DNA of 64,000 bases, from the NCBI GenBank assembly GCA_016788885.1, contig JAEURX010000013.1, positions 59,820 to 123,819 of the forward strand, written 5' to 3'. The stretch comes from Nitrospira sp. GTDB taxonomy: Bacteria > Nitrospirota > Nitrospiria > Nitrospirales > Nitrospiraceae. The notes below the pieces were generated by a model. The model was not told where the DNA came from. It ran no database searches and saw nothing but the letters and a program-made list of their open reading frames with translations. The stretch's first letter is position 1, and the number at the start of each line of letters is the position of its first letter. The position numbers were made by a program, and so were the translations under genes. Below are positions 1 through 64,000 of this stretch, piece by piece.

Positions 1-28
1 CTGCCGCATCAAGGGTGTGCCGTCGGTG

Positions 29-400
29 TCACCCATCGGCCGGTTCTCCCTCGGAGGGAAGATCCGACGAACTCCCCCCTCGGCGAGCGGCTTTATCGAG
101 GGCCTGGCGGAGGCGTTCGAGATCCACCTCGGCTTCCTGTAGGGCTTTGGTTTTTCGCCGGAGCTCGATGCGTCCTCGTACCCAGGCCGGGAAGAGCAGG
201 ATGCCCGATACCAGGAGGCCGACCCCGAACGCCGCCAGGATCGGTTTGTAGATCAGGATGGACGCGGAGCGGAGGCCGAAAAAATACCGTAGGGTGACTT
301 CCTGTTCCTGATTCTGGAGCACAAACGACAGCGCGAGCAGTAGCAGCGTTCCCACCAGTATCAATCGGATCAATGCGAGGCCCTCCTTGGCCGGGGTCAT
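29..400 (-). CDS. LapA/DUF1049-like small membrane protein
   Basis: N-terminal TM helix, 'QNQEQEVTLRYFFG' motif, second TM helix and coiled-coil C-terminus; overlaps the tsaE stop (ATGA). Confidence 0.7.
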   Translation of the reverse strand: MTPAKEGLALIRLILVGTLLLLALSFVLQNQEQEVTLRYFFGLRSASILIYKPILAAFGVGLLVSGILLFPAWVRGRIELRRKTKALQEAEVDLERLRQALDKAARRGGSSSDLPSEGEPADG

Positions 401-996
401 TGTACACGGGTTTGTCGAGCCACTCTAGTGGGACGACGCCGGGACAGGCTGGTGCGAAGGTCGCTGAGGAGGCGGGCGGCTGATGGCCCCGTGGCGGTGA
501 GAATGGCGCGTCGTGTGGCTGGTAAGCGGTGTGTGAGGTGTATCTCCAGGCGGTCAGCAGGAAGGCCGTCTTTCCATCGATCCGCCCACTCGATGGCGAT
601 GACGGTGTGTCCGTCTAAGTAGTCGCAGAGACCCGTGTCTTCAAGTTGGGCGGCGGTGAGTCGATACAAATCGGTGTGGATCAAGGGAAGGCGACCCCGG
701 TATTCATGGATCAGCGTGAACGTGGGGCTGCTGACGGCAGCGGAATCGGCGCGTAGTCCGTCGGCAATGCCTCGAACCAGCGAGGTCTTGCCTGTTCCGA
801 GTTCACCGAACAGGGCAATGACTTCTCCGCCATGAAGGAGTGTGCCGACATACTGTCCTAGGCGGTGGGTCTGATGCGGGGTACGAAGGATGATACGCCA
901 TGGCTTGACGGCCGGACGTGCTTCTTCGTGCGGCTCGCGGGCAGAGGCACCGGGTACACGCTGCGGCTTAGGTATGCGTAGTTGGCGCGATGGCAT
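397..996 (-). CDS. tsaE: tRNA threonylcarbamoyladenosine biosynthesis ATPase TsaE (YjeE)
   Basis: Walker A GELGTGKT, SSPTFTLIHEY, HxDLYRL and IEWADR motifs; follows nnr as usual; exact start uncertain. Confidence 0.93.
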   Translation of the reverse strand: MPSRQLRIPKPQRVPGASAREPHEEARPAVKPWRIILRTPHQTHRLGQYVGTLLHGGEVIALFGELGTGKTSLVRGIADGLRADSAAVSSPTFTLIHEYRGRLPLIHTDLYRLTAAQLEDTGLCDYLDGHTVIAIEWADRWKDGLPADRLEIHLTHRLPATRRAILTATGPSAARLLSDLRTSLSRRRPTRVARQTRVQ

Positions 997-2524
997 GGGG
1001 AATATGCTGAATCAGATCGCGAGCGATCATGCCGGCCTGGCCCAGCTGCTGCGCGGCGAGATCTCCGGCGAGGCCATGGAAGTAAGTGGCGGCACAGGCG
1101 GCGTCCCAGCTGGCTATGCCCTGGGCGAGCAACCCGCCGACCATGCCGGTCAAGACATCTCCGGTCCCAGCGGTGGCCATTCCAGGGTTTCCGGTCGGAC
1201 AGATCGCGGCCACTCCGTCCGGTCTGGCAATCACGGTCCGGGCTCCTTTGAGAATGACGAACACGCCGCGTTCACGTGCAAATCGCGTTGCCGTGCCGAG
1301 GCGATCGTCATTGACGGATTGCGTGGTCGCCTCAGCTTCCAACCTGGCCATTTCTCCGGGATGAGGGGTAATGATCGGTGGGCGCGTGCATTCTGTCAAC
1401 AAGGAGGCCTTTCCCGCCAACGCATTGAGTGCATCGGCATCGAGCACGCAGGGCTTGTCGACGCGTTTGACAAATTCTTGCACGAGTTCGACGGTTTCCG
1501 GATGGGTGGTCAAGCCGGGGCCGATGGCCACTGCATCCCTGGCGCTTGCAAAGGCGAGCAGTCGATCCAGACCCGAACGAGCAAAGGTGCGCGCCTTTGT
1601 TTCCGGCATGGGCAGGGTCATGGCTTCGAGTAATTTGGCCTCCAGGATATCATTGACGCTGGAAGGAACGGCGGCCGTGACGAGACCGGTTCCGATTCGA
1701 AGCGCGGCGAGGGCTGCCATCGCCGCCGCTCCGGTCTTGCCGACCGATCCGGCGATGAGTCCGAGGTGCCCGTAGGTTCCCTTATGCGAAGATGGCCGGC
1801 GATGGGGCAATGCTGCTTGCGAAGCGGCGCCGGTCAGCAGCAGGAGGCGGCTTCCGACGGCCTCAATAAACGAGGTTGGAATGCCAATGTCGACGAGACG
1901 AACCAGTCCCGCGCAATCGATGCCGGCTCCGCAGTAGAGCCCTACTTTCGGCAATCCAAAGGTGACGGTCAGGTCCGCTCGCACAGCCGCGCCCAGGACG
2001 GATCCGGTATCGGCATGGAGGCCGGAAGGAAGATCGACGGCGACCGTGGGTCGTCCTGCGGCATTGAGGGCTTCGATCGCCTCGCGGTACATGCCGGCCA
2101 CAGGTGTGGAGAGCCCGGTGCCTAGAATGGCGTCGATGAGGATATCGGCTGACGCCAGTCGTTGTTGGAGAGCATGTGCATCGGTAGGACGAGTGATGGA
2201 CGATGGGCCTGCCATTCGTTGAAAGCGCTGATACATCGCCTTCGCATCGCGGCTGAGTTCGGTGGCCGGCGTCAATAACAGAACGTGGACGTGAGCTTTT
2301 TTCCGCCGGAGCAGGCGGGCGATGACGAACCCATCTCCGCCATTGTTGCCCTTGCCGCAGAGGATGACGACTTTTTTCCCGGCAGCCGGTCCATACCGTG
2401 CCTCAAGGTGAGAGACCACACCGGTTCCGGCTCGCTCCATCAGTGCCAGAGATGGTACGTGAGCCTCGGTGATCGTCCGATGGTCCAGCTCGCGCATTTG
2501 CTCGGCGGTCACGATCGGTATCAT
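968..2524 (-). CDS. nnr: Bifunctional NAD(P)H-hydrate epimerase/dehydratase (YjeF)
   Basis: LMERAG, CGKGNNGGDG, DLPSG, HKGTYG, DADAL, TPHPGE and GTGDVL motifs. Confidence 0.95.
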   Translation of the reverse strand: MIPIVTAEQMRELDHRTITEAHVPSLALMERAGTGVVSHLEARYGPAAGKKVVILCGKGNNGGDGFVIARLLRRKKAHVHVLLLTPATELSRDAKAMYQRFQRMAGPSSITRPTDAHALQQRLASADILIDAILGTGLSTPVAGMYREAIEALNAAGRPTVAVDLPSGLHADTGSVLGAAVRADLTVTFGLPKVGLYCGAGIDCAGLVRLVDIGIPTSFIEAVGSRLLLLTGAASQAALPHRRPSSHKGTYGHLGLIAGSVGKTGAAAMAALAALRIGTGLVTAAVPSSVNDILEAKLLEAMTLPMPETKARTFARSGLDRLLAFASARDAVAIGPGLTTHPETVELVQEFVKRVDKPCVLDADALNALAGKASLLTECTRPPIITPHPGEMARLEAEATTQSVNDDRLGTATRFARERGVFVILKGARTVIARPDGVAAICPTGNPGMATAGTGDVLTGMVGGLLAQGIASWDAACAATYFHGLAGDLAAQQLGQAGMIARDLIQHIPHAIAPTTHT

Positions 2525-2593
2525 GATGTCAATCGGGCCTCCGACCGATGCGCGAGAGGATGAAGTGGGGCCGTCGCTTGCAGCGGCACCAGG

Positions 2594-3310
2594 CTAGGCC
2601 ACCAATTCCTTCATTTCACGAACCGCTTGAACGAGTCCGACCATGACCGAACGGGCGATAATGCTGTGGCCGATGTTGAATTCGACGATTTCGGGGAGTT
2701 TGGCCAGTCGTTTGACGTTTTTATAGGTCAGGCCATGGCCGGCGCTTACGCCGAGCCCGAGTTTGTATGCGAGTTTTGCCGCTTGAGTAATCGCGTCAAA
2801 CTCCTCGTCTTCTTCTTTGGAGCGTTTCGCGTTGGCGTATCGTCCCGTGTGCAATTCGACATACGCCGCGCCGATTTTATGAGCGGCCTTGATTTGATCC
2901 AAGCTGGGTTCTATGAACAAACTCGTCGGAATCCCGCCATCCCTCAGCAAATCGACAATTTTCTGGATCCGTTCGCGGTGGTTGGCGACATCCAAGCCAC
3001 CCTCCGTCGTTAACTCCTGACGACGTTCGGGAACCAGCGTGATCAGGTCGGGCTTGACGCTCAGCGCGATCTTGGCCATGGCGTCATCGGCGGCCATTTC
3101 CAAATCGAGTTTGGTTCGGACGATTTCCCGCAGCATCGTGAGGTCACGGTCTTGGATATGGCGACGATCCTCCCGGAGATGTACAACGAGGCCGTCTGCG
3201 CCGGCCAGTTCAACCAGGATTGCGGCGGTCAGTGGGTCGGGATCTGTTCCTCCCCGCGCCTGCCTGAGTGTTGCCACGTGATCGATATTGACGCCCAGAC
3301 GAGCCATCAC
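2594..3310 (-). CDS. pdxJ: Pyridoxine 5'-phosphate synthase
   Basis: LGVNIDHVATLRQARG, HLREDRRHI, VELHTG, AGHGL and NIGHSII motifs. Confidence 0.97.
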   Translation of the reverse strand: MMARLGVNIDHVATLRQARGGTDPDPLTAAILVELAGADGLVVHLREDRRHIQDRDLTMLREIVRTKLDLEMAADDAMAKIALSVKPDLITLVPERRQELTTEGGLDVANHRERIQKIVDLLRDGGIPTSLFIEPSLDQIKAAHKIGAAYVELHTGRYANAKRSKEEDEEFDAITQAAKLAYKLGLGVSAGHGLTYKNVKRLAKLPEIVEFNIGHSIIARSVMVGLVQAVREMKELVA

Positions 3311-3508
3311 ACCTCCGCAATTGCCATAGGTGGCGTTGGAGAAAGATTTCGGAACTGGTCGAAATTCATAGACAATTCTGTTGTTCCTGAGGCATTATTA
3401 ACAGAAGAAGGTGGGGCGGGGCAAGAAGGCTCCGTTCGATGGGCCCTGACGTATCTCTCGCATTCATGGCCGAGCGGCAAGCCGCAACTCCCTAGAAATA
3501 TAGTGAAA

Positions 3509-3537
3509 TTGACTCGTTTTGAGGGCTCCATTAAAAT
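3509..3537 (+). promoter_or_regulatory. sigma70-type promoter for the aminotransferase-hom-thrC operon
   Basis: TTGACT-N17-TAAAAT about 70 bp upstream of the ATG at 3606. Confidence 0.7.
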
Positions 3538-3605
3538 ACGCCCCTTTCAGAGTGACGACGCAACCCGTTCAGCAGAGGACCCGCCAGTAGGAGTCTGACA
3601 CACCC

Positions 3606-4802
3606 ATGTCGATTAGCGACGGTTTTTACCGCATCAAGCGACTTCCTCCATACGTATTTGCCCAGGTGCAAAGCCTCAAGCTTGAGGCACGTCAACGAGG
3701 CGAGGATATCATCGACTTCGGGATGGGCAATCCGGATCAGCCCACCCCGCCTCATATCGTCGACAAATTGATCGAAGCCTCCAAGAAAGCCAAGAATCAT
3801 CGCTATTCCGCCTCGCGGGGCATCACGAAGCTCCGCCATGCGATTACCGGGTGGTACAAGCGAAACTACGACGTGGAGTTGGATCCCGAGACCGAAGCGA
3901 TTGTCACAATCGGGTCGAAAGAAGGTCTCGCACATTTGGCTCTGGCCACGATCGGGCCGGGTGATGTCGTGCTCACACCCACGCCGACCTATCCCATTCA
4001 CATGTACAGTTTCATTATTGCAGGCGGCGAAGTGCGCGGGATTGAGTTGCGTCAGGACAGCGACTTCTTCGACGATCTGCTCCGGGTCTATCGCCAGACC
4101 TTGCCGCGCCCGCGCATTCTGGTCATCAATTTCCCGCATAACCCCACGACCGCGGTGGTCGATCTCGAGTTCTTTAAAAAAATCGTCGCATTTGCCAAAG
4201 AACACGATGTGATTGTGATTCACGATCTGGCCTATGCGGATATCGCGTTCGACGGCTATAAGGCGCCGAGTTTCCTGCAGGTGCCGGAGGCGAAAGATGT
4301 GGGCGTCGAGTTTTACACCTTGTCCAAAGCCTACAACATGCCCGGGTGGCGAGTCGGATTTTGTGTCGGTAACCGCGAGGTGGTAGGCGCGCTGGCGAAG
4401 CTGAAGAGTTATCTCGACTATGGCATTTTTCAACCGATTCAAATTGCCAGTACGGTCGCGTTGAACGGACCGCAGGACTGCGTGAAAGAGGTCGTGCAGC
4501 GCTATCAAAACCGGCGGAATGTCTTGGTGAACGGGTTGAATCGCATCGGGTGGCCCGTTGCCTTACCCAGAGCCACGATGTTCGTGTGGGCCCGTATTCC
4601 GGATCCGTTCCGGCATATGGGGTCGTTGGAGTTTTCCAAACTGTTGCTGCGGGAAGCGAAGGTGGCGGTGTCGCCGGGCATCGGATTCGGAGAAGGCGGG
4701 GATGAATTCGTACGGTTTGCCCTAGTGGAAAACGAGCATCGCACGCGGCAGGCACTACGCGGGATTCGGAAAGTGTTGAATCTGGATGATCAGGAACCAT
4801 GA
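3606..4802 (+). CDS. alaC: PLP-dependent class I/II aminotransferase (AlaC/YfdZ-like)
   Basis: [20 protein letters not shown] and [14 protein letters not shown] (PLP lysine); commonly found upstream of hom-thrC. Confidence 0.8.
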
Positions 4803-6112
4803 AGACTGAGATCGGGGTAGGATTAATCGGCTTCGGCACCGTCGGGACCGGCGTGGCCCGAGTGCTGATCGAGAATGCGGAACTGATCCGCCGGCGGGTC
4901 GGAGTACCCATTAAGTTGGTCCGCATTGCGGATTTGGACATTACCCGTGATCGGGGCATCGCGATTCCGCCAGGCGTGCTGACCACGGACATCCAGCAGG
5001 TGTTGACGGATCCGCGCGTGGATATCGTCATCGAGCTGATGGGCGGGTATGATCTTGCAAAACGCGTGATTCTGGATGCGGTGCAACGAGGCAAGCACGT
5101 CGTGACAGCCAATAAGGCGCTCTTGGCCGTGCACGGGGAAGAGATTTTCGCCGCCGCTTCGCGGCAAGGGATCGATCTCGGGTTTGAGGCGAGTGTGGGT
5201 GGGGGCATCCCGGTGATCCGCGCCTTGATGGAAGGCCTGGCCGCCAACAACATCCAGTCGATCTACGGTATCATCAATGGCACGTCGAATTACATTCTCA
5301 GCCGGATGACCAGCGAAGGGCAGCGGTTCGAGGTCGTGCTGGAGGAAGCCAAACGGGCCGGCTATGCCGAGGCCGATCCTACCTTCGATGTCGCGGGTAT
5401 CGATTCGGCCCATAAGCTCACGATCATGGTCAGCCTGGCTTACGGCACTCCGGTCAACTTCAAAGAAATTTACACCGAAGGCATCACCGGCCTGACACCG
5501 TTGGATATCGCGTATGCGAAAGAGTTCGGATTTACCATCAAGTTACTGGCGATCGCCAAGTTTTCCGACGGAGAGATTGAAGCCCGTGTCCATCCCACCA
5601 TGGTCCCCTCTGCGTCGCAGATTGCGAAAGTGGATGGGGTGTACAATGCCATTCAGTTGGTCGGTGACGCCGTAGAAGACGTGGTGCTGTATGGGCGCGG
5701 CGCGGGGTCGATGCCGACCGGCAGTGCCGTTGTGAGCGATGTGATGTCCATTGCGCGCGACATGCTCAAGAATGCGACCGGGCGTGTGCCGCCCTCTTCC
5801 TATCAGCCGGATCAACGACGGCCATTGCGGATGCGGCCGATGGAAGAAATCACGTCGCTGTATTACATTCGCTTCATGGTCCTGGACCGGCCCGGCGTCT
5901 TGTCTCAGATCGCCGGAGTGTTGGGTCGCTACGGCATCAGTATTTCCTCGGTGCTGCAGCAGGGACGCAAGGAAGGGCAGACCGTGCCCGTCGTGATCAT
6001 GACGCATATGGCCAAAGAACGGGATATTCAGAACGCGCTTCGCGAAATCAATCCGATGCCGTATATCTCCGAACCGACAACCCTGATCAGGGTCGAGGGG
6101 CGGGACGAATGA
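4799..6112 (+). CDS. hom: Homoserine dehydrogenase with C-terminal ACT domain
   Basis: [39 protein letters not shown] and DRPGVL (ACT). Confidence 0.96.
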
Positions 6113-6159
6113 GGGATTCTTTCTCCGATCTTGCTGAGAAGGTGGTTGACTAGATTGTT

Positions 6160-7218
6160 ATGACTCGCTGGCGCGGCATTATTGAAGAATACCGAAAGTT
6201 CCTGCCGGTGACGGCTCAGACACCGGTCATCACCCTGGGTGAGGGCAATACGCCTCTCATTCGTGCGGCGCGGCTGGCAAAAAAAATCGCCCCCGGGGTG
6301 GATCTTTACCTCAAGTACGAGGGGGTGAATCCCACAGGATCGTTCAAAGATCGCGGCATGACGATGGCCATTTCCAAGGCCGTCGAAAAAGGGGCGAGGG
6401 CAGTCATTTGCGCCTCCACCGGGAATACGTCCGCCTCGGCAGCCGCCTATGGAGCCCGAGCTGGAATGGCCGTGTATGTGCTCATCCCGGCAGGGAAAAT
6501 CGCCCTGGGCAAGTTGTCGCAGGCGATGATGCATCAAGCCACGGTCATTCAGGTTGAAGGAAATTTTGACCAGGCGTTGACCATCGTCAAGGAGTTATCG
6601 GCGACCTATCCAGTGGAGTTGGTGAACTCGCTCAACCCGTACCGCATCGAGGGGCAGAAGACGGCCGCGATGGAGATTTGCGACGATCTGGGTGATGCGC
6701 CGACCGTCCATGTACTTCCTGTAGGGAATGCGGGTAATATCACCGCCTATTGGAACGGCTACCGTGAGTATCGAGCCGCCAATCAAACGACGCGCTTGCC
6801 TCGCATGATGGGTTTTCAAGCCGCTGGTGCCGCGCCGATTGTCTTAGGGCATGTCGTGAAAGAGCCGCAGACCGTGGCCACGGCGATACGGATCGGCAAT
6901 CCGGCCAGTTGGCAGTCGGCTCTTACGGCGATGAAAGAATCGTCCGGCGCCATCGATATGGTCACGGATGAAGAAATTCTCCATGCCTATGCCTTGGTCG
7001 CTAGGGAAGAAGGGGTGTTTTGCGAGCCAGCCTCTGCCACTTCTGTAGCCGGGGTGATTAAGTTGAGCCAAGCCGGGCAATTAAAGGAAGGTGCCACGGT
7101 CGTCTGTACATTGACCGGGCACGGTTTGAAGGATGCCGATACGGCGATCGGCATTTCACGTCAGCCTCAAACGGTGAAAGCCACCCGCGATGATGTGGCC
7201 CGCCTCCTTCATGTCTGA
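6160..7218 (+). CDS. thrC: Threonine synthase
   Basis: [32 protein letters not shown] and PVGNAGN motifs. Confidence 0.96.
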
Positions 7219-7236
7219 TTACTTCAGGAACATTGC

Positions 7237-8487
7237 ATGAAATATTTGATCCTGCATGCCGACGGGATGGCAGATCTTGCCTGTGCGGAACTCGGTGGGA
7301 GCACGCCTCTTCAGGCGGCGAAAACTCCCCATCTTGACCAAATCGCCCAGCGTGGAGAAGTGGGCCTCCTGAGTCTTCCTTCCGACGCCGGCACGGCCGG
7401 CAGTGATGTCACCGCGGTTGCCGTCCTGGGATACGATCCCAAGAAGTATTATCCAGGCCCGGGCCCACTGGAGGCAGCGGGTCTTGGGGTGACGGTGGGT
7501 GACCAGGACGTCGTCTTTCGTTGCACGATGGTCACGGTGCGAGGCGAGTCCGCCTCCGGCGGCAAAGACCGGGCGGCCGACATCAAGAAACTAGGACCGC
7601 ATGTGGTCATGGAAGATGCCACGGCGGGGCTGATCGAGACGGAACAGGCCCGTGAGTTGGTCGAAGCCGTCAACGAGCAACTGGGATCGGAGAGCATTCA
7701 ATTTTACCCCGGCTCAGGCCATCGACACTTGATGGTTTGGGTTGGCGGGAAGTCGCGCGCGACCTGCGTAGACCCTCAGCAGCTCGTCGGCCAATCGATC
7801 GCCGACGCCTTGCCAACGGGCGATGGCGCCGATGTACTGCGAAAAATCATGGACGCCTCGTTTTTTATTCTGCGCGATCATCCGGTTAATGAAGAGCGCG
7901 AAGAAGAGGGGCTCAAGCCGGCGAACTGTCTCTGGTTGTGGGGACAGGGGCGCGCTCCATTGTGGCCGCCCTTACCGGAACGGTATCAAATTACCGGTGC
8001 GGTCGTTTCATCTAGTGATATGCATCGCGGTGTTGGGTTGTGCGCGGGGTTGGATGCCGCCGAGCTACCGGCCGAAAACGGAGATGAATCGGAAACATTT
8101 GCCGGCTGTGTGAACGCGGTCGTTCAAGAGTTGGCGAAGAAAGACCTTGTGTATCTCCATGCCGGTCTATCGGATGACGTGCTGCATGCGACCGATATTC
8201 ACGACAAAGTACAGGCCATCGAACGGTTCGATGCCCAGGTGGTCGGTCCGATTCTAGCGGCTCTGGCAACGTACCCAGCCTACCGGCTGCTCGTGGTGTG
8301 TGACCCAGGCCTGGCGAAGGGGCACGGTTCAGAAGCTCCGCCGATCTTGTATGCCTTGTGCGACGGTGCTGCCCAACCACCGGTCGGCTCGGCAACCCGC
8401 TTTCATGAACAGGATAAGGCCATCGCCGGATCCGCGCCTCGCGATGCCACCAAACTCATGATCCGACTCTTTCCGCGCGGAGCATAA
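7237..8487 (+). CDS. apgM: ApgM-family (cofactor-independent phosphoglycerate mutase-like) protein in the thr operon; proposed homoserine-kinase subfamily
   Basis: DGMAD, TPL, GSD (catalytic Ser), [21 protein letters not shown] and WLWGQG motifs; C-terminal metal ligands partly degenerate. Confidence 0.8.
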
Positions 8488-8492
8488 GACCT

Positions 8493-9728
8493 GTGGCACT
8501 CATTGTTCAAAAATACGGCGGGACGTCGGTCGGCAATGTCGAACGGATTCATCGTGTTGCTGAGCGAGTCGAGCGCGCGCAGAAAGACGGGCATCAGGTC
8601 GTGGTGGTGCTCTCGGCCATGAGTGGCGAGACAGATCGACTGCTCAAGCTGGCGCATGAAGCGACCAACTCGCCGGATGAGCGCGAACTGGACATGTTGC
8701 TGTCGACGGGCGAGCGGGTCACCATCGCGCTGTTGGCCATGGAGCTTCGGGGGCGAGGCGTGAACGCCCGATCCTTCACGGGCCGACAGGTCGGCATTCA
8801 CACCGACAGCGCTCATACCAAGGCCAGAATTTCTCGCGTCACGGCCGAACGGATTAAAGAAGCACTCGCCGGGGGAGTCATCCCGGTTGTGGCGGGATTT
8901 CAGGGCATCAACGCCAGCTCGGACGTCACGACCTTAGGACGGGGAGGGTCCGATTTGACCGCCGTGGCGCTGGCTGCGGCACTCAAGGCAGATCGGTGCA
9001 TTATCTATACGGATGTCGATGGGGTGTATACTGCCGACCCCAACATCGTGCCGGCCGCGCGTCGACTCGACAAGATCTCTTACGAAGAGATGCTGGAAAT
9101 GGCGAGCCTGGGCGCCAAGGTCCTGCAGAGTCGATCGGTCGAATTTGCGGCGAAATATTCCGTTCCGGTGGAGGTCAATTCCAGCTTCAAGGAAGGAAAG
9201 GGAACGCTCGTGACACGTGAAGATGCCGATATGGAAGGGGTCATGGTGTCCGGTGTGACGGGAGATCGCAATCAGGCGAAGATTACGATTGTCGGTGTGC
9301 CGGATCGTCCGGGCATCGCCGCGCGTGTCTTCGGAGCCGTGGCGAACGCCAATATCGTCGTCGACATGATCATTCAAAACGTCAGTCAGGCCTCTATGAC
9401 CGACATCTCGTTTACGGTTCCCAAGCCGGATTTGCGCAAGGCCGTGGATCTCGTTCAGCGGTTATCGGAAGAGATCGGCGCTCGGTCGGTTGCGGTGACC
9501 GAATCGATCGCCAAGGTGTCCCTCATTGGTGTGGGAATGCGCTCGCATTCAGGCGTGGCGGCAAAGATGTTCGAGGTGTTGTCGCGTGAAGGCGTCAACA
9601 TCATGATGATTAGCACCTCCGAAATCAAAATCTCCTGCGTCATCGAGGAGAAATATCTGGAATTGGCGATGCGCACGCTCCATACGGCGTTCGGTCTGGA
9701 CCGTGTGTCGGCGCCCGCGTTGGGCTGA
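8493..9728 (+). CDS. lysC: Aspartate kinase
   Basis: [25 protein letters not shown] and two ACT domains. Confidence 0.96.
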
Positions 9729-9794
9729 TCGTCTCGAAATGGCGATCGCGTGAGCCCTCGACAGATCCTGTCCGGCCTTGTTACCCTTTAATTC

Positions 9795-11438
9795 ATGACA
9801 CGTCGAACCGCACCCTCTCGTCGCGCTCGCGTCCCGGAATCGATCTCGATGCCGAGCCTCACCGCTGTGCAGGCATCGGCGTTGGAAATTTACGACACGA
9901 CGTTACGAGACGGCGCCCAGGCCGAAGACGTGAGTTTTTCCGTGGAGGATAAGCTTCGGGTGGCGCAGCAGCTCGACGCGCTCGGGGTGCACTTCATCGA
10001 GGGTGGGTGGCCAGGGGCGAATCCTAAGGACATTGAGTTTTTCCGGCAGATCAAAACCATTCCGTTTCGGAATGCGACCGTCGTTGCGTTCGGCTCGACG
10101 AGGAAAGCCAGCAACCCGGTTCGTAAAGACAAAAATCTTCAGGCGCTGCTGGATTCGGGCACGCCGACCATCACCCTGTTCGGCAAGAGTTGGTCGTTTC
10201 AGGTGACGGATGCGTTGGGAATCGCCCTTGCCAAGAATCTAGAACTCATCGAAGACTCTATTCATTATTTGCGATCCAAGAATCGGCGGGTGTTTTATGA
10301 CGCCGAACATTTTTTCGACGGCTATAAGGCGAATCCTGATTATGCACTGCAAACCATCCGTCGAGCGATTGCCGGCGGAGCCGAGCGTGTGATCTTGTGC
10401 GATACGAACGGCGGGACCATGCCGTGGGAGATTCGCGAGATTTGCCGGGTGGTCAAGCAGGAATGTCCCGTGCCGTTAGGCATCCATGCGCACAATGACA
10501 GTGAAATGGCCGTTGCCAACTCGCTGGTAGCCGTGGAGTCGGGTATTTTGCAGGTGCAGGGCACGATCAATGGCATTGGTGAACGGTGTGGGAATGCGAA
10601 TTTGTGCTCGATCATTCCGAACCTGCAATTAAAAATGCAACGGCCGGCGCTTGGAGACAACCTGGCCCACTTGAAGGACGTGTCAGGTTTCGTCACGGAG
10701 ATCGCCAACCTCATGCCGAACAAACGGCAGCCCTACGTCGGGGATGCGGCGTTTGCGCACAAGGGGGGCGTGCATATTCATGCGGTCCTCAAGAACGCGG
10801 CGACGTACGAACATATTGATCCAGCCGTCGTCGGCAACCGTCGGCGGATTCTCGTCTCAGACTATGCAGGCCGGAGCGGGCTCTTGGAAAAAGTCGAGGC
10901 CTATGGCATTTCGTTGACCAAGAACCATGCGAAGTTACAAGAGTTGGTGGAGACGCTCAAAGAGCGGGAAAGCCAGGGCTATCAATTCGAAGGTGCCGAG
11001 GGGTCTTTCGAATTGTTGATGCGCAACGCGATGGGCAGTCATCGTCCGTCGTTCAAATTACTGGGTTTTCGTGTGATTGTTGAAAAGAAGCAAGAGCACG
11101 GGCTCCTGTTGTCGGAAGCGACGGTCATGGTGCAGGTCGGCGATGTGGTCGAGCATACGGCGGCTGTAGGCGCTGGCCCGGTGAATGCGCTCGACCATGC
11201 GCTCCGCAAAGCCTTGGAAAAGTTCTATCCGCAGCTCCGCGAAGTGAAATTGCTCGACTATAAAGTGCGGGTGTTGTCGGCTGAGAAGGGCACGGAATCG
11301 AAGGTGCGCGTGTTGATCGAGTCTGGAGATCACAAGGATAAATGGGGCACAGTCGGGGTGTCGGAAAACATCATGGAAGCGAGCTGGCAGGCGCTGGCAG
11401 ACAGCATCGAGTATAAATTGTTGCTCGCCGACCGGTAG
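9795..11438 (+). CDS. cimA: Citramalate synthase (CimA type)
   Basis: YDTTLRDGAQ, EGGWPGANPKD, YDAEHFFDG, GIHAHND, FAHKGGVH and a C-terminal regulatory domain. Confidence 0.9.
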   Translation: MTRRTAPSRRARVPESISMPSLTAVQASALEIYDTTLRDGAQAEDVSFSVEDKLRVAQQLDALGVHFIEGGWPGANPKDIEFFRQIKTIPFRNATVVAFGSTRKASNPVRKDKNLQALLDSGTPTITLFGKSWSFQVTDALGIALAKNLELIEDSIHYLRSKNRRVFYDAEHFFDGYKANPDYALQTIRRAIAGGAERVILCDTNGGTMPWEIREICRVVKQECPVPLGIHAHNDSEMAVANSLVAVESGILQVQGTINGIGERCGNANLCSIIPNLQLKMQRPALGDNLAHLKDVSGFVTEIANLMPNKRQPYVGDAAFAHKGGVHIHAVLKNAATYEHIDPAVVGNRRRILVSDYAGRSGLLEKVEAYGISLTKNHAKLQELVETLKERESQGYQFEGAEGSFELLMRNAMGSHRPSFKLLGFRVIVEKKQEHGLLLSEATVMVQVGDVVEHTAAVGAGPVNALDHALRKALEKFYPQLREVKLLDYKVRVLSAEKGTESKVRVLIESGDHKDKWGTVGVSENIMEASWQALADSIEYKLLLADR

Positions 11439-11471
11439 TGCTATTTTCCCTCCAGTGGGCACACATAATCC

Positions 11472-11500
11472 TTGACAGGCCAGATAACCTCACGTAACTT
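11472..11500 (+). promoter_or_regulatory. sigma70-type promoter upstream of ihfA
   Basis: TTGACA-N17-TAACTT. Confidence 0.6.
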
Positions 11501-11583
11501 ATGGGGAAATTCTTTGTCTTGGACGCTCGACACCAAGAAGCACTTCCTAAGGAACGACGCTAGTGGACGGCGGGGGGAAAGGC

Positions 11584-11859
11584 ATGAGAAAGGCGGATAT
11601 CGCGAACGAAATCTTCAAGCAGGTTGGGGTGTCTAAAAACGATGCAGCCGATATCGTCGAACTCGTGCTCAATCTGCTGAAGGGGGTGCTCCAAAAAGGT
11701 GATGCGGTCAAGATTGCGGGATTCGGAAATTTTGTCGTTCGAAGCAAAGGGGCCCGGAAGGGACGCAATCCTCGAACCGGTGAAGAAATCGGGATTACTC
11801 CCCGTCGAGTGGTCACGTTTCGTCCCAGTCAGGTCTTTAAAAAGTACGTAAATTCCTAA
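11584..11859 (+). CDS. ihfA: Integration host factor alpha / HU-family protein
   Basis: MRKADI..., GFGNF and GRNPRTGE motifs; ihfA-merR-tRNA-Pro synteny; start moved to ATG 11584. Confidence 0.85.
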   Translation: MRKADIANEIFKQVGVSKNDAADIVELVLNLLKGVLQKGDAVKIAGFGNFVVRSKGARKGRNPRTGEEIGITPRRVVTFRPSQVFKKYVNS

Positions 11860-11897
11860 TCGTCACCTTGCCACGAGCACACGCATGAGGACCGGTC

Positions 11898-12245
11898 ATG
11901 GGGAATGAGCCCAGACTGGGAAGTAAGGTTTTCTATAAAATCGGCGAAGTCAGCAAGCTTTCCAAGTTGCCGGCGTATGTCTTACGGTTTTGGGAGTCGG
12001 AGTTCAGCTTCCTGAAGCCGAAGAAGAGCCGTGGCAATCAGCGGTTGTATGTGCAGCGGGATGTGGATACCGTGCTGGAGATTAAGCGGATGCTCTATGA
12101 TGAGGGGCACACGCTGGCTGGTGTGAAGCGGTACTGGGCTCGGCGAGGACGGGCAACGGTCAAGAAAAGTGGGTCGCGGAAAGAGCTGGCCCAGCGTGTT
12201 CGTGGCGATCTCCAGGCGATTATTCGGTTGATCGATTCGCATTAA
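11898..12245 (+). CDS. MerR-family transcriptional regulator
   Basis: YKIGEVS, LRFWE and GNQRLY helix-turn-helix motifs; typical neighbour of ihfA. Confidence 0.9.
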
Positions 12246-12313
12246 GCGTGAACCGTTCCAGTGCTGTGGGCGGCTGCGTCCCACTGTGTAGGTTACATCC
12301 ATGTCGTTTGTGT

Positions 12314-12390
12314 CGGGGCGTAGCGCAGCCCGGTAGCGCACTCGCTTGGGGTGCGAGGGGTCGTGGGTTCAAATCCCGCCGCCCCGACCA
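12314..12390 (+). tRNA. tRNA-Pro(GGG)
   Basis: 77-nt cloverleaf CGGGGCG...CGCCCCG-ACCA; anticodon arm CTCGC-TTGGGGT-GCGAG; T-loop GGTTCAAAT; encoded CCA. Confidence 0.97.
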
Positions 12391-12553
12391 TCGGCATGAT
12401 GTTCTCCATCACGCAGTGTTCTGAGGAACGTTGAGTATTGCCACTGACCATGTGCGTGCACGCGTGAGTGTTCTCCCCTTTCCTGTGGCTCCCCTCAATC
12501 TGATCGTTTTGACTCTCCCCTTTCATCACGGGTTCGACACATAAGGAGCAGGC

Positions 12554-13369
12554 GTGGCGCGTGTACGGATCCTTGTAACCAACGACGACGGCATTGCGTC
12601 TCCTGGGATTCATGCGGTGGCGACCGCACTCGGTGCGTTGGGGGAGGTGTGGATCGTCGCACCGGATCGAGAGCGGACTGCTGTCGGGCATGCAGTGACG
12701 TTGCACAAACCGCTTCGCATCACCAAAATGGCTCCCCGGGTCTTCATGGTTAATGGGACCCCGGTGGATTGTGTCAATCTTGCCCTGCTCAAGGTCATGC
12801 CCCATCAGCCTGCGCTCATCGTGTCGGGTATCAATCGCGGCGTGAATCTCGGCGATGATGTGATGTATTCCGGCACGGTGTCGGGTGCCTTGGAAGGGAC
12901 GATGTTCGGCATCCCGTCGGTGGCCGTCTCACAGGAGGGCGAGGACACGTTTCGTTTCGAGGTCGGGGCCCGGTATGCGACTCGGGTGGCGTCGGAAGTG
13001 CTGGTTCACGGACTACCGCCGGAAACGATCTTGAATGTGAATATCCCGGACGTCCCCTTGCGGGGGATCAAGGGCGTGAAGGTGACCTGTCTCAGTCGGC
13101 GCCGCTTCAATAATCCCATCGTGGAGAAGGTCGATCCGAGAGGGCGGAAGTATTATTGGATCGCCGGGACACGGCAATCGTGGAGTCGGCAACAGGATGC
13201 CGATCACGAAGCCTTGGCGCGCCATATGGTTTCGGTCACGCCGATCCGCCTCGATACGACCCATCACACCATGCTGGCGCACTTCAAAACCTGGGAAGGG
13301 ACGCTCTCGCGCCCGTTGGTAGCACGGACACAGGTGCGCCGGCGTTCGTCAAGGAGGCCTCAGTCATGA
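12554..13369 (+). CDS. surE: 5'/3'-nucleotidase SurE
   Basis: ILVTNDDG, GTPVDCV, SGINRGVNLG and YSGTV motifs. Confidence 0.96.
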   Translation: MARVRILVTNDDGIASPGIHAVATALGALGEVWIVAPDRERTAVGHAVTLHKPLRITKMAPRVFMVNGTPVDCVNLALLKVMPHQPALIVSGINRGVNLGDDVMYSGTVSGALEGTMFGIPSVAVSQEGEDTFRFEVGARYATRVASEVLVHGLPPETILNVNIPDVPLRGIKGVKVTCLSRRRFNNPIVEKVDPRGRKYYWIAGTRQSWSRQQDADHEALARHMVSVTPIRLDTTHHTMLAHFKTWEGTLSRPLVARTQVRRRSSRRPQS

Positions 13370-14001
13370 GCGGCCTGATCGAATGGTTGATCGAAGTGCT
13401 GGGCCGATTCGTCATTGCGACGATTTCGACGTTTGGGTACACCGGCATCGTGATTACGATGGCCATCGAAAGTGCCTGCATCCCCTTGCCGAGTGAAATC
13501 ATTATGCCCTTCTCCGGCTATCTGGTCTCCACCGGGCAATTTTCGTTGGTGGGAGTGACGTTAGCCGGCGCGATTGGGAATGTCCTGGGGTCGTTGGTCG
13601 CCTATTATGTGGGAGTCTGGGGTGGCCGTCCGTTTGTCGAGCGGTATGGCCGGTATGTGCTCATCTCCCAGCATGATGTGGATCTGGCCGACCGCTGGTT
13701 TGCCAAGCATGGCGAAGCGGCGGTCTTGATCGGCCGCCTCTTGCCTGTCGTGCGAACGTTCATTTCTCTGCCAGCGGGAATTGCGCGGATGGACATCAAG
13801 AAGTTCGTGCTCTATTCATTTGTCGGAGCCGTTCCGTTCTGCTACGCGCTCGCCTATGTGGGGTTGAAGATGGGGGAGCACTGGAATGAGTTGCACCAGT
13901 ATTTCCATCACGCGGATCTGGTCATCGGATTGTTTCTCGCCATCGGCCTCGGCTATTTTCTCTGGTCACACTGGCCGAAGCGTCGCGCGTCTGTGGGGTA
14001 A
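13366..14001 (+). CDS. DedA-family membrane protein
   Basis: ESACIPLPSE, GRLLPVVRTFISLPAG; start moved to ATG 13366 (ATGA overlap with the surE stop, AAGGAGG RBS). Confidence 0.92.
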   Translation: MSGLIEWLIEVLGRFVIATISTFGYTGIVITMAIESACIPLPSEIIMPFSGYLVSTGQFSLVGVTLAGAIGNVLGSLVAYYVGVWGGRPFVERYGRYVLISQHDVDLADRWFAKHGEAAVLIGRLLPVVRTFISLPAGIARMDIKKFVLYSFVGAVPFCYALAYVGLKMGEHWNELHQYFHHADLVIGLFLAIGLGYFLWSHWPKRRASVG

Positions 14002-14010
14002 TGACCGATT

Positions 14011-15471
14011 ATGCTGCGTGTCTACAATACGCTGACTGGTCACAAAGACCCGTTTGAACCGATGGTGCCCGGCATGGTCCGCATGTATGTGTGCGGAGTC
14101 ACCGTGTATGACTATTGTCACATCGGCCATGCTCGCAGTGCCTTGGTGTTTGATGTGTTGCGGCGGCACCTGGAATACTCCGGCTTGATCGTAGAGTTTG
14201 CGAAGAACTTTACGGATGTCGATGACAAAATCATCAAACGCGCCAACGAGCAAGGGGTGAGTTGCGAGCACATCACTACGACATTCATCAAGGCGTATTA
14301 CGACGACATGGACAAGCTCGGGGTTCGACGGGCTACGCTTGAGCCGAGGGCAACGGAGCACATCGCCGATATTGTCGCCCTGGTCGATGCCTTGATGGCC
14401 AAGGGGATGGCCTACCGCGTCGAAAGGGATGTCTATTTTCAAGTGGATCGGTATCCGGTGTATGGTCGCCTCTCCAAGCGAAAGATGGATGATTTGCAGG
14501 CGGGCGCACGCGTGGATGTGGATGAGCGCAAACGTCACCCCATGGATTTTGCGCTGTGGAAAGGCAGTAAGCCTGGTGAGCCGTCATGGGACAGTCCATG
14601 GGGGCCTGGTCGTCCAGGCTGGCATATCGAATGCTCGGCGATGGCGATGCGGCATCTTGGAGAAACCTTCGATATTCACGGCGGCGGGATGGATCTGATC
14701 TTCCCGCATCACGAGAACGAGATTGCACAGTCGTGCGGCGCGACCGGCAAAGAATTCGCGCGGTATTGGGTGCACAACGGTTTTGTCCAGATCAACCACG
14801 AGAAGATGTCCAAGTCCCTGGGCAATTTCTTTACGATCCGCGAAATTTTTGAAAAGTCTGAATGGCCTGACGCGGTGACGGGCGAGATGTTGCGATACTT
14901 CCTGCTCTCCACGCACTATCGCAGCCCATTGGATTTTTCCGATCAAGCCCTGGCGGAAGCGAAGAATGCGCTCAACGGATTTTATGACCTCTTCGACCGG
15001 CTCAAGGAGACGGCTCCTGTGCACGGGACTGCGGATGTCCCCTTGCGCGACGCAACGGTGCGGATGCGGCAGGCCTTTGTTGACGCCATGGATGACGACC
15101 TGAACACTCCCAACGCCATCGCAGCCCTGCAAAAGCTACGCGGGGAAACCAACAAAGCGCTCGAGGCCGGATTGTCTGGCGACACACGTCGCGTCGTGCG
15201 AGAAGAGTTTCGGACATTGGGGGCGGTGCTTGGGCTGCTGCAATCGGACGACTGGCAATTTAAGAGCCAGGCCAAACAGCCCGCCTCAGGGACATCTGTC
15301 GGTGAGAAGTCTGGCTTGTCGGATGAGGAGATTGCTGCGAAGATCGCCGCACGACTCGCCGCGAAACAATCGAAACACTACAAGCTTGCCGACCAGCTCA
15401 GAGCCGAGCTGGCTTCCCATGGCATTACGATCGAGGATCGGCCAGATGGCACCAGCCGCTGGAAGCGATAA
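14011..15471 (+). CDS. cysS: Cysteine--tRNA ligase
   Basis: CGVTVYD, HIGH, GWHIECSAM and KMSKS motifs. Confidence 0.98.
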   Translation: MLRVYNTLTGHKDPFEPMVPGMVRMYVCGVTVYDYCHIGHARSALVFDVLRRHLEYSGLIVEFAKNFTDVDDKIIKRANEQGVSCEHITTTFIKAYYDDMDKLGVRRATLEPRATEHIADIVALVDALMAKGMAYRVERDVYFQVDRYPVYGRLSKRKMDDLQAGARVDVDERKRHPMDFALWKGSKPGEPSWDSPWGPGRPGWHIECSAMAMRHLGETFDIHGGGMDLIFPHHENEIAQSCGATGKEFARYWVHNGFVQINHEKMSKSLGNFFTIREIFEKSEWPDAVTGEMLRYFLLSTHYRSPLDFSDQALAEAKNALNGFYDLFDRLKETAPVHGTADVPLRDATVRMRQAFVDAMDDDLNTPNAIAALQKLRGETNKALEAGLSGDTRRVVREEFRTLGAVLGLLQSDDWQFKSQAKQPASGTSVGEKSGLSDEEIAAKIAARLAAKQSKHYKLADQLRAELASHGITIEDRPDGTSRWKR

Positions 15472-16222
15472 TTCTTCCGAACTCATTTATGGACTGCATG
15501 CCGTTCGCGAAGCCCTCCGCGCCGGCGCACGCCCTCTTCAGCGATTGTTGGTGCTGGGAACCGATCGACAGTTTGGTGACATTGTGCGCTTGGCCAGGGA
15601 GCAACGCGTGCCTGTGTATGTCGAGCCACGCGTCGCGTTAGATCGCCTTGTCCCTGGTGGCCGCCATCAGGGCGTCGTCGGGTTGGTGGCTGCGAAGGCC
15701 TATGCGGAACCCGAAGATATTCTCTCGGCGGCTCGGGCGGCAGGCCATACTCCGTTGCTGGTGGTGTTGGATGGCGTGGAGGATCCCCATAACCTCGGGG
15801 CGGTTCTCCGAACAGCTGAAGCCACAGGGGTCCAAGGCGTATTTATTCCAGAACGTCGTGCGGTGGGGTTGACCAGTGTGGTGGCGAAGGCTTCCGCGGG
15901 TGCGGTCGACTATATACCGGTCGGGCGTGTTGCCAACGTTTCGCGATGGATTGAACGTCTCCAGCGCGAGGGAGTTTGGGTGTATGCGTTTGACGCCGAG
16001 GCGCCTAAATCGTATACACAGCTGGATCTTCGAGGGCCAATGGCACTCGTCTTCGGCGGAGAGGGGAAGGGTGTGCGCCCCGGTGTTCGAGCGGCTTGCG
16101 ACGACGTGGCACATATCCCCATGCTGGGGAAAGTCAGTTCGCTGAACGTTTCGGCTTCGGCGGCCATCGTCCTGTATGAAGCGTTGCGACAGCGTCGTGA
16201 AGGCGTCAGTGGAAAGGCGTGA
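15446..16222 (+). CDS. rlmB: 23S rRNA Gm2251 2'-O-methyltransferase
   Basis: HQGVV, DPHNLGA, GGEGKG and SLNVS SPOUT motifs; start moved to ATG 15446 after GAGGA. Confidence 0.93.
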   Translation: MAPAAGSDNSSELIYGLHAVREALRAGARPLQRLLVLGTDRQFGDIVRLAREQRVPVYVEPRVALDRLVPGGRHQGVVGLVAAKAYAEPEDILSAARAAGHTPLLVVLDGVEDPHNLGAVLRTAEATGVQGVFIPERRAVGLTSVVAKASAGAVDYIPVGRVANVSRWIERLQREGVWVYAFDAEAPKSYTQLDLRGPMALVFGGEGKGVRPGVRAACDDVAHIPMLGKVSSLNVSASAAIVLYEALRQRREGVSGKA

Positions 16223-16231
16223 AGCGGCGGA

Positions 16232-16522
16232 TTACCGGAGCTTCAACATTTTTCCTTGGATCGCAGCCTTGAGCAGTTGGGCGGTGTTGGAGACCCGGAT
16301 CTTCTTCATCATATTGGCCCGATGGGCCTCAACCGTCTTAACGCTGATTTTGAGGCGTTGCGCGATTTCCTTGTTCTTAAATCCAGTCCAGATCAGCTCA
16401 AGAATTTCCTGCTCCCGCGTGGTCAGCGCTTCCGGGCGACGTTTGCGAGGGAGAATGATTGGTTCGGCGACTGCAGTTTTGGTTCGACTTTTGGTAGTCC
16501 TGGCGGCTGTCGGCATGTACAT
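16232..16522 (-). CDS. Stand-alone LuxR-type HTH regulator (no receiver domain)
   Basis: LTTREQEIL...GFKNKEIAQRLKISVKTVEAHRANMMKK. Confidence 0.9.
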   Translation of the reverse strand: MYMPTAARTTKSRTKTAVAEPIILPRKRRPEALTTREQEILELIWTGFKNKEIAQRLKISVKTVEAHRANMMKKIRVSNTAQLLKAAIQGKMLKLR

Positions 16523-16739
16523 CTAGCTCCACTTCGAGTAAAGGCAATTCACAGAGTGAGGCCCGCGACCTCCCGTGCCCACATCGATGCCGGATTATAC
16601 GCAGCGCTTCTGGCGTTTGTAAATGGAAAGCGCCGGCTGCCAGGCTCAATGTTTCTGGTATGCTTATATTAGGTCATGATACGTATAATTGTCTGCCAGG
16701 GTGCGGGCTGAACTGCTGTTGGCCGCTGTGAGCGTGCTC

Positions 16740-17513
16740 ATGCTGTCCTATGTGATCGTGTTCCTATTCGGTGCCGTCATCGGCAGCTTTCTGAACGTCT
16801 GCATCTATCGATTGCCGCGCGAAAAATCAGTCGCATGGCCGGCCTCTCACTGCCCAGCCTGCCGGCAGCCGATCGCGGTCTACGACAATATTCCGATTCT
16901 GAGTTATCTGATCTTGCGGGGACGATGCCGCAGATGCCACACCCTCATCTCAATCCAGTATCCGTTGGTGGAGGCGGCGAATGCAATCGGGTATGTGGCG
17001 GTCTTTTGGCTGTTTGGATTTACCGGGGTAGCCTGTGTATATGCTGGACTGCTCTCTGCCTTGATCGTCATTACGGGCACTGATCTGTCGCACACGATGA
17101 TTCCCGATGCGGTGACGATACCGGGCATAGTCATCGGCCTGGTCTGTGCCGTTGTGATCCTGCCCATCGGCGTGATGGACTCCCTGCTTGGTGTCGCCCT
17201 GGGCGGAGGGCTCCTCTGGATCTTGGCTTGGGCCAGTCCTTATGTCTTTGGAAAAGAAGGCATGGGGGGAGGAGATATCAAGCTGATGGCCATGGTCGGC
17301 GCATTCATCGGATGGCAGCCGGTGTTGTTGGCCATTATGATCGGATCGTTTCTTGGCTCCGTTGTCGGTGTTGGGCTGATCGCCGTCGGAATCATGCGCC
17401 GTGATCAATATATCCCCTTCGGTCCCTTCCTCGCCGCCGGCTCATTGCTCGCGCTGCTGTTTCATCAGCCGCTGCTTGACTGGTATTGGTCCTTGATCGC
17501 CATTCCTCAGTAA
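16740..17513 (+). CDS. pilD: Prepilin peptidase / N-methyltransferase
   Basis: GSFLNVCIYRLP, two CxxC motifs, TDL and MGGGDIKL; start moved to ATG 16740. Confidence 0.95.
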   Translation: MLSYVIVFLFGAVIGSFLNVCIYRLPREKSVAWPASHCPACRQPIAVYDNIPILSYLILRGRCRRCHTLISIQYPLVEAANAIGYVAVFWLFGFTGVACVYAGLLSALIVITGTDLSHTMIPDAVTIPGIVIGLVCAVVILPIGVMDSLLGVALGGGLLWILAWASPYVFGKEGMGGGDIKLMAMVGAFIGWQPVLLAIMIGSFLGSVVGVGLIAVGIMRRDQYIPFGPFLAAGSLLALLFHQPLLDWYWSLIAIPQ

Positions 17514-17759
17514 GGCCAGCAAACTGGCTGTCAGTGCCATGTTCCAGGCATTTGTGACGCTGCTGTTCTGTATCCGAACAGATGTGGGACTGTATCTGAT
17601 TTGGGACAGTTCACAATTGTACCTACCCGCCAGCCGCCGTGTAGTTTGGTGTTGACGATCCCCTTCGACTGAGTCGTTTCTGGAAATCCTGACATATTTC
17701 CGTGTGGTTTTGAGCGTAAGCCCCTGCCGACTGTCCCTCGTGGGAGGCGTGAGGCCACA

Positions 17760-17776
17760 ACGGCATGGAAATTGGA
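17760..17776 (+). promoter_or_regulatory. Possible sigma54 -24/-12 promoter for pilin cassette 1
   Basis: ACGGCATGGAAATTGGA has correct spacing but GG instead of GC at -12; palindrome ACTGT-N12-ACAGT at 17589-17610 could be an activator site. Confidence 0.4.
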
Positions 17777-17808
17777 ATCGCTCTACGCGCTCGACGAAAG
17801 GAGTGGGT

Positions 17809-18243
17809 ATGCGTGAACGTGGTGTGAGCCTTGTGGAGTTGTGTGTCGTGCTGTCGGTCGTGGCTGTTGTGATGGGGCTTAGTGTGCCGGGGTGGGCGGC
17901 GTTGGTGGCAAAACATCGGCAACGTGCGACGATTGCGGAAATTGCGTCTGAATTGCGCATGGCCAGGCAGTTGGCGATGGCGCGGCACGAGCGTGTTCGA
18001 GTGGTGGTGAATGCCGAGCAGTCCGAATTGCGCACGGAATGCATGGACTGTGAACGGAGCGCACTGCGTCGTTATGAGTTCGGGCGAACAGGCACGGTGG
18101 TCGACTCGATGAGTACGCAGCCTGAAATTGTCTTTCAGCCCAGTGGTCGTTCGGCAACAGCGACGACCATGGTGTTGGTCGATTCTCGGCGAGCGAGGCA
18201 TCAAGTGACGGTGAGTCTCACGGGACGGGTGGTCGTGTCATGA
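17809..18243 (+). CDS. fimT: FimT/GspH-like minor pilin (cassette 1)
   Basis: Type III signal RG|VSLVEL, ELRMARQLA helix and FQPSG...VTVSLTGRV; start moved to ATG 17809 after AAGGAG. Confidence 0.85.
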   Translation: MRERGVSLVELCVVLSVVAVVMGLSVPGWAALVAKHRQRATIAEIASELRMARQLAMARHERVRVVVNAEQSELRTECMDCERSALRRYEFGRTGTVVDSMSTQPEIVFQPSGRSATATTMVLVDSRRARHQVTVSLTGRVVVS

Positions 18244-18767
18244 ACGACGTGACTGTCGGGACGACGAGGGCGCGAGCGTTGGTGACGCAAGCGGACGGAT
18301 TTACGCTGATCGAGAGTATGGTGGCGCTGGTGGTGCTCTCCATCGGGGTTATCGGGACGATCGCGATGTGCGAGTGGGCGCAACAGGGTCTTCAGCGTGG
18401 GGCGTTGACGACGACGGCGTTAGCCTTGGCGGAATCGAGGGTGGAGGAGAAGCGTAGCCTGCCGTGGGAACAGTTGCTCACAGATGATCTCGATCAAGAC
18501 GGCAGGGCGGAGTCGGTCATGCGTGATGACGGGTCGCAGGAAGACACAGTGAATGGAGACGGGATTTTTACCGGAAGTATGACGCGCTCGAATATTCGGC
18601 TGGTGTGGACGGTGGAGTTCAATCGTGGCACGCAACCTGGCACCGCGAGTCTGGCGACGATCGAAGCACGTGCGCTCTTTCGGACGTTGAGCGGGCATGA
18701 CCGGGAAGTGCGGGTTCGTACGATTCGCGCCAATCCTCGCTATGTCGGTCTGTCGGGGCTCTCATGA
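18240..18767 (+). CDS. pilV: PilV-like minor pilin (cassette 1)
   Basis: DG|FTLIESMV prepilin motif; ATGA overlaps on both sides. Confidence 0.75.
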   Translation: MNDVTVGTTRARALVTQADGFTLIESMVALVVLSIGVIGTIAMCEWAQQGLQRGALTTTALALAESRVEEKRSLPWEQLLTDDLDQDGRAESVMRDDGSQEDTVNGDGIFTGSMTRSNIRLVWTVEFNRGTQPGTASLATIEARALFRTLSGHDREVRVRTIRANPRYVGLSGLS

Positions 18768-19540
18768 GGGATTCTACGATGGCACGGCCGAGCGTATCCG
18801 TGCGTGGGGCCGTGAATCCGAGGCTCGGCTCGACCGGGGGAAGTCTGATCGAACTGCTGATTGCTTTGGCGATCAGCAGTGTCGCGATCTCTGCGGCGAT
18901 TCAGGCCTTCTCGGTCTATGGTCTTCGATTGAGTTCGCAACATGGCACGATGATCACAAATCAGGAGCTGCGGCTCGGGATGGACGTGTTGTGTAGTGAG
19001 CTGCGCCTGGCGGCGAGCGGGCTGTTGGGTGGCGAGGCCCCGTTTCTCAAAGCCGACGTCGAAGAAGCCGAGTTCTTTGCCAACCTGAGCAGTTCCGCGA
19101 CCATCCTGACCCAGAATGCAGACCCCGGTCGGCAGGATGTGGTGGTAGAAGATGGGACGGATTGGCCACGGGGAAAGCAGGTCGTGATGTGTTCAGCGGC
19201 GCACTGTGCCTGGAATCAATTGGCGGCTGACGGTCGGAAGCACACGCTGACGCTGGCAACGCCTCCTGCGGAACAGTTCCAGGCTCGGAGTGCGGTGTTC
19301 CTACTGAATCGCGTGCGCTATTACCTCAAGCCCCAAGGGGATGGAACGGGCCGGTTGATGCGTGAAGTGGATGGCGGAGTGAGTACGCTGTTGAGCGACG
19401 TCCGTGGCTTTCAGCTGCGGTATTTCGATAGGCGTGGACGTGAGACGGAAGATGCGCGGGAGGTGGTGCGGGTACATGTGACCATCGAGATGGGAATGCA
19501 AAGATTGACGCTCTCGAGGGATATCGCGATTCGGACATAA
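18764..19540 (+). CDS. pilW: PilW-like minor pilin (cassette 1)
   Basis: GG|SLIELLI prepilin motif, ELRLA helix and C-terminal 'FQLRYFD...VVRVHVTI'. Confidence 0.75.
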   Translation: MRDSTMARPSVSVRGAVNPRLGSTGGSLIELLIALAISSVAISAAIQAFSVYGLRLSSQHGTMITNQELRLGMDVLCSELRLAASGLLGGEAPFLKADVEEAEFFANLSSSATILTQNADPGRQDVVVEDGTDWPRGKQVVMCSAAHCAWNQLAADGRKHTLTLATPPAEQFQARSAVFLLNRVRYYLKPQGDGTGRLMREVDGGVSTLLSDVRGFQLRYFDRRGRETEDAREVVRVHVTIEMGMQRLTLSRDIAIRT

Positions 19541-19561
19541 TTAGGAAGAGAGAAGAGGAAG

Positions 19562-21049
19562 ATGAACACGAGGAACGCGCGGCGCAGTATGGGCATGCGA
19601 CAGGATGAACGGGGTATCGCATTATTGGCGGTGCTGATGGTGGTGTTTTTGCTGACGTTGTTGGGGATGACTTCCATGCATCTAGCAGGGCAGGAGCTTG
19701 TCGGTGCAAGTGTCCTGCAGGAGGAGCGTCTTGCTCATCACGCCGCGGAATCGGCCGTTGATGTCGTGATGGGCTGGTTCCACGATCCTTCGCTTGTGCC
19801 ACAGGAGGTCGGCACACGATGGTTCACGAAGCGATTCGTCAACGCGCAGGGCGATCCTTCCTATTTTGATGCGCAGGGGCGTGCGCAATTTGTGGGAACG
19901 GAGGCACAGCCCGACATGCTCTTCGATGCAGCCAATCCTCAACACGACCGGATACTGAACGATCCTCAAACAGGATGGTTCAAGTCTCTCAAGGGGCTGG
20001 CGAAGATTCTCAAGCTGCGAGTGTACGGAGCGACACGCCCCGGTTTGCTTTGTACGGTTGAGGTGACCGCCGGGGCTGGCCAGGCTTCCCGGGTGACGAA
20101 GACGGTGTCCGTAGAGTTCGGCGCCTATGCGGTACCGGCCCTGCATGCCGCTTTGCAGAGCGGTGCAGTTGGTCATCAGCCTGTCGAACCGAACCCCGGA
20201 GTTGTGTCTGCCCACTGGGGGGAGGTGATCGTTCGTGGATCGGCTCATTTTCCAAAACCAAGCGAGATGCCGGTGCAAAGCGCTCTCGCGCCGGTGACGG
20301 GGCAGGCCTATGACGAGATGGGGCCACGTGCTGATCGCTGGCTCACGATCAGGATCGGGGGAGAAGCGTTTTTTGCCACCCTTCCTCTCGAAGCATGGCC
20401 TGATGTCCCGCTGAATATCCACGCGCATCAAGAACCCATTCCCGGTGTGAAGGTGGATCAGTGGGACTATGCATCGTTAAAGCGAGTGGCCATGCAGTTT
20501 GGCCAAGTGTATGGGATCGATCGGGAGGGCCTGTTGTATCCGGGTGGTGTGGTTCAACCTGGATTGGGACGACCTGCATCGGAGGTGTTCGCTTCACGGG
20601 GACCGGGAGACCATCGGGGCCTCGTATTTGTAGACACGCTGGATGGGATGCCGCCCCGTCTCGATAACCTGGGCTCGATTGTGCTTGATCAGGACTATGC
20701 CGAGGGCATTTTTATTGTGAATGCTCATGTGTTTTGGAAGGCGAGTTCGACGGGAAAAACCGTTCCAGCTTTGAGTCCTCCGCCGGATGGCCAGCAGTCA
20801 TTCGGAGCAAGAATTCCGGTGCAATTGTCAGGCATTCATCTCCAGGGTGTGCTGTATGCGGCAGGTGACGTGCGGTATGCGGGACACGTGAAGGTGTACG
20901 GCGGAGTGGTAGCAGAGGGTGCGATTGTGGATGGAGCCAATGGGTTAGGCGCCTTGGAGGTCTGGTACAACCACGATCTTCGTGAGGGGTTGGTGCAGGG
21001 GCTGCCACTGGTATTCGTCGCGCCTGGCAGCTGGCAGCCCAAAGCATAA
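19562..21049 (+). CDS. pilX: PilX-like minor pilin with large C-terminal domain (cassette 1)
   Basis: RG|IALLAVL without Glu5 (typical of PilX/GspK) and AHHAAESAV helix. Confidence 0.7.
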   Translation: MNTRNARRSMGMRQDERGIALLAVLMVVFLLTLLGMTSMHLAGQELVGASVLQEERLAHHAAESAVDVVMGWFHDPSLVPQEVGTRWFTKRFVNAQGDPSYFDAQGRAQFVGTEAQPDMLFDAANPQHDRILNDPQTGWFKSLKGLAKILKLRVYGATRPGLLCTVEVTAGAGQASRVTKTVSVEFGAYAVPALHAALQSGAVGHQPVEPNPGVVSAHWGEVIVRGSAHFPKPSEMPVQSALAPVTGQAYDEMGPRADRWLTIRIGGEAFFATLPLEAWPDVPLNIHAHQEPIPGVKVDQWDYASLKRVAMQFGQVYGIDREGLLYPGGVVQPGLGRPASEVFASRGPGDHRGLVFVDTLDGMPPRLDNLGSIVLDQDYAEGIFIVNAHVFWKASSTGKTVPALSPPPDGQQSFGARIPVQLSGIHLQGVLYAAGDVRYAGHVKVYGGVVAEGAIVDGANGLGALEVWYNHDLREGLVQGLPLVFVAPGSWQPKA

Positions 21050-21117
21050 CAACCTGCGGGCGCCCAAGTTCTTGTCAGGGGGGCGTCTCCGACAATCATG
21101 AGGAAGGAACTACTGCG

Positions 21118-22917
21118 ATGATCCGCTCAACTGTGTGTGCACTGCCGTGCGGTGACATGAATCAAGGGGCCACATCTACACAGGGGACGCGCCGCCTTGG
21201 CCGGTATGACCAGCTCGTCCGACAGGGATTTCTTCGGCAAGAGGAACTGGCGGTCAGTGTGTCGGAAGCAGCTCGTAAACGGCTCGACGCGGCCACGTTT
21301 CTCATGGATCGGTATCGCATTCCCAAACCGGCCATCGGTGCTGCGCTGGCGGAATTCTATCGTTGCCCGTTTCTTGACGATGATGAGCGCATGGTCGTCG
21401 ACCGGGATTTGTTGAAGAACCTGAGTTTCGATTATCTCCGCATGAATCATTGGATGCCGCTTCGACGCCAAGGCACGGGAGTCGAAGTGTTGATCGACGA
21501 TCCTCACGATGCCGACAAAATCCTTGATGTGCGTCGGGCGTTTCCGGGACAGGCCATTTCTTACCGCGTGGGCTTGCGAGCGGACATTGAGCGTGTTCTC
21601 GGTACGGCGTCCGGGCGCGAAGTCGGCGATCCGATTACCGACATCCTCGGTGAACTGGTGAGCGAAGCGCAGTTGGAAGAGCAGCAGAATGCGACGATCG
21701 CAGCGATCACCGAAAACGATTCCGCCATCGTTCGGCTTGCGAATCAGATCATTGCGGAGGCGTATCGGCGCGGGGCATCCGATATCCATATCGAGCCCTA
21801 TGCCGACCGCAAGGAAACGGCGGTGCGCTTTCGTGTCGACGGCACATGCTTCACCTATATGAAGATTCCGGCCGCGTATCGCCGGGCAATCGTATCCCGC
21901 GTGAAAATTATGGCCAGCCTGGATATTGCCGAGCGGAGAAAGCCTCAAGATGGGAAGATTCGATTCAAACTGACCACCGGGCAAGAGATTGAATTGCGAG
22001 TCGCGACACTGCCTACGGCAGGGTTTAACGAAGATGTGGTGATTAGGCTCCTGAGTGCCAACGGGCCTCGGCGTCTCGAAGAGCTCGAGTTCAGTGATGA
22101 GACCCGTCGATTGGTTGGCGCGTTGGCTGAGAAGCCGCACGGAATTGTGTTGTGCGCAGGGCCGACAGGCTCAGGGAAGACCACGACCTTGCATGCCATC
22201 CTGGCGTCCATCAATACGGACGAACGCAAGATTTGGACGGCGGAAGACCCGATCGAAATTACACAGGACGGATTACGGCAGGTGCAGGTGCATCCCAAGA
22301 TCGGCCTGACGTTTGCCACTACCATGCGGGCGTTTTTGCGGGCGGATCCGGATGTGATTATGATTGGAGAAATGCGGGACAAGGAAACGGCGGATATTGC
22401 CATTGAAGCGTCCCTGACGGGGCATCTGGTCTTCAGCACCATTCATACGAATAGCGCAGTGGAAACGGTCGTGCGATTGCTCGATTTGGGCTGTGATCCG
22501 TTCAATTTTTCTGATGCCATGCTGGGTGTGTTGGCCATGCGGTTGTGCAAACGCATCTGTCCTCATTGCCGTGAAGCGTACGAGCCGACCCGCGACGAAT
22601 ATGAGGAGTTGGTTCACGCGTTCGGAGTCGAAGAGTGGGAGCGCAGCCACCCTGCATGTCAGACGACGCCCACCTTGTATCGTGGGCGTGGATGTGAGGC
22701 ATGCAATCAAAGCGGCTATCGCGGCCGGGTGCCCATCCATGAACTCATGGTGGTCTCTGATCGCATGAAGACGCTCATTCAGACACGAACGCGCACCGGC
22801 GAATTGTTAGCCCTGGCGAAGCGTGAAGGCATGAAGACTTTGCTTCAGGATGGGATCGAAAAAGTCCTGCAGGGACTCACGACCTATAAGCAGGTTCGAG
22901 CGGTTGCCATCAAATAG
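21118..22917 (+). CDS. pilB: PilB/GspE-family assembly ATPase
   Basis: ASDIHIEP, LDIAERRKPQDG, Walker A GPTGSGKTT, DPDVIMIGE and tetracysteine CPHC/CEAC. Confidence 0.9.
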   Translation: MIRSTVCALPCGDMNQGATSTQGTRRLGRYDQLVRQGFLRQEELAVSVSEAARKRLDAATFLMDRYRIPKPAIGAALAEFYRCPFLDDDERMVVDRDLLKNLSFDYLRMNHWMPLRRQGTGVEVLIDDPHDADKILDVRRAFPGQAISYRVGLRADIERVLGTASGREVGDPITDILGELVSEAQLEEQQNATIAAITENDSAIVRLANQIIAEAYRRGASDIHIEPYADRKETAVRFRVDGTCFTYMKIPAAYRRAIVSRVKIMASLDIAERRKPQDGKIRFKLTTGQEIELRVATLPTAGFNEDVVIRLLSANGPRRLEELEFSDETRRLVGALAEKPHGIVLCAGPTGSGKTTTLHAILASINTDERKIWTAEDPIEITQDGLRQVQVHPKIGLTFATTMRAFLRADPDVIMIGEMRDKETADIAIEASLTGHLVFSTIHTNSAVETVVRLLDLGCDPFNFSDAMLGVLAMRLCKRICPHCREAYEPTRDEYEELVHAFGVEEWERSHPACQTTPTLYRGRGCEACNQSGYRGRVPIHELMVVSDRMKTLIQTRTRTGELLALAKREGMKTLLQDGIEKVLQGLTTYKQVRAVAIK

Positions 22918-23204
22918 CCCATTCCCATCCTGTGCAACGACACGTTGTTTTCCGTTAAAGGTTGTTCCTTTTCAGGAATCGTCAAGATGTAATCCGACCA
23001 CGCTGAACTGGGCTACAGGTTGTCGGGGAAGCCCCCGCTGCTCAACCTGCACGTTTTCTCCAGATGGGCTCGTGAGCACCCGTGTCACTTCGATTTCTGG
23101 CCAGTCTCCACGAACAAGATCGCAAACGTCTCGACAAAAATTGTCATCTACTGGACCTCGGAGCGCTCGGAATTGTACGCCTGGCTCCGAGAGCGGGACA
23201 GATA

Positions 23205-23217
23205 AATCAAAGAGTTA
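23205..23217 (+). promoter_or_regulatory. IHF-binding site
   Basis: AATCAAAGAGTTA matches WATCAANNNNTTR exactly, about 25 bp upstream of the sigma54 motif. Confidence 0.6.
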
Positions 23218-23241
23218 TGTGATGTGGAGGGTGTGTCGCAA

Positions 23242-23258
23242 TCGGCATAGCACTTGCT
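23242..23258 (+). promoter_or_regulatory. sigma54 -24/-12 promoter for pilin cassette 2
   Basis: TCGGCATAGCACTTGCT with GG and GC exactly 12 nt apart. Confidence 0.75.
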
Positions 23259-23273
23259 CATCTGCCTGTCGCT

Positions 23274-23750
23274 ATGTGTAGCCGCCGCTACCAGTCAAGA
23301 ACTGTCGTTGCCTGCTCGCAGGCGGGCTTTACCCTGATCGAAGTGATGATCGCGGTCGCGATCGTAGGCATCCTGGCCATGGTTGCCGTGCCGAACTATC
23401 TCCAATGGAATGCGCGCTATCAGCTGAAGCAAGGCACGACAGAATTGGCGGGCAGTCTGAATCTTGCCCGTATGGCAGCGATGAACCGCAATCTTGCGGT
23501 GACGGTGACGCTCACGCTCGTATCCGGAAGAGTGAATGTGGATTTCGGGGGCGCGCTCGCGCCCATCCTCCTGCCTCAGGCGATTGTTGGATTTACCGGC
23601 GGTCCGACGGTGCAATTCACGAGGCAAGGGCTGAGCGGGTCAGCGGCGAACGTGCCCCTCACCTTAGTCTCACAGCAGGGAACAGTGTACTCCCTAGTTA
23701 TCACACCGGCAGGCAAAGTGAATTGGTGTGCGCACGCGACCTGTCCCTAG
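23274..23750 (+). CDS. fimT: FimT/FimU-like minor pilin (cassette 2)
   Basis: AG|FTLIEVMI prepilin motif, LNLARMAAM helix and C-terminal TPAGKV. Confidence 0.85.
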   Translation: MCSRRYQSRTVVACSQAGFTLIEVMIAVAIVGILAMVAVPNYLQWNARYQLKQGTTELAGSLNLARMAAMNRNLAVTVTLTLVSGRVNVDFGGALAPILLPQAIVGFTGGPTVQFTRQGLSGSAANVPLTLVSQQGTVYSLVITPAGKVNWCAHATCP

Positions 23751-23766
23751 AGGCTGACTAACGCGC

Positions 23767-24282
23767 ATGGAAACAGACAAACAACAATTCGCTTCCGCAG
23801 CGTGTCTCCAACGAGGATTTACTTTGTTGGAAGCCATGGTTGCGGCAGGAGTGCTCTCCGTCGGGCTGTTGGGTTTGGCGGGATTGTCGGGGATGTCGTT
23901 GGGGAAAAATGTCGATGCGAACGACATGTCCCGCGTGACAAACCTCGCGGCGGATATGGCAGAGCGCATTCAGAGCAACCGGCAGCGTGTGCTCGATTAC
24001 AACGGGACGGCGACGAATGCAGCCTGTACACAGAGCGTCAGTACACAACGTATGGCCTGGGGCGACTGTGTGCAATGGTCCACGTTGGTAGCGAACTCGG
24101 GCCTGTTGACGGCCGTTGGCACAGTGGCCGTAACGCGGCTTGATCCGGATCCTGTTGCGAACCCTGTCACGATGAATCGATTTTTGGTCACGATCACGAT
24201 GAACTGGCAAACCAGACGGAATGATGTGAGTACCGTTCGCAACAAGACGGCTTTGTTCACCACGATCGTTGCGCCTGAATAA
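23767..24282 (+). CDS. pilV: PilV-like minor pilin (cassette 2)
   Basis: RG|FTLLEAMV and LAADMAERIQSN. Confidence 0.85.
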   Translation: METDKQQFASAACLQRGFTLLEAMVAAGVLSVGLLGLAGLSGMSLGKNVDANDMSRVTNLAADMAERIQSNRQRVLDYNGTATNAACTQSVSTQRMAWGDCVQWSTLVANSGLLTAVGTVAVTRLDPDPVANPVTMNRFLVTITMNWQTRRNDVSTVRNKTALFTTIVAPE

Positions 24283-24303
24283 AGAGAGTCTGGGGGCAAG
24301 ACT

Positions 24304-25404
24304 ATGCGCCGACTACGAGAAAACCAGCAGGGCTTCACGCTCGTGGAGTTGATGGCGGCGGTGTTGATCACGGTGATCATCGTTGCGGCGATGATGACGA
24401 CGGTCGTGACATCGAATCGTGCCAATGTCGTGAATAGTCAGGTAGCCGACACCCAGCAGAATGTGCGGCTAGCAATCGATCTGTTGAGTCGCGACATTAA
24501 GCTGGCGGGTTTCAATTACAACGCCACCGATCCAGCCACCACCGCGGTGGGGGCTTGTAATGCGACCATCGGCGCCGTGACTTGGCCGGTCGGCCTGCTT
24601 CCACAGGACCAATCGCCCAATGCCGCAGATACTGGCCCTGATGGTGTGTCGATGGTGCTCCCGGTGCTCAATGCCGGGTGGACCCTCACGGCGATAGCCG
24701 GTGGTACGGCCAATGCGTCCTCTTTGGACAATTCGATCACTCTTTCAGCGGCCGCGATCACCGAAATGAGCGCTCGGGGCCTGGCCGTCAATTCGACCAT
24801 TTCGATCGGGGGCGCTCTAACAAAGACCGTCAAAAGCATCACTGCAACGACCATCGGTTTCGGCGCCGGGAATAACGTGACCGGACAGTTTCCCATCGGC
24901 ACACCCGTATATTTGCTGCAATGCGTCCGTTACCAAATTATTGCCAACACGCCGGCGACCTGCGGGAGCGATGCCCCCTGTCTGGTTCGAGACAATGTAC
25001 CGCTCGTCGATGGCGTGGAAGACCTGCAAGTCACGTATGCCTGCGACGGATGCAACCAGGTGGCGCCGAATCCCCAGGGTGCGGACGGAATCATCGACGA
25101 TCAAGATGGCTCCTCATCTGGCGGCATTCCGACATTTTCGCAAGGGGACTTTGTCTCCAACGGATCTTGGGCGATTTCGCCCAGGACACCGGACAAGATC
25201 AGAATGGCGCAGGTGAGCCTCGTCGTCAGGCCGACGAAGGCGGACGACGGTCTTGATGAGAAGGGGACGAAAGCCGTCAACACGACGGGGCCGGTCATTG
25301 TCGGGGATCACGATCCCTCAGCAGACGCAGGCTATGACGCGCAGGTCTATCAGCACCAACGCAGGCGGGTGGTGATCCGTACGATCCAGCCAAGGAACCT
25401 GTAA
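24304..25404 (+). CDS. pilW: PilW-like minor pilin (cassette 2)
   Basis: QG|FTLVELM, RDIKLAGF, LVDGVEDLQVTY and C-terminal TIQPRNL. Confidence 0.85.
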   Translation: MRRLRENQQGFTLVELMAAVLITVIIVAAMMTTVVTSNRANVVNSQVADTQQNVRLAIDLLSRDIKLAGFNYNATDPATTAVGACNATIGAVTWPVGLLPQDQSPNAADTGPDGVSMVLPVLNAGWTLTAIAGGTANASSLDNSITLSAAAITEMSARGLAVNSTISIGGALTKTVKSITATTIGFGAGNNVTGQFPIGTPVYLLQCVRYQIIANTPATCGSDAPCLVRDNVPLVDGVEDLQVTYACDGCNQVAPNPQGADGIIDDQDGSSSGGIPTFSQGDFVSNGSWAISPRTPDKIRMAQVSLVVRPTKADDGLDEKGTKAVNTTGPVIVGDHDPSADAGYDAQVYQHQRRRVVIRTIQPRNL

Positions 25405-26051
25405 TGAGAAGAGTCGCAATGAACGTGCCGCAAGCATCCATGACACGAGACGTGAAAGACGAGATACGCATGACAGGACAGCAAGGCATCGCATTGCTGA
25501 CAGTCATGCTGATGTTACTGATTCTGTCTATCCTCGGTATTGCCTCGATCACCGTCACGAGCATGGAAAACCGGATGGCCGGGTTTTTTCGCACGACCGA
25601 AGCCGTCGTGGCGGCAGCCGATTCCTGTGAAGGCCTCGGGGTGAACATTATTCAGCAAACGCTCTCCGGGCCAGGAATCCTTCCAACAGCATTCGTTGCG
25701 CCGACGGGACCTGTACCTTCCGCCAATGCCACCATTCTCTGGGATGAGATAAATGGCTTCGGGCCGCTTCCGTCACCCGCGCCACCGGGAACATTGGCTG
25801 AAAACTATGCGGACTCTGCGGCATCGGAACCTAATTTTGTCATGACCAACATTCCAGGATTTACGGTCAACGGCGACATTGATCGCCTCTATAGCCATCC
25901 CAAAGCCGCACAAGGCAGTGGGCAGATTTCAACGGAAAACGTCTATCGCATTACTTGCACCGCGACTAACGCGGCGACCGGATCGAGTAGTACGGTGATG
26001 TCAGTCTATGGGTGTTTAGTCGGCGACACCTGTGTGAAAAAAGTCAACTGA
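25404..26051 (+). CDS. pilX: PilX-like minor pilin (cassette 2)
   Basis: QG|IALLTVML, TSMENRMAG and YRITCTA. Confidence 0.8.
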   Translation: MRRVAMNVPQASMTRDVKDEIRMTGQQGIALLTVMLMLLILSILGIASITVTSMENRMAGFFRTTEAVVAAADSCEGLGVNIIQQTLSGPGILPTAFVAPTGPVPSANATILWDEINGFGPLPSPAPPGTLAENYADSAASEPNFVMTNIPGFTVNGDIDRLYSHPKAAQGSGQISTENVYRITCTATNAATGSSSTVMSVYGCLVGDTCVKKVN

Positions 26052-26064
26052 GGGGAGAGAGGTC

Positions 26065-26385
26065 ATGATTCGCACGATTCTCCTTGGAATAGTCGGGCTG
26101 GTGATGCTGGTGCCAGTTGGATCGGATTCGGTCTATGCCGACACTGAGCAGAGCCAGGAGGCGATGCTGTTTTCGACGGTCGGGTTTCAGTCCGGTGTGA
26201 TTAATGAGGTGCAGGGCTCAACGATTCGGATCGACGGGCGGACCTATGTGTTGAAGGCCACAGTGGTGGTCGTGACCCATAAGGGCCAGCCCTTGGAACT
26301 GGAGCGAATCATCCCGACCTCGCTCGTCAAATTTCATCTGAAAGAAGGCCACATCGACAAGATGATGGTCACCCTGCCGCAATAG
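26065..26385 (+). CDS. Small exported beta-rich protein, PilY2-like
   Basis: Signal peptide; 'GVINEVQGSTIRIDGRTY' resembles PilY2; sits between pilX and pilY1. Confidence 0.55.
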   Translation: MIRTILLGIVGLVMLVPVGSDSVYADTEQSQEAMLFSTVGFQSGVINEVQGSTIRIDGRTYVLKATVVVVTHKGQPLELERIIPTSLVKFHLKEGHIDKMMVTLPQ

Positions 26386-26461
26386 CGCATGAAAGGTCTT
26401 GTCTCAACTCGTAGCCACACCATGGTGCTGTTGTCCTGTTTGAGATGAGGAGGAAGCACGC

Positions 26462-29400
26462 ATGAATCGCCGAACGTTTGCCTCGCTGATCATTCTTGCT
26501 GGTGGTCTCAGTGCCGGTCTGTTTAGCTCCGGCGATGCGGCAGCCGTCGTCTCGAATGCGGATTACACCGCGGTGCCACCCTTTGTCTCAAGCACAACGA
26601 CGCCGAATATCATCATCCTGATGGATAATTCCGGCAGTATGAGTAATCGTGCCTGCGAATCCACCTCCTGTGGCACATTAGCGGATGGAAGCACCTCCAC
26701 CTCCACGACATGGACCAATACCACCCGTTATTCAGGCTACTTTGATTCCCTCAGTTGCTATACCTACAACACGACTGACAAGAGATTTGAAAGTGCCACC
26801 GCAAAAGCATACGTGTACACGGCTTGTTCGACGACGGAATGGGATGGCAATTTTTTGAATTGGGCGACACTGCGCCGGTTTGATGCGGTGAAACGGGCGA
26901 TGATCGGCGGAGATTGTTTCAGCACCAGGGCTGCGGATGGGACCTGTCCGACCAGCGGGACCCCGGCCCTCAAGACCGTTCGGGCGCAAGCTTCGGGGCT
27001 GAACAATGAACGAGCAGATGTCAATTATGGAGGCGGGACCGGAGCCAATACCTATGTGGGACGTATTCCGTTGGCCGATCGAGGCAGTAATAAGGACCCC
27101 ATATCGATTCATGTCTCGGATGCATATTTCTGCGTTGAGGACGATACAAACTTCAACAGCAACTGTGGCGATTCTTATAGTGTTCGTAAATACGAACTGA
27201 AGATCGGGTACTCGGTCGAGCCAACTGGCGTGATTCAACAGATCGGCAGCAAAGCCCGTTTCGGTCTGATGGAGTTTAAGTCCAGCAGCGAAGGGGCACG
27301 TATGCTGGTGAGCGCCGGATCGCGGCAGTCGATCGATTGGTCTGGTACGGGAGTCGAAACGTTCAATACAAATATGGCAGCGATGGTGGATGCGGTGCAG
27401 GAGTCTTACCCGTCGACGTGGACGCCATTGAGCGAGGCCCTCTATGAAACGGCGCGGTATACCGCTCAGATCCAATCTACCTTTGCGGCTGGGTATGTCT
27501 ATCCGATCGCATTTTCCGGGGGCATTTCAAATGGTGTGAATTTCGCCACGAGCGGCGCCGGTTCTATCGGGACGAGTGAAATTTCGGCATTGGTTGGCAC
27601 TGAAACCTGTCCTTCCGGGTATATCAGCAATGCCTGCGGGCGCGACCCCTATTTCTTCGGACAAAACCATACGCCGCCTTGGGCCTCGACGTCTCAGGTC
27701 GTGAATTGTTGTCGCACATTCGTCATCCTTTTTACGGATGGCGAACCGACGCAAGATCAAAGTATCCCTTCGGCGCTTCAGGATTATGCCCACGCCCATC
27801 ACGGCCAGCACTGTAACGGCGCTGATGGGGCGGCACCGCCCAGACCAATCAATGGCACCTGCAATACCAATGCGGCGACACCGTTCAGCGATCTACTGGC
27901 AGAGCACAAGACTGACTACGCTGATAGCGGTAGTCACTACTTGGACGATGTAGCCTATTGGGCGCACACCAGCGATCTGCGTCCTTGTAGTGGAGCGAGT
28001 GATGGTACGATTGCTGGGTTATTGGTGACCGGACATTGCATCGCCGGGACGCAGAACCTGACCGTGTATTCGTTTTTTGCCTTTGGCAACATGAATGGCC
28101 GAGGAATTCTCGCGCAAACCGCTCGGCTGGGCGGATTTGAGGATGCGAACGGCGATGGGATCCCGCAGACCTCGGAGTGGGACAAAGAGAACAATTTGAC
28201 CGGGGCCTCCACTCCCGACGGCATTCCTGACGCCTATTTTGAATCCTCCAATGTCGATGACCTCCAGGACAAATTGCTGGCCACCATCGCGAGTATTCTC
28301 CGGCGGAGCGCCTCCGGATCTTCCGTGTCCGTGCTCGCGACCGCCTCGACCGGAGAAGGGGCCTTGTACCAATCGTACTTCTATCCCAGCACTATCGAGC
28401 CTTCGACGCTGAGTGATGTGAAATGGACAGGGTATACGCAGGCACTGTTCATCGACACCTTCGGCAACACTCGTGAGGATACGAATCAAGATGGCCGCCT
28501 CGACTATAAGGTCGACAAAATCATTAAGACACGCTTTGATTCACTTTCCAACTCGGTCAAGGTCGATAAATATGTCGATACGGACGGCGACGGCTTACCG
28601 AACGATCAGAATAGCGACGGTACTGTGACGTTGGCGGACTGTAGCCCCTGCGGAAACGTGCTGAGCGATATCCTGCCCATTTGGGAAGCCGGCAAACAGC
28701 TGGCCTTGAGAGATGCGTCGACTCGTAACATTCTGACGTGGGTCGACTCCGACCATGATGGAGTGGTTGACTCCGGTGAACAGATGGCGTTTTCAACGGC
28801 GAACGAGCCGACACTTCGTCCGTATTTACGTGCTACATCGAGCACGGAAGGTACCAAAATCATCAACTTTGTGCGTGGATGCGATGCCACGACGTGTATC
28901 GAGCAGGCGGCGACCAGAGATCGCCGTCTCCAGGTCCCGCCCGGAAGCAGTACGCTCAAGGTGTGGAAGCTCGGCGATGTGATTCACTCGACGCCGACCG
29001 TGGTGGCCGGACCCAAAGACCGGCACGATGCGATTTATGGAGACCAGAGTTACGCGGCGTTCTTGCAGAAATGGTACAACCGCAGGCAGGTCGCCTATGT
29101 CGGGGGCAACGACGGCATGCTGCATGCGTTCAACGCCGGGTATTACCATCCCGGTGACGACACGAGCGCCTCTGCCCCTGCCAGCACTACTGAGCACGGC
29201 TGGTTCACCACGGCTCCTGCAGACAACTCCACGGGTGCGCCATTAGGAGAGGAGTTGTGGGGATTCGTGCCCTATGAACTCCTGCCGCAGTTAGAGTTTC
29301 TGAGTCGAGCGGATTATCAACATACCTATTACGTCGATTTGCCGCTCAAGGTAGCCGACGTGCGGATCTTTACCGCCGATACTGATCATCCCAACGGTTG

Positions 29401-30844
29401 GGGTACCATCCTCATCGGCGGGTTCAGAATGGGAGGAAGCTGCGGTGCTTGTACTGCAGGTAGCGGTGCGCCGCCGATGACCGTCAATATCAGTGGAACC
29501 AACTACAATTTTTACAGCGCGTATTTCGCGATGGATATCACGAACCCCGACAGCCCCAAACTGTTGTGGTCGTTCAGCAGTGCCGATTTGGGATTGTCGA
29601 CCAGTGTCCCGGCGGTGGTCCGCGTGAATCCCGGGGCTGATGCCAAAGCCAGCAATACCAATGCAAAGTGGTACATGGTCGTCGGATCGGGTCCGACCGG
29701 CTATGACGCGAGCGTGGCGCAAGGCGCCAAAGTGTTTGCCATCGACCTTTCGACAGGACCCGGAAGCAGCAATAGCCTGGTGACTACGTATTCCATAGGC
29801 TCATGGGACTCGTATATCGGAGATATGACGGCCTTTGATCGAGACCTCGATTATCGTCATGACGTCGTCTACTTCGGGCGAGTGATTAACGATGGCGTTC
29901 CCCCATGGAGAGGAAAGATCTATCGCTTGACGATGGGTGCTGGGGGAGCCACGTCGAAGTTCGGCACCGTGACGAATCCTGCGCAGTGGGGGATCGCGTC
30001 CGGGAGTGCCCGGGTGCCGACGGAAATGTTAGACACGTTTGCCTCCGGAGCGGAGATGGGGCCGGTGGCGAGCGCTCCCTCCGTGACGACCGATGACGCC
30101 GCGAATGTGTGGGTGTTTGTCGGGAGCGGACGCTACTACAGCAAGTCCGATAAGACGGACACATCCATCCAGTATTTTGTCGGTATGAAAGATTCCGTGC
30201 TCAATGCCGGATGCAACCAATCAAGCGGTATCACCAACTGTATGGACAATGATCTTGTAGATGTATCCAATGCCACCGTCTGTGTAGTGGGTGTCGGCGA
30301 CTGCGGCCTGGCAAGCGGTACCAATCAGGTGTCCGGTGTGACCGGCGCAACCACCTTTACGGGACTGATCGGCCTCGTCCAGAGCAAGGACGGGTGGGTC
30401 ACCAGGCTGGTCGAGCCTGCTAACCCGCCGACCAAGCCTGCTCCGTATGGCATCGGCGAGCGGGCGGTGAGCAGCCCGACGGTCTTCGGAGGAGTGGTAT
30501 TTTTCCCCACGTTTATTCCGACCAACGACATCTGCGTCTCCTCAGGAACCAGCCGGCTCTGGGCGTTGTTTTACAAGACCGGAAGCGCCTATCAAGAGCC
30601 GATTATCGGTACGACGGCATCGGGCACGAATCAGATCGTGAATAAATTTGCCTCCCTCGGAGAGGGATTAGCATTCGGTGTGGTGGTTCACATGGGGTCC
30701 GGCGGGGACGGTGGCAGTCCGTTCGGGTTAAAGATCCAAAAAAGCACTGGCGAGTTGGATGACTGCACCAATGCCTGCGGCTCTGGTGGTCCTAAAGTTG
30801 CGATCGATCCGCGGAGTAGATTTTTCTCATGGACAAACCAGTGA
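26462..30844 (+). CDS. pilY1: PilY1/PilC pilus adhesin, 1460 aa
   Basis: Signal peptide, MIDAS-like LMDNSGSM, propeller motifs LGDVIHSTP, VGGNDGMLHAF and ELWGFVP, several DxDxDG loops. Confidence 0.92.
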   Translation: MNRRTFASLIILAGGLSAGLFSSGDAAAVVSNADYTAVPPFVSSTTTPNIIILMDNSGSMSNRACESTSCGTLADGSTSTSTTWTNTTRYSGYFDSLSCYTYNTTDKRFESATAKAYVYTACSTTEWDGNFLNWATLRRFDAVKRAMIGGDCFSTRAADGTCPTSGTPALKTVRAQASGLNNERADVNYGGGTGANTYVGRIPLADRGSNKDPISIHVSDAYFCVEDDTNFNSNCGDSYSVRKYELKIGYSVEPTGVIQQIGSKARFGLMEFKSSSEGARMLVSAGSRQSIDWSGTGVETFNTNMAAMVDAVQESYPSTWTPLSEALYETARYTAQIQSTFAAGYVYPIAFSGGISNGVNFATSGAGSIGTSEISALVGTETCPSGYISNACGRDPYFFGQNHTPPWASTSQVVNCCRTFVILFTDGEPTQDQSIPSALQDYAHAHHGQHCNGADGAAPPRPINGTCNTNAATPFSDLLAEHKTDYADSGSHYLDDVAYWAHTSDLRPCSGASDGTIAGLLVTGHCIAGTQNLTVYSFFAFGNMNGRGILAQTARLGGFEDANGDGIPQTSEWDKENNLTGASTPDGIPDAYFESSNVDDLQDKLLATIASILRRSASGSSVSVLATASTGEGALYQSYFYPSTIEPSTLSDVKWTGYTQALFIDTFGNTREDTNQDGRLDYKVDKIIKTRFDSLSNSVKVDKYVDTDGDGLPNDQNSDGTVTLADCSPCGNVLSDILPIWEAGKQLALRDASTRNILTWVDSDHDGVVDSGEQMAFSTANEPTLRPYLRATSSTEGTKIINFVRGCDATTCIEQAATRDRRLQVPPGSSTLKVWKLGDVIHSTPTVVAGPKDRHDAIYGDQSYAAFLQKWYNRRQVAYVGGNDGMLHAFNAGYYHPGDDTSASAPASTTEHGWFTTAPADNSTGAPLGEELWGFVPYELLPQLEFLSRADYQHTYYVDLPLKVADVRIFTADTDHPNGWGTILIGGFRMGGSCGACTAGSGAPPMTVNISGTNYNFYSAYFAMDITNPDSPKLLWSFSSADLGLSTSVPAVVRVNPGADAKASNTNAKWYMVVGSGPTGYDASVAQGAKVFAIDLSTGPGSSNSLVTTYSIGSWDSYIGDMTAFDRDLDYRHDVVYFGRVINDGVPPWRGKIYRLTMGAGGATSKFGTVTNPAQWGIASGSARVPTEMLDTFASGAEMGPVASAPSVTTDDAANVWVFVGSGRYYSKSDKTDTSIQYFVGMKDSVLNAGCNQSSGITNCMDNDLVDVSNATVCVVGVGDCGLASGTNQVSGVTGATTFTGLIGLVQSKDGWVTRLVEPANPPTKPAPYGIGERAVSSPTVFGGVVFFPTFIPTNDICVSSGTSRLWALFYKTGSAYQEPIIGTTASGTNQIVNKFASLGEGLAFGVVVHMGSGGDGGSPFGLKIQKSTGELDDCTNACGSGGPKVAIDPRSRFFSWTNQ

Positions 30845-31830
30845 AGACCGCCGTCTTGCGAACTATCCTCCCACCCTCTCGCCTGCCGTTGCTGGCCTTG
30901 GTGGCGGTTGCATGCTGGGGTTGTTCTTCCTCACCCCAGGATGGATCGGTTGTGAGTGGGGCAACCAAGAATAACCATGCCCCTGTCGTGAGGCTCGTGA
31001 CGATTGTCCCCACCCCTCTCATACTCGCCGGTTCCATCACGGCACATGTGATGGCGGATGACCCCGACGGGACGGAGCCCACGAAACGATTTCAGTGGAT
31101 CGTCAATGGCACTCCTGTGTTGGGTGCAACCGGCCCTGAATTGGACCCGGTCCATGCGAAGCGAGGAGATCAGGTCGCGCTCGAAGTGGTGGCCGCGGAC
31201 GGCGAGTCGGAGAGTGTTCCCTATCGCACGGCTCCGGTTCTTGTCGTGAATACGCCCCCAATCGTGTCACATGTCACAGTAGAGGCAGATGCGTCCGGCA
31301 AGGGTAGTCGGGTTGTTGCAAAGGTTGATGCCATCGATCCTGATCGAGATGAGATTCATTACAGCTACCGCTGGTGGCAAAACGACAAGCAGGTCAAAGA
31401 AGGCGAAGAAGGCGTCCTCGACACGACTGGATTCGGCAGGAAAGATGTGGTGGTGGTCGAAGTGACGGCGCGGGATCAAGAGACGGCCGCCGCGCCTGTT
31501 CGGTCAACTCCAAGTGCATTGGGCAATTCACCCCCGTTGATTGTTTCGAATCCGTCGGCGTTGACGAATCGGGAGCAGTACGAATATGTGGTCCAGGCCA
31601 CGGACGTCGATGGAGACACGGTCACCTATGGTCTGGAAACAGGGCCACCGGGAATGACCATCGACAAGTCCAGCGGGCAGGTGATCTGGAAGGTCATGCC
31701 GGGTGTGCCTGGAACTCATCGAGTCAAGGTCACGGCGGAGGACGGACAGGGCGGGATAGCCTGGCAGGAATTTGAATTGTCTATTCCCTCGACAGCCCAG
31801 TCATCGGCGCAGCCATCGCCTCAAGGCTAG
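30829..31830 (+). CDS. Lipoprotein with tandem Ig/cadherin-like repeats
   Basis: Lipobox-like ACWGC; repeated N(H/T/S)(A/P)P...A.D.DGD/RD units and GMTIDKSSGQVIW; overlaps the pilY1 stop. Confidence 0.75.
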   Translation: MDKPVKTAVLRTILPPSRLPLLALVAVACWGCSSSPQDGSVVSGATKNNHAPVVRLVTIVPTPLILAGSITAHVMADDPDGTEPTKRFQWIVNGTPVLGATGPELDPVHAKRGDQVALEVVAADGESESVPYRTAPVLVVNTPPIVSHVTVEADASGKGSRVVAKVDAIDPDRDEIHYSYRWWQNDKQVKEGEEGVLDTTGFGRKDVVVVEVTARDQETAAAPVRSTPSALGNSPPLIVSNPSALTNREQYEYVVQATDVDGDTVTYGLETGPPGMTIDKSSGQVIWKVMPGVPGTHRVKVTAEDGQGGIAWQEFELSIPSTAQSSAQPSPQG

Positions 31831-31950
31831 CCAATTCCTGGCGCCTCGACCGATCCCCCCCACGCAGATCTTTCCTCCGATCTTGTCCAGGCTTTCGCCG
31901 TTTGTTAGAATTGTACTATCGCCTCGGCGAAAGGAGTTCTCGACACCGGC

Positions 31951-33012
31951 GTGCGCAAGATCAAACTACGGGAAGGCACAAACACTGCGGTCCTCTTTGG
32001 ACACCACGACCGCCACCTCAAGCTGATTGAGGAGGAGTACGGCGTGCGATGTTCGGCTCGAGGCGAAGAAGTCACGGTCGAAGGGATGCCTGAGACCGTG
32101 AAGCAGGCCGAACGGGTTCTGAACGAACTTGCCGCGCTTACGAATGAAGGCTACGAACTCAGGTCCGATGATATCAGTCACGCCCTGACCGCCCTGCGCC
32201 ACAACCAGGACGCCTCGCTCAAAGAACTGCTCTTCAGTGCCTCTCCGATCGTCACCAGAAAGCGCTTCATCGTTCCCAAGACCCCGACACAGAAGCACTA
32301 TCTCGAAGCCATCGAAAAACACGACATTGTGATCGGTATCGGTCCTGCCGGTACGGGTAAGACATACCTCGCCATGGCCATGGCCGTGAGTGCGCTGATG
32401 AAAAAGGATGTCAGCCGCATCATCCTTGCCCGCCCCGCGGTCGAGGCCGGAGAAAAATTGGGGTATTTGCCCGGAGACATGTATGCCAAGGTGAATCCGT
32501 ATCTGCGTCCGCTGTACGATGCACTGTTCGATATGATGGACATGGAACGGGCCAATCGTCTCATTGATCGAGGAGATATTGAAATCGCTCCTCTGGCGTT
32601 TATGCGAGGACGTACGCTGAACGACTCCTTCGTGATCCTGGACGAAGCGCAGAACGCCACCGCTGAGCAAATGAAGATGTTCCTGACCCGCCTAGGCTTT
32701 CACTCCAAAGCCGTTGTGACGGGGGATATCACGCAGATCGACTTACCGTCGGATCGCGTGTCAGGTCTGATTGAAGTGCGGGAGATTCTTCAGGGCATTA
32801 CCGGGATCGAGTTTGTCTATTTCGATGAGAGAGATGTCGTTCGGCATCGTCTCGTTCAAGAAATCATCAAGGCCTACGACCGCCATTCCGTCAGTCCGAC
32901 GAATCTTTCCCCCTCGCGAAAGAGTGAACCTTCCAAAGGGCCGTCACGCCAAGACGCCAAGGCGTCTGGCTCGAATCCGTCGCCAGCCGGTTCCTGGGGC
33001 CAATCCCACTAA
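31951..33012 (+). CDS. phoH: PhoH-family ATPase
   Basis: GPAGTGKT, RPAVEAGE, AFMRGRT and DEAQN motifs. Confidence 0.95.
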   Translation: MRKIKLREGTNTAVLFGHHDRHLKLIEEEYGVRCSARGEEVTVEGMPETVKQAERVLNELAALTNEGYELRSDDISHALTALRHNQDASLKELLFSASPIVTRKRFIVPKTPTQKHYLEAIEKHDIVIGIGPAGTGKTYLAMAMAVSALMKKDVSRIILARPAVEAGEKLGYLPGDMYAKVNPYLRPLYDALFDMMDMERANRLIDRGDIEIAPLAFMRGRTLNDSFVILDEAQNATAEQMKMFLTRLGFHSKAVVTGDITQIDLPSDRVSGLIEVREILQGITGIEFVYFDERDVVRHRLVQEIIKAYDRHSVSPTNLSPSRKSEPSKGPSRQDAKASGSNPSPAGSWGQSH

Positions 33013-33482
33013 TGCCCGTCGTTGTCGGCATGCGCCTTCGGAGGCAGCGTCTCCGCCTTGAGGTGCTGACCAAGCTCGCCAGTCGTATTCTTCAGTCCAT
33101 CGATGAATCCGAGGCCGTGCTCAGCCTTGAAATTGTGGGCGACGTTCGGATGCGTCGGCTCAATCGAACGTTTCGTCATCGGGACAAGACGACCGATGTC
33201 CTCGCATTCGCGACGCGAGAAGGCCCGGGACCGCCGTCAGCACTGCTCGGAGATGTGGTGATTTCCTTGCCGCAGGCGCTCCGGCAGTCTCGTCACCATG
33301 AACGAGGGGGCGACTATGAATTGGTGGTGTTGCTGATTCACGGGATTCTCCATCTGTGCGGCTACGATCATGAGCGGAGCGAGCGGGAGGCGAGAAGAAT
33401 GCGTCGGCGCGAGCAGGCCGTGCTCCGCGCGATTGGACGAATCCCGAGGTTATTGGTGTCCGGAGATTCAGATCGGGTATGA
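33012..33482 (+). CDS. ybeY: rRNA maturation endoribonuclease YbeY
   Basis: LNRTFRHRDKTTDVLAF and HGILHLCGYDH. Confidence 0.95.
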   Translation: MPVVVGMRLRRQRLRLEVLTKLASRILQSIDESEAVLSLEIVGDVRMRRLNRTFRHRDKTTDVLAFATREGPGPPSALLGDVVISLPQALRQSRHHERGGDYELVVLLIHGILHLCGYDHERSEREARRMRRREQAVLRAIGRIPRLLVSGDSDRV

Positions 33483-33540
33483 TGCACGGCCTGACAGTCT
33501 GGGCGTGCAGTGTCCGGGCAGAGAGACCATGAGGTGAGCA

Positions 33541-34455
33541 GTGGGTTGGATTCAGAAACTCAGCGAGGGACTTTCAAAAACACGCGATGCGGTGACCGGG
33601 CACCTGGATCGACTTCTCGGGCGCGCGGCTGACCCGGCTCTTCTGGACGAGTTGGAAGTCGCGCTCATCAGCGCGGATCTAGGCATGCCGGTTGTGGAAC
33701 GTGTCATGGAACGCCTGCGCGCACAGATGCGCGGGGGAAATTTTTCCGCTGCCGAGAAGGTGCGGGAGCTGCTGCGGCAATCCGTCCTCGACATTCTGCT
33801 TCCCACACAAGCGGCGTCGATCGACCGACTCATCGCACAGGGGCCGCGCCCGTTTGTGATTCTGGCTGTGGGGGTCAACGGGGTGGGGAAGACCACCACC
33901 GTGGCCAAGCTGACCCAGCGGTTTCGCCAACAGGGTAAGACCCCTCTCCTGGTTGCCGCGGACACGTTTCGTGCGGCAGCGATCGATCAGCTCCAGGTGT
34001 GGGCGGACCGCACCAAGGTGGACGTGATTCGTCATCGTCCCGGCGCTGATCCGGCGGCCGTGGCCTACGATGGGATTACGGCTGCGAAGGCGCGAGGGGT
34101 CGACGTCGTGCTCATCGATACCGCTGGGCGGCTGCACACCAAAACGAACTTGATGGATGAGTTGCGGAAGGTCAAGCGTGTGGTCGCGCAAGAGTGCCCA
34201 GGCGCTCCCCATGAAGTCCTGCTCGTGCTGGATGCCACTGTTGGTCAGAATGCCATCGCCCAAGCGCGACAGTTTCACGATGCAGTCGGCGTGACGGGTA
34301 TTGCCCTGACCAAGCTGGATGGAACGGCTCGAGGAGGGATCGTGGTTGCGATCGCTGATACCTTCAAGATACCGGTTCGTCTGATTGGCGTCGGGGAATC
34401 GGTGGAAGATTTGCAGGACTTTGACGCCAAGGCGTTTGTCGACGCCTTGTTCTAA
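33541..34455 (+). CDS. ftsY: SRP receptor FtsY
   Basis: GVNGVGKTTT, DTFRAAA, DTAGR and TKLDGTARGG. Confidence 0.96.
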   Translation: MGWIQKLSEGLSKTRDAVTGHLDRLLGRAADPALLDELEVALISADLGMPVVERVMERLRAQMRGGNFSAAEKVRELLRQSVLDILLPTQAASIDRLIAQGPRPFVILAVGVNGVGKTTTVAKLTQRFRQQGKTPLLVAADTFRAAAIDQLQVWADRTKVDVIRHRPGADPAAVAYDGITAAKARGVDVVLIDTAGRLHTKTNLMDELRKVKRVVAQECPGAPHEVLLVLDATVGQNAIAQARQFHDAVGVTGIALTKLDGTARGGIVVAIADTFKIPVRLIGVGESVEDLQDFDAKAFVDALF

Positions 34456-34608
34456 CCATCCCTGCCGAGGCGACGGCGGCTCCCGCCATCTCAAACGCTT
34501 TCGTTCAATTTCTTCTCATCCCGCGAGGGCCATGCTAGGCTGAGTCGACCGGGTTTGCTTGGGGAGAAGTCCCTAGGACCCGGCGTGGCATAGAATCGGG
34601 AGCCGCCT

Positions 34609-35394
34609 ATGAGCACGCTATTGGTCATTGATGATGATCGGTTGCATTGCGACTTGTTGCAGATGGCGCTGGCGCGTCACGGGTATCAGGTCAGTACGGC
34701 GACCGGCGGACGCGAAGGGGTGGCTCTGTTCCGGCAACTCCGTCCGCTTGTGACCTTGCTGGACCTGCGTATGCCGGATATGGATGGGCTGGCTGTGCTC
34801 AAGGAGATACGAACCCTCGACCCCCGGGCTGGAGTGATTATGTTGGGCGGCGGCGCGACCGAGGAGTTGGAGAACCAGGCTCGAAAGTTACGCGTCACGG
34901 ATTTCTTTCGAAAGGGCTTGTCCTTGGATGTGCTTATCGGTGCCGTGCATCGGGTGGCCCAGCAGGTTCGACGGGACGCGTCAGCTGCGGAGTCCCGGGC
35001 AAGCGAGGAGCCGGATGACGCCTCTGCGGAGCAGATTCTGGTGGTGGATGACGATGTGATGGCGCGTGAGCTGCTCGTTCGCTTTCTCAGTCTACGTGGC
35101 TATCGTGTGCGTGCGGCCAAGGACGGCCGTGAAGCCTTGCAGTTGGTCGAAGCATCAGCTCCTGATCTGGTGATCCTTGATCTCGTCATGCCGGAAATGA
35201 ATGGCGTAGAGCTCCTGCGAGCGCTGGCCACGCGAGACTATGCCGGGCGGACGATCATTTTGAGCGGACATCAGAACGACCCGTTGCTGGCGGACGCCTG
35301 GGCGTTGGGCCCGCAGGAGGCGTTGGATAAGCCCATCGATTTGGAACGGGCCTTGATGGCTGTCCAGCTTGTGATGGTCTGTCGGGAGTGTTAA
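34609..35394 (+). CDS. Response regulator with two tandem receiver domains and no output domain
   Basis: LVIDDD...LLDLRMPDMDG and LVVDDD...ILDLVMPEMNG...DKP. Confidence 0.9.
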   Translation: MSTLLVIDDDRLHCDLLQMALARHGYQVSTATGGREGVALFRQLRPLVTLLDLRMPDMDGLAVLKEIRTLDPRAGVIMLGGGATEELENQARKLRVTDFFRKGLSLDVLIGAVHRVAQQVRRDASAAESRASEEPDDASAEQILVVDDDVMARELLVRFLSLRGYRVRAAKDGREALQLVEASAPDLVILDLVMPEMNGVELLRALATRDYAGRTIILSGHQNDPLLADAWALGPQEALDKPIDLERALMAVQLVMVCREC

Positions 35395-35427
35395 TCTTCA
35401 CGCTCCACCTTGTGGTGCCGGTGAAGA

Positions 35428-37617
35428 GTGAATCGGGTGTATCGTCTCCTCCGTGTCAGTGTGCTGGCTTTCTGCCTCGTGCCTGCGCTAGCAGTTGCTC
35501 AGCCTGTTTCCCGCACACCATCGATTGACCATCATCAACTGACCGTAGAATTGCGGCCGGACTCCCATCAGCTGATTGCGACAGATCGTTTGACCGTGAG
35601 CGGGGGAGCTTCCGGACAAGAGTTGGCGTTTTCCCTCGCGCCGGCGCTCGAACTCGAACGGATTGAGGATGTCACTCGCTGTCAGGACGCTTGCGAGTCG
35701 GCCCCTGAGGTCAGGTTCAGAAGAGCGCCTGCGGATGGTCAGACAGAGTTGTCGCGCGTCATCCTCTCACAACCGGCCGGCGATGCGGGGGGCAACCGGG
35801 TGCGGTTGCGATTTACTTACCGTGGCGTCGTCGATGATCCCCCTCGTGATCCCCGTCACCTGCGTTTCGTCACCCCCAGCGAGACATCCGGCCACATCGG
35901 CCCGGAGGGCGTGTACTTGAGCAGCGAAAGCCAGTGGTACCCCGACCTCGATGATTCGCTGGCGACGTATGACGTGAAGGTCAGCGTGCCGGATGGATGG
36001 GCCTCGGTCACACAGGGAACGGTCCAGTCGGATCCCACGCACTGGATCGTCTCTACCAAGAGCGAAGCCTTAACGGTGGTCGCCAACCGGTTTGTGGTGA
36101 AGACCCGTCCCTGGAAGGCACAATCCGGACAGGCCATTCTCCTGGCCACCTATCTCTTCCCGGACGAAGCGGCACTGGCCGATGAGTATCTCGATGCCTC
36201 GGCGCGCTATCTCGATGCCTATATTCCGCTGCTCGGACCCTATCCGTTTACACAGTTTGCGGTCGTCGAGAACTTCTTCTCCAGCGGTCTGGGCATGCCG
36301 TCGTTTACGCTGTTAGGCAGCGGAGTGATCAAGCGTCACTACACCCAACCCTACGCGCTGGGGCATGAAATCGTGCATTCCTGGATCGGGAATGGCGTCT
36401 TCAACCGGGTGAACCATGGCAATTGGGTGGAGGGGCTGACGACGTATCTATCCAACTACTATTACCATGAACTCGTGGGTGAGACGGTTCAGGCACGCGA
36501 GCAGCGTCGATTGATGCTGATGGGATTCGCCGTCTACGTTCGTCCGGGAGAAGAATATCCAGTCAACGCGTTCGCGCAGAAGCACGACGAAAAGGATAAT
36601 GCTATCGGCTATCAGCAGTGCGCCATGGTGTTCCACGCGCTCCGACAGGAATTGGGTGAGGAGGCTTTCTGGCGTGGTGTAAGGCAGATCCCCGAGCGAT
36701 ACCTTGGCGCTGTGGCAAACTGGGCCGACCTCGAGCAGATCTTTCAGGATGCGGCCGGACGGAATCTCAGGTGGTTTTTTGCCCAGTGGGTTGAACGGGC
36801 CGGCGCACCGGACGTGGTGGTAGCGGGTGTCCGTGTGCAGCCGTCCCCTGGCCTATCGGGCGGGCAGGGTGGAGCTGAGGTGGTCGTGCACCTTGTTCAA
36901 CGCGGTATGCCATACCGTGTGTCGACCGAACTGGAATTTGTGCTGCAAGAAGGCCGCACCCACCGCGCGCGGGTGCTACTGACCGAATCGCAGCAGGACG
37001 TCGTGGTGTCTGTGCCGGACCGGCCGCTGGCTGTGCGGATGGACCCTGAGGTCAATCTGTTTCGTCGCGTGGCCCGATCTGACATCGCCCCGATGTTGAA
37101 TCTCTATGTGACGGATGCGCAACGGACCATCGTCGTGCCGCGGGCGGCCGCCGAAACCCCGGGGCCGTTCTCTGAGATCGTGCAACGCATTGTCGCACAG
37201 GAAGCCGCAAAGCCAGGCCCGGCGCGCACGACGGTGGCGTATGCGGGGGAAGAGTCGAGTGCTGCGCGCGCCGGATCCTGGCTGGTGCTGGGCGGCCCTC
37301 AGGAGAATCCGGCCGCCGCCGCAGTGGTGAAGCAGTGCCGCGATCACCTCCAGATGACCGACAAGGGCTTTTCTGTGGATGGAACGAGTTATGAAGGGCC
37401 AGCGATGGCACTTTTGGCCTCCTGCCGGCGCGATGATCACCCGGACAGCGTGGTGACCCTGCTGTATGGGGTGACGCCAGAGGCATTGGGGCGCGTGGCC
37501 CGGCTCTTGTTTTTTTACGGGTGGCAGAGTTATGTGGTATTTCGAGAGGGGACGGTCGTCGCACGGGGAGACTGGGAGGATATGATGAGTCCAGAGGTGC
37601 CAATTGAAACACGGTAA
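35428..37617 (+). CDS. Exported M1-family zinc aminopeptidase-like protein
   Basis: Signal peptide; HEIVH...EGLTTY (HExxH-18x-E); C-terminal extension. Confidence 0.85.
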   Translation: MNRVYRLLRVSVLAFCLVPALAVAQPVSRTPSIDHHQLTVELRPDSHQLIATDRLTVSGGASGQELAFSLAPALELERIEDVTRCQDACESAPEVRFRRAPADGQTELSRVILSQPAGDAGGNRVRLRFTYRGVVDDPPRDPRHLRFVTPSETSGHIGPEGVYLSSESQWYPDLDDSLATYDVKVSVPDGWASVTQGTVQSDPTHWIVSTKSEALTVVANRFVVKTRPWKAQSGQAILLATYLFPDEAALADEYLDASARYLDAYIPLLGPYPFTQFAVVENFFSSGLGMPSFTLLGSGVIKRHYTQPYALGHEIVHSWIGNGVFNRVNHGNWVEGLTTYLSNYYYHELVGETVQAREQRRLMLMGFAVYVRPGEEYPVNAFAQKHDEKDNAIGYQQCAMVFHALRQELGEEAFWRGVRQIPERYLGAVANWADLEQIFQDAAGRNLRWFFAQWVERAGAPDVVVAGVRVQPSPGLSGGQGGAEVVVHLVQRGMPYRVSTELEFVLQEGRTHRARVLLTESQQDVVVSVPDRPLAVRMDPEVNLFRRVARSDIAPMLNLYVTDAQRTIVVPRAAAETPGPFSEIVQRIVAQEAAKPGPARTTVAYAGEESSAARAGSWLVLGGPQENPAAAAVVKQCRDHLQMTDKGFSVDGTSYEGPAMALLASCRRDDHPDSVVTLLYGVTPEALGRVARLLFFYGWQSYVVFREGTVVARGDWEDMMSPEVPIETR

Positions 37618-38737
37618 TAGGGTCATTGCGGGGATGCTGGGATTGGTGCTCTTTTCCTCCGTGACGGTGTCGGCATGGGCAGAGGATTCGAAACAGGCTG
37701 CGCCGAAGCCGATGGCTGCTGCATCGGGTGAACGCCATCTGACCAATATCCGACAACTTACGTTTGGACGGCAGAATGCCGAGGCCTATTTTTCATTCAG
37801 CGGAGACAAACTCATTTTCCAGTCCACCAACAATTGGATGCGGGATACGTTTGCCGCGGCGATGTATCCGGCCGACATCCCCTTGGGCTGTTACCAAATG
37901 TACGTGATGGATCTCGGGAGTGAAAAGATTCGGATGGTCAGCACCGGCTCAGGCACCACGACCTGCGGTTACTTTTTCCCCGGCGACCGGCGGGTGCTGT
38001 ATTCCTCCACGCATCTGCGGGGGCCAAACTGTCCTCCGAAGCCGAAGCGTGACGGTGGGGCGTACCGCTGGGCGTTGGACGACTATGATCTGTTTTCCGT
38101 CCGGATCGATGGGCAGGACCCTCAACGATTGACCAACACGCCAGGGTACGACGCGGAAGCCACGGTGTCCCCCAACGGGAAGACGATCGTCTGGACCTCC
38201 GTGCGCGACGGGGATTTGGAGATCTATGCGATGGATCTCGACGGGACTCACCCGCGGCGGCTGACTCATGAAGTGGGCTACGACGGTGGGGCGTTCTTTT
38301 CTCCCGACAGCAAGCGGATCGTCTATCGTGCCCAGCATCCCGCCAATCAGGAGGAATTGGATCAGTACAAGGGGCTGTTGGCGCAAAACTTGGTGGAGCC
38401 GGGCCGGCTCGAAATCTTTATCATGAACGCTGACGGGTCCGGTAAGCAGCAGGTGACGACCAATGGCGCCTCCAATTTCTCTCCCTACTTCCATCCCGAT
38501 GGCCATCGCGTCATCTTCTCGTCGAATGTCGACACCCGCAACGAGGGCGGGCGACCGGAGTTTCACCTGTATCTCGTCAACGAGGATGGCGTGGGGCTGG
38601 AACGAGTGAGTTTCGGTGGAAAGTTCAACAGTTTTCCCATGTTCTCGCCTGACGGCAAACGTCTCGTCTGGGTGTCCGACCGGAACGCGAAAGAGCCGGG
38701 AGAATTCAACGTGTTCCTGGCCGACTGGGTTCCATGA
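37604..38737 (+). CDS. Exported PD40/TolB-like beta-propeller protein
   Basis: Repeated (F/V)SPDG(K/H)xIV(F/W)xS units; signal peptide. Confidence 0.9.
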   Translation: MKHGNRVIAGMLGLVLFSSVTVSAWAEDSKQAAPKPMAAASGERHLTNIRQLTFGRQNAEAYFSFSGDKLIFQSTNNWMRDTFAAAMYPADIPLGCYQMYVMDLGSEKIRMVSTGSGTTTCGYFFPGDRRVLYSSTHLRGPNCPPKPKRDGGAYRWALDDYDLFSVRIDGQDPQRLTNTPGYDAEATVSPNGKTIVWTSVRDGDLEIYAMDLDGTHPRRLTHEVGYDGGAFFSPDSKRIVYRAQHPANQEELDQYKGLLAQNLVEPGRLEIFIMNADGSGKQQVTTNGASNFSPYFHPDGHRVIFSSNVDTRNEGGRPEFHLYLVNEDGVGLERVSFGGKFNSFPMFSPDGKRLVWVSDRNAKEPGEFNVFLADWVP

Positions 38738-39819
38738 GCGGATCGGGTGACGGGCAGGTTGCGTCGCCACCGGCGCAGCCTGAACCAGCACCGGATTGTC
38801 CGCCGGCTTCGGCCGTGACCCTCTCGGCGCTCGTGCTGCTTGGGTCGTTTGCCGCGCTGTTCTCTATCGACGTTCCCATCCTCAAGTTTCTCCGATCCCA
38901 CAATTTGTCGGCACTCCAGTCGTTGGGTGATCTCGGCGAAAAACTCGGCAACGGCGGGACCCTTATCACCATCAGTCTGCTCCTGTTAGGCGTCGGATAT
39001 GTTCTCAAGCGCCAGGCGTGGATGCGAGTGGCGCTGGATAGCCTGCTGGCGCATGGTGTGGTGGCGCTCGTGGTGAACAGCCTCAAGCATATCATCGGCC
39101 GTCCGAGGCCGCGCTTGACGCATTCGGATGGGTGGCACTGGTGGCCCTCGTTACAGTCGGGGTTGGATTCGTTTCCCTCGGGCCATACCTCAGCCACGGT
39201 CGCCGTGGCGACGGTATTGGCGCGGGCGCTGCCTCGCTTGCGTTGGGTACCGTTTGCCTTGGCCGCGTGGGTCGGGGCCAGCCGGATTTGGAGAGGTTCT
39301 CATTTCCCCGGCGACGTGGTGGGGGGGATGGCGTTGGGGTTTGTGGTGGGTTCGGTGTGTAACGGCCAGCTCCGTTGGTGGAAGCAGTCGTTCGCGCAGG
39401 CGGTCGTTCGCATCGCGCCGATAGTCCTGTTACTGACAGGCTTTTGTTGGGTGCTCACGCACCGCGTTGTCGATCTCATGGTGGACAGGGTGCTCATGGT
39501 GGTGGGGCTGCTGCTGATGGGGGGCGGTTGGTTGCTGCGAATGGGGTGGGGCCGGAACGCCGTATCCGCCAGCCCCGTTGTGTGGGGGGCCGTGTCGACT
39601 GCACTCCTGTGCGTGGGGCTGGGAGTGGTCACTGGTGCGCCAGTCGTGATCGGCTTGACGGCCGTGCTCGGCTTGGCGCAATGGACCGCTGCCACTGATG
39701 TGCCGGCCAGCGAGTCCGCGGCTGAGCCGTCCCGGCGAGCGAATGGTGTGTATGCGCTGGAGATGCTCGCGGCAGTGGTGGTGATTCAGCTTCTGAAGGG
39801 ACTTGTGCCGCTACAATAA
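38734..39819 (+). CDS. PAP2-family membrane phosphatase
   Basis: KHIIGRPRP, SFPSGH and SRIWRGSHFPGDV motifs; multiple TM helices. Confidence 0.9.
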   Translation: MSGSGDGQVASPPAQPEPAPDCPPASAVTLSALVLLGSFAALFSIDVPILKFLRSHNLSALQSLGDLGEKLGNGGTLITISLLLLGVGYVLKRQAWMRVALDSLLAHGVVALVVNSLKHIIGRPRPRLTHSDGWHWWPSLQSGLDSFPSGHTSATVAVATVLARALPRLRWVPFALAAWVGASRIWRGSHFPGDVVGGMALGFVVGSVCNGQLRWWKQSFAQAVVRIAPIVLLLTGFCWVLTHRVVDLMVDRVLMVVGLLLMGGGWLLRMGWGRNAVSASPVVWGAVSTALLCVGLGVVTGAPVVIGLTAVLGLAQWTAATDVPASESAAEPSRRANGVYALEMLAAVVVIQLLKGLVPLQ

Positions 39820-39823
39820 CCGA

Positions 39824-41623
39824 TTAATGGCCGGGGATGCGTATCGCGGGCTTTTCCGCTTCTTCCGGAACATGGATCAGCGATTGACTGGCCAGCAGGA
39901 TGTAGCCATACCGTTCGAGCATGACCGGGTAATCCATCGTCTCGAACGGCAAGCGATTGCGCATGGGTTCCGGTAAGAGAATCATGGTGCGTCCCGGTTG
40001 GGTCAGGTAGGGCTTGATGTTGGCTTCTTCCCCCTTCGGAACGACGATCGCTTTTCGCTTGGCGTAGAACACCAGTGAGGGGCGTGGTTGCCCGTAGAGA
40101 ATCAATCGGTCGTTGGGGCCGAGATTGAGTCCCGCGACTTCAGCCAACTGCTGGGGCGGCTCGATGACAAAATGATTGATCAGCGGAAAGGTCAGCTGCA
40201 TGGCGGCCAGCACGACGAGGGCCAGTGAGCCGCCCGCGGCCCAGAAGGCAGCCGGTCTTCGCGTTTCGCTCAGTCCGAAATAGGCCACGAGTCCCATCCC
40301 GAGGAGGAAAATCGACGCGACCGTGTAGGGGCCTGGTCCAAGGGTGACCTGCCCAGCCAAGGGAAACTCCTCCACCAACTTCCCGGCAAATTTGGCATAG
40401 AGCGGGGGCAGGACGGCAAACGCCAGGGCGAGGACAGAGCCCACGGCTGTCATGATGTGGATCGCGGCTCGCAGGCCCGGCGCGGCCTGGTCCGAGACGC
40501 ACCGATTCCAGTAGCAGGCCGCCAGAATTGCCGCACCGGGAAACAAGGGGCCGATATAGTGCGGCAAGCGGGTGGAGGAAAGACTGAAAAAGATGAATCC
40601 CCCCAGGACCCAGGCTGCGGCGAACCATTCGAGCGCATCGGGTGTGGAGTGGGTCTCGACCTCGGCCGACCGGCTGGGAGGGAGGGCTCCAGTTCGTCGA
40701 GCCTCACGCCAACTCCGGTAGCTTTGGTGCCAGGCAAAGGGCAATAGCGCGCTCCAGGGAAAAAATCCGAGTAGGAAGACCGGGATGTAAAACAGCAGCG
40801 TGCCGCCATGCCCTTCCATGGCGCCGAAGAAGCGGCCGATCGTATCGCCCTGTGCGGATGTCGTATATCGCTGGCCGTGAATGTTCAGCATCATGAGATA
40901 CCAGGGAAGCGCCAGGGCGACGAACAGGATGAGACCGGGAATGAGATGCCCGCGACGACGAAACAGCGGCCAGGACCGGGTGAGCCACAGGTACAGCCCC
41001 ACGGCCAGCATCGGAATCAAGAAGCCGATGGGGCCCTTGGTCAGCGTCGCCAGGGCCATGCCGATGTAGAAGAGCCACATAGCGTGGCGTTCGCGCCCCT
41101 CGCCGTGCACTCCCAGCCAGAATCCGTACAGAGACAGGGTGGTGAAGAAGATCAGCACGCTGTCGGTCAGCGCCATGCGACTCAGCCCGATGATCTCCAG
41201 GTTCAGTAACAGCATTGCCGCGCCGAACAGGCCGACGACCCGCCCCCGGCACCGTGTGAGAAACAGATATTGGAGGAGAATCAGCCCCAGACCGAAGAGG
41301 GCTGAGGGAAACCGCGCGGCGAATTCGTTGACACCGAACAGGTGGTAGGAGGCGGTCATCAGCCAGTACACAAAGACCGGCTTGGCGAAGCGCGGTTCAT
41401 AGTTGAAGGTCGGACTGATGTAGTTGCCCGTTTCATACATTTCCCGGCCGGCTTCGGCGTTTCGACCTTCATCCCGGTCGGTCAGGCCGAGCGAGCCGAG
41501 TCCGACGAAGAACAGCACGGCGGCCATCGCCAGCAACAGCACGAGCGCGAGCGGCTGAATGGAGCGGTCGATCGGCGCAGGTGTCTGCAGAGGAGGGAGC
41601 TCTCCGTTCATCTGTGGTTCCAT
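39824..41623 (-). CDS. ArnT/GT39-family membrane glycosyltransferase
   Basis: DRDEGRNAEAGREM, RFAKP and LTKGPIG motifs; start moved to 41623 (TAATG overlap with the upstream stop). Confidence 0.9.
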   Translation of the reverse strand: MEPQMNGELPPLQTPAPIDRSIQPLALVLLLAMAAVLFFVGLGSLGLTDRDEGRNAEAGREMYETGNYISPTFNYEPRFAKPVFVYWLMTASYHLFGVNEFAARFPSALFGLGLILLQYLFLTRCRGRVVGLFGAAMLLLNLEIIGLSRMALTDSVLIFFTTLSLYGFWLGVHGEGRERHAMWLFYIGMALATLTKGPIGFLIPMLAVGLYLWLTRSWPLFRRRGHLIPGLILFVALALPWYLMMLNIHGQRYTTSAQGDTIGRFFGAMEGHGGTLLFYIPVFLLGFFPWSALLPFAWHQSYRSWREARRTGALPPSRSAEVETHSTPDALEWFAAAWVLGGFIFFSLSSTRLPHYIGPLFPGAAILAACYWNRCVSDQAAPGLRAAIHIMTAVGSVLALAFAVLPPLYAKFAGKLVEEFPLAGQVTLGPGPYTVASIFLLGMGLVAYFGLSETRRPAAFWAAGGSLALVVLAAMQLTFPLINHFVIEPPQQLAEVAGLNLGPNDRLILYGQPRPSLVFYAKRKAIVVPKGEEANIKPYLTQPGRTMILLPEPMRNRLPFETMDYPVMLERYGYILLASQSLIHVPEEAEKPAIRIPGH

Positions 41624-41922
41624 TACGATTTGGTCGCCGGGGAGGCCGTGTCGGAGGCGCCCTGGTTGGGACGATGGATGAGCATGAGGTTGCGAAGATA
41701 GACGACACTGCCGATGCTCTGCCCGGCAATGAAGACCGGATCCTGCCGGTAGATCGCGTAGGCCAGCGTGATCAACCCTCCGATCATGCTCATATACCAG
41801 AACGCCGTCGGCACGCGGCTTTCCGCATGGCGTTCTGAGGCGATCCATTGGATGACCCAGCGCATAAAGAAGATCCCTTGTCCGAGGAATCCGATAATGA
41901 TCCAGATGGTATCGAGTGTCAT
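41623..41922 (-). CDS. Lipid A biosynthesis N-terminal (LAB_N) domain protein
   Basis: GFLGQGIFFMRWVIQW, FWYMS and DPVFIAGQ..YLRNL; start moved to 41922 (ATGA overlap). Confidence 0.88.
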   Translation of the reverse strand: MTLDTIWIIIGFLGQGIFFMRWVIQWIASERHAESRVPTAFWYMSMIGGLITLAYAIYRQDPVFIAGQSIGSVVYLRNLMLIHRPNQGASDTASPATKS

Positions 41923-42680
41923 AGGCGTGCGGAGGTTGGTGACGTCCCGGTGGCGCGGTACTGATAACGCAGGCAACGATGCTGCATCCACCGCACGGCC
42001 ACCAGATCGTACAGGCCCTTGAAAAGACGGTTCCCCACACCATACTTCGATGTGCCATGGGCGCGAGGATAGTGGCGCACCGGCACCTCGGTGACGGTAA
42101 ATCCGTGCATCAACGCCAGGGCCGGGAAGAACCGATGCATGCCCTCGAAGAGCTGCAATTTATCAACCACCGCCCGTCGGAAGAGCTTCAGAGAGCAGCC
42201 GGTGTCGTGAACCCGGTCGCCGGTGACGGCGCTGCGGACGGTATTGGCGATTCGAGACGAAATTTTTCGCGTCAGGTTGTCGTGCCGGTCTTTGCGCCAG
42301 CCGCAGACCAGGTCGAATTGCCGGATCAGCGGGAGCAGCGTGGCGATGTCCGCCGGATCGTTCTGCAGATCGCCGTCGATCGTCATCACCAGGTCTCCGG
42401 TCGATTGTTTGAACCCGGCGTCGAAGGCTGCCGACTGGCCGTAGTTGCGGTCGAAGTGAAAGACTTTGACCCAGCGGTACTGCGTGGCCAGGCTATCGAG
42501 GATCTCGGAACTCCCATCGGTGCTGCCGTCGTCGATAAACAGCAATTCAAAGGGAGCCGATCGGGATTCCTCCCGGCTATCCAGCACCTTCACGAGTTGC
42601 TCTGTCAGGGGAACCAGATTCTCTCGTTCATCCTTGATGGGGATGACAACGGAGGCCCATGGGCGGGTCGCTACAGTCAT
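41919..42680 (-). CDS. GT2 polyprenyl-phosphate glycosyltransferase (ArnC/DPM-like)
   Basis: DDGSTDGS, NYGQSAA, DGDLQND, DTGCSLK and HRFFPAL motifs. Confidence 0.92.
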   Translation of the reverse strand: MTVATRPWASVVIPIKDERENLVPLTEQLVKVLDSREESRSAPFELLFIDDGSTDGSSEILDSLATQYRWVKVFHFDRNYGQSAAFDAGFKQSTGDLVMTIDGDLQNDPADIATLLPLIRQFDLVCGWRKDRHDNLTRKISSRIANTVRSAVTGDRVHDTGCSLKLFRRAVVDKLQLFEGMHRFFPALALMHGFTVTEVPVRHYPRAHGTSKYGVGNRLFKGLYDLVAVRWMQHRCLRYQYRATGTSPTSARL

Positions 42681-42910
42681 GGGGAGGGAACAGGTCCTTT
42701 AAGACTCGGGTTATCGGTGAACATCGGGACCATTTTACAGAACGCGTAGAGGGGTGGTCAAACAGTTCTGTCTCGCAGGGCGGTGTTGCCGACTGGGACG
42801 AAACAGGAAGTGCCACTCGGTGGACACTTTCCGATCGGCGTGTGTGGAGACGATCGGATCGTTGCGCAGGGTCGGCGAGGCAGCAGTTCCGCAGTGACGG
42901 ACCTGCCTGG

Positions 42911-43486
42911 TTACTGGCTTTTCGCAGGCACGTCGAATTCCGATGCGGCGGTGATGGTGAAGCGCATGGTCCCCATTAAGCTCATGTCGTTGATCTGTTC
43001 GCCGGCGTGGATTTCCACCTTATACCGGCCGGGTTTCCAAGTTCCTTCCGTGGGGAGCAGTTTGAGATAGCCGGTTTGGTCTTCCAGGGCGATGTACATC
43101 GCGTCTTCCGCCACGACCGGTAGTCCCCCCGTTGCGGTGTCTGGATCCGGATAGCAGCGTCCGAATACTTGAAACGATTGATAGTGCTGATGCAGTTCGA
43201 ACACGATGAAAATCGGCTTCGGTCCGGCGGTGAACTGTTCGGTGGGCGCGACGGGGACGATTTCATGGGTTCGCTGAAAGCCTAATTCTTCATCGAATCC
43301 CTCCGCGAGGACGATGCGGCGAAACATGCCCTCGGGCGGGGCATCGAAATTATACGGCGTGGCGTTCTCGGTGCGATTTTGAAAGTCCGGGATCGGCACA
43401 TTGCGCGTGAGAGGGAGTTCCTCGGCTTCGAGGGAAGAGGCTGAGAGAAGGACAATGAGGCACGCACGCGCACCGAACTCCCGCAT
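42911..43486 (-). CDS. Exported hypothetical protein
   Basis: Signal-like N-terminus MREFGARACLIVLLSASSLEA and a beta-rich body; start moved to ATG 43486. Confidence 0.7.
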   Translation of the reverse strand: MREFGARACLIVLLSASSLEAEELPLTRNVPIPDFQNRTENATPYNFDAPPEGMFRRIVLAEGFDEELGFQRTHEIVPVAPTEQFTAGPKPIFIVFELHQHYQSFQVFGRCYPDPDTATGGLPVVAEDAMYIALEDQTGYLKLLPTEGTWKPGRYKVEIHAGEQINDMSLMGTMRFTITAASEFDVPAKSQ

Positions 43487-43615
43487 GCCGTCTTGGTACA
43501 CCTGCCTCGGCAGGCCTGTCAAGGAAGCCCCCGGTGTGTGGACTGCCGGTTGGGAGGTGGCGCATCGGGGGGCTTTTGCCGAGGCGTGACCGGTTTCGGA
43601 ATCGCGGGAGACCGG

Positions 43616-43645
43616 TTGCGGGTGAAATTTGCTTCCTGTTAGACT
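43616..43645 (+). promoter_or_regulatory. Possible sigma70 promoter with extended -10
   Basis: TTGCGG-N18-TAGACT with TG immediately upstream of the -10 spacer base. Confidence 0.45.
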
Positions 43646-43670
43646 TTCCCTCTTTCCACAGGGGGACAGT

Positions 43671-45155
43671 ATGGAACAGCACCTGATGACGCAGGTAGAG
43701 GATCCGGACGCATTACCTCAACCGCTCGGGGAGTATAAGCCGGTCGATCATTGGCAGGCGCATATCAATACGCTATTCTACCGACTCCGGGGCGACCAGC
43801 AGCGCAGCTTCTATCAAACATTTACGTCGGCCGACTATCGGTTGGCACATGCGTTGGCCGCCGACTATTTCGAGCAGGTCACGAAGCGGGACCGGGCGGC
43901 CAGTAAGCCAGCGTCGTCCGGCAAGCCGAGTGACAGTGTGGCGACTCCACCTGCCGCTCCGGCGACGACTCTGACGGTCATGGAATGGGGGCCTGGAAAT
44001 GGCAACCTGGCCGCCTGCTTTCTCAGCCATTTGCAGCGGCTCGACAAGGCCGGTCAGGTCTATCCCCGCGTGCGCTATGTCCTCGTCGATTCCCAGGCGT
44101 CCGCCTTGGAGCAGGCGCGTACCCATCCCGACTTGGCTCCTCATCTGTCCAAGGTCGATTCCTTGTGCGCGGACGTCACAGATCTGGCGACGGTTGCGGC
44201 TGGGACGGTCGATCGCATTCTGTGCAATGAACTGTGGAACGAGTTGACGACCAAGCTCATTGTGAAGAAGGGCGGCGAGTATGAGGAAGAGCATCTCCGC
44301 CCGAACCTCAATGAGCGCACGGCGGCGGCGATTGCCGATTGGTCTGGGTTTGTTCGCGCGTTCGATGCCAAGGACATTGAGAAGTTGAAACAGTTTCCCC
44401 CGTTCCTGGACGACCTGATCTGGGAGCGTGAGTATCATAAGGTGGATTGGAAAGATGTGCCGTACCGCAAGACGATCACCGAATTTATGAAGGCCATCGA
44501 CGACGAAGTGTTGGTCCCGGTGAATCTCGGGGCCTGCGCCTCGATCAAGGAAGCCAAGCGGGTGTTGGCGCCGAATGCCGTGGGGTTCAGTAGTTTCGAT
44601 GCCGGGACGGCGGATATGCAGGTGCTGAACGATCCCGAGAAGCCTTGCTACGGCCAGTTCGGTGGACAATACAGTTTCATGGTGAATCTCGCGTTGATCC
44701 AGGCCGTGGCCAAGCACCTGGGTATTGCCGCTACCACGGTGGAGACGCAACGGGAGTTCGTCGGTAGCAGGCTTGGGACGAACGTGATGACGCTGATGGA
44801 CCTGTTGGCCTGCCATCCGATTGTCGGCTCGAAGGTGCAGGCCTGGGAACTGGATCGCCTGACCCTGCAGACCATTCGTACGGTGAATGACATCTATGAA
44901 AGCCCCTATCAGCGCAAGATCGACTTTCCCTTACGCCACGAAATGCCTGCGCAGGAGCGTGAATCGGCGCAGGGTATCCTGCTCTCGCTGAAGCCGAACG
45001 GGATTCCCGATACCATTGCCTATGTCACCGAAGAGGAGTTGAGTCAGGCGCAGGCCGAATTGGAGAACCTCGGCTATGAACGCGAGGCTATCCTGATGGC
45101 CCTTGGCGCGCCGCCGAGTCCTGTTGAGTACTATCACTTCGCCTTTCGACCGTAG
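43671..45155 (+). CDS. Class I SAM-dependent methyltransferase (MidA/DUF185-like)
   Basis: F.TS.DY motif, MEWGPGNG and ILCNELW; start moved to ATG 43671. Confidence 0.75.
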   Translation: MEQHLMTQVEDPDALPQPLGEYKPVDHWQAHINTLFYRLRGDQQRSFYQTFTSADYRLAHALAADYFEQVTKRDRAASKPASSGKPSDSVATPPAAPATTLTVMEWGPGNGNLAACFLSHLQRLDKAGQVYPRVRYVLVDSQASALEQARTHPDLAPHLSKVDSLCADVTDLATVAAGTVDRILCNELWNELTTKLIVKKGGEYEEEHLRPNLNERTAAAIADWSGFVRAFDAKDIEKLKQFPPFLDDLIWEREYHKVDWKDVPYRKTITEFMKAIDDEVLVPVNLGACASIKEAKRVLAPNAVGFSSFDAGTADMQVLNDPEKPCYGQFGGQYSFMVNLALIQAVAKHLGIAATTVETQREFVGSRLGTNVMTLMDLLACHPIVGSKVQAWELDRLTLQTIRTVNDIYESPYQRKIDFPLRHEMPAQERESAQGILLSLKPNGIPDTIAYVTEEELSQAQAELENLGYEREAILMALGAPPSPVEYYHFAFRP

Positions 45156-45213
45156 TGCGGGTGCGTGAGCGAGACGGAATGCCGTGCCGCATCGTCGCTG
45201 TAGGAGAAAGAGC

Positions 45214-45242
45214 TTGACTAATTAAATTCGTTTCTATAGCCT
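45214..45242 (+). promoter_or_regulatory. sigma70-type promoter upstream of tatA
   Basis: TTGACT-N17-TAGCCT in an AT-rich patch. Confidence 0.55.
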
Positions 45243-45425
45243 TTCCCGCGATTTCCAATCCAAGACCCGTTTTCGCTCAGGACATCGCGAGGATGCAGAC
45301 GGGGCAGGACTCGCAGGCACGATCATCTCAGACGACTTCTTTCACGAGACGGCAGTATGGTCGCCGGGGCGTGAATATGCGCCGTGCGAATAATCGCACA
45401 GCTGTAACAAGGAGCATACAGTACC

Positions 45426-45710
45426 ATGTTTGGTTCGTTCGGCTGGATGGAGTTGCTGCTGATTCTCATCATTGTCCTGATCATCTTCGGGGCCGGGAAA
45501 ATTCCCCAACTCGGTGAAGGATTAGGCAAGGCTATCAAAGGGTTCAAGAAGTCGGTTCACGAAGCGGATGCCATCGATGTGACGGCAACCGAGTCGGAAC
45601 CAGCCGCGGCTCAACCCACGGCACAAATCCAGCAAACTGGACAGCCGGCCACGCCGCCGCCTGCGCAGCAGGCCGCCGCGGCTCCACCGCCACGGACGAC
45701 GCAGGGATAA
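45426..45710 (+). CDS. tatA: Twin-arginine translocase TatA/E
   Basis: [36 protein letters not shown]; P/Q/A-rich tail. Confidence 0.93.
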
Positions 45711-45803
45711 CCTGCGAGGCTGAGGACGCAGACCGAATGACGGCACTCGTGTGTAGCAGGGACGCCGCCTGGTCTTTACCACAACCCCCTCAGTAGGAAC
45801 ACC

Positions 45804-46103
45804 ATGTTCGGTCTTGGCGCTGGAGAAATTCTCATCATCCTGGTCATTGCGTTCCTGTTGTTCGGGCCCAAGCAATTGCCCGAAATCGGGCGACAGGTGG
45901 GCAAGGCCGTCAAGGGGTTCAAAGAGACGGCGGATGACCTGAAGAAGACGGTTGAGCCAGAGCTCAACATGATTCAACAGGAAATGAAGATGGTGGAGCA
46001 GGATTTCGAGTCGTCGATGAAGGAAGCAGAAGAACAGATCAACCATGCAACATCGGGCGTAGAGCACGGGGCAGAGGAATCGGGTTTGCCCAAGCAGGCC
46101 TAA
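45804..46103 (+). CDS. Second TatA/TatB-family subunit
   Basis: FGLGAGEILIILVIAFLLFGPKQLPEIGRQVGK with an extended amphipathic helix (TatB-like). Confidence 0.88.
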   Translation: MFGLGAGEILIILVIAFLLFGPKQLPEIGRQVGKAVKGFKETADDLKKTVEPELNMIQQEMKMVEQDFESSMKEAEEQINHATSGVEHGAEESGLPKQA

Positions 46104-46355
46104 TACCAATTCATACTCGCTCTACGGCTGTGAAGGGAGGTGACCACAGCGACAGTACAAGACCGGACGGTAGGTGGGTCCCGCTTCGGGACTGAAGCGG
46201 AGTCGTAGCCGGATGGTGGGCACCATTCTGGTTCGGCAGACGAATCCCTGCCTACGCGAGTTGGCTTTGTAGTGCAATAGCGGTTGGATGTATAGGCGGC
46301 ACCCGGAGTGAATGGGTACACGAAGGGTTGCCATCCAATTCACAGGAGGAACGCT

Positions 46356-48020
46356 ATGAAACGCATCCATGGACGGACCAGGTGGGGCCGGTTGGCCGCC
46401 ATCTTCGGCGCTGCGGCAGTTACGGCTCTGCAGTGTCTGTCACTCCCGGCCTTTGCCGGATTCGAACTTCCCCCGGGCGAACGTATCACCAATCTCCCTG
46501 CCATTCCCCGCAACATGCCGCAAAAGGAAGCGTACGAACTGTACGATCCAGTCATCGGCCGAAACTTCGACATCAAGAACCTCTGGATGCGCGCCGACCT
46601 GCGTGTGCGTCCGGAAATGCGGAACAATGCCTGCTTCGGCGGTGCGCAGTTGGCTGGGGGGGCTTGTAACTCGTTCGGAGGCGCCACTCCCCGGGGTTCG
46701 GCACCGACTGGAGGCAATAAGGGCAACGACATGTTCGTCCAGCAGTGGATGCGGTTGGGCATCGGGTACGATTTGTCGCCTGACGTGAACTTCTACGTGG
46801 AAATCATCGACAGTGCGACTTGGGGCGGCAACGGCAGTGCGGTGACTGCCGGTAACGCGGGCGATCCGCTGAACCATAATGGCGGTGTGTCCGGCGGTGG
46901 TGGTAACAGTGGCCGTCTGGGCGTTCGCGCAGCCTACATGTTGATTAGAAATCTGGCCGATGTGCAGGGCTTGAGTGTGAAGGTCGGCCGGCAGTATGTC
47001 GTGTTCGGCAATCACTCCCTGTTCGGCCACTTCGATTGGGCCAACACCGGCTATTCACATGACGGTGTGATGTTCGCCTACCAGACCAAGAGTTGGGACA
47101 GCTACTTCGGCTGGTTCCGGAATTCAGAAAGCGATCTCGGTCAGGCTACCCCCGTCGGCAGCGGCGCGCCGAATATTGCCGGTACCGGTGGGCAGGACGC
47201 GAACCGTGATGCCGACATGTTCATTTTCTACAACCAGATTAAAATGGTTCCTGGCATGGTGATCGAGCCCTTCTACGTGTTGTACCAGAACCGCTATGGG
47301 TCGGCGGACAACGCGGGGCAAGGTCTTGGTACGGCCAAGCACTCCAACCAGACCCGTCATATGATCGGAAACCGGATTGAAGTGCGCAAGGGCGGATTTG
47401 ATTTCAGCAACGAAACTGCGTGGCAGTTCGGTCAGATGGGGCAGGCTGGCGCGTGCCAAGGCGAGCAAAAATGTTTGCACATCAATGCCTGGGCGACCAG
47501 AAATTGGATTGGCTATACGTTCTACGACACGGCCTGGAAGACCCGCCTGGCCTTTAACCTCGATTATGCGTCCGGCGACAGCCGGAACAACACCTGCACC
47601 AACGGGACCAATTGTAAGACAGCGAACACCTTTGAAAACTTCTTCCCGACGAACCACATCCATATGGGCTATATGGACGTGCAAGCGTGGAAGAACATGC
47701 TGTCTCCTTCCGTCAACCTGCAAGCTCGTCCTTCGGCACGTGACCATATCGAATTGTGGTACACGAACCTGAACCTGGCCAATTCCAAGGACTGTTGGTA
47801 TCGTGCGGCTCAAGGTTGTTACGTGTTCTCGAACGTCAACAACACGAAGACCCACATCGGCGACGAAATCGACGTGGCCTACACCCGGATGTTCGCCGAT
47901 GGCAAAGTCGCCTTGCAGGCTGCGTATGGCACCATTTTCGCTGGTGGTTATTTGACCAGCACCTTGAACCAGACGCAGAATCAGCATTGGGCCTATATGT
48001 CCTTGTGGATGAACTTCTAG
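46356..48020 (+). CDS. Alginate-export-family outer-membrane beta-barrel protein
   Basis: Signal peptide, KVGRQYVVFG..., DGV, FENFFPTNH...GYMD and C-terminal aromatic (WMNF); strong RBS CAGGAGG; start moved to 46356. Confidence 0.85.
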   Translation: MKRIHGRTRWGRLAAIFGAAAVTALQCLSLPAFAGFELPPGERITNLPAIPRNMPQKEAYELYDPVIGRNFDIKNLWMRADLRVRPEMRNNACFGGAQLAGGACNSFGGATPRGSAPTGGNKGNDMFVQQWMRLGIGYDLSPDVNFYVEIIDSATWGGNGSAVTAGNAGDPLNHNGGVSGGGGNSGRLGVRAAYMLIRNLADVQGLSVKVGRQYVVFGNHSLFGHFDWANTGYSHDGVMFAYQTKSWDSYFGWFRNSESDLGQATPVGSGAPNIAGTGGQDANRDADMFIFYNQIKMVPGMVIEPFYVLYQNRYGSADNAGQGLGTAKHSNQTRHMIGNRIEVRKGGFDFSNETAWQFGQMGQAGACQGEQKCLHINAWATRNWIGYTFYDTAWKTRLAFNLDYASGDSRNNTCTNGTNCKTANTFENFFPTNHIHMGYMDVQAWKNMLSPSVNLQARPSARDHIELWYTNLNLANSKDCWYRAAQGCYVFSNVNNTKTHIGDEIDVAYTRMFADGKVALQAAYGTIFAGGYLTSTLNQTQNQHWAYMSLWMNF

Positions 48021-48099
48021 GAAGAAGCGATCAGCGTACAGCTTTCAGCGGACAGCGTCCTTGCTGATCGCTGACGGCTTTCATCAAAGGAGACACGCA

Positions 48100-48528
48100 A
48101 TGAAGAAACTCATGTTCGTCACGCTGGGCGTTGCAGCGTTGGCGATCGGCAGCCAGCCGGTCACCGCGCAGGCCCAGGTCGCGGATGCGATTCAAGCAGT
48201 AAACGATGCCATCGTCGAGTTGACCGATGCGCCGGGTCTCGGCAAGCGGACGACCGTCGATTTGGCAAAACGATGGGGGGCTGACCGCTCCGTCATCGAT
48301 AGTGCCACGGCGAAGTTGCAGGATGGCCTCAGTAAGGCCCAGTCTGGTGGAGTGGGCGCCGATGCCATGCGCCAATTGAAGATGGCGGTGGATTACGGCA
48401 AGGCTCGTTTGCATAAGGAAGCCCGCTTGTCTGCGCAGGGTGCGCTGCGTTATCTGTGCGTGGCCAATCAGGATCAGGGGCCGGGTTGCGACTCGGTGCC
48501 GAAGTTCGGCAGCTACACTGCGCCATAG
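48100..48528 (+). CDS. Small secreted helical protein, weakly SmbP-like
   Basis: Signal peptide ...AQA; AAAGGAG RBS; C-terminal Cys pair; start moved to 48100. Confidence 0.8.
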   Translation: MKKLMFVTLGVAALAIGSQPVTAQAQVADAIQAVNDAIVELTDAPGLGKRTTVDLAKRWGADRSVIDSATAKLQDGLSKAQSGGVGADAMRQLKMAVDYGKARLHKEARLSAQGALRYLCVANQDQGPGCDSVPKFGSYTAP

Positions 48529-48586
48529 CCAGAACTCTGGTGATCTTCGAGGTGTGAGGGGAGATCCCCCTGTCTGTCTCGAGTCT

Positions 48587-48625
48587 GAAACCCCGTCGGG
48601 TGATCCCCGACGGGGTTTCTCTTTT
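48587..48625 (+). terminator. Rho-independent terminator
   Basis: Perfect stem GAAACCCCGTCGGG / CCCGACGGGGTTTC followed by TCTTTT. Confidence 0.85.
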
Positions 48626-48771
48626 GAGGCAACTGACCGTCGACTAAGATCTGCCGCTGATGCTTGATAGTCTATTTCACCTGACGGCTGGCGAGTCCTG
48701 ACGGCTTGCCCGTGATTCGTCGGGCGTCTTATACTCGGCCGTCCGCAATACGCATAGTGAGTCGGTTCTGA

Positions 48772-50640
48772 GTGTTCCCCGTGGATGATCTGAGTACACA
48801 GCTTCACCAACAATTCGGATTTTCCTCATTCCGCCCCGGCCAGCGGGAGGTGATCGACGCCGTCTTGTCGCGGCGCGACGCCATGGCGGTGATGCCGACC
48901 GGTCAGGGAAAGTCGCTCTGTTATCAGCTGCCAGCGACCATACTGCCAGGACTCACCCTGGTCATCTCGCCGTTGATTGCGCTGATGCAGGATCAGGTGA
49001 ACGCGCTGATGGCCCGCAACATTGCCGCCGCCGCATTCCATTCCGGGCTCTCCGAGCAGGAGCGGGATCGCGTGGTGCTCCATCTCAAACTGCGGCGCTT
49101 GCAACTGCTCTATCTGGCTCCTGAGCGCATGCAGCACGAGCGCTTCCTTCGTCTGTTGCGATCCTTGTGGGTCTCACTGCTGGTCGTGGACGAGGCCCAT
49201 TGCATTTCTCAGTGGGGGCATGATTTTCGACCGGATTATTTGAATATCGGTCGGCTGCGCCGGGAATTGGACAATCCTCCGTGTCTCGCCTTGACGGCCA
49301 CGGCCACAGCGCGAGTGCAGGCGGACCTCTGTGAGCGCCTCTCACTTCACGACCCGCTTCGGTTGGTCACCGGGTTTCGGCGGCCCAATCTCGCCCTGTC
49401 CGTACGGCTGTGCCGGTCGCGGCAGGAGAAGCTGGCGGTCTTGGAGCGCATGGTGCGCGAATGCGAAACCGGGGTCGTGTTGGTCTATTGCGCCACCCGC
49501 CGCGCGGTGGAGGAGGTGGCAACCTGTCTTGGGCGGTCGGACGCGTCCGTGGGGTATTACCACGCCGGGTTATCCGATGAAGACCGGCGGTTGGTCCATG
49601 ACCGGTTTTGCTCGGGGGCGCTCCGTATTTTGGCGGCAACGAATGCGTTCGGAATGGGGATCGATAAGTCGGATGTCAGGCTCGTTGTTCATTTCGACAT
49701 TCCGGGAAGCCTGGAGGCGTACTACCAGGAAGTCGGGCGGGCCGGGCGTGACGGCCAGCCTGCCGCCTGCCTCTTGTTGTTTTATGAACGGGATGTCGCC
49801 ACACAAGAATATTTCATCCAACAGGCGGCAAAGGAGACCGGTACCTCGGCTCGCGTCGAGCGCATGAAGACACTGCTGCAGGATATGTTGGCCTATGTGT
49901 CGGTGCCGGCTTGTCGCCAGCTGGCCATTCTGGAGTATTTCAGTGATGAGGCCGAACGGGCGTTCGGCCCCTGCGGTCTGTGCGATCGTTGCGTCGCAAC
50001 CTCTCCAGCGCGGGTGGCCGCAACCGACGATGAGGCTGCCGGTGCACGCGCGCTTCTGGCAGCTGTCTCCTGGTGCCAAGGGCGATTCGGAGTGACTCGT
50101 ATCGTCGAGTTGTTGCGCGGGAGCCGGTCGAAAGCCCTACTGGCGTGCGGTGTCGAGGCCTGTCCGGGGTATGGAGAGTATCAGGACTGGTCGAAGCCGG
50201 CCCTGACCCGTTTAGCCAAGGCGTTGATCGATCGGGGCTACCTGTGCGTTGAAGGCGGGGATTATCCCACACTCGATGTGACAACGTGTGGGCAGGAAGT
50301 GTTGGAAGGCATCCGCTCCGTGGTCTTGAGCCAGGCTGAACACTCGACGTCGGCTTCGACGAATCAGCCGTGGGGCACTCAGAGGAATTCGCCGGCGATG
50401 GCGTTGGCCTCATCCGTTGATCCGCACCTCTTCGAACGGTTGCGCCAGTTGCGGAAAGAACTGGCCGAGGAGGAGGGGGTCGCCCCGTTCGTCATTTTTC
50501 ACGACAAGACTCTGCGCACGATTGCCGGGCACCGGCCTATGACGCTGAGTGCCTTGCGGGAAATATCCGGCATCGGGGAAGTCAAAGTCGAGCGATACGG
50601 TCGTCGCGTGTTGAACGTGGTCAATCCCGAGTCGGGGTAG
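48772..50640 (+). CDS. recQ: ATP-dependent DNA helicase RecQ with HRDC domain
   Basis: MPTGQGKSLCYQ, DEAHCISQWGHDFR, YHAG, Zn-binding CR..CGLCDRC and an HRDC tail. Confidence 0.93.
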   Translation: MFPVDDLSTQLHQQFGFSSFRPGQREVIDAVLSRRDAMAVMPTGQGKSLCYQLPATILPGLTLVISPLIALMQDQVNALMARNIAAAAFHSGLSEQERDRVVLHLKLRRLQLLYLAPERMQHERFLRLLRSLWVSLLVVDEAHCISQWGHDFRPDYLNIGRLRRELDNPPCLALTATATARVQADLCERLSLHDPLRLVTGFRRPNLALSVRLCRSRQEKLAVLERMVRECETGVVLVYCATRRAVEEVATCLGRSDASVGYYHAGLSDEDRRLVHDRFCSGALRILAATNAFGMGIDKSDVRLVVHFDIPGSLEAYYQEVGRAGRDGQPAACLLLFYERDVATQEYFIQQAAKETGTSARVERMKTLLQDMLAYVSVPACRQLAILEYFSDEAERAFGPCGLCDRCVATSPARVAATDDEAAGARALLAAVSWCQGRFGVTRIVELLRGSRSKALLACGVEACPGYGEYQDWSKPALTRLAKALIDRGYLCVEGGDYPTLDVTTCGQEVLEGIRSVVLSQAEHSTSASTNQPWGTQRNSPAMALASSVDPHLFERLRQLRKELAEEEGVAPFVIFHDKTLRTIAGHRPMTLSALREISGIGEVKVERYGRRVLNVVNPESG

Positions 50641-50693
50641 CCCGGTGTCGGTGCCGTCCATTCTCGGTCACTCCCTCCGTTTCTAGCCGCCTC

Positions 50694-51314
50694 CTAAGCT
50701 TTCAGGTCACCGGCCTTGCGAAACTGTTCCTGCAACTCGGCATAGGTCTTCGTCACTGGAAACTGCGGAAACTCCTTCGGCAGATGGTCCGGGGGACGGA
50801 AGAAGAACCCGGCGTGGGCTTCTCCCAGCATGGCCGTGTCGTTGTAGGCGTCTCCGGCGGCCATTACCCGGAAATTCAGGTTTTTCAGTGCGGCGACCGC
50901 GTGCTTCTTCTGGTTGGGTTGCCGGAGTTTATAGTTGACGATGCGGCTGTTTGTCCCAATCTCCAGTTGGTTGCAGAAAATTGTGGGATAGCCGAGTTGC
51001 CGCATCAGCGGGAGGGCGAACTCATAAAAGGTATCGGACAAGATGATGACCTGGGTTCGTTCACGCAGCCAAGCAATGAAGTCGGCCGCTCCTTCCATGG
51101 GCCCCATGGCATCGATGACGGACTGAATATCAGCCAGGGTGAAGCCATGCTGATCCAGAATGTGTAACCGTCGTTTCATCAGGGCATCATAGTCCGGCAT
51201 TTCGCGTGTCGTAATCTTGAGTTCCTCAATGCCGGTCTTGACGGCAAAGTTGACCCAGATTTCCGGAACGAGCACGCCTTCAAGGTCCAGGCATACAATC
51301 ACGGGGTTCTGCAT
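50694..51314 (-). CDS. thrH: Phosphoserine phosphatase / homoserine phosphotransferase
   Basis: CLDLEGVLVPEIW, ILSDTFYEF and AAGDAYND (HAD motifs). Confidence 0.93.
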   Translation of the reverse strand: MQNPVIVCLDLEGVLVPEIWVNFAVKTGIEELKITTREMPDYDALMKRRLHILDQHGFTLADIQSVIDAMGPMEGAADFIAWLRERTQVIILSDTFYEFALPLMRQLGYPTIFCNQLEIGTNSRIVNYKLRQPNQKKHAVAALKNLNFRVMAAGDAYNDTAMLGEAHAGFFFRPPDHLPKEFPQFPVTKTYAELQEQFRKAGDLKA

Positions 51315-51419
51315 TCGTCCTCCTTCGGAATGTCGTTTGTCTTCAATGTGACGTGTGAAGCGGAGTGGCCGGAGGTGTCGTTCACCATCGTGTGGGCGGC
51401 CCTCAGCGTGTGAGATGGA

Positions 51420-52292
51420 TTATGGCTCGCGACTGCGTCGGGCGTTTTCCTGGCTGAGATATCGCCAGATTTTGTCCATGGCGTTCTCGAATATCTCTGT
51501 CCCCGCCCAGCGGCGCGTCTGTTCATTCCGATGACGTCTGGCCCACTCGACGGCGAGAGGAAGCGGAATCAGTCGCGGCGTCGTTCCGGTCAAGTCTGCC
51601 CAGAGCAGACTGAGCGTGGTGCTCAGCCGAACGGCGACGGGCACAGCACGAATGGACGGATTGGTCATGTCCTGACAGTCAATGGCCGGGGACGTGACGG
51701 AGAGTTCCCGACAGGCTGCCGGACGGTCTTCATAAATGCTGCACGACTCATTGTCCAGAAAGGGGCACGGCATACGGAGGGCATAATAGGCGCGATTCAC
51801 CGGCTCGATCGCGTCGTCGCTCGGAGGATCAGGAGACTCGGCCAGGGCCGACAACTGCGTCAAGACTCCGGCTCGTGCCAGTTGTTGCTGGGCAAGGTCG
51901 AGTTTGGCGAGCAGACGGTCGCGTTCGGGCTGTTCCAGGCGCTCAATCCTGTCGGCGATGGCGAAGGCTTCTGGCGCGGACGCAGGAACCAGCATGCGGC
52001 AACAGGCCGCGCAGCCTTTGTGGCAGGACACGGTTTGGCCGGTTTGGCCTGCCTGACTGTGTTCCAAGGCCTGGACCTCTTCGCCCAGACTCCGCATCAG
52101 CGGGAGGATGGCGGTAATTGGCACGAAACTCGTCGGGACCCCCACGGCGGTGGACACATCCCCACTCGGAGTGCGCAGGGAAATTTCAAAATGTTCAACG
52201 AGCGCCTGATTGCTCACGGGGGTGACGTGCGAGTGTTGTTGTCGATGTGATGAGCGGCGAAGCCCAGCACCATTTCTGCTGGGGCTTATCAT
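51420..52292 (-). CDS. YkgJ-family cysteine-cluster protein
   Basis: CHKGCAACC and CPFLDNESCSIYEDRPAACR; start uncertain. Confidence 0.85.
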   Translation of the reverse strand: MISPSRNGAGLRRSSHRQQHSHVTPVSNQALVEHFEISLRTPSGDVSTAVGVPTSFVPITAILPLMRSLGEEVQALEHSQAGQTGQTVSCHKGCAACCRMLVPASAPEAFAIADRIERLEQPERDRLLAKLDLAQQQLARAGVLTQLSALAESPDPPSDDAIEPVNRAYYALRMPCPFLDNESCSIYEDRPAACRELSVTSPAIDCQDMTNPSIRAVPVAVRLSTTLSLLWADLTGTTPRLIPLPLAVEWARRHRNEQTRRWAGTEIFENAMDKIWRYLSQENARRSREP

Positions 52293-52376
52293 AGAGAACC
52301 CTCGATTCGAGGGTCAACCGCGCTGTGGAGGAGTTGGACTTGCTCCCCATAGACGGTTGGGGCTACTCTGTCTGCG

Positions 52377-52748
52377 ATGCGCGTCTCTGGCCACATCATC
52401 GGGTTATTAAAGGAGTATATGGGGGACCTGGTCGAGCAGGCTCGACAGGAATCCTATGCTCAGCAGGCCTTCGGCTTTTCCATGCCGCCGTATCAGCCGG
52501 ACCATGCCATTGCCGATTTACTAGCTATCCTGGACGATCGGATTGAGTCGGAGGGTGTGCAGGTCGGGATGCCGCTGGAGTTTTTGCATGAGATGTGGCG
52601 GCGCTGTAATGAGGCGCGGAGTCAGGTGATGGACCAGGTGTGGCTGGAGACGAATCTCGGACCACCGGGTTCTTCGAAAGCCCGTATTCGCGAGCTGACC
52701 TATGCGGCGCTCATTGAGTATCTGGAACGCGAGTCCGAGGCGACGTGA
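52377..52748 (+). CDS. Hypothetical protein
   Basis: Clean 123-aa helical ORF filling the gap between convergent and divergent neighbours. Confidence 0.65.
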   Translation: MRVSGHIIGLLKEYMGDLVEQARQESYAQQAFGFSMPPYQPDHAIADLLAILDDRIESEGVQVGMPLEFLHEMWRRCNEARSQVMDQVWLETNLGPPGSSKARIRELTYAALIEYLERESEAT

Positions 52749-52779
52749 CCGGCGTTCGGCGTGATGGCAGAGGTTGGGG

Positions 52780-53592
52780 TTACCACTTCCCCGCAATCCA
52801 ATAGACGATGATTCCTACGGCCTCGTCGATCGCCTGCGTAGTGAGCAGCAGGGCTTTGACCGTCGGAATGAAATCGTAGACGGTCGCGTGTCTCCAGGCT
52901 TCTGAGGGACGATGTTTCGATTCGTAGCCACAGGTGACCGGCGTCACGGTAAAGCCCTGCTTCTCAAACAGGCCCACGGCGCGGGGCATATGGTAGGCGG
53001 CGGTCACCAGCAGGATACGTGCTGAGCCCAGCATCGCTTTGGTGTGGAGGGCATTTTCGTAAGTCGTCCGCGAGTGTTCCTCGACGACAATGACCGATTC
53101 CGGAACACCGAGGCGCAACGCCCATCGCTTCATTTCGTGGGACTCCGCGGGGCCGGTTCGAAGAACGGTGGCATCACCTCCCGTGAGCAGTAGTTTGGGC
53201 GCCACGCTCCGATGCCACAAATCCGCTCCACAGGCGGTTCGCTGACGTGAAGCATCTGACGCCTCATCCGATGGCCGTAGGGATCCTTTGTGGTAGATGC
53301 CTCCCGCCAAGACGACAATGGCATCGAAGTTCGAGTCTGCTGCCGAGATGAACGGCGGATATGTGGCTTCGAGTGCCCCGATGTACGTCGACGCCAGCAT
53401 AGGGGTTGAGGTCAGGAGCAGGAGCAACAGGGTGGCGAAGGCCCATCGCCTGACCCAGGTCGCCCGCCGGGGTGTGACAGGGAGACAGGCGGAGAGCAGG
53501 GTCAAGAGTCCTGCTCCGACTATCCAGGTCATGGGATACAGGAAATATTTCGAGGCTTTATATACGCCATACCAGATTGGCGTCAGATCCAT
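52780..53592 (-). CDS. YdcF/DUF218-family membrane-anchored protein
   Basis: DAIVVLAGG, LLTGG, ES.EM, SRTTYENA and LLVTAAYHMPRA; start moved to ATG 53592. Confidence 0.9.
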   Translation of the reverse strand: MDLTPIWYGVYKASKYFLYPMTWIVGAGLLTLLSACLPVTPRRATWVRRWAFATLLLLLLTSTPMLASTYIGALEATYPPFISAADSNFDAIVVLAGGIYHKGSLRPSDEASDASRQRTACGADLWHRSVAPKLLLTGGDATVLRTGPAESHEMKRWALRLGVPESVIVVEEHSRTTYENALHTKAMLGSARILLVTAAYHMPRAVGLFEKQGFTVTPVTCGYESKHRPSEAWRHATVYDFIPTVKALLLTTQAIDEAVGIIVYWIAGKW

Positions 53593-53672
53593 CGCGGCTC
53601 CCACTTTGGCTGACTGGACAGTGGTCAGCATACACGGAGACGGCGGAGACACCAAGTAGTCAGGAGGATTTG

Positions 53673-54155
53673 ATGGCAGAGGGGCGACAGTATTGGTTGA
53701 TGAAGTCTGAGCCGGACGTGTTTTCGGTCGACGATCTGGCCGCTTCACCGAACCGCACGACTTCGTGGGATGGCGTGCGCAACTATCAGGCGCGCAACTT
53801 TATGCGTGCGATGAAGGTGGGAGACCAGGTGTTGTTTTATCACAGCAATGCGAAGCCGCCCTCAGTGGTCGGGATTGCTGAAGTGGTGAGGACCGCCTAC
53901 CCCGATGCAACCCAGTTCGACCCCCGGGATCCGCACTATGATCCGGCTAGTACGCCCGAGCAGCCTCGCTGGGATCTCGTCGATATTCGATTTATGTGCA
54001 AATTTGCCGCACCGCTCTCGCTGGACCTCCTACGGGGACAGCCTGGTCTGAAGGGGATGGAACTCCTGAGGAAGGGCTCGCGATTGTCGGTCCAGCCAGT
54101 GCGGAAGGCTGAATGGAATCAGGTTGTTCGGCTTGGACGAGGTCGAGCCGACTAA
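53673..54155 (+). CDS. EVE-domain protein
   Basis: YWLMKSEP, WDGVRNYQARN, FYHSN and LSVQPV; start moved to 53673 after AGGAGG. Confidence 0.95.
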   Translation: MAEGRQYWLMKSEPDVFSVDDLAASPNRTTSWDGVRNYQARNFMRAMKVGDQVLFYHSNAKPPSVVGIAEVVRTAYPDATQFDPRDPHYDPASTPEQPRWDLVDIRFMCKFAAPLSLDLLRGQPGLKGMELLRKGSRLSVQPVRKAEWNQVVRLGRGRAD

Positions 54156-54212
54156 ACGGGCTCTGGCGGTGTATGTTGAAGGGACGAAATGGACAAGCGA
54201 GGCAGAGGGTGC

Positions 54213-54458
54213 CTAGCTACGGGCTTTCCCGTCATCCAGGTAGCGATGTTGCCAATCTAGCCAGGCATGTCCTAGCTCATGGGCAAGAATGTATCTCCGG
54301 CGGGTCACGGGGAGCCGCTTGCGGATATAGATGACTTTCGCTTCGTTATCCCAAATTCCATCCGCGTTCGCATCCTGCCGATCCATCTCAGAATCGGTGA
54401 CCTGCCGGATCATGATGTGGTAGCCGAACGGAAGTACGACTTTATTTGGTATTCGCAC
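54213..54458 (-). CDS. Minimal HExxH (ImmA/IrrE-like) metallo-protein, about 81 aa
   Basis: DGIW...IYIRKRL...RRYILAHELGH; GTG start at 54458 preceded by GAGGA. Confidence 0.75.
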   Translation of the reverse strand: MRIPNKVVLPFGYHIMIRQVTDSEMDRQDANADGIWDNEAKVIYIRKRLPVTRRRYILAHELGHAWLDWQHRYLDDGKARS

Positions 54459-54662
54459 CGTATTCCTCGCTGTCTTCCTGATGAGCGCGTGTAAGCCGGT
54501 TTCTGCTCCCGGATAGCCTAACACATTTCTCTTTTCCGCTTCCCTGATAAAATATCATTGAATATCAGTATCTTGCGATTCATTTTCTCTGGACGGCTGG
54601 TCGGAGCTTCCTGTGAGATGGAGTGCTATGGGATTGTCCAGACGGAGTGGTGAGGATTTCAA

Positions 54663-55448
54663 TTGTCCGCCCGAATGGTGTATCATCCGGCCATGGTCGA
54701 CAAACTGCTCGCACAAGAACTGGCCACTCCCTATCCCACGGTCGTGCGGATCGTCGGGATAAAGATTCGTGATCGGGGAGAGGTGAAGAAATTCGATGCC
54801 GGAGAGGCGTCTCTTGCCTTCGGCGATCGCGTGCTGGTCGATGTGGTCGGTGAACTGACCTACGGTGTGGTCTACGGGATTCCACAAGTCACGCCGTTTA
54901 TCCCGCCGATGCGGGTGATGCAGACGATTGTCAGGAAGGCCACCCCCGAGGATGTGGTGACCATTGATCGTTACGAGCGGCTAGCGGCTGAAGGAATGCG
55001 GGCGTGTCGGGATCAAGCGGCGGCGCTTGGGCTCAGGATGAAGCTGGTCGAGGTGTTCTGCTCGTTTCACCGTCGGCAGATGACGTTTGTGTATACCGCC
55101 GATGATCGCATCGATTTTCGTGAACTGGTTCGTCTGCTTGCGCGCCGGTTTGGTGGGCGCATTGAAATGCGCCAGGTAGGGGTTCGCGATGAGGCGAGTC
55201 GATTGGGCGGGATCGATACCTGCGGACTCGTACTGTGCTGTGCCGCATTTTTGACAGAAGTGAAACCGGTGACTGTCAAGCAGGCCCGTATCTTGGGTCT
55301 TCCGGTCGACGATCCAAAATTGCTCGGCGTCTGCGGTCGTCTCAAGTGTTGCCTACTGTTTGAGGCCATGGAGAGTCAGCCCGTACCGGCATCGTCAAAG
55401 CCATCGAGCCTCATCAATCCTTCCCGTTCCCGTCTGGCTTCCTCCTAG
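54663..55448 (+). CDS. PSP1 / RicT(YaaT)-like protein
   Basis: YTADDRIDFRELV, IEMRQVGVRDE, CGLVLCC and GVCGRLKCCL. Confidence 0.9.
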   Translation: MSARMVYHPAMVDKLLAQELATPYPTVVRIVGIKIRDRGEVKKFDAGEASLAFGDRVLVDVVGELTYGVVYGIPQVTPFIPPMRVMQTIVRKATPEDVVTIDRYERLAAEGMRACRDQAAALGLRMKLVEVFCSFHRRQMTFVYTADDRIDFRELVRLLARRFGGRIEMRQVGVRDEASRLGGIDTCGLVLCCAAFLTEVKPVTVKQARILGLPVDDPKLLGVCGRLKCCLLFEAMESQPVPASSKPSSLINPSRSRLASS

Positions 55449-55577
55449 TCTTGTTGCCCATTTAGGCTGTCCTCGGCCGCGCATTCGCGCGGTAGGCGTT
55501 GGTCGTTCCATGGTCCTGCGGCGAGATCCCCTCTCGTGCTTTTTCCTCGAAAGAGTATAATGACCGTGAGGTGCGGA

Positions 55578-56669
55578 ATGCCTCAGGTACTTGTGCTCGG
55601 GGCCGGGAAGATCGGATCTTTGGTTGCCGCGCTGTTAGCAGCCAAAGGGCACTATCAGATTCATCTGGCCGATCTCACCCTTGATGCTCCCAAGCGGCTG
55701 ATCGATGAATTGGCACTGTCCACGGTGACCCCGTGCGCATTGGACGTGCGTCGCCCTGACTCCGTCCGAGAGTATGTGACCTCCCATCGGTTTGATGCCG
55801 TTCTCTCCGGACTCCCTTATTTTCACAATCCAACTGTTGCCGAACTCGCGCGTGCCCATCGCCTGCACTATTTTGATCTGACCGAAGACGTCGCCGTGAC
55901 CGGGCGGGTCAAAGTGATCAGTGAGGGGGCCGAGCGGGCATTCATTCCCCAATGCGGTCTGGCACCTGGGTTTATCAGTATCGTCACCAACGATCTGATC
56001 GGGCGGTTCGATTCTATCGACCATGTGAAGATGCGTGTCGGTGCGCTGCCGGTTCATCCGAGTAACGCGTTGAAGTATTCCCTGACATGGTCCACAGACG
56101 GTCTCTTGAATGAGTACGGGAACCCCTGTGTGGGAATCGAGGGAGGGCAGGAAGTTCGTCTGCAACCGTTGGAGGGGTATGAGACCATTGAACTCGATGG
56201 GCTGTTGTACGAAGCCTTTAATACCTCCGGCGGGCTGGGGACGTTGGCGGACACCTATCGGGGGCGGGTCCGCACCATGAACTATAAGACCCTTCGCTAT
56301 CCTGGCCATTGCGAAAAAATCCAATTTCTCATGAACGATCTGAAGTTGAATGAAGATCGGGACACGCTCAAACGCATTCTGGAACGAGCGATTCCGCAAA
56401 CGCACCAAGATGTGGTCTTGATGTACGCCTCCGTGACCGGGACCCGGCAGGGTGAATTATTTGAAGAGACCTACGTCAAGAAGGTCTATCCGAAAACCAT
56501 GTTTGGACGACTGTGGTCCGCCATTCAGGTGACGACGGCCTCGTCGCTGTGCTGCGTCGTTGATCTTGTCATGGCCAGGCCCTCAGCCTATCGCGGCTTT
56601 GTCAGGCAGGAGAATTTCCTCCTGCAGGATGTGTTGGACAATCGTTTCGGCGACTGCTTTCGTTCTTAG
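55578..56669 (+). CDS. Saccharopine dehydrogenase family, probable lysine 6-dehydrogenase
   Basis: VLGAGKIG, HYFDLTED, QCGLAPG, WSTDGLLNEY and YKTLRYPGH; start moved to 55578. Confidence 0.85.
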   Translation: MPQVLVLGAGKIGSLVAALLAAKGHYQIHLADLTLDAPKRLIDELALSTVTPCALDVRRPDSVREYVTSHRFDAVLSGLPYFHNPTVAELARAHRLHYFDLTEDVAVTGRVKVISEGAERAFIPQCGLAPGFISIVTNDLIGRFDSIDHVKMRVGALPVHPSNALKYSLTWSTDGLLNEYGNPCVGIEGGQEVRLQPLEGYETIELDGLLYEAFNTSGGLGTLADTYRGRVRTMNYKTLRYPGHCEKIQFLMNDLKLNEDRDTLKRILERAIPQTHQDVVLMYASVTGTRQGELFEETYVKKVYPKTMFGRLWSAIQVTTASSLCCVVDLVMARPSAYRGFVRQENFLLQDVLDNRFGDCFRS

Positions 56670-56675
56670 CGGATC

Positions 56676-58232
56676 ATGACAACGACTGAACTGTTGACCT
56701 CATTGGGCGTATTGCAGGAACAGCCAGCAGGCTCGCTGCCTTCCACGGCCGGCATCGGTACGGTGGCGACTGGAGTCCTGGAGTCACGAAATCCATCGAA
56801 TGGCAGGGTATTGGGTCGTGTGTACGGTTGTTCCGACGACGACTACCAAGGCCTCGTCGATGGGTTGTGTGAACGACAGCTCTCGTGGCGCCAGGTGCCG
56901 GCCCCCAAGCGAGGCGAAGTCATTCGTTTGATCGGGCAGGCGCTGAGGGAGCACAAAGACGCGTTGGGTACCCTGGTGTCGCTGGAAGTGGGCAAGATCA
57001 AATCCGAAGGGGACGGCGAAGTGCAGGAGATGATCGACATGGCGGATTTTGCCGTGGGGCTCTCCCGCATGTTGTATGGGCGCACCATGCATTCGGAACG
57101 CACTCGGCATCGGATGTATGAGCAATGGCATCCCTTGGGTGTGGTGGGAGTGATCACCGCATTTAATTTCCCGGTTGCGGTTTGGGCCTGGAACGCGTTC
57201 ATCGCGGCTGTTGCCGGAAACACGGTCTTGTGGAAGCCCTCGCCGAAGGCTCCGCTTTGTGCCCTCGCCGTGCAGCATCTGTGTAATCGAGTGTTGGAGG
57301 AGGTCGGGTATCCTGGCGTTCTTGCACTGCTCACGACTGATCGCGTCGAACTCGCCGACCGCATGGTCGGCGACGAACGACTCCCCCTGATCTCCTTTAC
57401 TGGGTCGGTAGCGGTGGGACGGCATGTAGCGGAGGTGGTCGGACATCGCTTGGGTCGCAGTCTGTTGGAATTGAGCGGAAATAATGCGGTGATTGTGGAC
57501 GAGACGGCAAATCTGGATTTGGCCACACGCGCGATTGTCTTCGGGGCGGTCGGGACCGCAGGTCAACGCTGCACTAGCACCAGACGGCTGATTGTGCATG
57601 AGTCGCACTATGAGAGGCTGGTGTCCCAGCTTCGTGCCGCCTATGCCCAGGTGACGATTGGCGACCCCTTGGATCCGGACGTCATGATGGGGCCACTGAT
57701 CGATGAGTACGCAGTTGCAAAGTATCAGGCGGCGCTCGACGCGGTGAGAACCGCCGGTGGAGAAATTCTCTGCGGGGGGCAGGTGTTGCGACGCCCAGGA
57801 TATTTTGTCGAGCCGACGATCGTCCGTGCGCAGAATGATTGGGACATTGTTCAGCAAGAAACATTTGCGCCGATCCTGTACGTCATGACGTATCGTACGT
57901 TGGATGAAGCCATCCACATGCAGAATGCGGTTCCGCAGGGATTGTCGTCCGCGTTGTTTACTCAATACCTTCGCCATAGTGAGGCCTTCCTGTCGGCCAT
58001 CGGCAGCGATTGCGGAATTGCGAATATCAACATCGGCACCTCTGGGGCGGAAATCGGTGGGGCGTTCGGTGGAGAGAAGGCTACCGGGGGAGGGCGTGAA
58101 GCTGGATCTGATGCCTGGAAAGCATACATGCGACGGCAAACGACGACTATCAATTGGGGAACGGAGTTGCCGTTGGCGCAGGGTGTGAAATTTGGGCGAG
58201 CGGAAGGAGGGGATGATGGGGCAAGCCACTGA
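56676..58232 (+). CDS. ALDH7-type aldehyde dehydrogenase (piperideine-6-carboxylate / aminoadipate-semialdehyde dehydrogenase)
   Basis: [35 protein letters not shown] and [25 protein letters not shown]. Confidence 0.92.
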
Positions 58233-58809
58233 ACTCGATACCGTCCTGGCTCGAATGACCGCTGACTTTCTGGCACACAATAGTGCAGCTGAACTGCTGC
58301 GTCAGGCATTGGATGATATCGGGGTGGGATTTGTCCCCGTGATGGATCACGTGACCATCAGAACAGGGGACATCGACCGACGCGCGGAAGAGTTCATTGG
58401 GCTGGGGTATGAGTATGATGAAACGATTCGGTATGAGGATTGGTATGCAAAGGTCTACAGGAAGGCTGGGTATCCGGCGTTATTTGTCGATCAGGCCTAT
58501 CCGGACGACCGTGGTAACACCAGCATCATTCCTCGTTGGGTGGAAAAGTTTGGTGATCGCGTATTGCATCATGTCGCGGTGCGGGTGGAGGATATCGAGC
58601 AAGCCATTCTCAAGTTGAAAGCGAGAGGCATTGTCTTTGCTGGGGAGATTGTCGGTGCACGGGGAGGCCCGCTGAGACAGATTTTTACCGCTCCGGAGAT
58701 GGTCGATGGCCAGCCCTTCTCGGTGCTGGAACTGGCTGAGCGTCATCAGGGCTATCAGGGGTTTCTTCCTCCCCAAGCGGACAGCCTGATGCGATCCACG
58801 GTGCGCTGA
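58213..58809 (+). CDS. VOC-superfamily metalloenzyme, HglS/DUF1338-like
   Basis: [15 protein letters not shown] and LELAER give a His/His/Glu triad; overlaps the ALDH stop. Confidence 0.7.
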
Positions 58810-58975
58810 TCCCACGGCTTGAGTCTTCCCGCGTGGCAATCGTTCTCTGCAACGCGACCTTTTGGGGTCGGGGAGGGAGCCTCGACCGAATCCATCAATG
58901 TGCGTACAATGCCCCCGCTACCAGAACCGCGCTGATCGGTTCATTCGACTGTGGGCTACTTGGGAGGTCATCGAT

Positions 58976-60046
58976 ATGATGCGATTTGCTTTGCCGGTTC
59001 GCGCGATCACGATACTGCTCTGTCTCCGTGCGTTCGAGGGGGGGGATGGCCTTGTTCAGGCCTCGCCCTCCGCTCATGCGCCTCATGGCACTGTGACCAT
59101 TGAAGGTGTGACCGTACCTGATATCGGGCCGCTGCCTGCCGTCGTTCCTGTCCCTTCTTCGAATCTGAACTATGCCGCGAAGATAGAACTCGGCAAACAA
59201 CTGTATTTCGATGGGCGGCTTTCCAAGAATAACGCCATCTCTTGTGCATTTTGTCACAATCCAGGGACAGGCTTTGCGGATTCCCGTCAAACCTCTATCG
59301 GGGTCGACGGTGGGGTCGGAGGGCGTCAATCGCCGACGGTCTACAACACGGCATTTAACCATGTGCAGTTCTGGGATGGACGGGCGCGGTCCTTGGAGGA
59401 GCAGGCGATCGGGCCGATTCATAATCCCGTCGAGATGGCCGAAACACATGAGCATGTGGTGTCCAAGTTGAGCAAAATCAAAGGCTACCAACAGCAATTT
59501 CGAGCGGTGTTTGGAGCCGAGGTGAGTTTGCAAGGGATCGCCGAAGCCATTGCAGCCTATGAGCGCACAGTGCTGTCGACGAATTCAGCGTTTGATAAGT
59601 ATATGTTAGGCGATCAGAAGGCGATGGATGAGGCGGCGGTTCGTGGTCTGGCGCTCTTTAAAGGCAAAGCCCGCTGCGTGCTTTGCCACAGCGGGGCGAA
59701 CTTGACGGATAATCAGTTCCACAATCTTGGTGTGCCTCAGGTGGGGCCGATGAAAGAGGACCTCGGTCGGTATAACGTCACCAGGGCGGAAAAAGACAAG
59801 CGTGCGTTCAAGACTCCCACGCTGCGCAGCATTACGGAAACGTCGCCATACATGCACGACGGTGCGTTTAAGACGCTGGAGGAAGTGGTTGAGTTTATGG
59901 ATCAAGGGGGTGGGAGCAATCCCAATCTGAGTCCGCTGGTGAAACCTTTGAACTTGACCGCGGAAGAAAAGACCGACCTCGTGGCGTTTTTGAAGGCGTT
60001 GACGGGTGAGCCGTTGAAGTTCAGCATGCCGAAGTTGCCAAAATAA
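58976..60046 (+). CDS. Periplasmic diheme cytochrome c peroxidase (bCcP/MauG superfamily)
   Basis: LGKQLYFDGRLS, CAFCH, QFWDGR, CVLCH and FKTPTLR...PYMHDG; signal peptide; start moved to 58976. Confidence 0.93.
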   Translation: MMRFALPVRAITILLCLRAFEGGDGLVQASPSAHAPHGTVTIEGVTVPDIGPLPAVVPVPSSNLNYAAKIELGKQLYFDGRLSKNNAISCAFCHNPGTGFADSRQTSIGVDGGVGGRQSPTVYNTAFNHVQFWDGRARSLEEQAIGPIHNPVEMAETHEHVVSKLSKIKGYQQQFRAVFGAEVSLQGIAEAIAAYERTVLSTNSAFDKYMLGDQKAMDEAAVRGLALFKGKARCVLCHSGANLTDNQFHNLGVPQVGPMKEDLGRYNVTRAEKDKRAFKTPTLRSITETSPYMHDGAFKTLEEVVEFMDQGGGSNPNLSPLVKPLNLTAEEKTDLVAFLKALTGEPLKFSMPKLPK

Positions 60047-60157
60047 TTTGTGAATCCTTTTTGATGGCCATGGCTCTCACGGGCAGGCGAGCGTAATGGA
60101 TTGGTTTGTTCATACATCATCTCGGTGCATTCCAACCCCAACCAGAGGAGGCCTCAT

Positions 60158-60664
60158 ATGTTTCGACATCTTTGCGTGCTTGGTGCGAGCACGCTGGTAC
60201 TTGCCATCGGCGGGCCCGTCTTCGCAGCGGACGGGAAACCGGGGCCGGCAGACGGATTCGACATTCACGTAATGGCGCCCCATAAGATGGAGGACGGCTC
60301 TGTGGCTGGCCCGTTCCATCACTATTGTAAGGCCATCAAGCCGGAAGTATTGCAGTGTCTGCTGTTTGAGTCGACGGAGCCGAATGCAGTGCTGACGGAT
60401 GTGGAGTATTTCGTCGCGAAACCTGTGTCTCGATCGGCGGTGTCGCTCGACGTATGGAATAAGTTTTATCATGACCATGAAGTCGAGATTGCCACTGGGC
60501 GGGTTCAGGTATTGGACATGCCTGATGCGCAGGCGAAGGACGTTGCGGCAGCCGCTGCCAAGACAGATGGGATCATTTTTCATTTGTGGCCGAAGGGCGC
60601 CAAAGCTCCGGATGGAACGGTCGGGCATCCGACCTCAGTTGGACATAAGCCACGGACGGAGTAA
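60158..60664 (+). CDS. DUF1264/OBAP-family protein, Sec signal peptide
   Basis: HHYC, QCLLF, VEY, HDHEVE and TDG..FHLW; RBS GAGGAGG; start moved to 60158. Confidence 0.8.
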   Translation: MFRHLCVLGASTLVLAIGGPVFAADGKPGPADGFDIHVMAPHKMEDGSVAGPFHHYCKAIKPEVLQCLLFESTEPNAVLTDVEYFVAKPVSRSAVSLDVWNKFYHDHEVEIATGRVQVLDMPDAQAKDVAAAAAKTDGIIFHLWPKGAKAPDGTVGHPTSVGHKPRTE

Positions 60665-60715
60665 CACCGCCGTTCACCAATGATCGATTCCAAGACGAAA
60701 GGTAAGGAGGCCACT

Positions 60716-61267
60716 ATGCGAAGTGCGATTGCGGTGATTGGGTTGTGTGCCGCCGTGGTGACGGCGACTGGTTGTGCGGAAACCTCTCATGAAATGAAAA
60801 CAGCTGCCACCGCGGCACCGGCTGCCGCGGCAAGGTCCCTGCCGACTCCGGCGCAGGGCTATACGATTCACGTGATGGCGCCTCATAAGTTCGAGGACGG
60901 TTCCGTCCATGGTCCGTATCATCACTACTGCAAGCCCATCTCCCCTGAGGTGTTGCAGTGTCTGCTGTTCGAATCGACCGATTCGAACGCCTTGCTGACG
61001 GACATTGAGTATTTCGTCGCCAAATCCGTTTCGAGGTCTCATGTCCCATTGGAAACATGGAATAAGTACTACCACGATCATGAAGTTGAGATTGCGACGG
61101 GACGGGTACAGATTCTTGACATGCCTGATGCTCAGGCAAAGGAAGTCGCGGCGGCTGCGGCCAAGACAGATGGAATCATTTTCCATCTTTGGCCGGATGG
61201 CGCGAAGGCGCCGAATGGTGAGGTTGGACATCCGCAGTCGGTTGGCCATAAGCCTCGAACCGAATAG
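60716..61267 (+). CDS. DUF1264/OBAP-family paralogue, lipoprotein
   Basis: Same motifs as the upstream gene; lipobox TATGC; RBS TAAGGAGG; start moved to 60716. Confidence 0.8.
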   Translation: MRSAIAVIGLCAAVVTATGCAETSHEMKTAATAAPAAAARSLPTPAQGYTIHVMAPHKFEDGSVHGPYHHYCKPISPEVLQCLLFESTDSNALLTDIEYFVAKSVSRSHVPLETWNKYYHDHEVEIATGRVQILDMPDAQAKEVAAAAAKTDGIIFHLWPDGAKAPNGEVGHPQSVGHKPRTE

Positions 61268-61285
61268 CAGCGCAAGGTAACACTG

Positions 61286-61334
61286 ACAGGCGGAAAGGCC
61301 GGAACATGAGGCTTTTCCGCCTGTGCTGTTTCTT
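61286..61334 (+). terminator. Probable terminator or stabilising hairpin after the DUF1264 pair
   Basis: ACAGGCGGAAAGGCC / GGCTTTTCCGCCTGT stem followed by GCTGTTTCTT. Confidence 0.65.
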
Positions 61335-61351
61335 GTAGGGATGGAGATGCC

Positions 61352-61801
61352 ATGATGCGATGTGGCCGTGTGTGGATACTTGCTGGGGCGTTATTGAGTC
61401 TGGCTGCCGCCGTGTGGTCGGCGGATTCGGAGGTGTTGCGGCCTCGTGTACCAATCGACCAGATGGAATCTGCCCGCGCAGTGACTAATCCCTTCCCCGT
61501 GACCCCCGAAGTGCTTCAGAAGGGTAAGGCCCTTTTTGAAGGGAAAGCGTTTTGTCGTGCCTGCCACGGAGCGGATGGGAAAGGATTGGGAATGGACTTG
61601 GACTATTCCACGTTCAAGGGACCGCTCCCAAGGAATTTTACCGACAAGATGTGGCAGCAGACCAGAACGGATGGAGAATTGTTTTGGATTCTGAAAAACG
61701 GAAGCCCCGGAACGGATATGGCGCCGTTTATTCCATTGATTTTGACGGAAGAGGAAGCGTGGCAGGTCCTGATGTATGTTCGGTCGTTCGGTCGGCCATG
61801 A
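61352..61801 (+). CDS. Monoheme c-type cytochrome
   Basis: Signal peptide, CRACH, PRNFTD and PGTDMAPF (candidate Met ligand). Confidence 0.92.
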   Translation: MMRCGRVWILAGALLSLAAAVWSADSEVLRPRVPIDQMESARAVTNPFPVTPEVLQKGKALFEGKAFCRACHGADGKGLGMDLDYSTFKGPLPRNFTDKMWQQTRTDGELFWILKNGSPGTDMAPFIPLILTEEEAWQVLMYVRSFGRP

Positions 61802-61851
61802 GGAGTGCGGCCGGCATCTGCCTGGTCGGTATTAGGGCATCGACTGCAGCC

Positions 61852-62226
61852 TTAGCGGCGGTAGGCCGCCAGGAACATGGCCAGTCGACTGTGGTCCGGA
61901 GGGGGGAGCCGTAGGAATTCAATGCCGAAGTAGCCGTCACGAACCCAGCGTATGGCTGCGAGTTCAACGACCAAGGCGCGGACCTGGTCTGGCAGGAGCA
62001 GGCGAACGGTGACATAGCCGCCCTCCAATACTGGGCGGTCGCACTCTATCAGGCAGCCTGTAGGGGACAGATTGTGAATCATGCCCTCTCCAATAAAGGG
62101 CGCACCGGCGAACATGGCTGGATGGCTAACTCCTAGGCGGTCGTGGGACCGCTGAAAGCGAAGAGTGGTAGCTGATGCGGTGGAATGGTTGTGTGGCCTT
62201 TGTGGCGGCGATGCATGCGTTTGCAT
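61852..62226 (-). CDS. Stand-alone PilZ-domain protein
   Basis: RSHDR (RxxxR) and NLSPTG (D/NxSxxG), ending in GIEF; start moved to ATG 62226. Confidence 0.85.
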   Translation of the reverse strand: MQTHASPPQRPHNHSTASATTLRFQRSHDRLGVSHPAMFAGAPFIGEGMIHNLSPTGCLIECDRPVLEGGYVTVRLLLPDQVRALVVELAAIRWVRDGYFGIEFLRLPPPDHSRLAMFLAAYRR

Positions 62227-62345
62227 GAGTGGCAGTGTAGGGCGTGGGAGTGAAAAACAACAGCCCTGCCTTAGAGGGGCCTGTGGCGACTCGGGTGGGC
62301 CACTGCCTGTGGGTGGCAAGCCGGTACCACCGCGGATTCTTGAGG

Positions 62346-62546
62346 CTATCCCCGGATGGCGACGTAAAACCGATGGTGGCAGGAGCGGCATCGCCATGGA
62401 AATCGACCGCAGAGATGTCGAAGGAAGTCGCGCCATCCACGACGCTCCGATCGACGTACGGTTTCAATGCAGCGGGGACAAGTGAAGAAGGAGTTGTCTG
62501 TTGCGGCCTGGTGTGATCGGTCATTCTGGGAGGAAGGAAGGTTCAT
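62346..62546 (-). CDS. Small zinc-ribbon protein
   Basis: CPRC...RRSERRG...PWRCRSCHHRF; start at ATG 62546 has no clear RBS. Confidence 0.6.
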   Translation of the reverse strand: MNLPSSQNDRSHQAATDNSFFTCPRCIETVRRSERRGWRDFLRHLCGRFPWRCRSCHHRFYVAIRG

Positions 62547-62772
62547 GCTGGGGTGTGTCCGTTGAGTTGTTCCATCAACGACGGCTCTTTCAGAAGGGAC
62601 TGACAGGCAGTGCGCAAGCTCAAATCTCCTTGCCTCAGATGCGACAATCGGTCTCGATAGGGGATGAGGAGCAGATCGAACGGCGCATAGCACAGCTGAG
62701 CCGCGAGCGCCTCGCGGCTGCTGGGGGCGGTGCTTTTTTTGCGAGTGTCTACGGGGTGTCCGTGAACGGTTC

Positions 62773-62931
62773 TCACTCCTGCCACCATACCAAGCGGATC
62801 AGATAGATTCCTGCCACATAGGTTCCTGCGATGAAGATTGCCCAGAGCATGATTCGCTTCTCCTTTTTGCGCTGATTAGACTCAAGGTAGTTCGCAATGA
62901 CTCGTCGTGATGTGGTGGGAGCAACTCGCAT
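62773..62931 (-). CDS. 52-aa single-pass membrane protein (not in the ORF track)
   Basis: Hand translation MRVAPTTSRRVIANYLESNQRKKEKRIMLWAIFIAGTYVAGIYLIRLVWWQE: basic patch followed by a TM helix. Confidence 0.55.
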   Translation of the reverse strand: MRVAPTTSRRVIANYLESNQRKKEKRIMLWAIFIAGTYVAGIYLIRLVWWQE

Positions 62932-63248
62932 ACCACGAAAGCAATTCCGCGTTGCACGGATCGAAGGCGAAAATTCTTGGGTCTGCGGGAAAAAAACATC
63001 TGCCTATCGTGGGATGCTTTTTGCGGTGCGTGATGTCGGTGTATCTAATTCGATAATCGATGAATCAATTTGGATAAAATCATGGGGCGTGACGTGGCCT
63101 GCGGGACGCTATCGTAAATGCCGTTCGATAGGTTTTGACGAAGATCGCTCAGGGCAGTTGTAGTTGTCACACCGTGTATCCGCAGCTGCTTGCCGAGAAG
63201 CATGTCCATCGACGTGTTTCTTTGACTGCTCCATGGTGGCGATTAGGA

Positions 63249-63341
63249 TCAGTAGGCGAGCAGTAGGGAGCCCAGCACTGCGACGAGTACCATAAGTAAG
63301 GACACGAACAGGCTAACTACGGCAGGAAGATTCCAGTTCAT
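63249..63341 (-). CDS. 30-aa hydrophobic peptide (not in the ORF track)
   Basis: Hand translation MNWNLPAVVSLFVSLLMVLVAVLGSLLLAY; weak AGGA upstream. Confidence 0.45.
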   Translation of the reverse strand: MNWNLPAVVSLFVSLLMVLVAVLGSLLLAY

Positions 63342-63571
63342 TGTGTGAGTGTGTTCCTGTGAGGGTAGGTTCTCTGACTCACCAGTCGTAGGTTGATGTG
63401 GTTACTTCTGTGCGTTATGCGGATGGAGGCTGCGCAGTCGTTGTTCGAGCGCGAGGGCTGTGGCAGTGATGGCGTAGCTGCATTCCCCGCAAGACAAGAA
63501 ACCGCCCGTTGGCACTAAGCTGTGGCGTCTGCATTGGGGACACTCGTAAGCTTTCATTGTCATGCTTGTGC

Positions 63572-63817
63572 TCAGTGACAGAGGTCATCGTGCATTGGCG
63601 GACTTGGTGAGAGCGGGGCTTGGATGTGTTGTGAGAGCGGGGCTTGGATGTGTTGAAGGGAAGTTCGTCGCAGATATTCAATGGATAACTTAGATGAGGG
63701 ACTGGTTGTAGCCGCTGTGCGATTTCCACAGTTGACGCAGCGCCAGCGGCCTTTCGGCTGGTAAAAGTCTATGGATGGTTCGATCGTAAGGTATCCTCCG
63801 CAACGTAAACATTTCAT
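63572..63817 (-). CDS. Small zinc-ribbon protein
   Basis: MKCLRCGG...WRCVNCG; RBS GGAAAGGA; start moved to 63817. Confidence 0.7.
   Translation of the reverse strand: MKCLRCGGYLTIEPSIDFYQPKGRWRCVNCGNRTAATTSPSSKLSIEYLRRTSLQHIQAPLSQHIQAPLSPSPPMHDDLCH
63607..63654. repeat. Perfect 24-bp tandem duplication
   Basis: GTGAGAGCGGGGCTTGGATGTGTT twice, at 63607-63630 and 63631-63654. Confidence 0.95.
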
Positions 63818-63855
63818 GGGACTATCCTTTCCTGCTTGGCCCGGTTCGCTGAAAG

Positions 63856-63910
63856 CCGCAGGGGAAGCAAGTGAAGTAAAGGGTCTCACTTCACTTGCTC
63901 CGTCCTGCGG
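63856..63910 (-). other. Long inverted repeat / RNA hairpin
   Basis: 12-bp perfect core AGCAAGTGAAGT / ACTTCACTTGCT with outer CCGCAGG / CCTGCGG. Confidence 0.8.
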
Positions 63911-64000
63911 GTTCGTGCACGCTGCCCCTGGACTGATGGGTAGAGTCAGTGCCAGAATTCCGTCGCGCGAGGGGACAAACGAGCTGTTTAATCCCTAGTC

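Follow-up and report, generated by a model that had tools for sequence, protein, structure and literature searches.

We describe here a three-gene operon of Nitrospira sp. whose last gene probably encodes an Fe(II)- and O2-dependent enzyme that converts 2-oxoadipate to D-2-hydroxyglutarate in lysine salvage. The operon lies within the window, by which we mean the whole analysed stretch of 64,000 nucleotides. That a compact HglS-like enzyme closes a lysine operon had been proposed in the first-pass annotation, and we retain this as a prediction, now based on structural comparison, profile alignment, phylogeny, a conserved His-His-Glu triad with an accompanying arginine, and a genomic context that includes D-2-hydroxyacid dehydrogenase-family genes. 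Both the chemistry and the logic of the pathway have precedents in Pseudomonas and plants. Literature searches returned no paper on the family of gene 3 or on this pathway in Nitrospira.

A conserved three-gene operon

ORF analysis of the window gives three tightly packed genes on the plus strand. Gene 1 (55578..56669, 363 aa) starts with an ATG preceded by a GAGGTG ribosome binding site, and its product is an L-lysine 6-dehydrogenase-like protein of the saccharopine dehydrogenase family. Gene 2 follows after a gap of 6 nt (56676..58232, 518 aa) and encodes an ALDH7-type piperideine-6-carboxylate / aminoadipate-semialdehyde dehydrogenase. Gene 3 (58216..58809) encodes a single-domain VOC protein of 197 aa, the predicted HglS/FLO7-like 2-oxoadipate dioxygenase/decarboxylase. 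Its neighbouring ATG at 58213 is an alternative start that yields 198 aa, the approximate length given initially, and depending on the start the gene shares 17-20 nt with the 3' end of gene 2. Among the related Nitrospiraceae loci for which 3 kb or more of upstream sequence is available, genes 1 and 2 are found directly upstream of gene 3 in 64 of 64, while the flanking genes differ. Since the pair is kept upstream while the flanks vary, the clustering is not due to chance. Thus, open reading frames, gene families and conservation agree with the plus-strand operon with an overlapping third gene that had been described, and the trio is a genuine conserved operon. A hexamer TATAAT at 55556..55561 (plus strand) is the -10 element of a putative operon promoter, singled out by its cross-genome conservation and lacking a clear -35. 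In 64 of 65 loci a TATAAT/TATACT-type box precedes gene 1 at a distance of 14-33 nt, compared with 10 of 650 background windows. A promoter and terminator scan of the locus found nothing above shuffled sequences; the -10 box escaped the generic promoter scanner because there is no -35. The closest named homologue comes from N. defluvii (92-93% identical), and a plasmid search with gene 3 (tblastn) gave no match.

Gene 1 carries the Pfam domains Sacchrp_dh_NADP and Sacchrp_dh_C, and no curated NCBIfam HMM matched it. Its top PDB match was 3ABI (E 1e-19), followed by 3IC5, which we take to be R. pomeroyi SPO0234, and saccharopine reductase 1E5Q reached merely 6e-4. Structures of carboxyspermidine dehydrogenase (4RL6/4INA) were absent among the PDB matches at E<0.001. 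3ABI is an L-lysine 6-dehydrogenase (PMC10413350). The gene is furthermore 47% identical to a Ruegeria sp. gene that precedes an ALDH, and 54% identical to an L. adelaidensis protein; in R. pomeroyi, the lysdh-aasadh gene pair is verified (PMC4334477). The PDB search and the published work place lysine dehydrogenases nearest among characterised relatives, ahead of saccharopine reductase and carboxyspermidine dehydrogenase. From this homology, gene 1 is a putative lysine 6-dehydrogenase, with lysine as its likely substrate. Gene 2 passes the curated model for L-piperidine-6-carboxylate dehydrogenase (NF050084, 756.6 bits, cut-off 730, NCBIfam), and its best solved relatives are antiquitin, human ALDH7A1 and Pcd, all with E 1e-155 or better. 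With lysA in the genome, lysine synthesis follows the DAP route, and for the operon a catabolic role is more likely than a biosynthetic one.

An operon with these first two genes might also make 2-aminoadipate as an osmolyte, or clear toxic aminoadipate semialdehyde as in Ruegeria pomeroyi, with gene 3 as a mere overflow valve, or gene 1 might be a saccharopine dehydrogenase. We regard this as rather improbable. The R. pomeroyi pair does yield aminoadipate under salt stress (PMC4334477), and the operon described here holds no transaminase, but gene 3 shows translational coupling to gene 2 and is retained in all 64 loci. Moreover, gene 1 is far closer to lysine 6-dehydrogenase than to saccharopine reductase, and no lysine-ketoglutarate reductase partner for it was found among the AlaDh_PNT_N matches of the genome, the sole one being sized like alanine dehydrogenase. 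The initial reading had left salvage and osmolyte routes side by side. An enzyme that removes 2-oxoadipate would be in line with catabolism and salvage rather than with osmolyte accumulation, which favours the former part.

Fold, ancestry and predicted active site of the gene 3 product

The AlphaFold model of gene 3 has a pLDDT of 94.4 and a pTM of 0.90. Compared with 48,161 PDB representatives (VIA-align), it fits best to rice FLO7 in complex with 2-oxoadipate (6W1K; Z 21.3, rmsd 2.2, 193 of 197 residues). Further DUF1338 structures matched as well (3LHO, Z 19.6; 3IUZ, 18.2; 2RJB, 12.8), and hydroxymandelate synthase (HMS) came after FLO7, 3LHO and 3IUZ with Z 16.6. Foldseek, suggested initially as a check against HglS/FLO7 and HPPD folds, likewise ranks the DUF1338 structures 3LHO and 6W1K first, and in the Atlas the model reaches TM 0.86 with a PF07063 cluster of 233 aa. 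The genome's other single-domain VOC protein, which is encoded in the tyrosine operon, served as control; it fits best to HMS (Z 17.6) and to FLO7 with just 11.4. The method is therefore able to discriminate. Together, the comparisons suggest a DUF1338-type VOC fold for the modelled protein.

Profile HMMs give a different picture. In Pfam, gene 3 matches Glyoxalase_4 only (31.4 bits). It stays below the PF07063 gathering threshold of 25 bits and yields no match, and its best orthologue scores 21-22.4 bits. The model for methylmalonyl-CoA epimerase (TIGR03081; 31.4 bits, cut-off 114.95) and that for HPPD (TIGR01263; 17.4 bits, cut-off 277) are equally missed, and with a single domain in 197 aa the protein lacks the two-domain architecture of HPPD. 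It was noted at the outset that a best match to glyoxalase or epimerase, coupled with no turnover of 2-oxoadipate, would speak against an HglS-like enzyme. The HMMs taken alone would seem to point that way, whereas structure, profile alignment and tree lead to DUF1338. Gene 3 as a non-oxidative VOC enzyme, an isomerase of the glyoxalase or methylmalonyl-CoA epimerase kind, is in our view very improbable: the matches to Glyoxalase_4, Glyoxalase and TIGR03081 (31 bits, cut-off 115) would fit such a protein, but the structural match to epimerase and glyoxalase reaches Z of about 11.6 over ~125 residues against 21.3 over 193 for FLO7, the N-terminal helices and the C-terminal lid helix fall outside these matches, and the core tree places gene 3 with PF07063.

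Sequence profiles connect gene 3 to short PF07063 proteins. A search of representatives reached the myxococcal-type members, and hhalign aligns the gene-3 family with the short PF07063 proteins over the full length (E 7e-19, 185 columns). The two have the motifs DHxxxRT, W-x-x-x-FG, I-x-G-x-x-G-x-x-LRQ, E-x-A-E-R and GF-x-x-x-QA in common, and the difference in size to PF07063 proteins of ~250 aa comes down to one insert of ~45 residues that is missing from gene 3. Identity to the solved DUF1338 proteins is 18-26% only; the N-terminal profile matches 6W1K first, and in the C-terminal half HPPD scores higher than DUF1338 by sequence. A first tree supported the grouping at 95/86. Because the shared N-terminal helices could have driven this result, the tree was redone on the core alone. 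In this unrooted tree, in which the PF07063 rows are the myxococcal-type subgroup only and form a long branch, the gene-3 family and PF07063 split at 100/100 from all others, namely a family of 160-170 aa, single-domain HPPD-like proteins and two-domain relatives. These data argue for common descent of gene 3 and the PF07063 proteins. The subfamily is predicted to combine DUF1338-type N-terminal helices and a C-terminal lid with a core that lacks the PF07063 helical insert. As the HMM test fails, we do not file gene 3 under PF07063 and describe it as a compact sister subfamily overlooked by Pfam. No PF07063 protein above cut-off was found in the source genome or in any of 301 Nitrospirota genomes, where the lone weak match was itself a gene-3 orthologue.

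The three motifs named in the first-pass annotation are all located in gene 3 (DHVTIRT, residues 44-50; LHHVAV, 117-122; LELAER, 171-176), and the predicted active site is built around them. His45 (58348..58350, plus strand, as are all codons given here) would be the first Fe ligand, equivalent to HglS His70 in the alignment to 6W1K/3LHO, and is present in 173 of 174 homologues. The second predicted ligand, His119 (58570..58572; 174/174), aligns with QHIA of HPPD and NHF of PF07063, and the third, Glu172 (58729..58731; 172/174), with EIAER of PF07063 and LEVIQR of HPPD. In HglS, the metal is bound by His70, His226 and Glu294, and Arg74, four residues past the first His, sets the specificity for 2-oxoadipate; the R74A exchange abolishes activity (PMC7286885). 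Arg49 of gene 3 (His+4; 58360..58362; 172 of 174 homologues) aligns with the DHxAxRT motif of FLO7 and 3LHO. It is the equivalent of HglS Arg74 and FLO7 Arg64 and is predicted to form a salt bridge to the distal carboxylate. A G-Y-x-G-F-x-P-x-Q-A...S-T segment with its helix (58750..58800), near-identical to that of short PF07063 proteins, is the predicted active-site lid. Judged from these alignments, gene 3 appears to retain the His-His-Glu triad together with the HglS specificity arginine. The position that aligns with SE in PF07063 reads DQ in gene 3, and the pocket therefore differs.

The protein had also been called minimal or unusually small, which holds only in part. Characterised enzymes of the HglS type are indeed longer, as was stated (YdcJ 447 aa, the FLO7 construct 322 aa), and 3LHO has 267 aa. 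The shortest annotated PF07063 proteins that we saw have about 232-258 aa, the smallest among them 232-234 aa, and a candidate of 171 aa shows the same His/Arg/His/Glu pattern and lacks the N-terminal helices. In seven of seven genomes from another family of the same class, the gene for this smaller protein comes after a different member of the saccharopine/lysine dehydrogenase family. It is conceivable, if unlikely, that the gene-3 family has a different 2-oxo dicarboxylate as substrate and catalyses a new reaction, such as one from 2-oxoglutarate to malate, and that it represents, with the 171-aa lysine-dehydrogenase-linked family and single-domain HPPD, the free-standing one-domain form behind HPPD, HMS and HglS.

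Genomic context and the proposed lysine route

Of 301 Nitrospirota genomes, 73 contain a strong gene 3 orthologue; these all belong to the class of the window, and the partners of the gene are modular. A GucD-like ALDH, a 2-oxoglutarate semialdehyde-type enzyme that scores under its cut-off, is found with a lysine dehydrogenase-like gene at four loci (L083, L100, L102, L103). At two others (L098, L105) a class-III omega-aminotransferase (PRK05769-type) stands with the GucD-like ALDH beside gene 3, replacing the dehydrogenase. In several deeper-branching Nitrospiria gene 3 has none of these neighbours. In other lineages, a homologue of gene 3 lies directly upstream of a gene of the FAD-linked D-2-hydroxyacid dehydrogenase family. 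This arrangement was seen in 28 of 80 metagenome loci, which fall into 7 clusters at 70% identity, and the match to the oxidase starts 13-78 nt downstream. This oxidase groups with D-lactate, glycolate and D-2-hydroxyglutarate dehydrogenases, among which sequence cannot fix the substrate. A D-2-hydroxyglutarate product predicts such an adjoining gene, and canonical DUF1338 genes have the same types of neighbours (bioRxiv 450254). Thus, the context on either side independently agrees with 2-oxoadipate as substrate and a D-2-hydroxy acid as product. With the metagenomic oxidase as query, no close orthologue was found in Nitrospirota; the matches were only 27-33% identical and nearly all were YdiJ-like proteins of ~950 aa.

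The varied partners bear on whether the same Fe/O2 chemistry might act on another 2-oxo acid or give another product. Examples are 2-oxopimelate as substrate or, as part of an ornithine/arginine route, the conversion of 2-oxoglutarate to malate, and either would be a new reaction in the family of two-substrate 2-oxo-acid oxygenases. Operons that pair the gene with the omega-aminotransferase and the GucD-like ALDH, a pocket without the PF07063 insert and with DQ for SE, and a search of the genome that identified no 2-aminoadipate transaminase would fit such an activity. We nevertheless consider it to have a low probability: Arg49 stands at the very site by which chain length is set in HglS, an enzyme inactive on 2-oxoglutarate and on 2-oxopimelate (PMC7286885), gene 2 scores above the P6C dehydrogenase cut-off, and the GucD-like ALDH occurs with the lysine dehydrogenase-like gene, too.

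With 2-oxoadipate as the most probable substrate, the operon would serve lysine catabolism, in salvage or detoxification. Based on homology, gene 1 would use NAD+ to deaminate the epsilon-amine of L-lysine, giving 2-aminoadipate semialdehyde / piperideine-6-carboxylate and ammonium, and gene 2, by its family assignment above the curated cut-off, would oxidise the semialdehyde/P6C to L-2-aminoadipate. The conversion of 2-aminoadipate to 2-oxoadipate is a gap that a broad-specificity aminotransferase encoded elsewhere may fill. A dedicated 2-aminoadipate transaminase was found neither in the operon nor among the classified aminotransferases of the genome, namely the three of class III (ArgD, BioA, HemL) and one alanine-transaminase-like protein out of 11 class-I/II matches. 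In gene 3, Fe(II) held by His45, His119 and Glu172 would chelate the 2-oxo acid end of 2-oxoadipate while Arg49 grips the distal carboxylate, and O2 would drive a decarboxylation and hydroxylation of the HMS/HglS type to D-2-hydroxyglutarate and CO2, as fold, residues, phylogeny and context suggest. For the last step, D-2-hydroxyglutarate to 2-oxoglutarate, a YdiJ-like FAD-oxidase/Fe-S protein is a candidate only; the genome has a single protein of this architecture, with 299 bits against a YdiJ cut-off of 1350. In P. putida the genes for the transaminase and for D-2-hydroxyglutarate oxidation also lie outside the operon (bioRxiv 450254).

If this assignment is correct, it supplies an enzyme for the 2-oxoadipate step of lysine catabolism to a phylum in which no HglS turned up among 301 genomes, and gives a name to >1,400 database sequences of one family that are currently labelled 'VOC family protein'. 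Nitrite-oxidising Nitrospira could then channel carbon from lysine into 2-oxoglutarate, with release of ammonium. The protein would also provide a scaffold of less than 200 residues, intermediate between HPPD and HglS, for the study or engineering of decarboxylating 2-oxo-acid oxygenases.

Relation to known systems

The closest likeness is to HglS, YdcJ and FLO7 (PF07063), with which gene 3 has in common the VOC fold over almost its entire length, the His-His-Glu ligands, the arginine at His+4 and the N-terminal helix pair; with the short myxococcal members it also shares the C-terminal motifs E-x-A-E-R and G-F-x-x-x-Q-A. The neighbours are alike as well, being ALDH7, aminotransferase and glycolate-dehydrogenase-family genes. 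Apart from the shorter chain and the missing insert, gene 3 differs in the HH that replaces NH ahead of the second ligand, in the DQ/SE exchange, and in its pairing with a lysine 6-dehydrogenase, whereas HglS belongs to the D-lysine/pipecolate route. The catalytic domain of HPPD and HMS shares the triad and the compact core; unlike these enzymes, gene 3 has no N-terminal VOC domain, carries the arginine at His+4 and stands in a lysine operon. A separate single-domain HPPD-like gene is present in a tyrosine operon of the same genome. The lysdh-aasadh pair of R. pomeroyi (SPO0234-SPO0235) and the Legionella pair resemble genes 1 and 2 and share their order, but in these loci the third place is held by cyanophycinase or beta-oxidation genes and not by a VOC gene. 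Methylmalonyl-CoA epimerase and glyoxalase I, finally, share the VOC core and weak HMM matches with gene 3, but lack the N- and C-terminal helices, and their structural score and coverage are much lower.

Surroundings and variants of the operon

In the window, the operon is preceded by a RicT/YaaT (PSP1) gene (54690-55448) and followed by a block (58976-61801) that encodes a di-haem cytochrome c peroxidase/MauG-like protein, a pair of DUF1264 paralogues and one cytochrome c. This block is often, but not always, the operon's neighbour in relatives, and the RicT/YaaT gene adjoins it almost exclusively in the closest ones. In an operon variant (L098:3524-6939 and L105:2940-6621) lysine dehydrogenase and ALDH7 give way to a class-III aminotransferase of the PRK05769 type and an ALDH resembling GucD. 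A Nitrospira-type operon (71-72% identity) is also present in L062, a record titled 'uncultured Nitrosospira' that is probably mislabelled or misbinned.

The only FAD-oxidase_C protein of the source genome (~950 aa; contig C5, L192:4570-7497) carries Fe-S and CCG domains in a YdiJ-like architecture, and a D-2-hydroxyacid dehydrogenase-like gene adjoins its gene. This YdiJ-like protein is a candidate D-2-hydroxyglutarate dehydrogenase.

Homologues of gene 3 and further VOC proteins

Variants of gene 3, the predicted 2-oxoadipate dioxygenase/decarboxylase, include P0138 (L108:5001-5630), P0137 (L110:1905-2570) and homologues at L118, L120, L127 and L154. One lineage has a ferredoxin on one side of the gene and a dCMP-deaminase/kinase and LytB block on the other. 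Copies with the FAD oxidase downstream retain the active site; some copies lacking it miss triad residues or Arg49, an apparent decay or functional change. Genome G168 holds a second, frameshifted gene 3 copy adjoining insertion-sequence genes (L097:6321-7004).

A 171-aa VOC protein (L104:2007-2522; further loci L222-L228) carries DHxAxR, HHxA, ExxxR and LMxST motifs, and in 7/7 genomes (family f10) a 402-aa saccharopine/lysine dehydrogenase-family gene lies 8-33 nt 5' of its gene. It branches apart from PF07063 in the tree and is an HglS-like candidate still smaller than gene 3.

In P0229, P0243 and P0377-P0379 a PilZ domain is fused C-terminally to the PF07063 (HGLS) domain, which suggests c-di-GMP control of the oxygenase. 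Unannotated two-domain proteins of 320-415 aa (P0216, P0220, P0221, P0232, P0237 and rows 3-6 of the Atlas structure search) show a DHxAxR-type motif in the C-terminal VOC domain.

A single-domain HPPD-like protein

The source genome also encodes an HPPD-like protein (contig C63, L001:5797-6393; relatives at L203-L216), which like its relatives spans 190-200 aa, has the His-His-Glu pattern and lacks the N-terminal VOC domain; its His+4 position is Cys, not Arg. Homogentisate 1,2-dioxygenase and fumarylacetoacetate hydrolase follow immediately 3', also in 14/14 related loci. Our literature search found no description of a stand-alone catalytic-domain HPPD. The predicted structure matches the catalytic domain of hydroxymandelate synthase (Z 17.6), and the protein is likely such a stand-alone HPPD.
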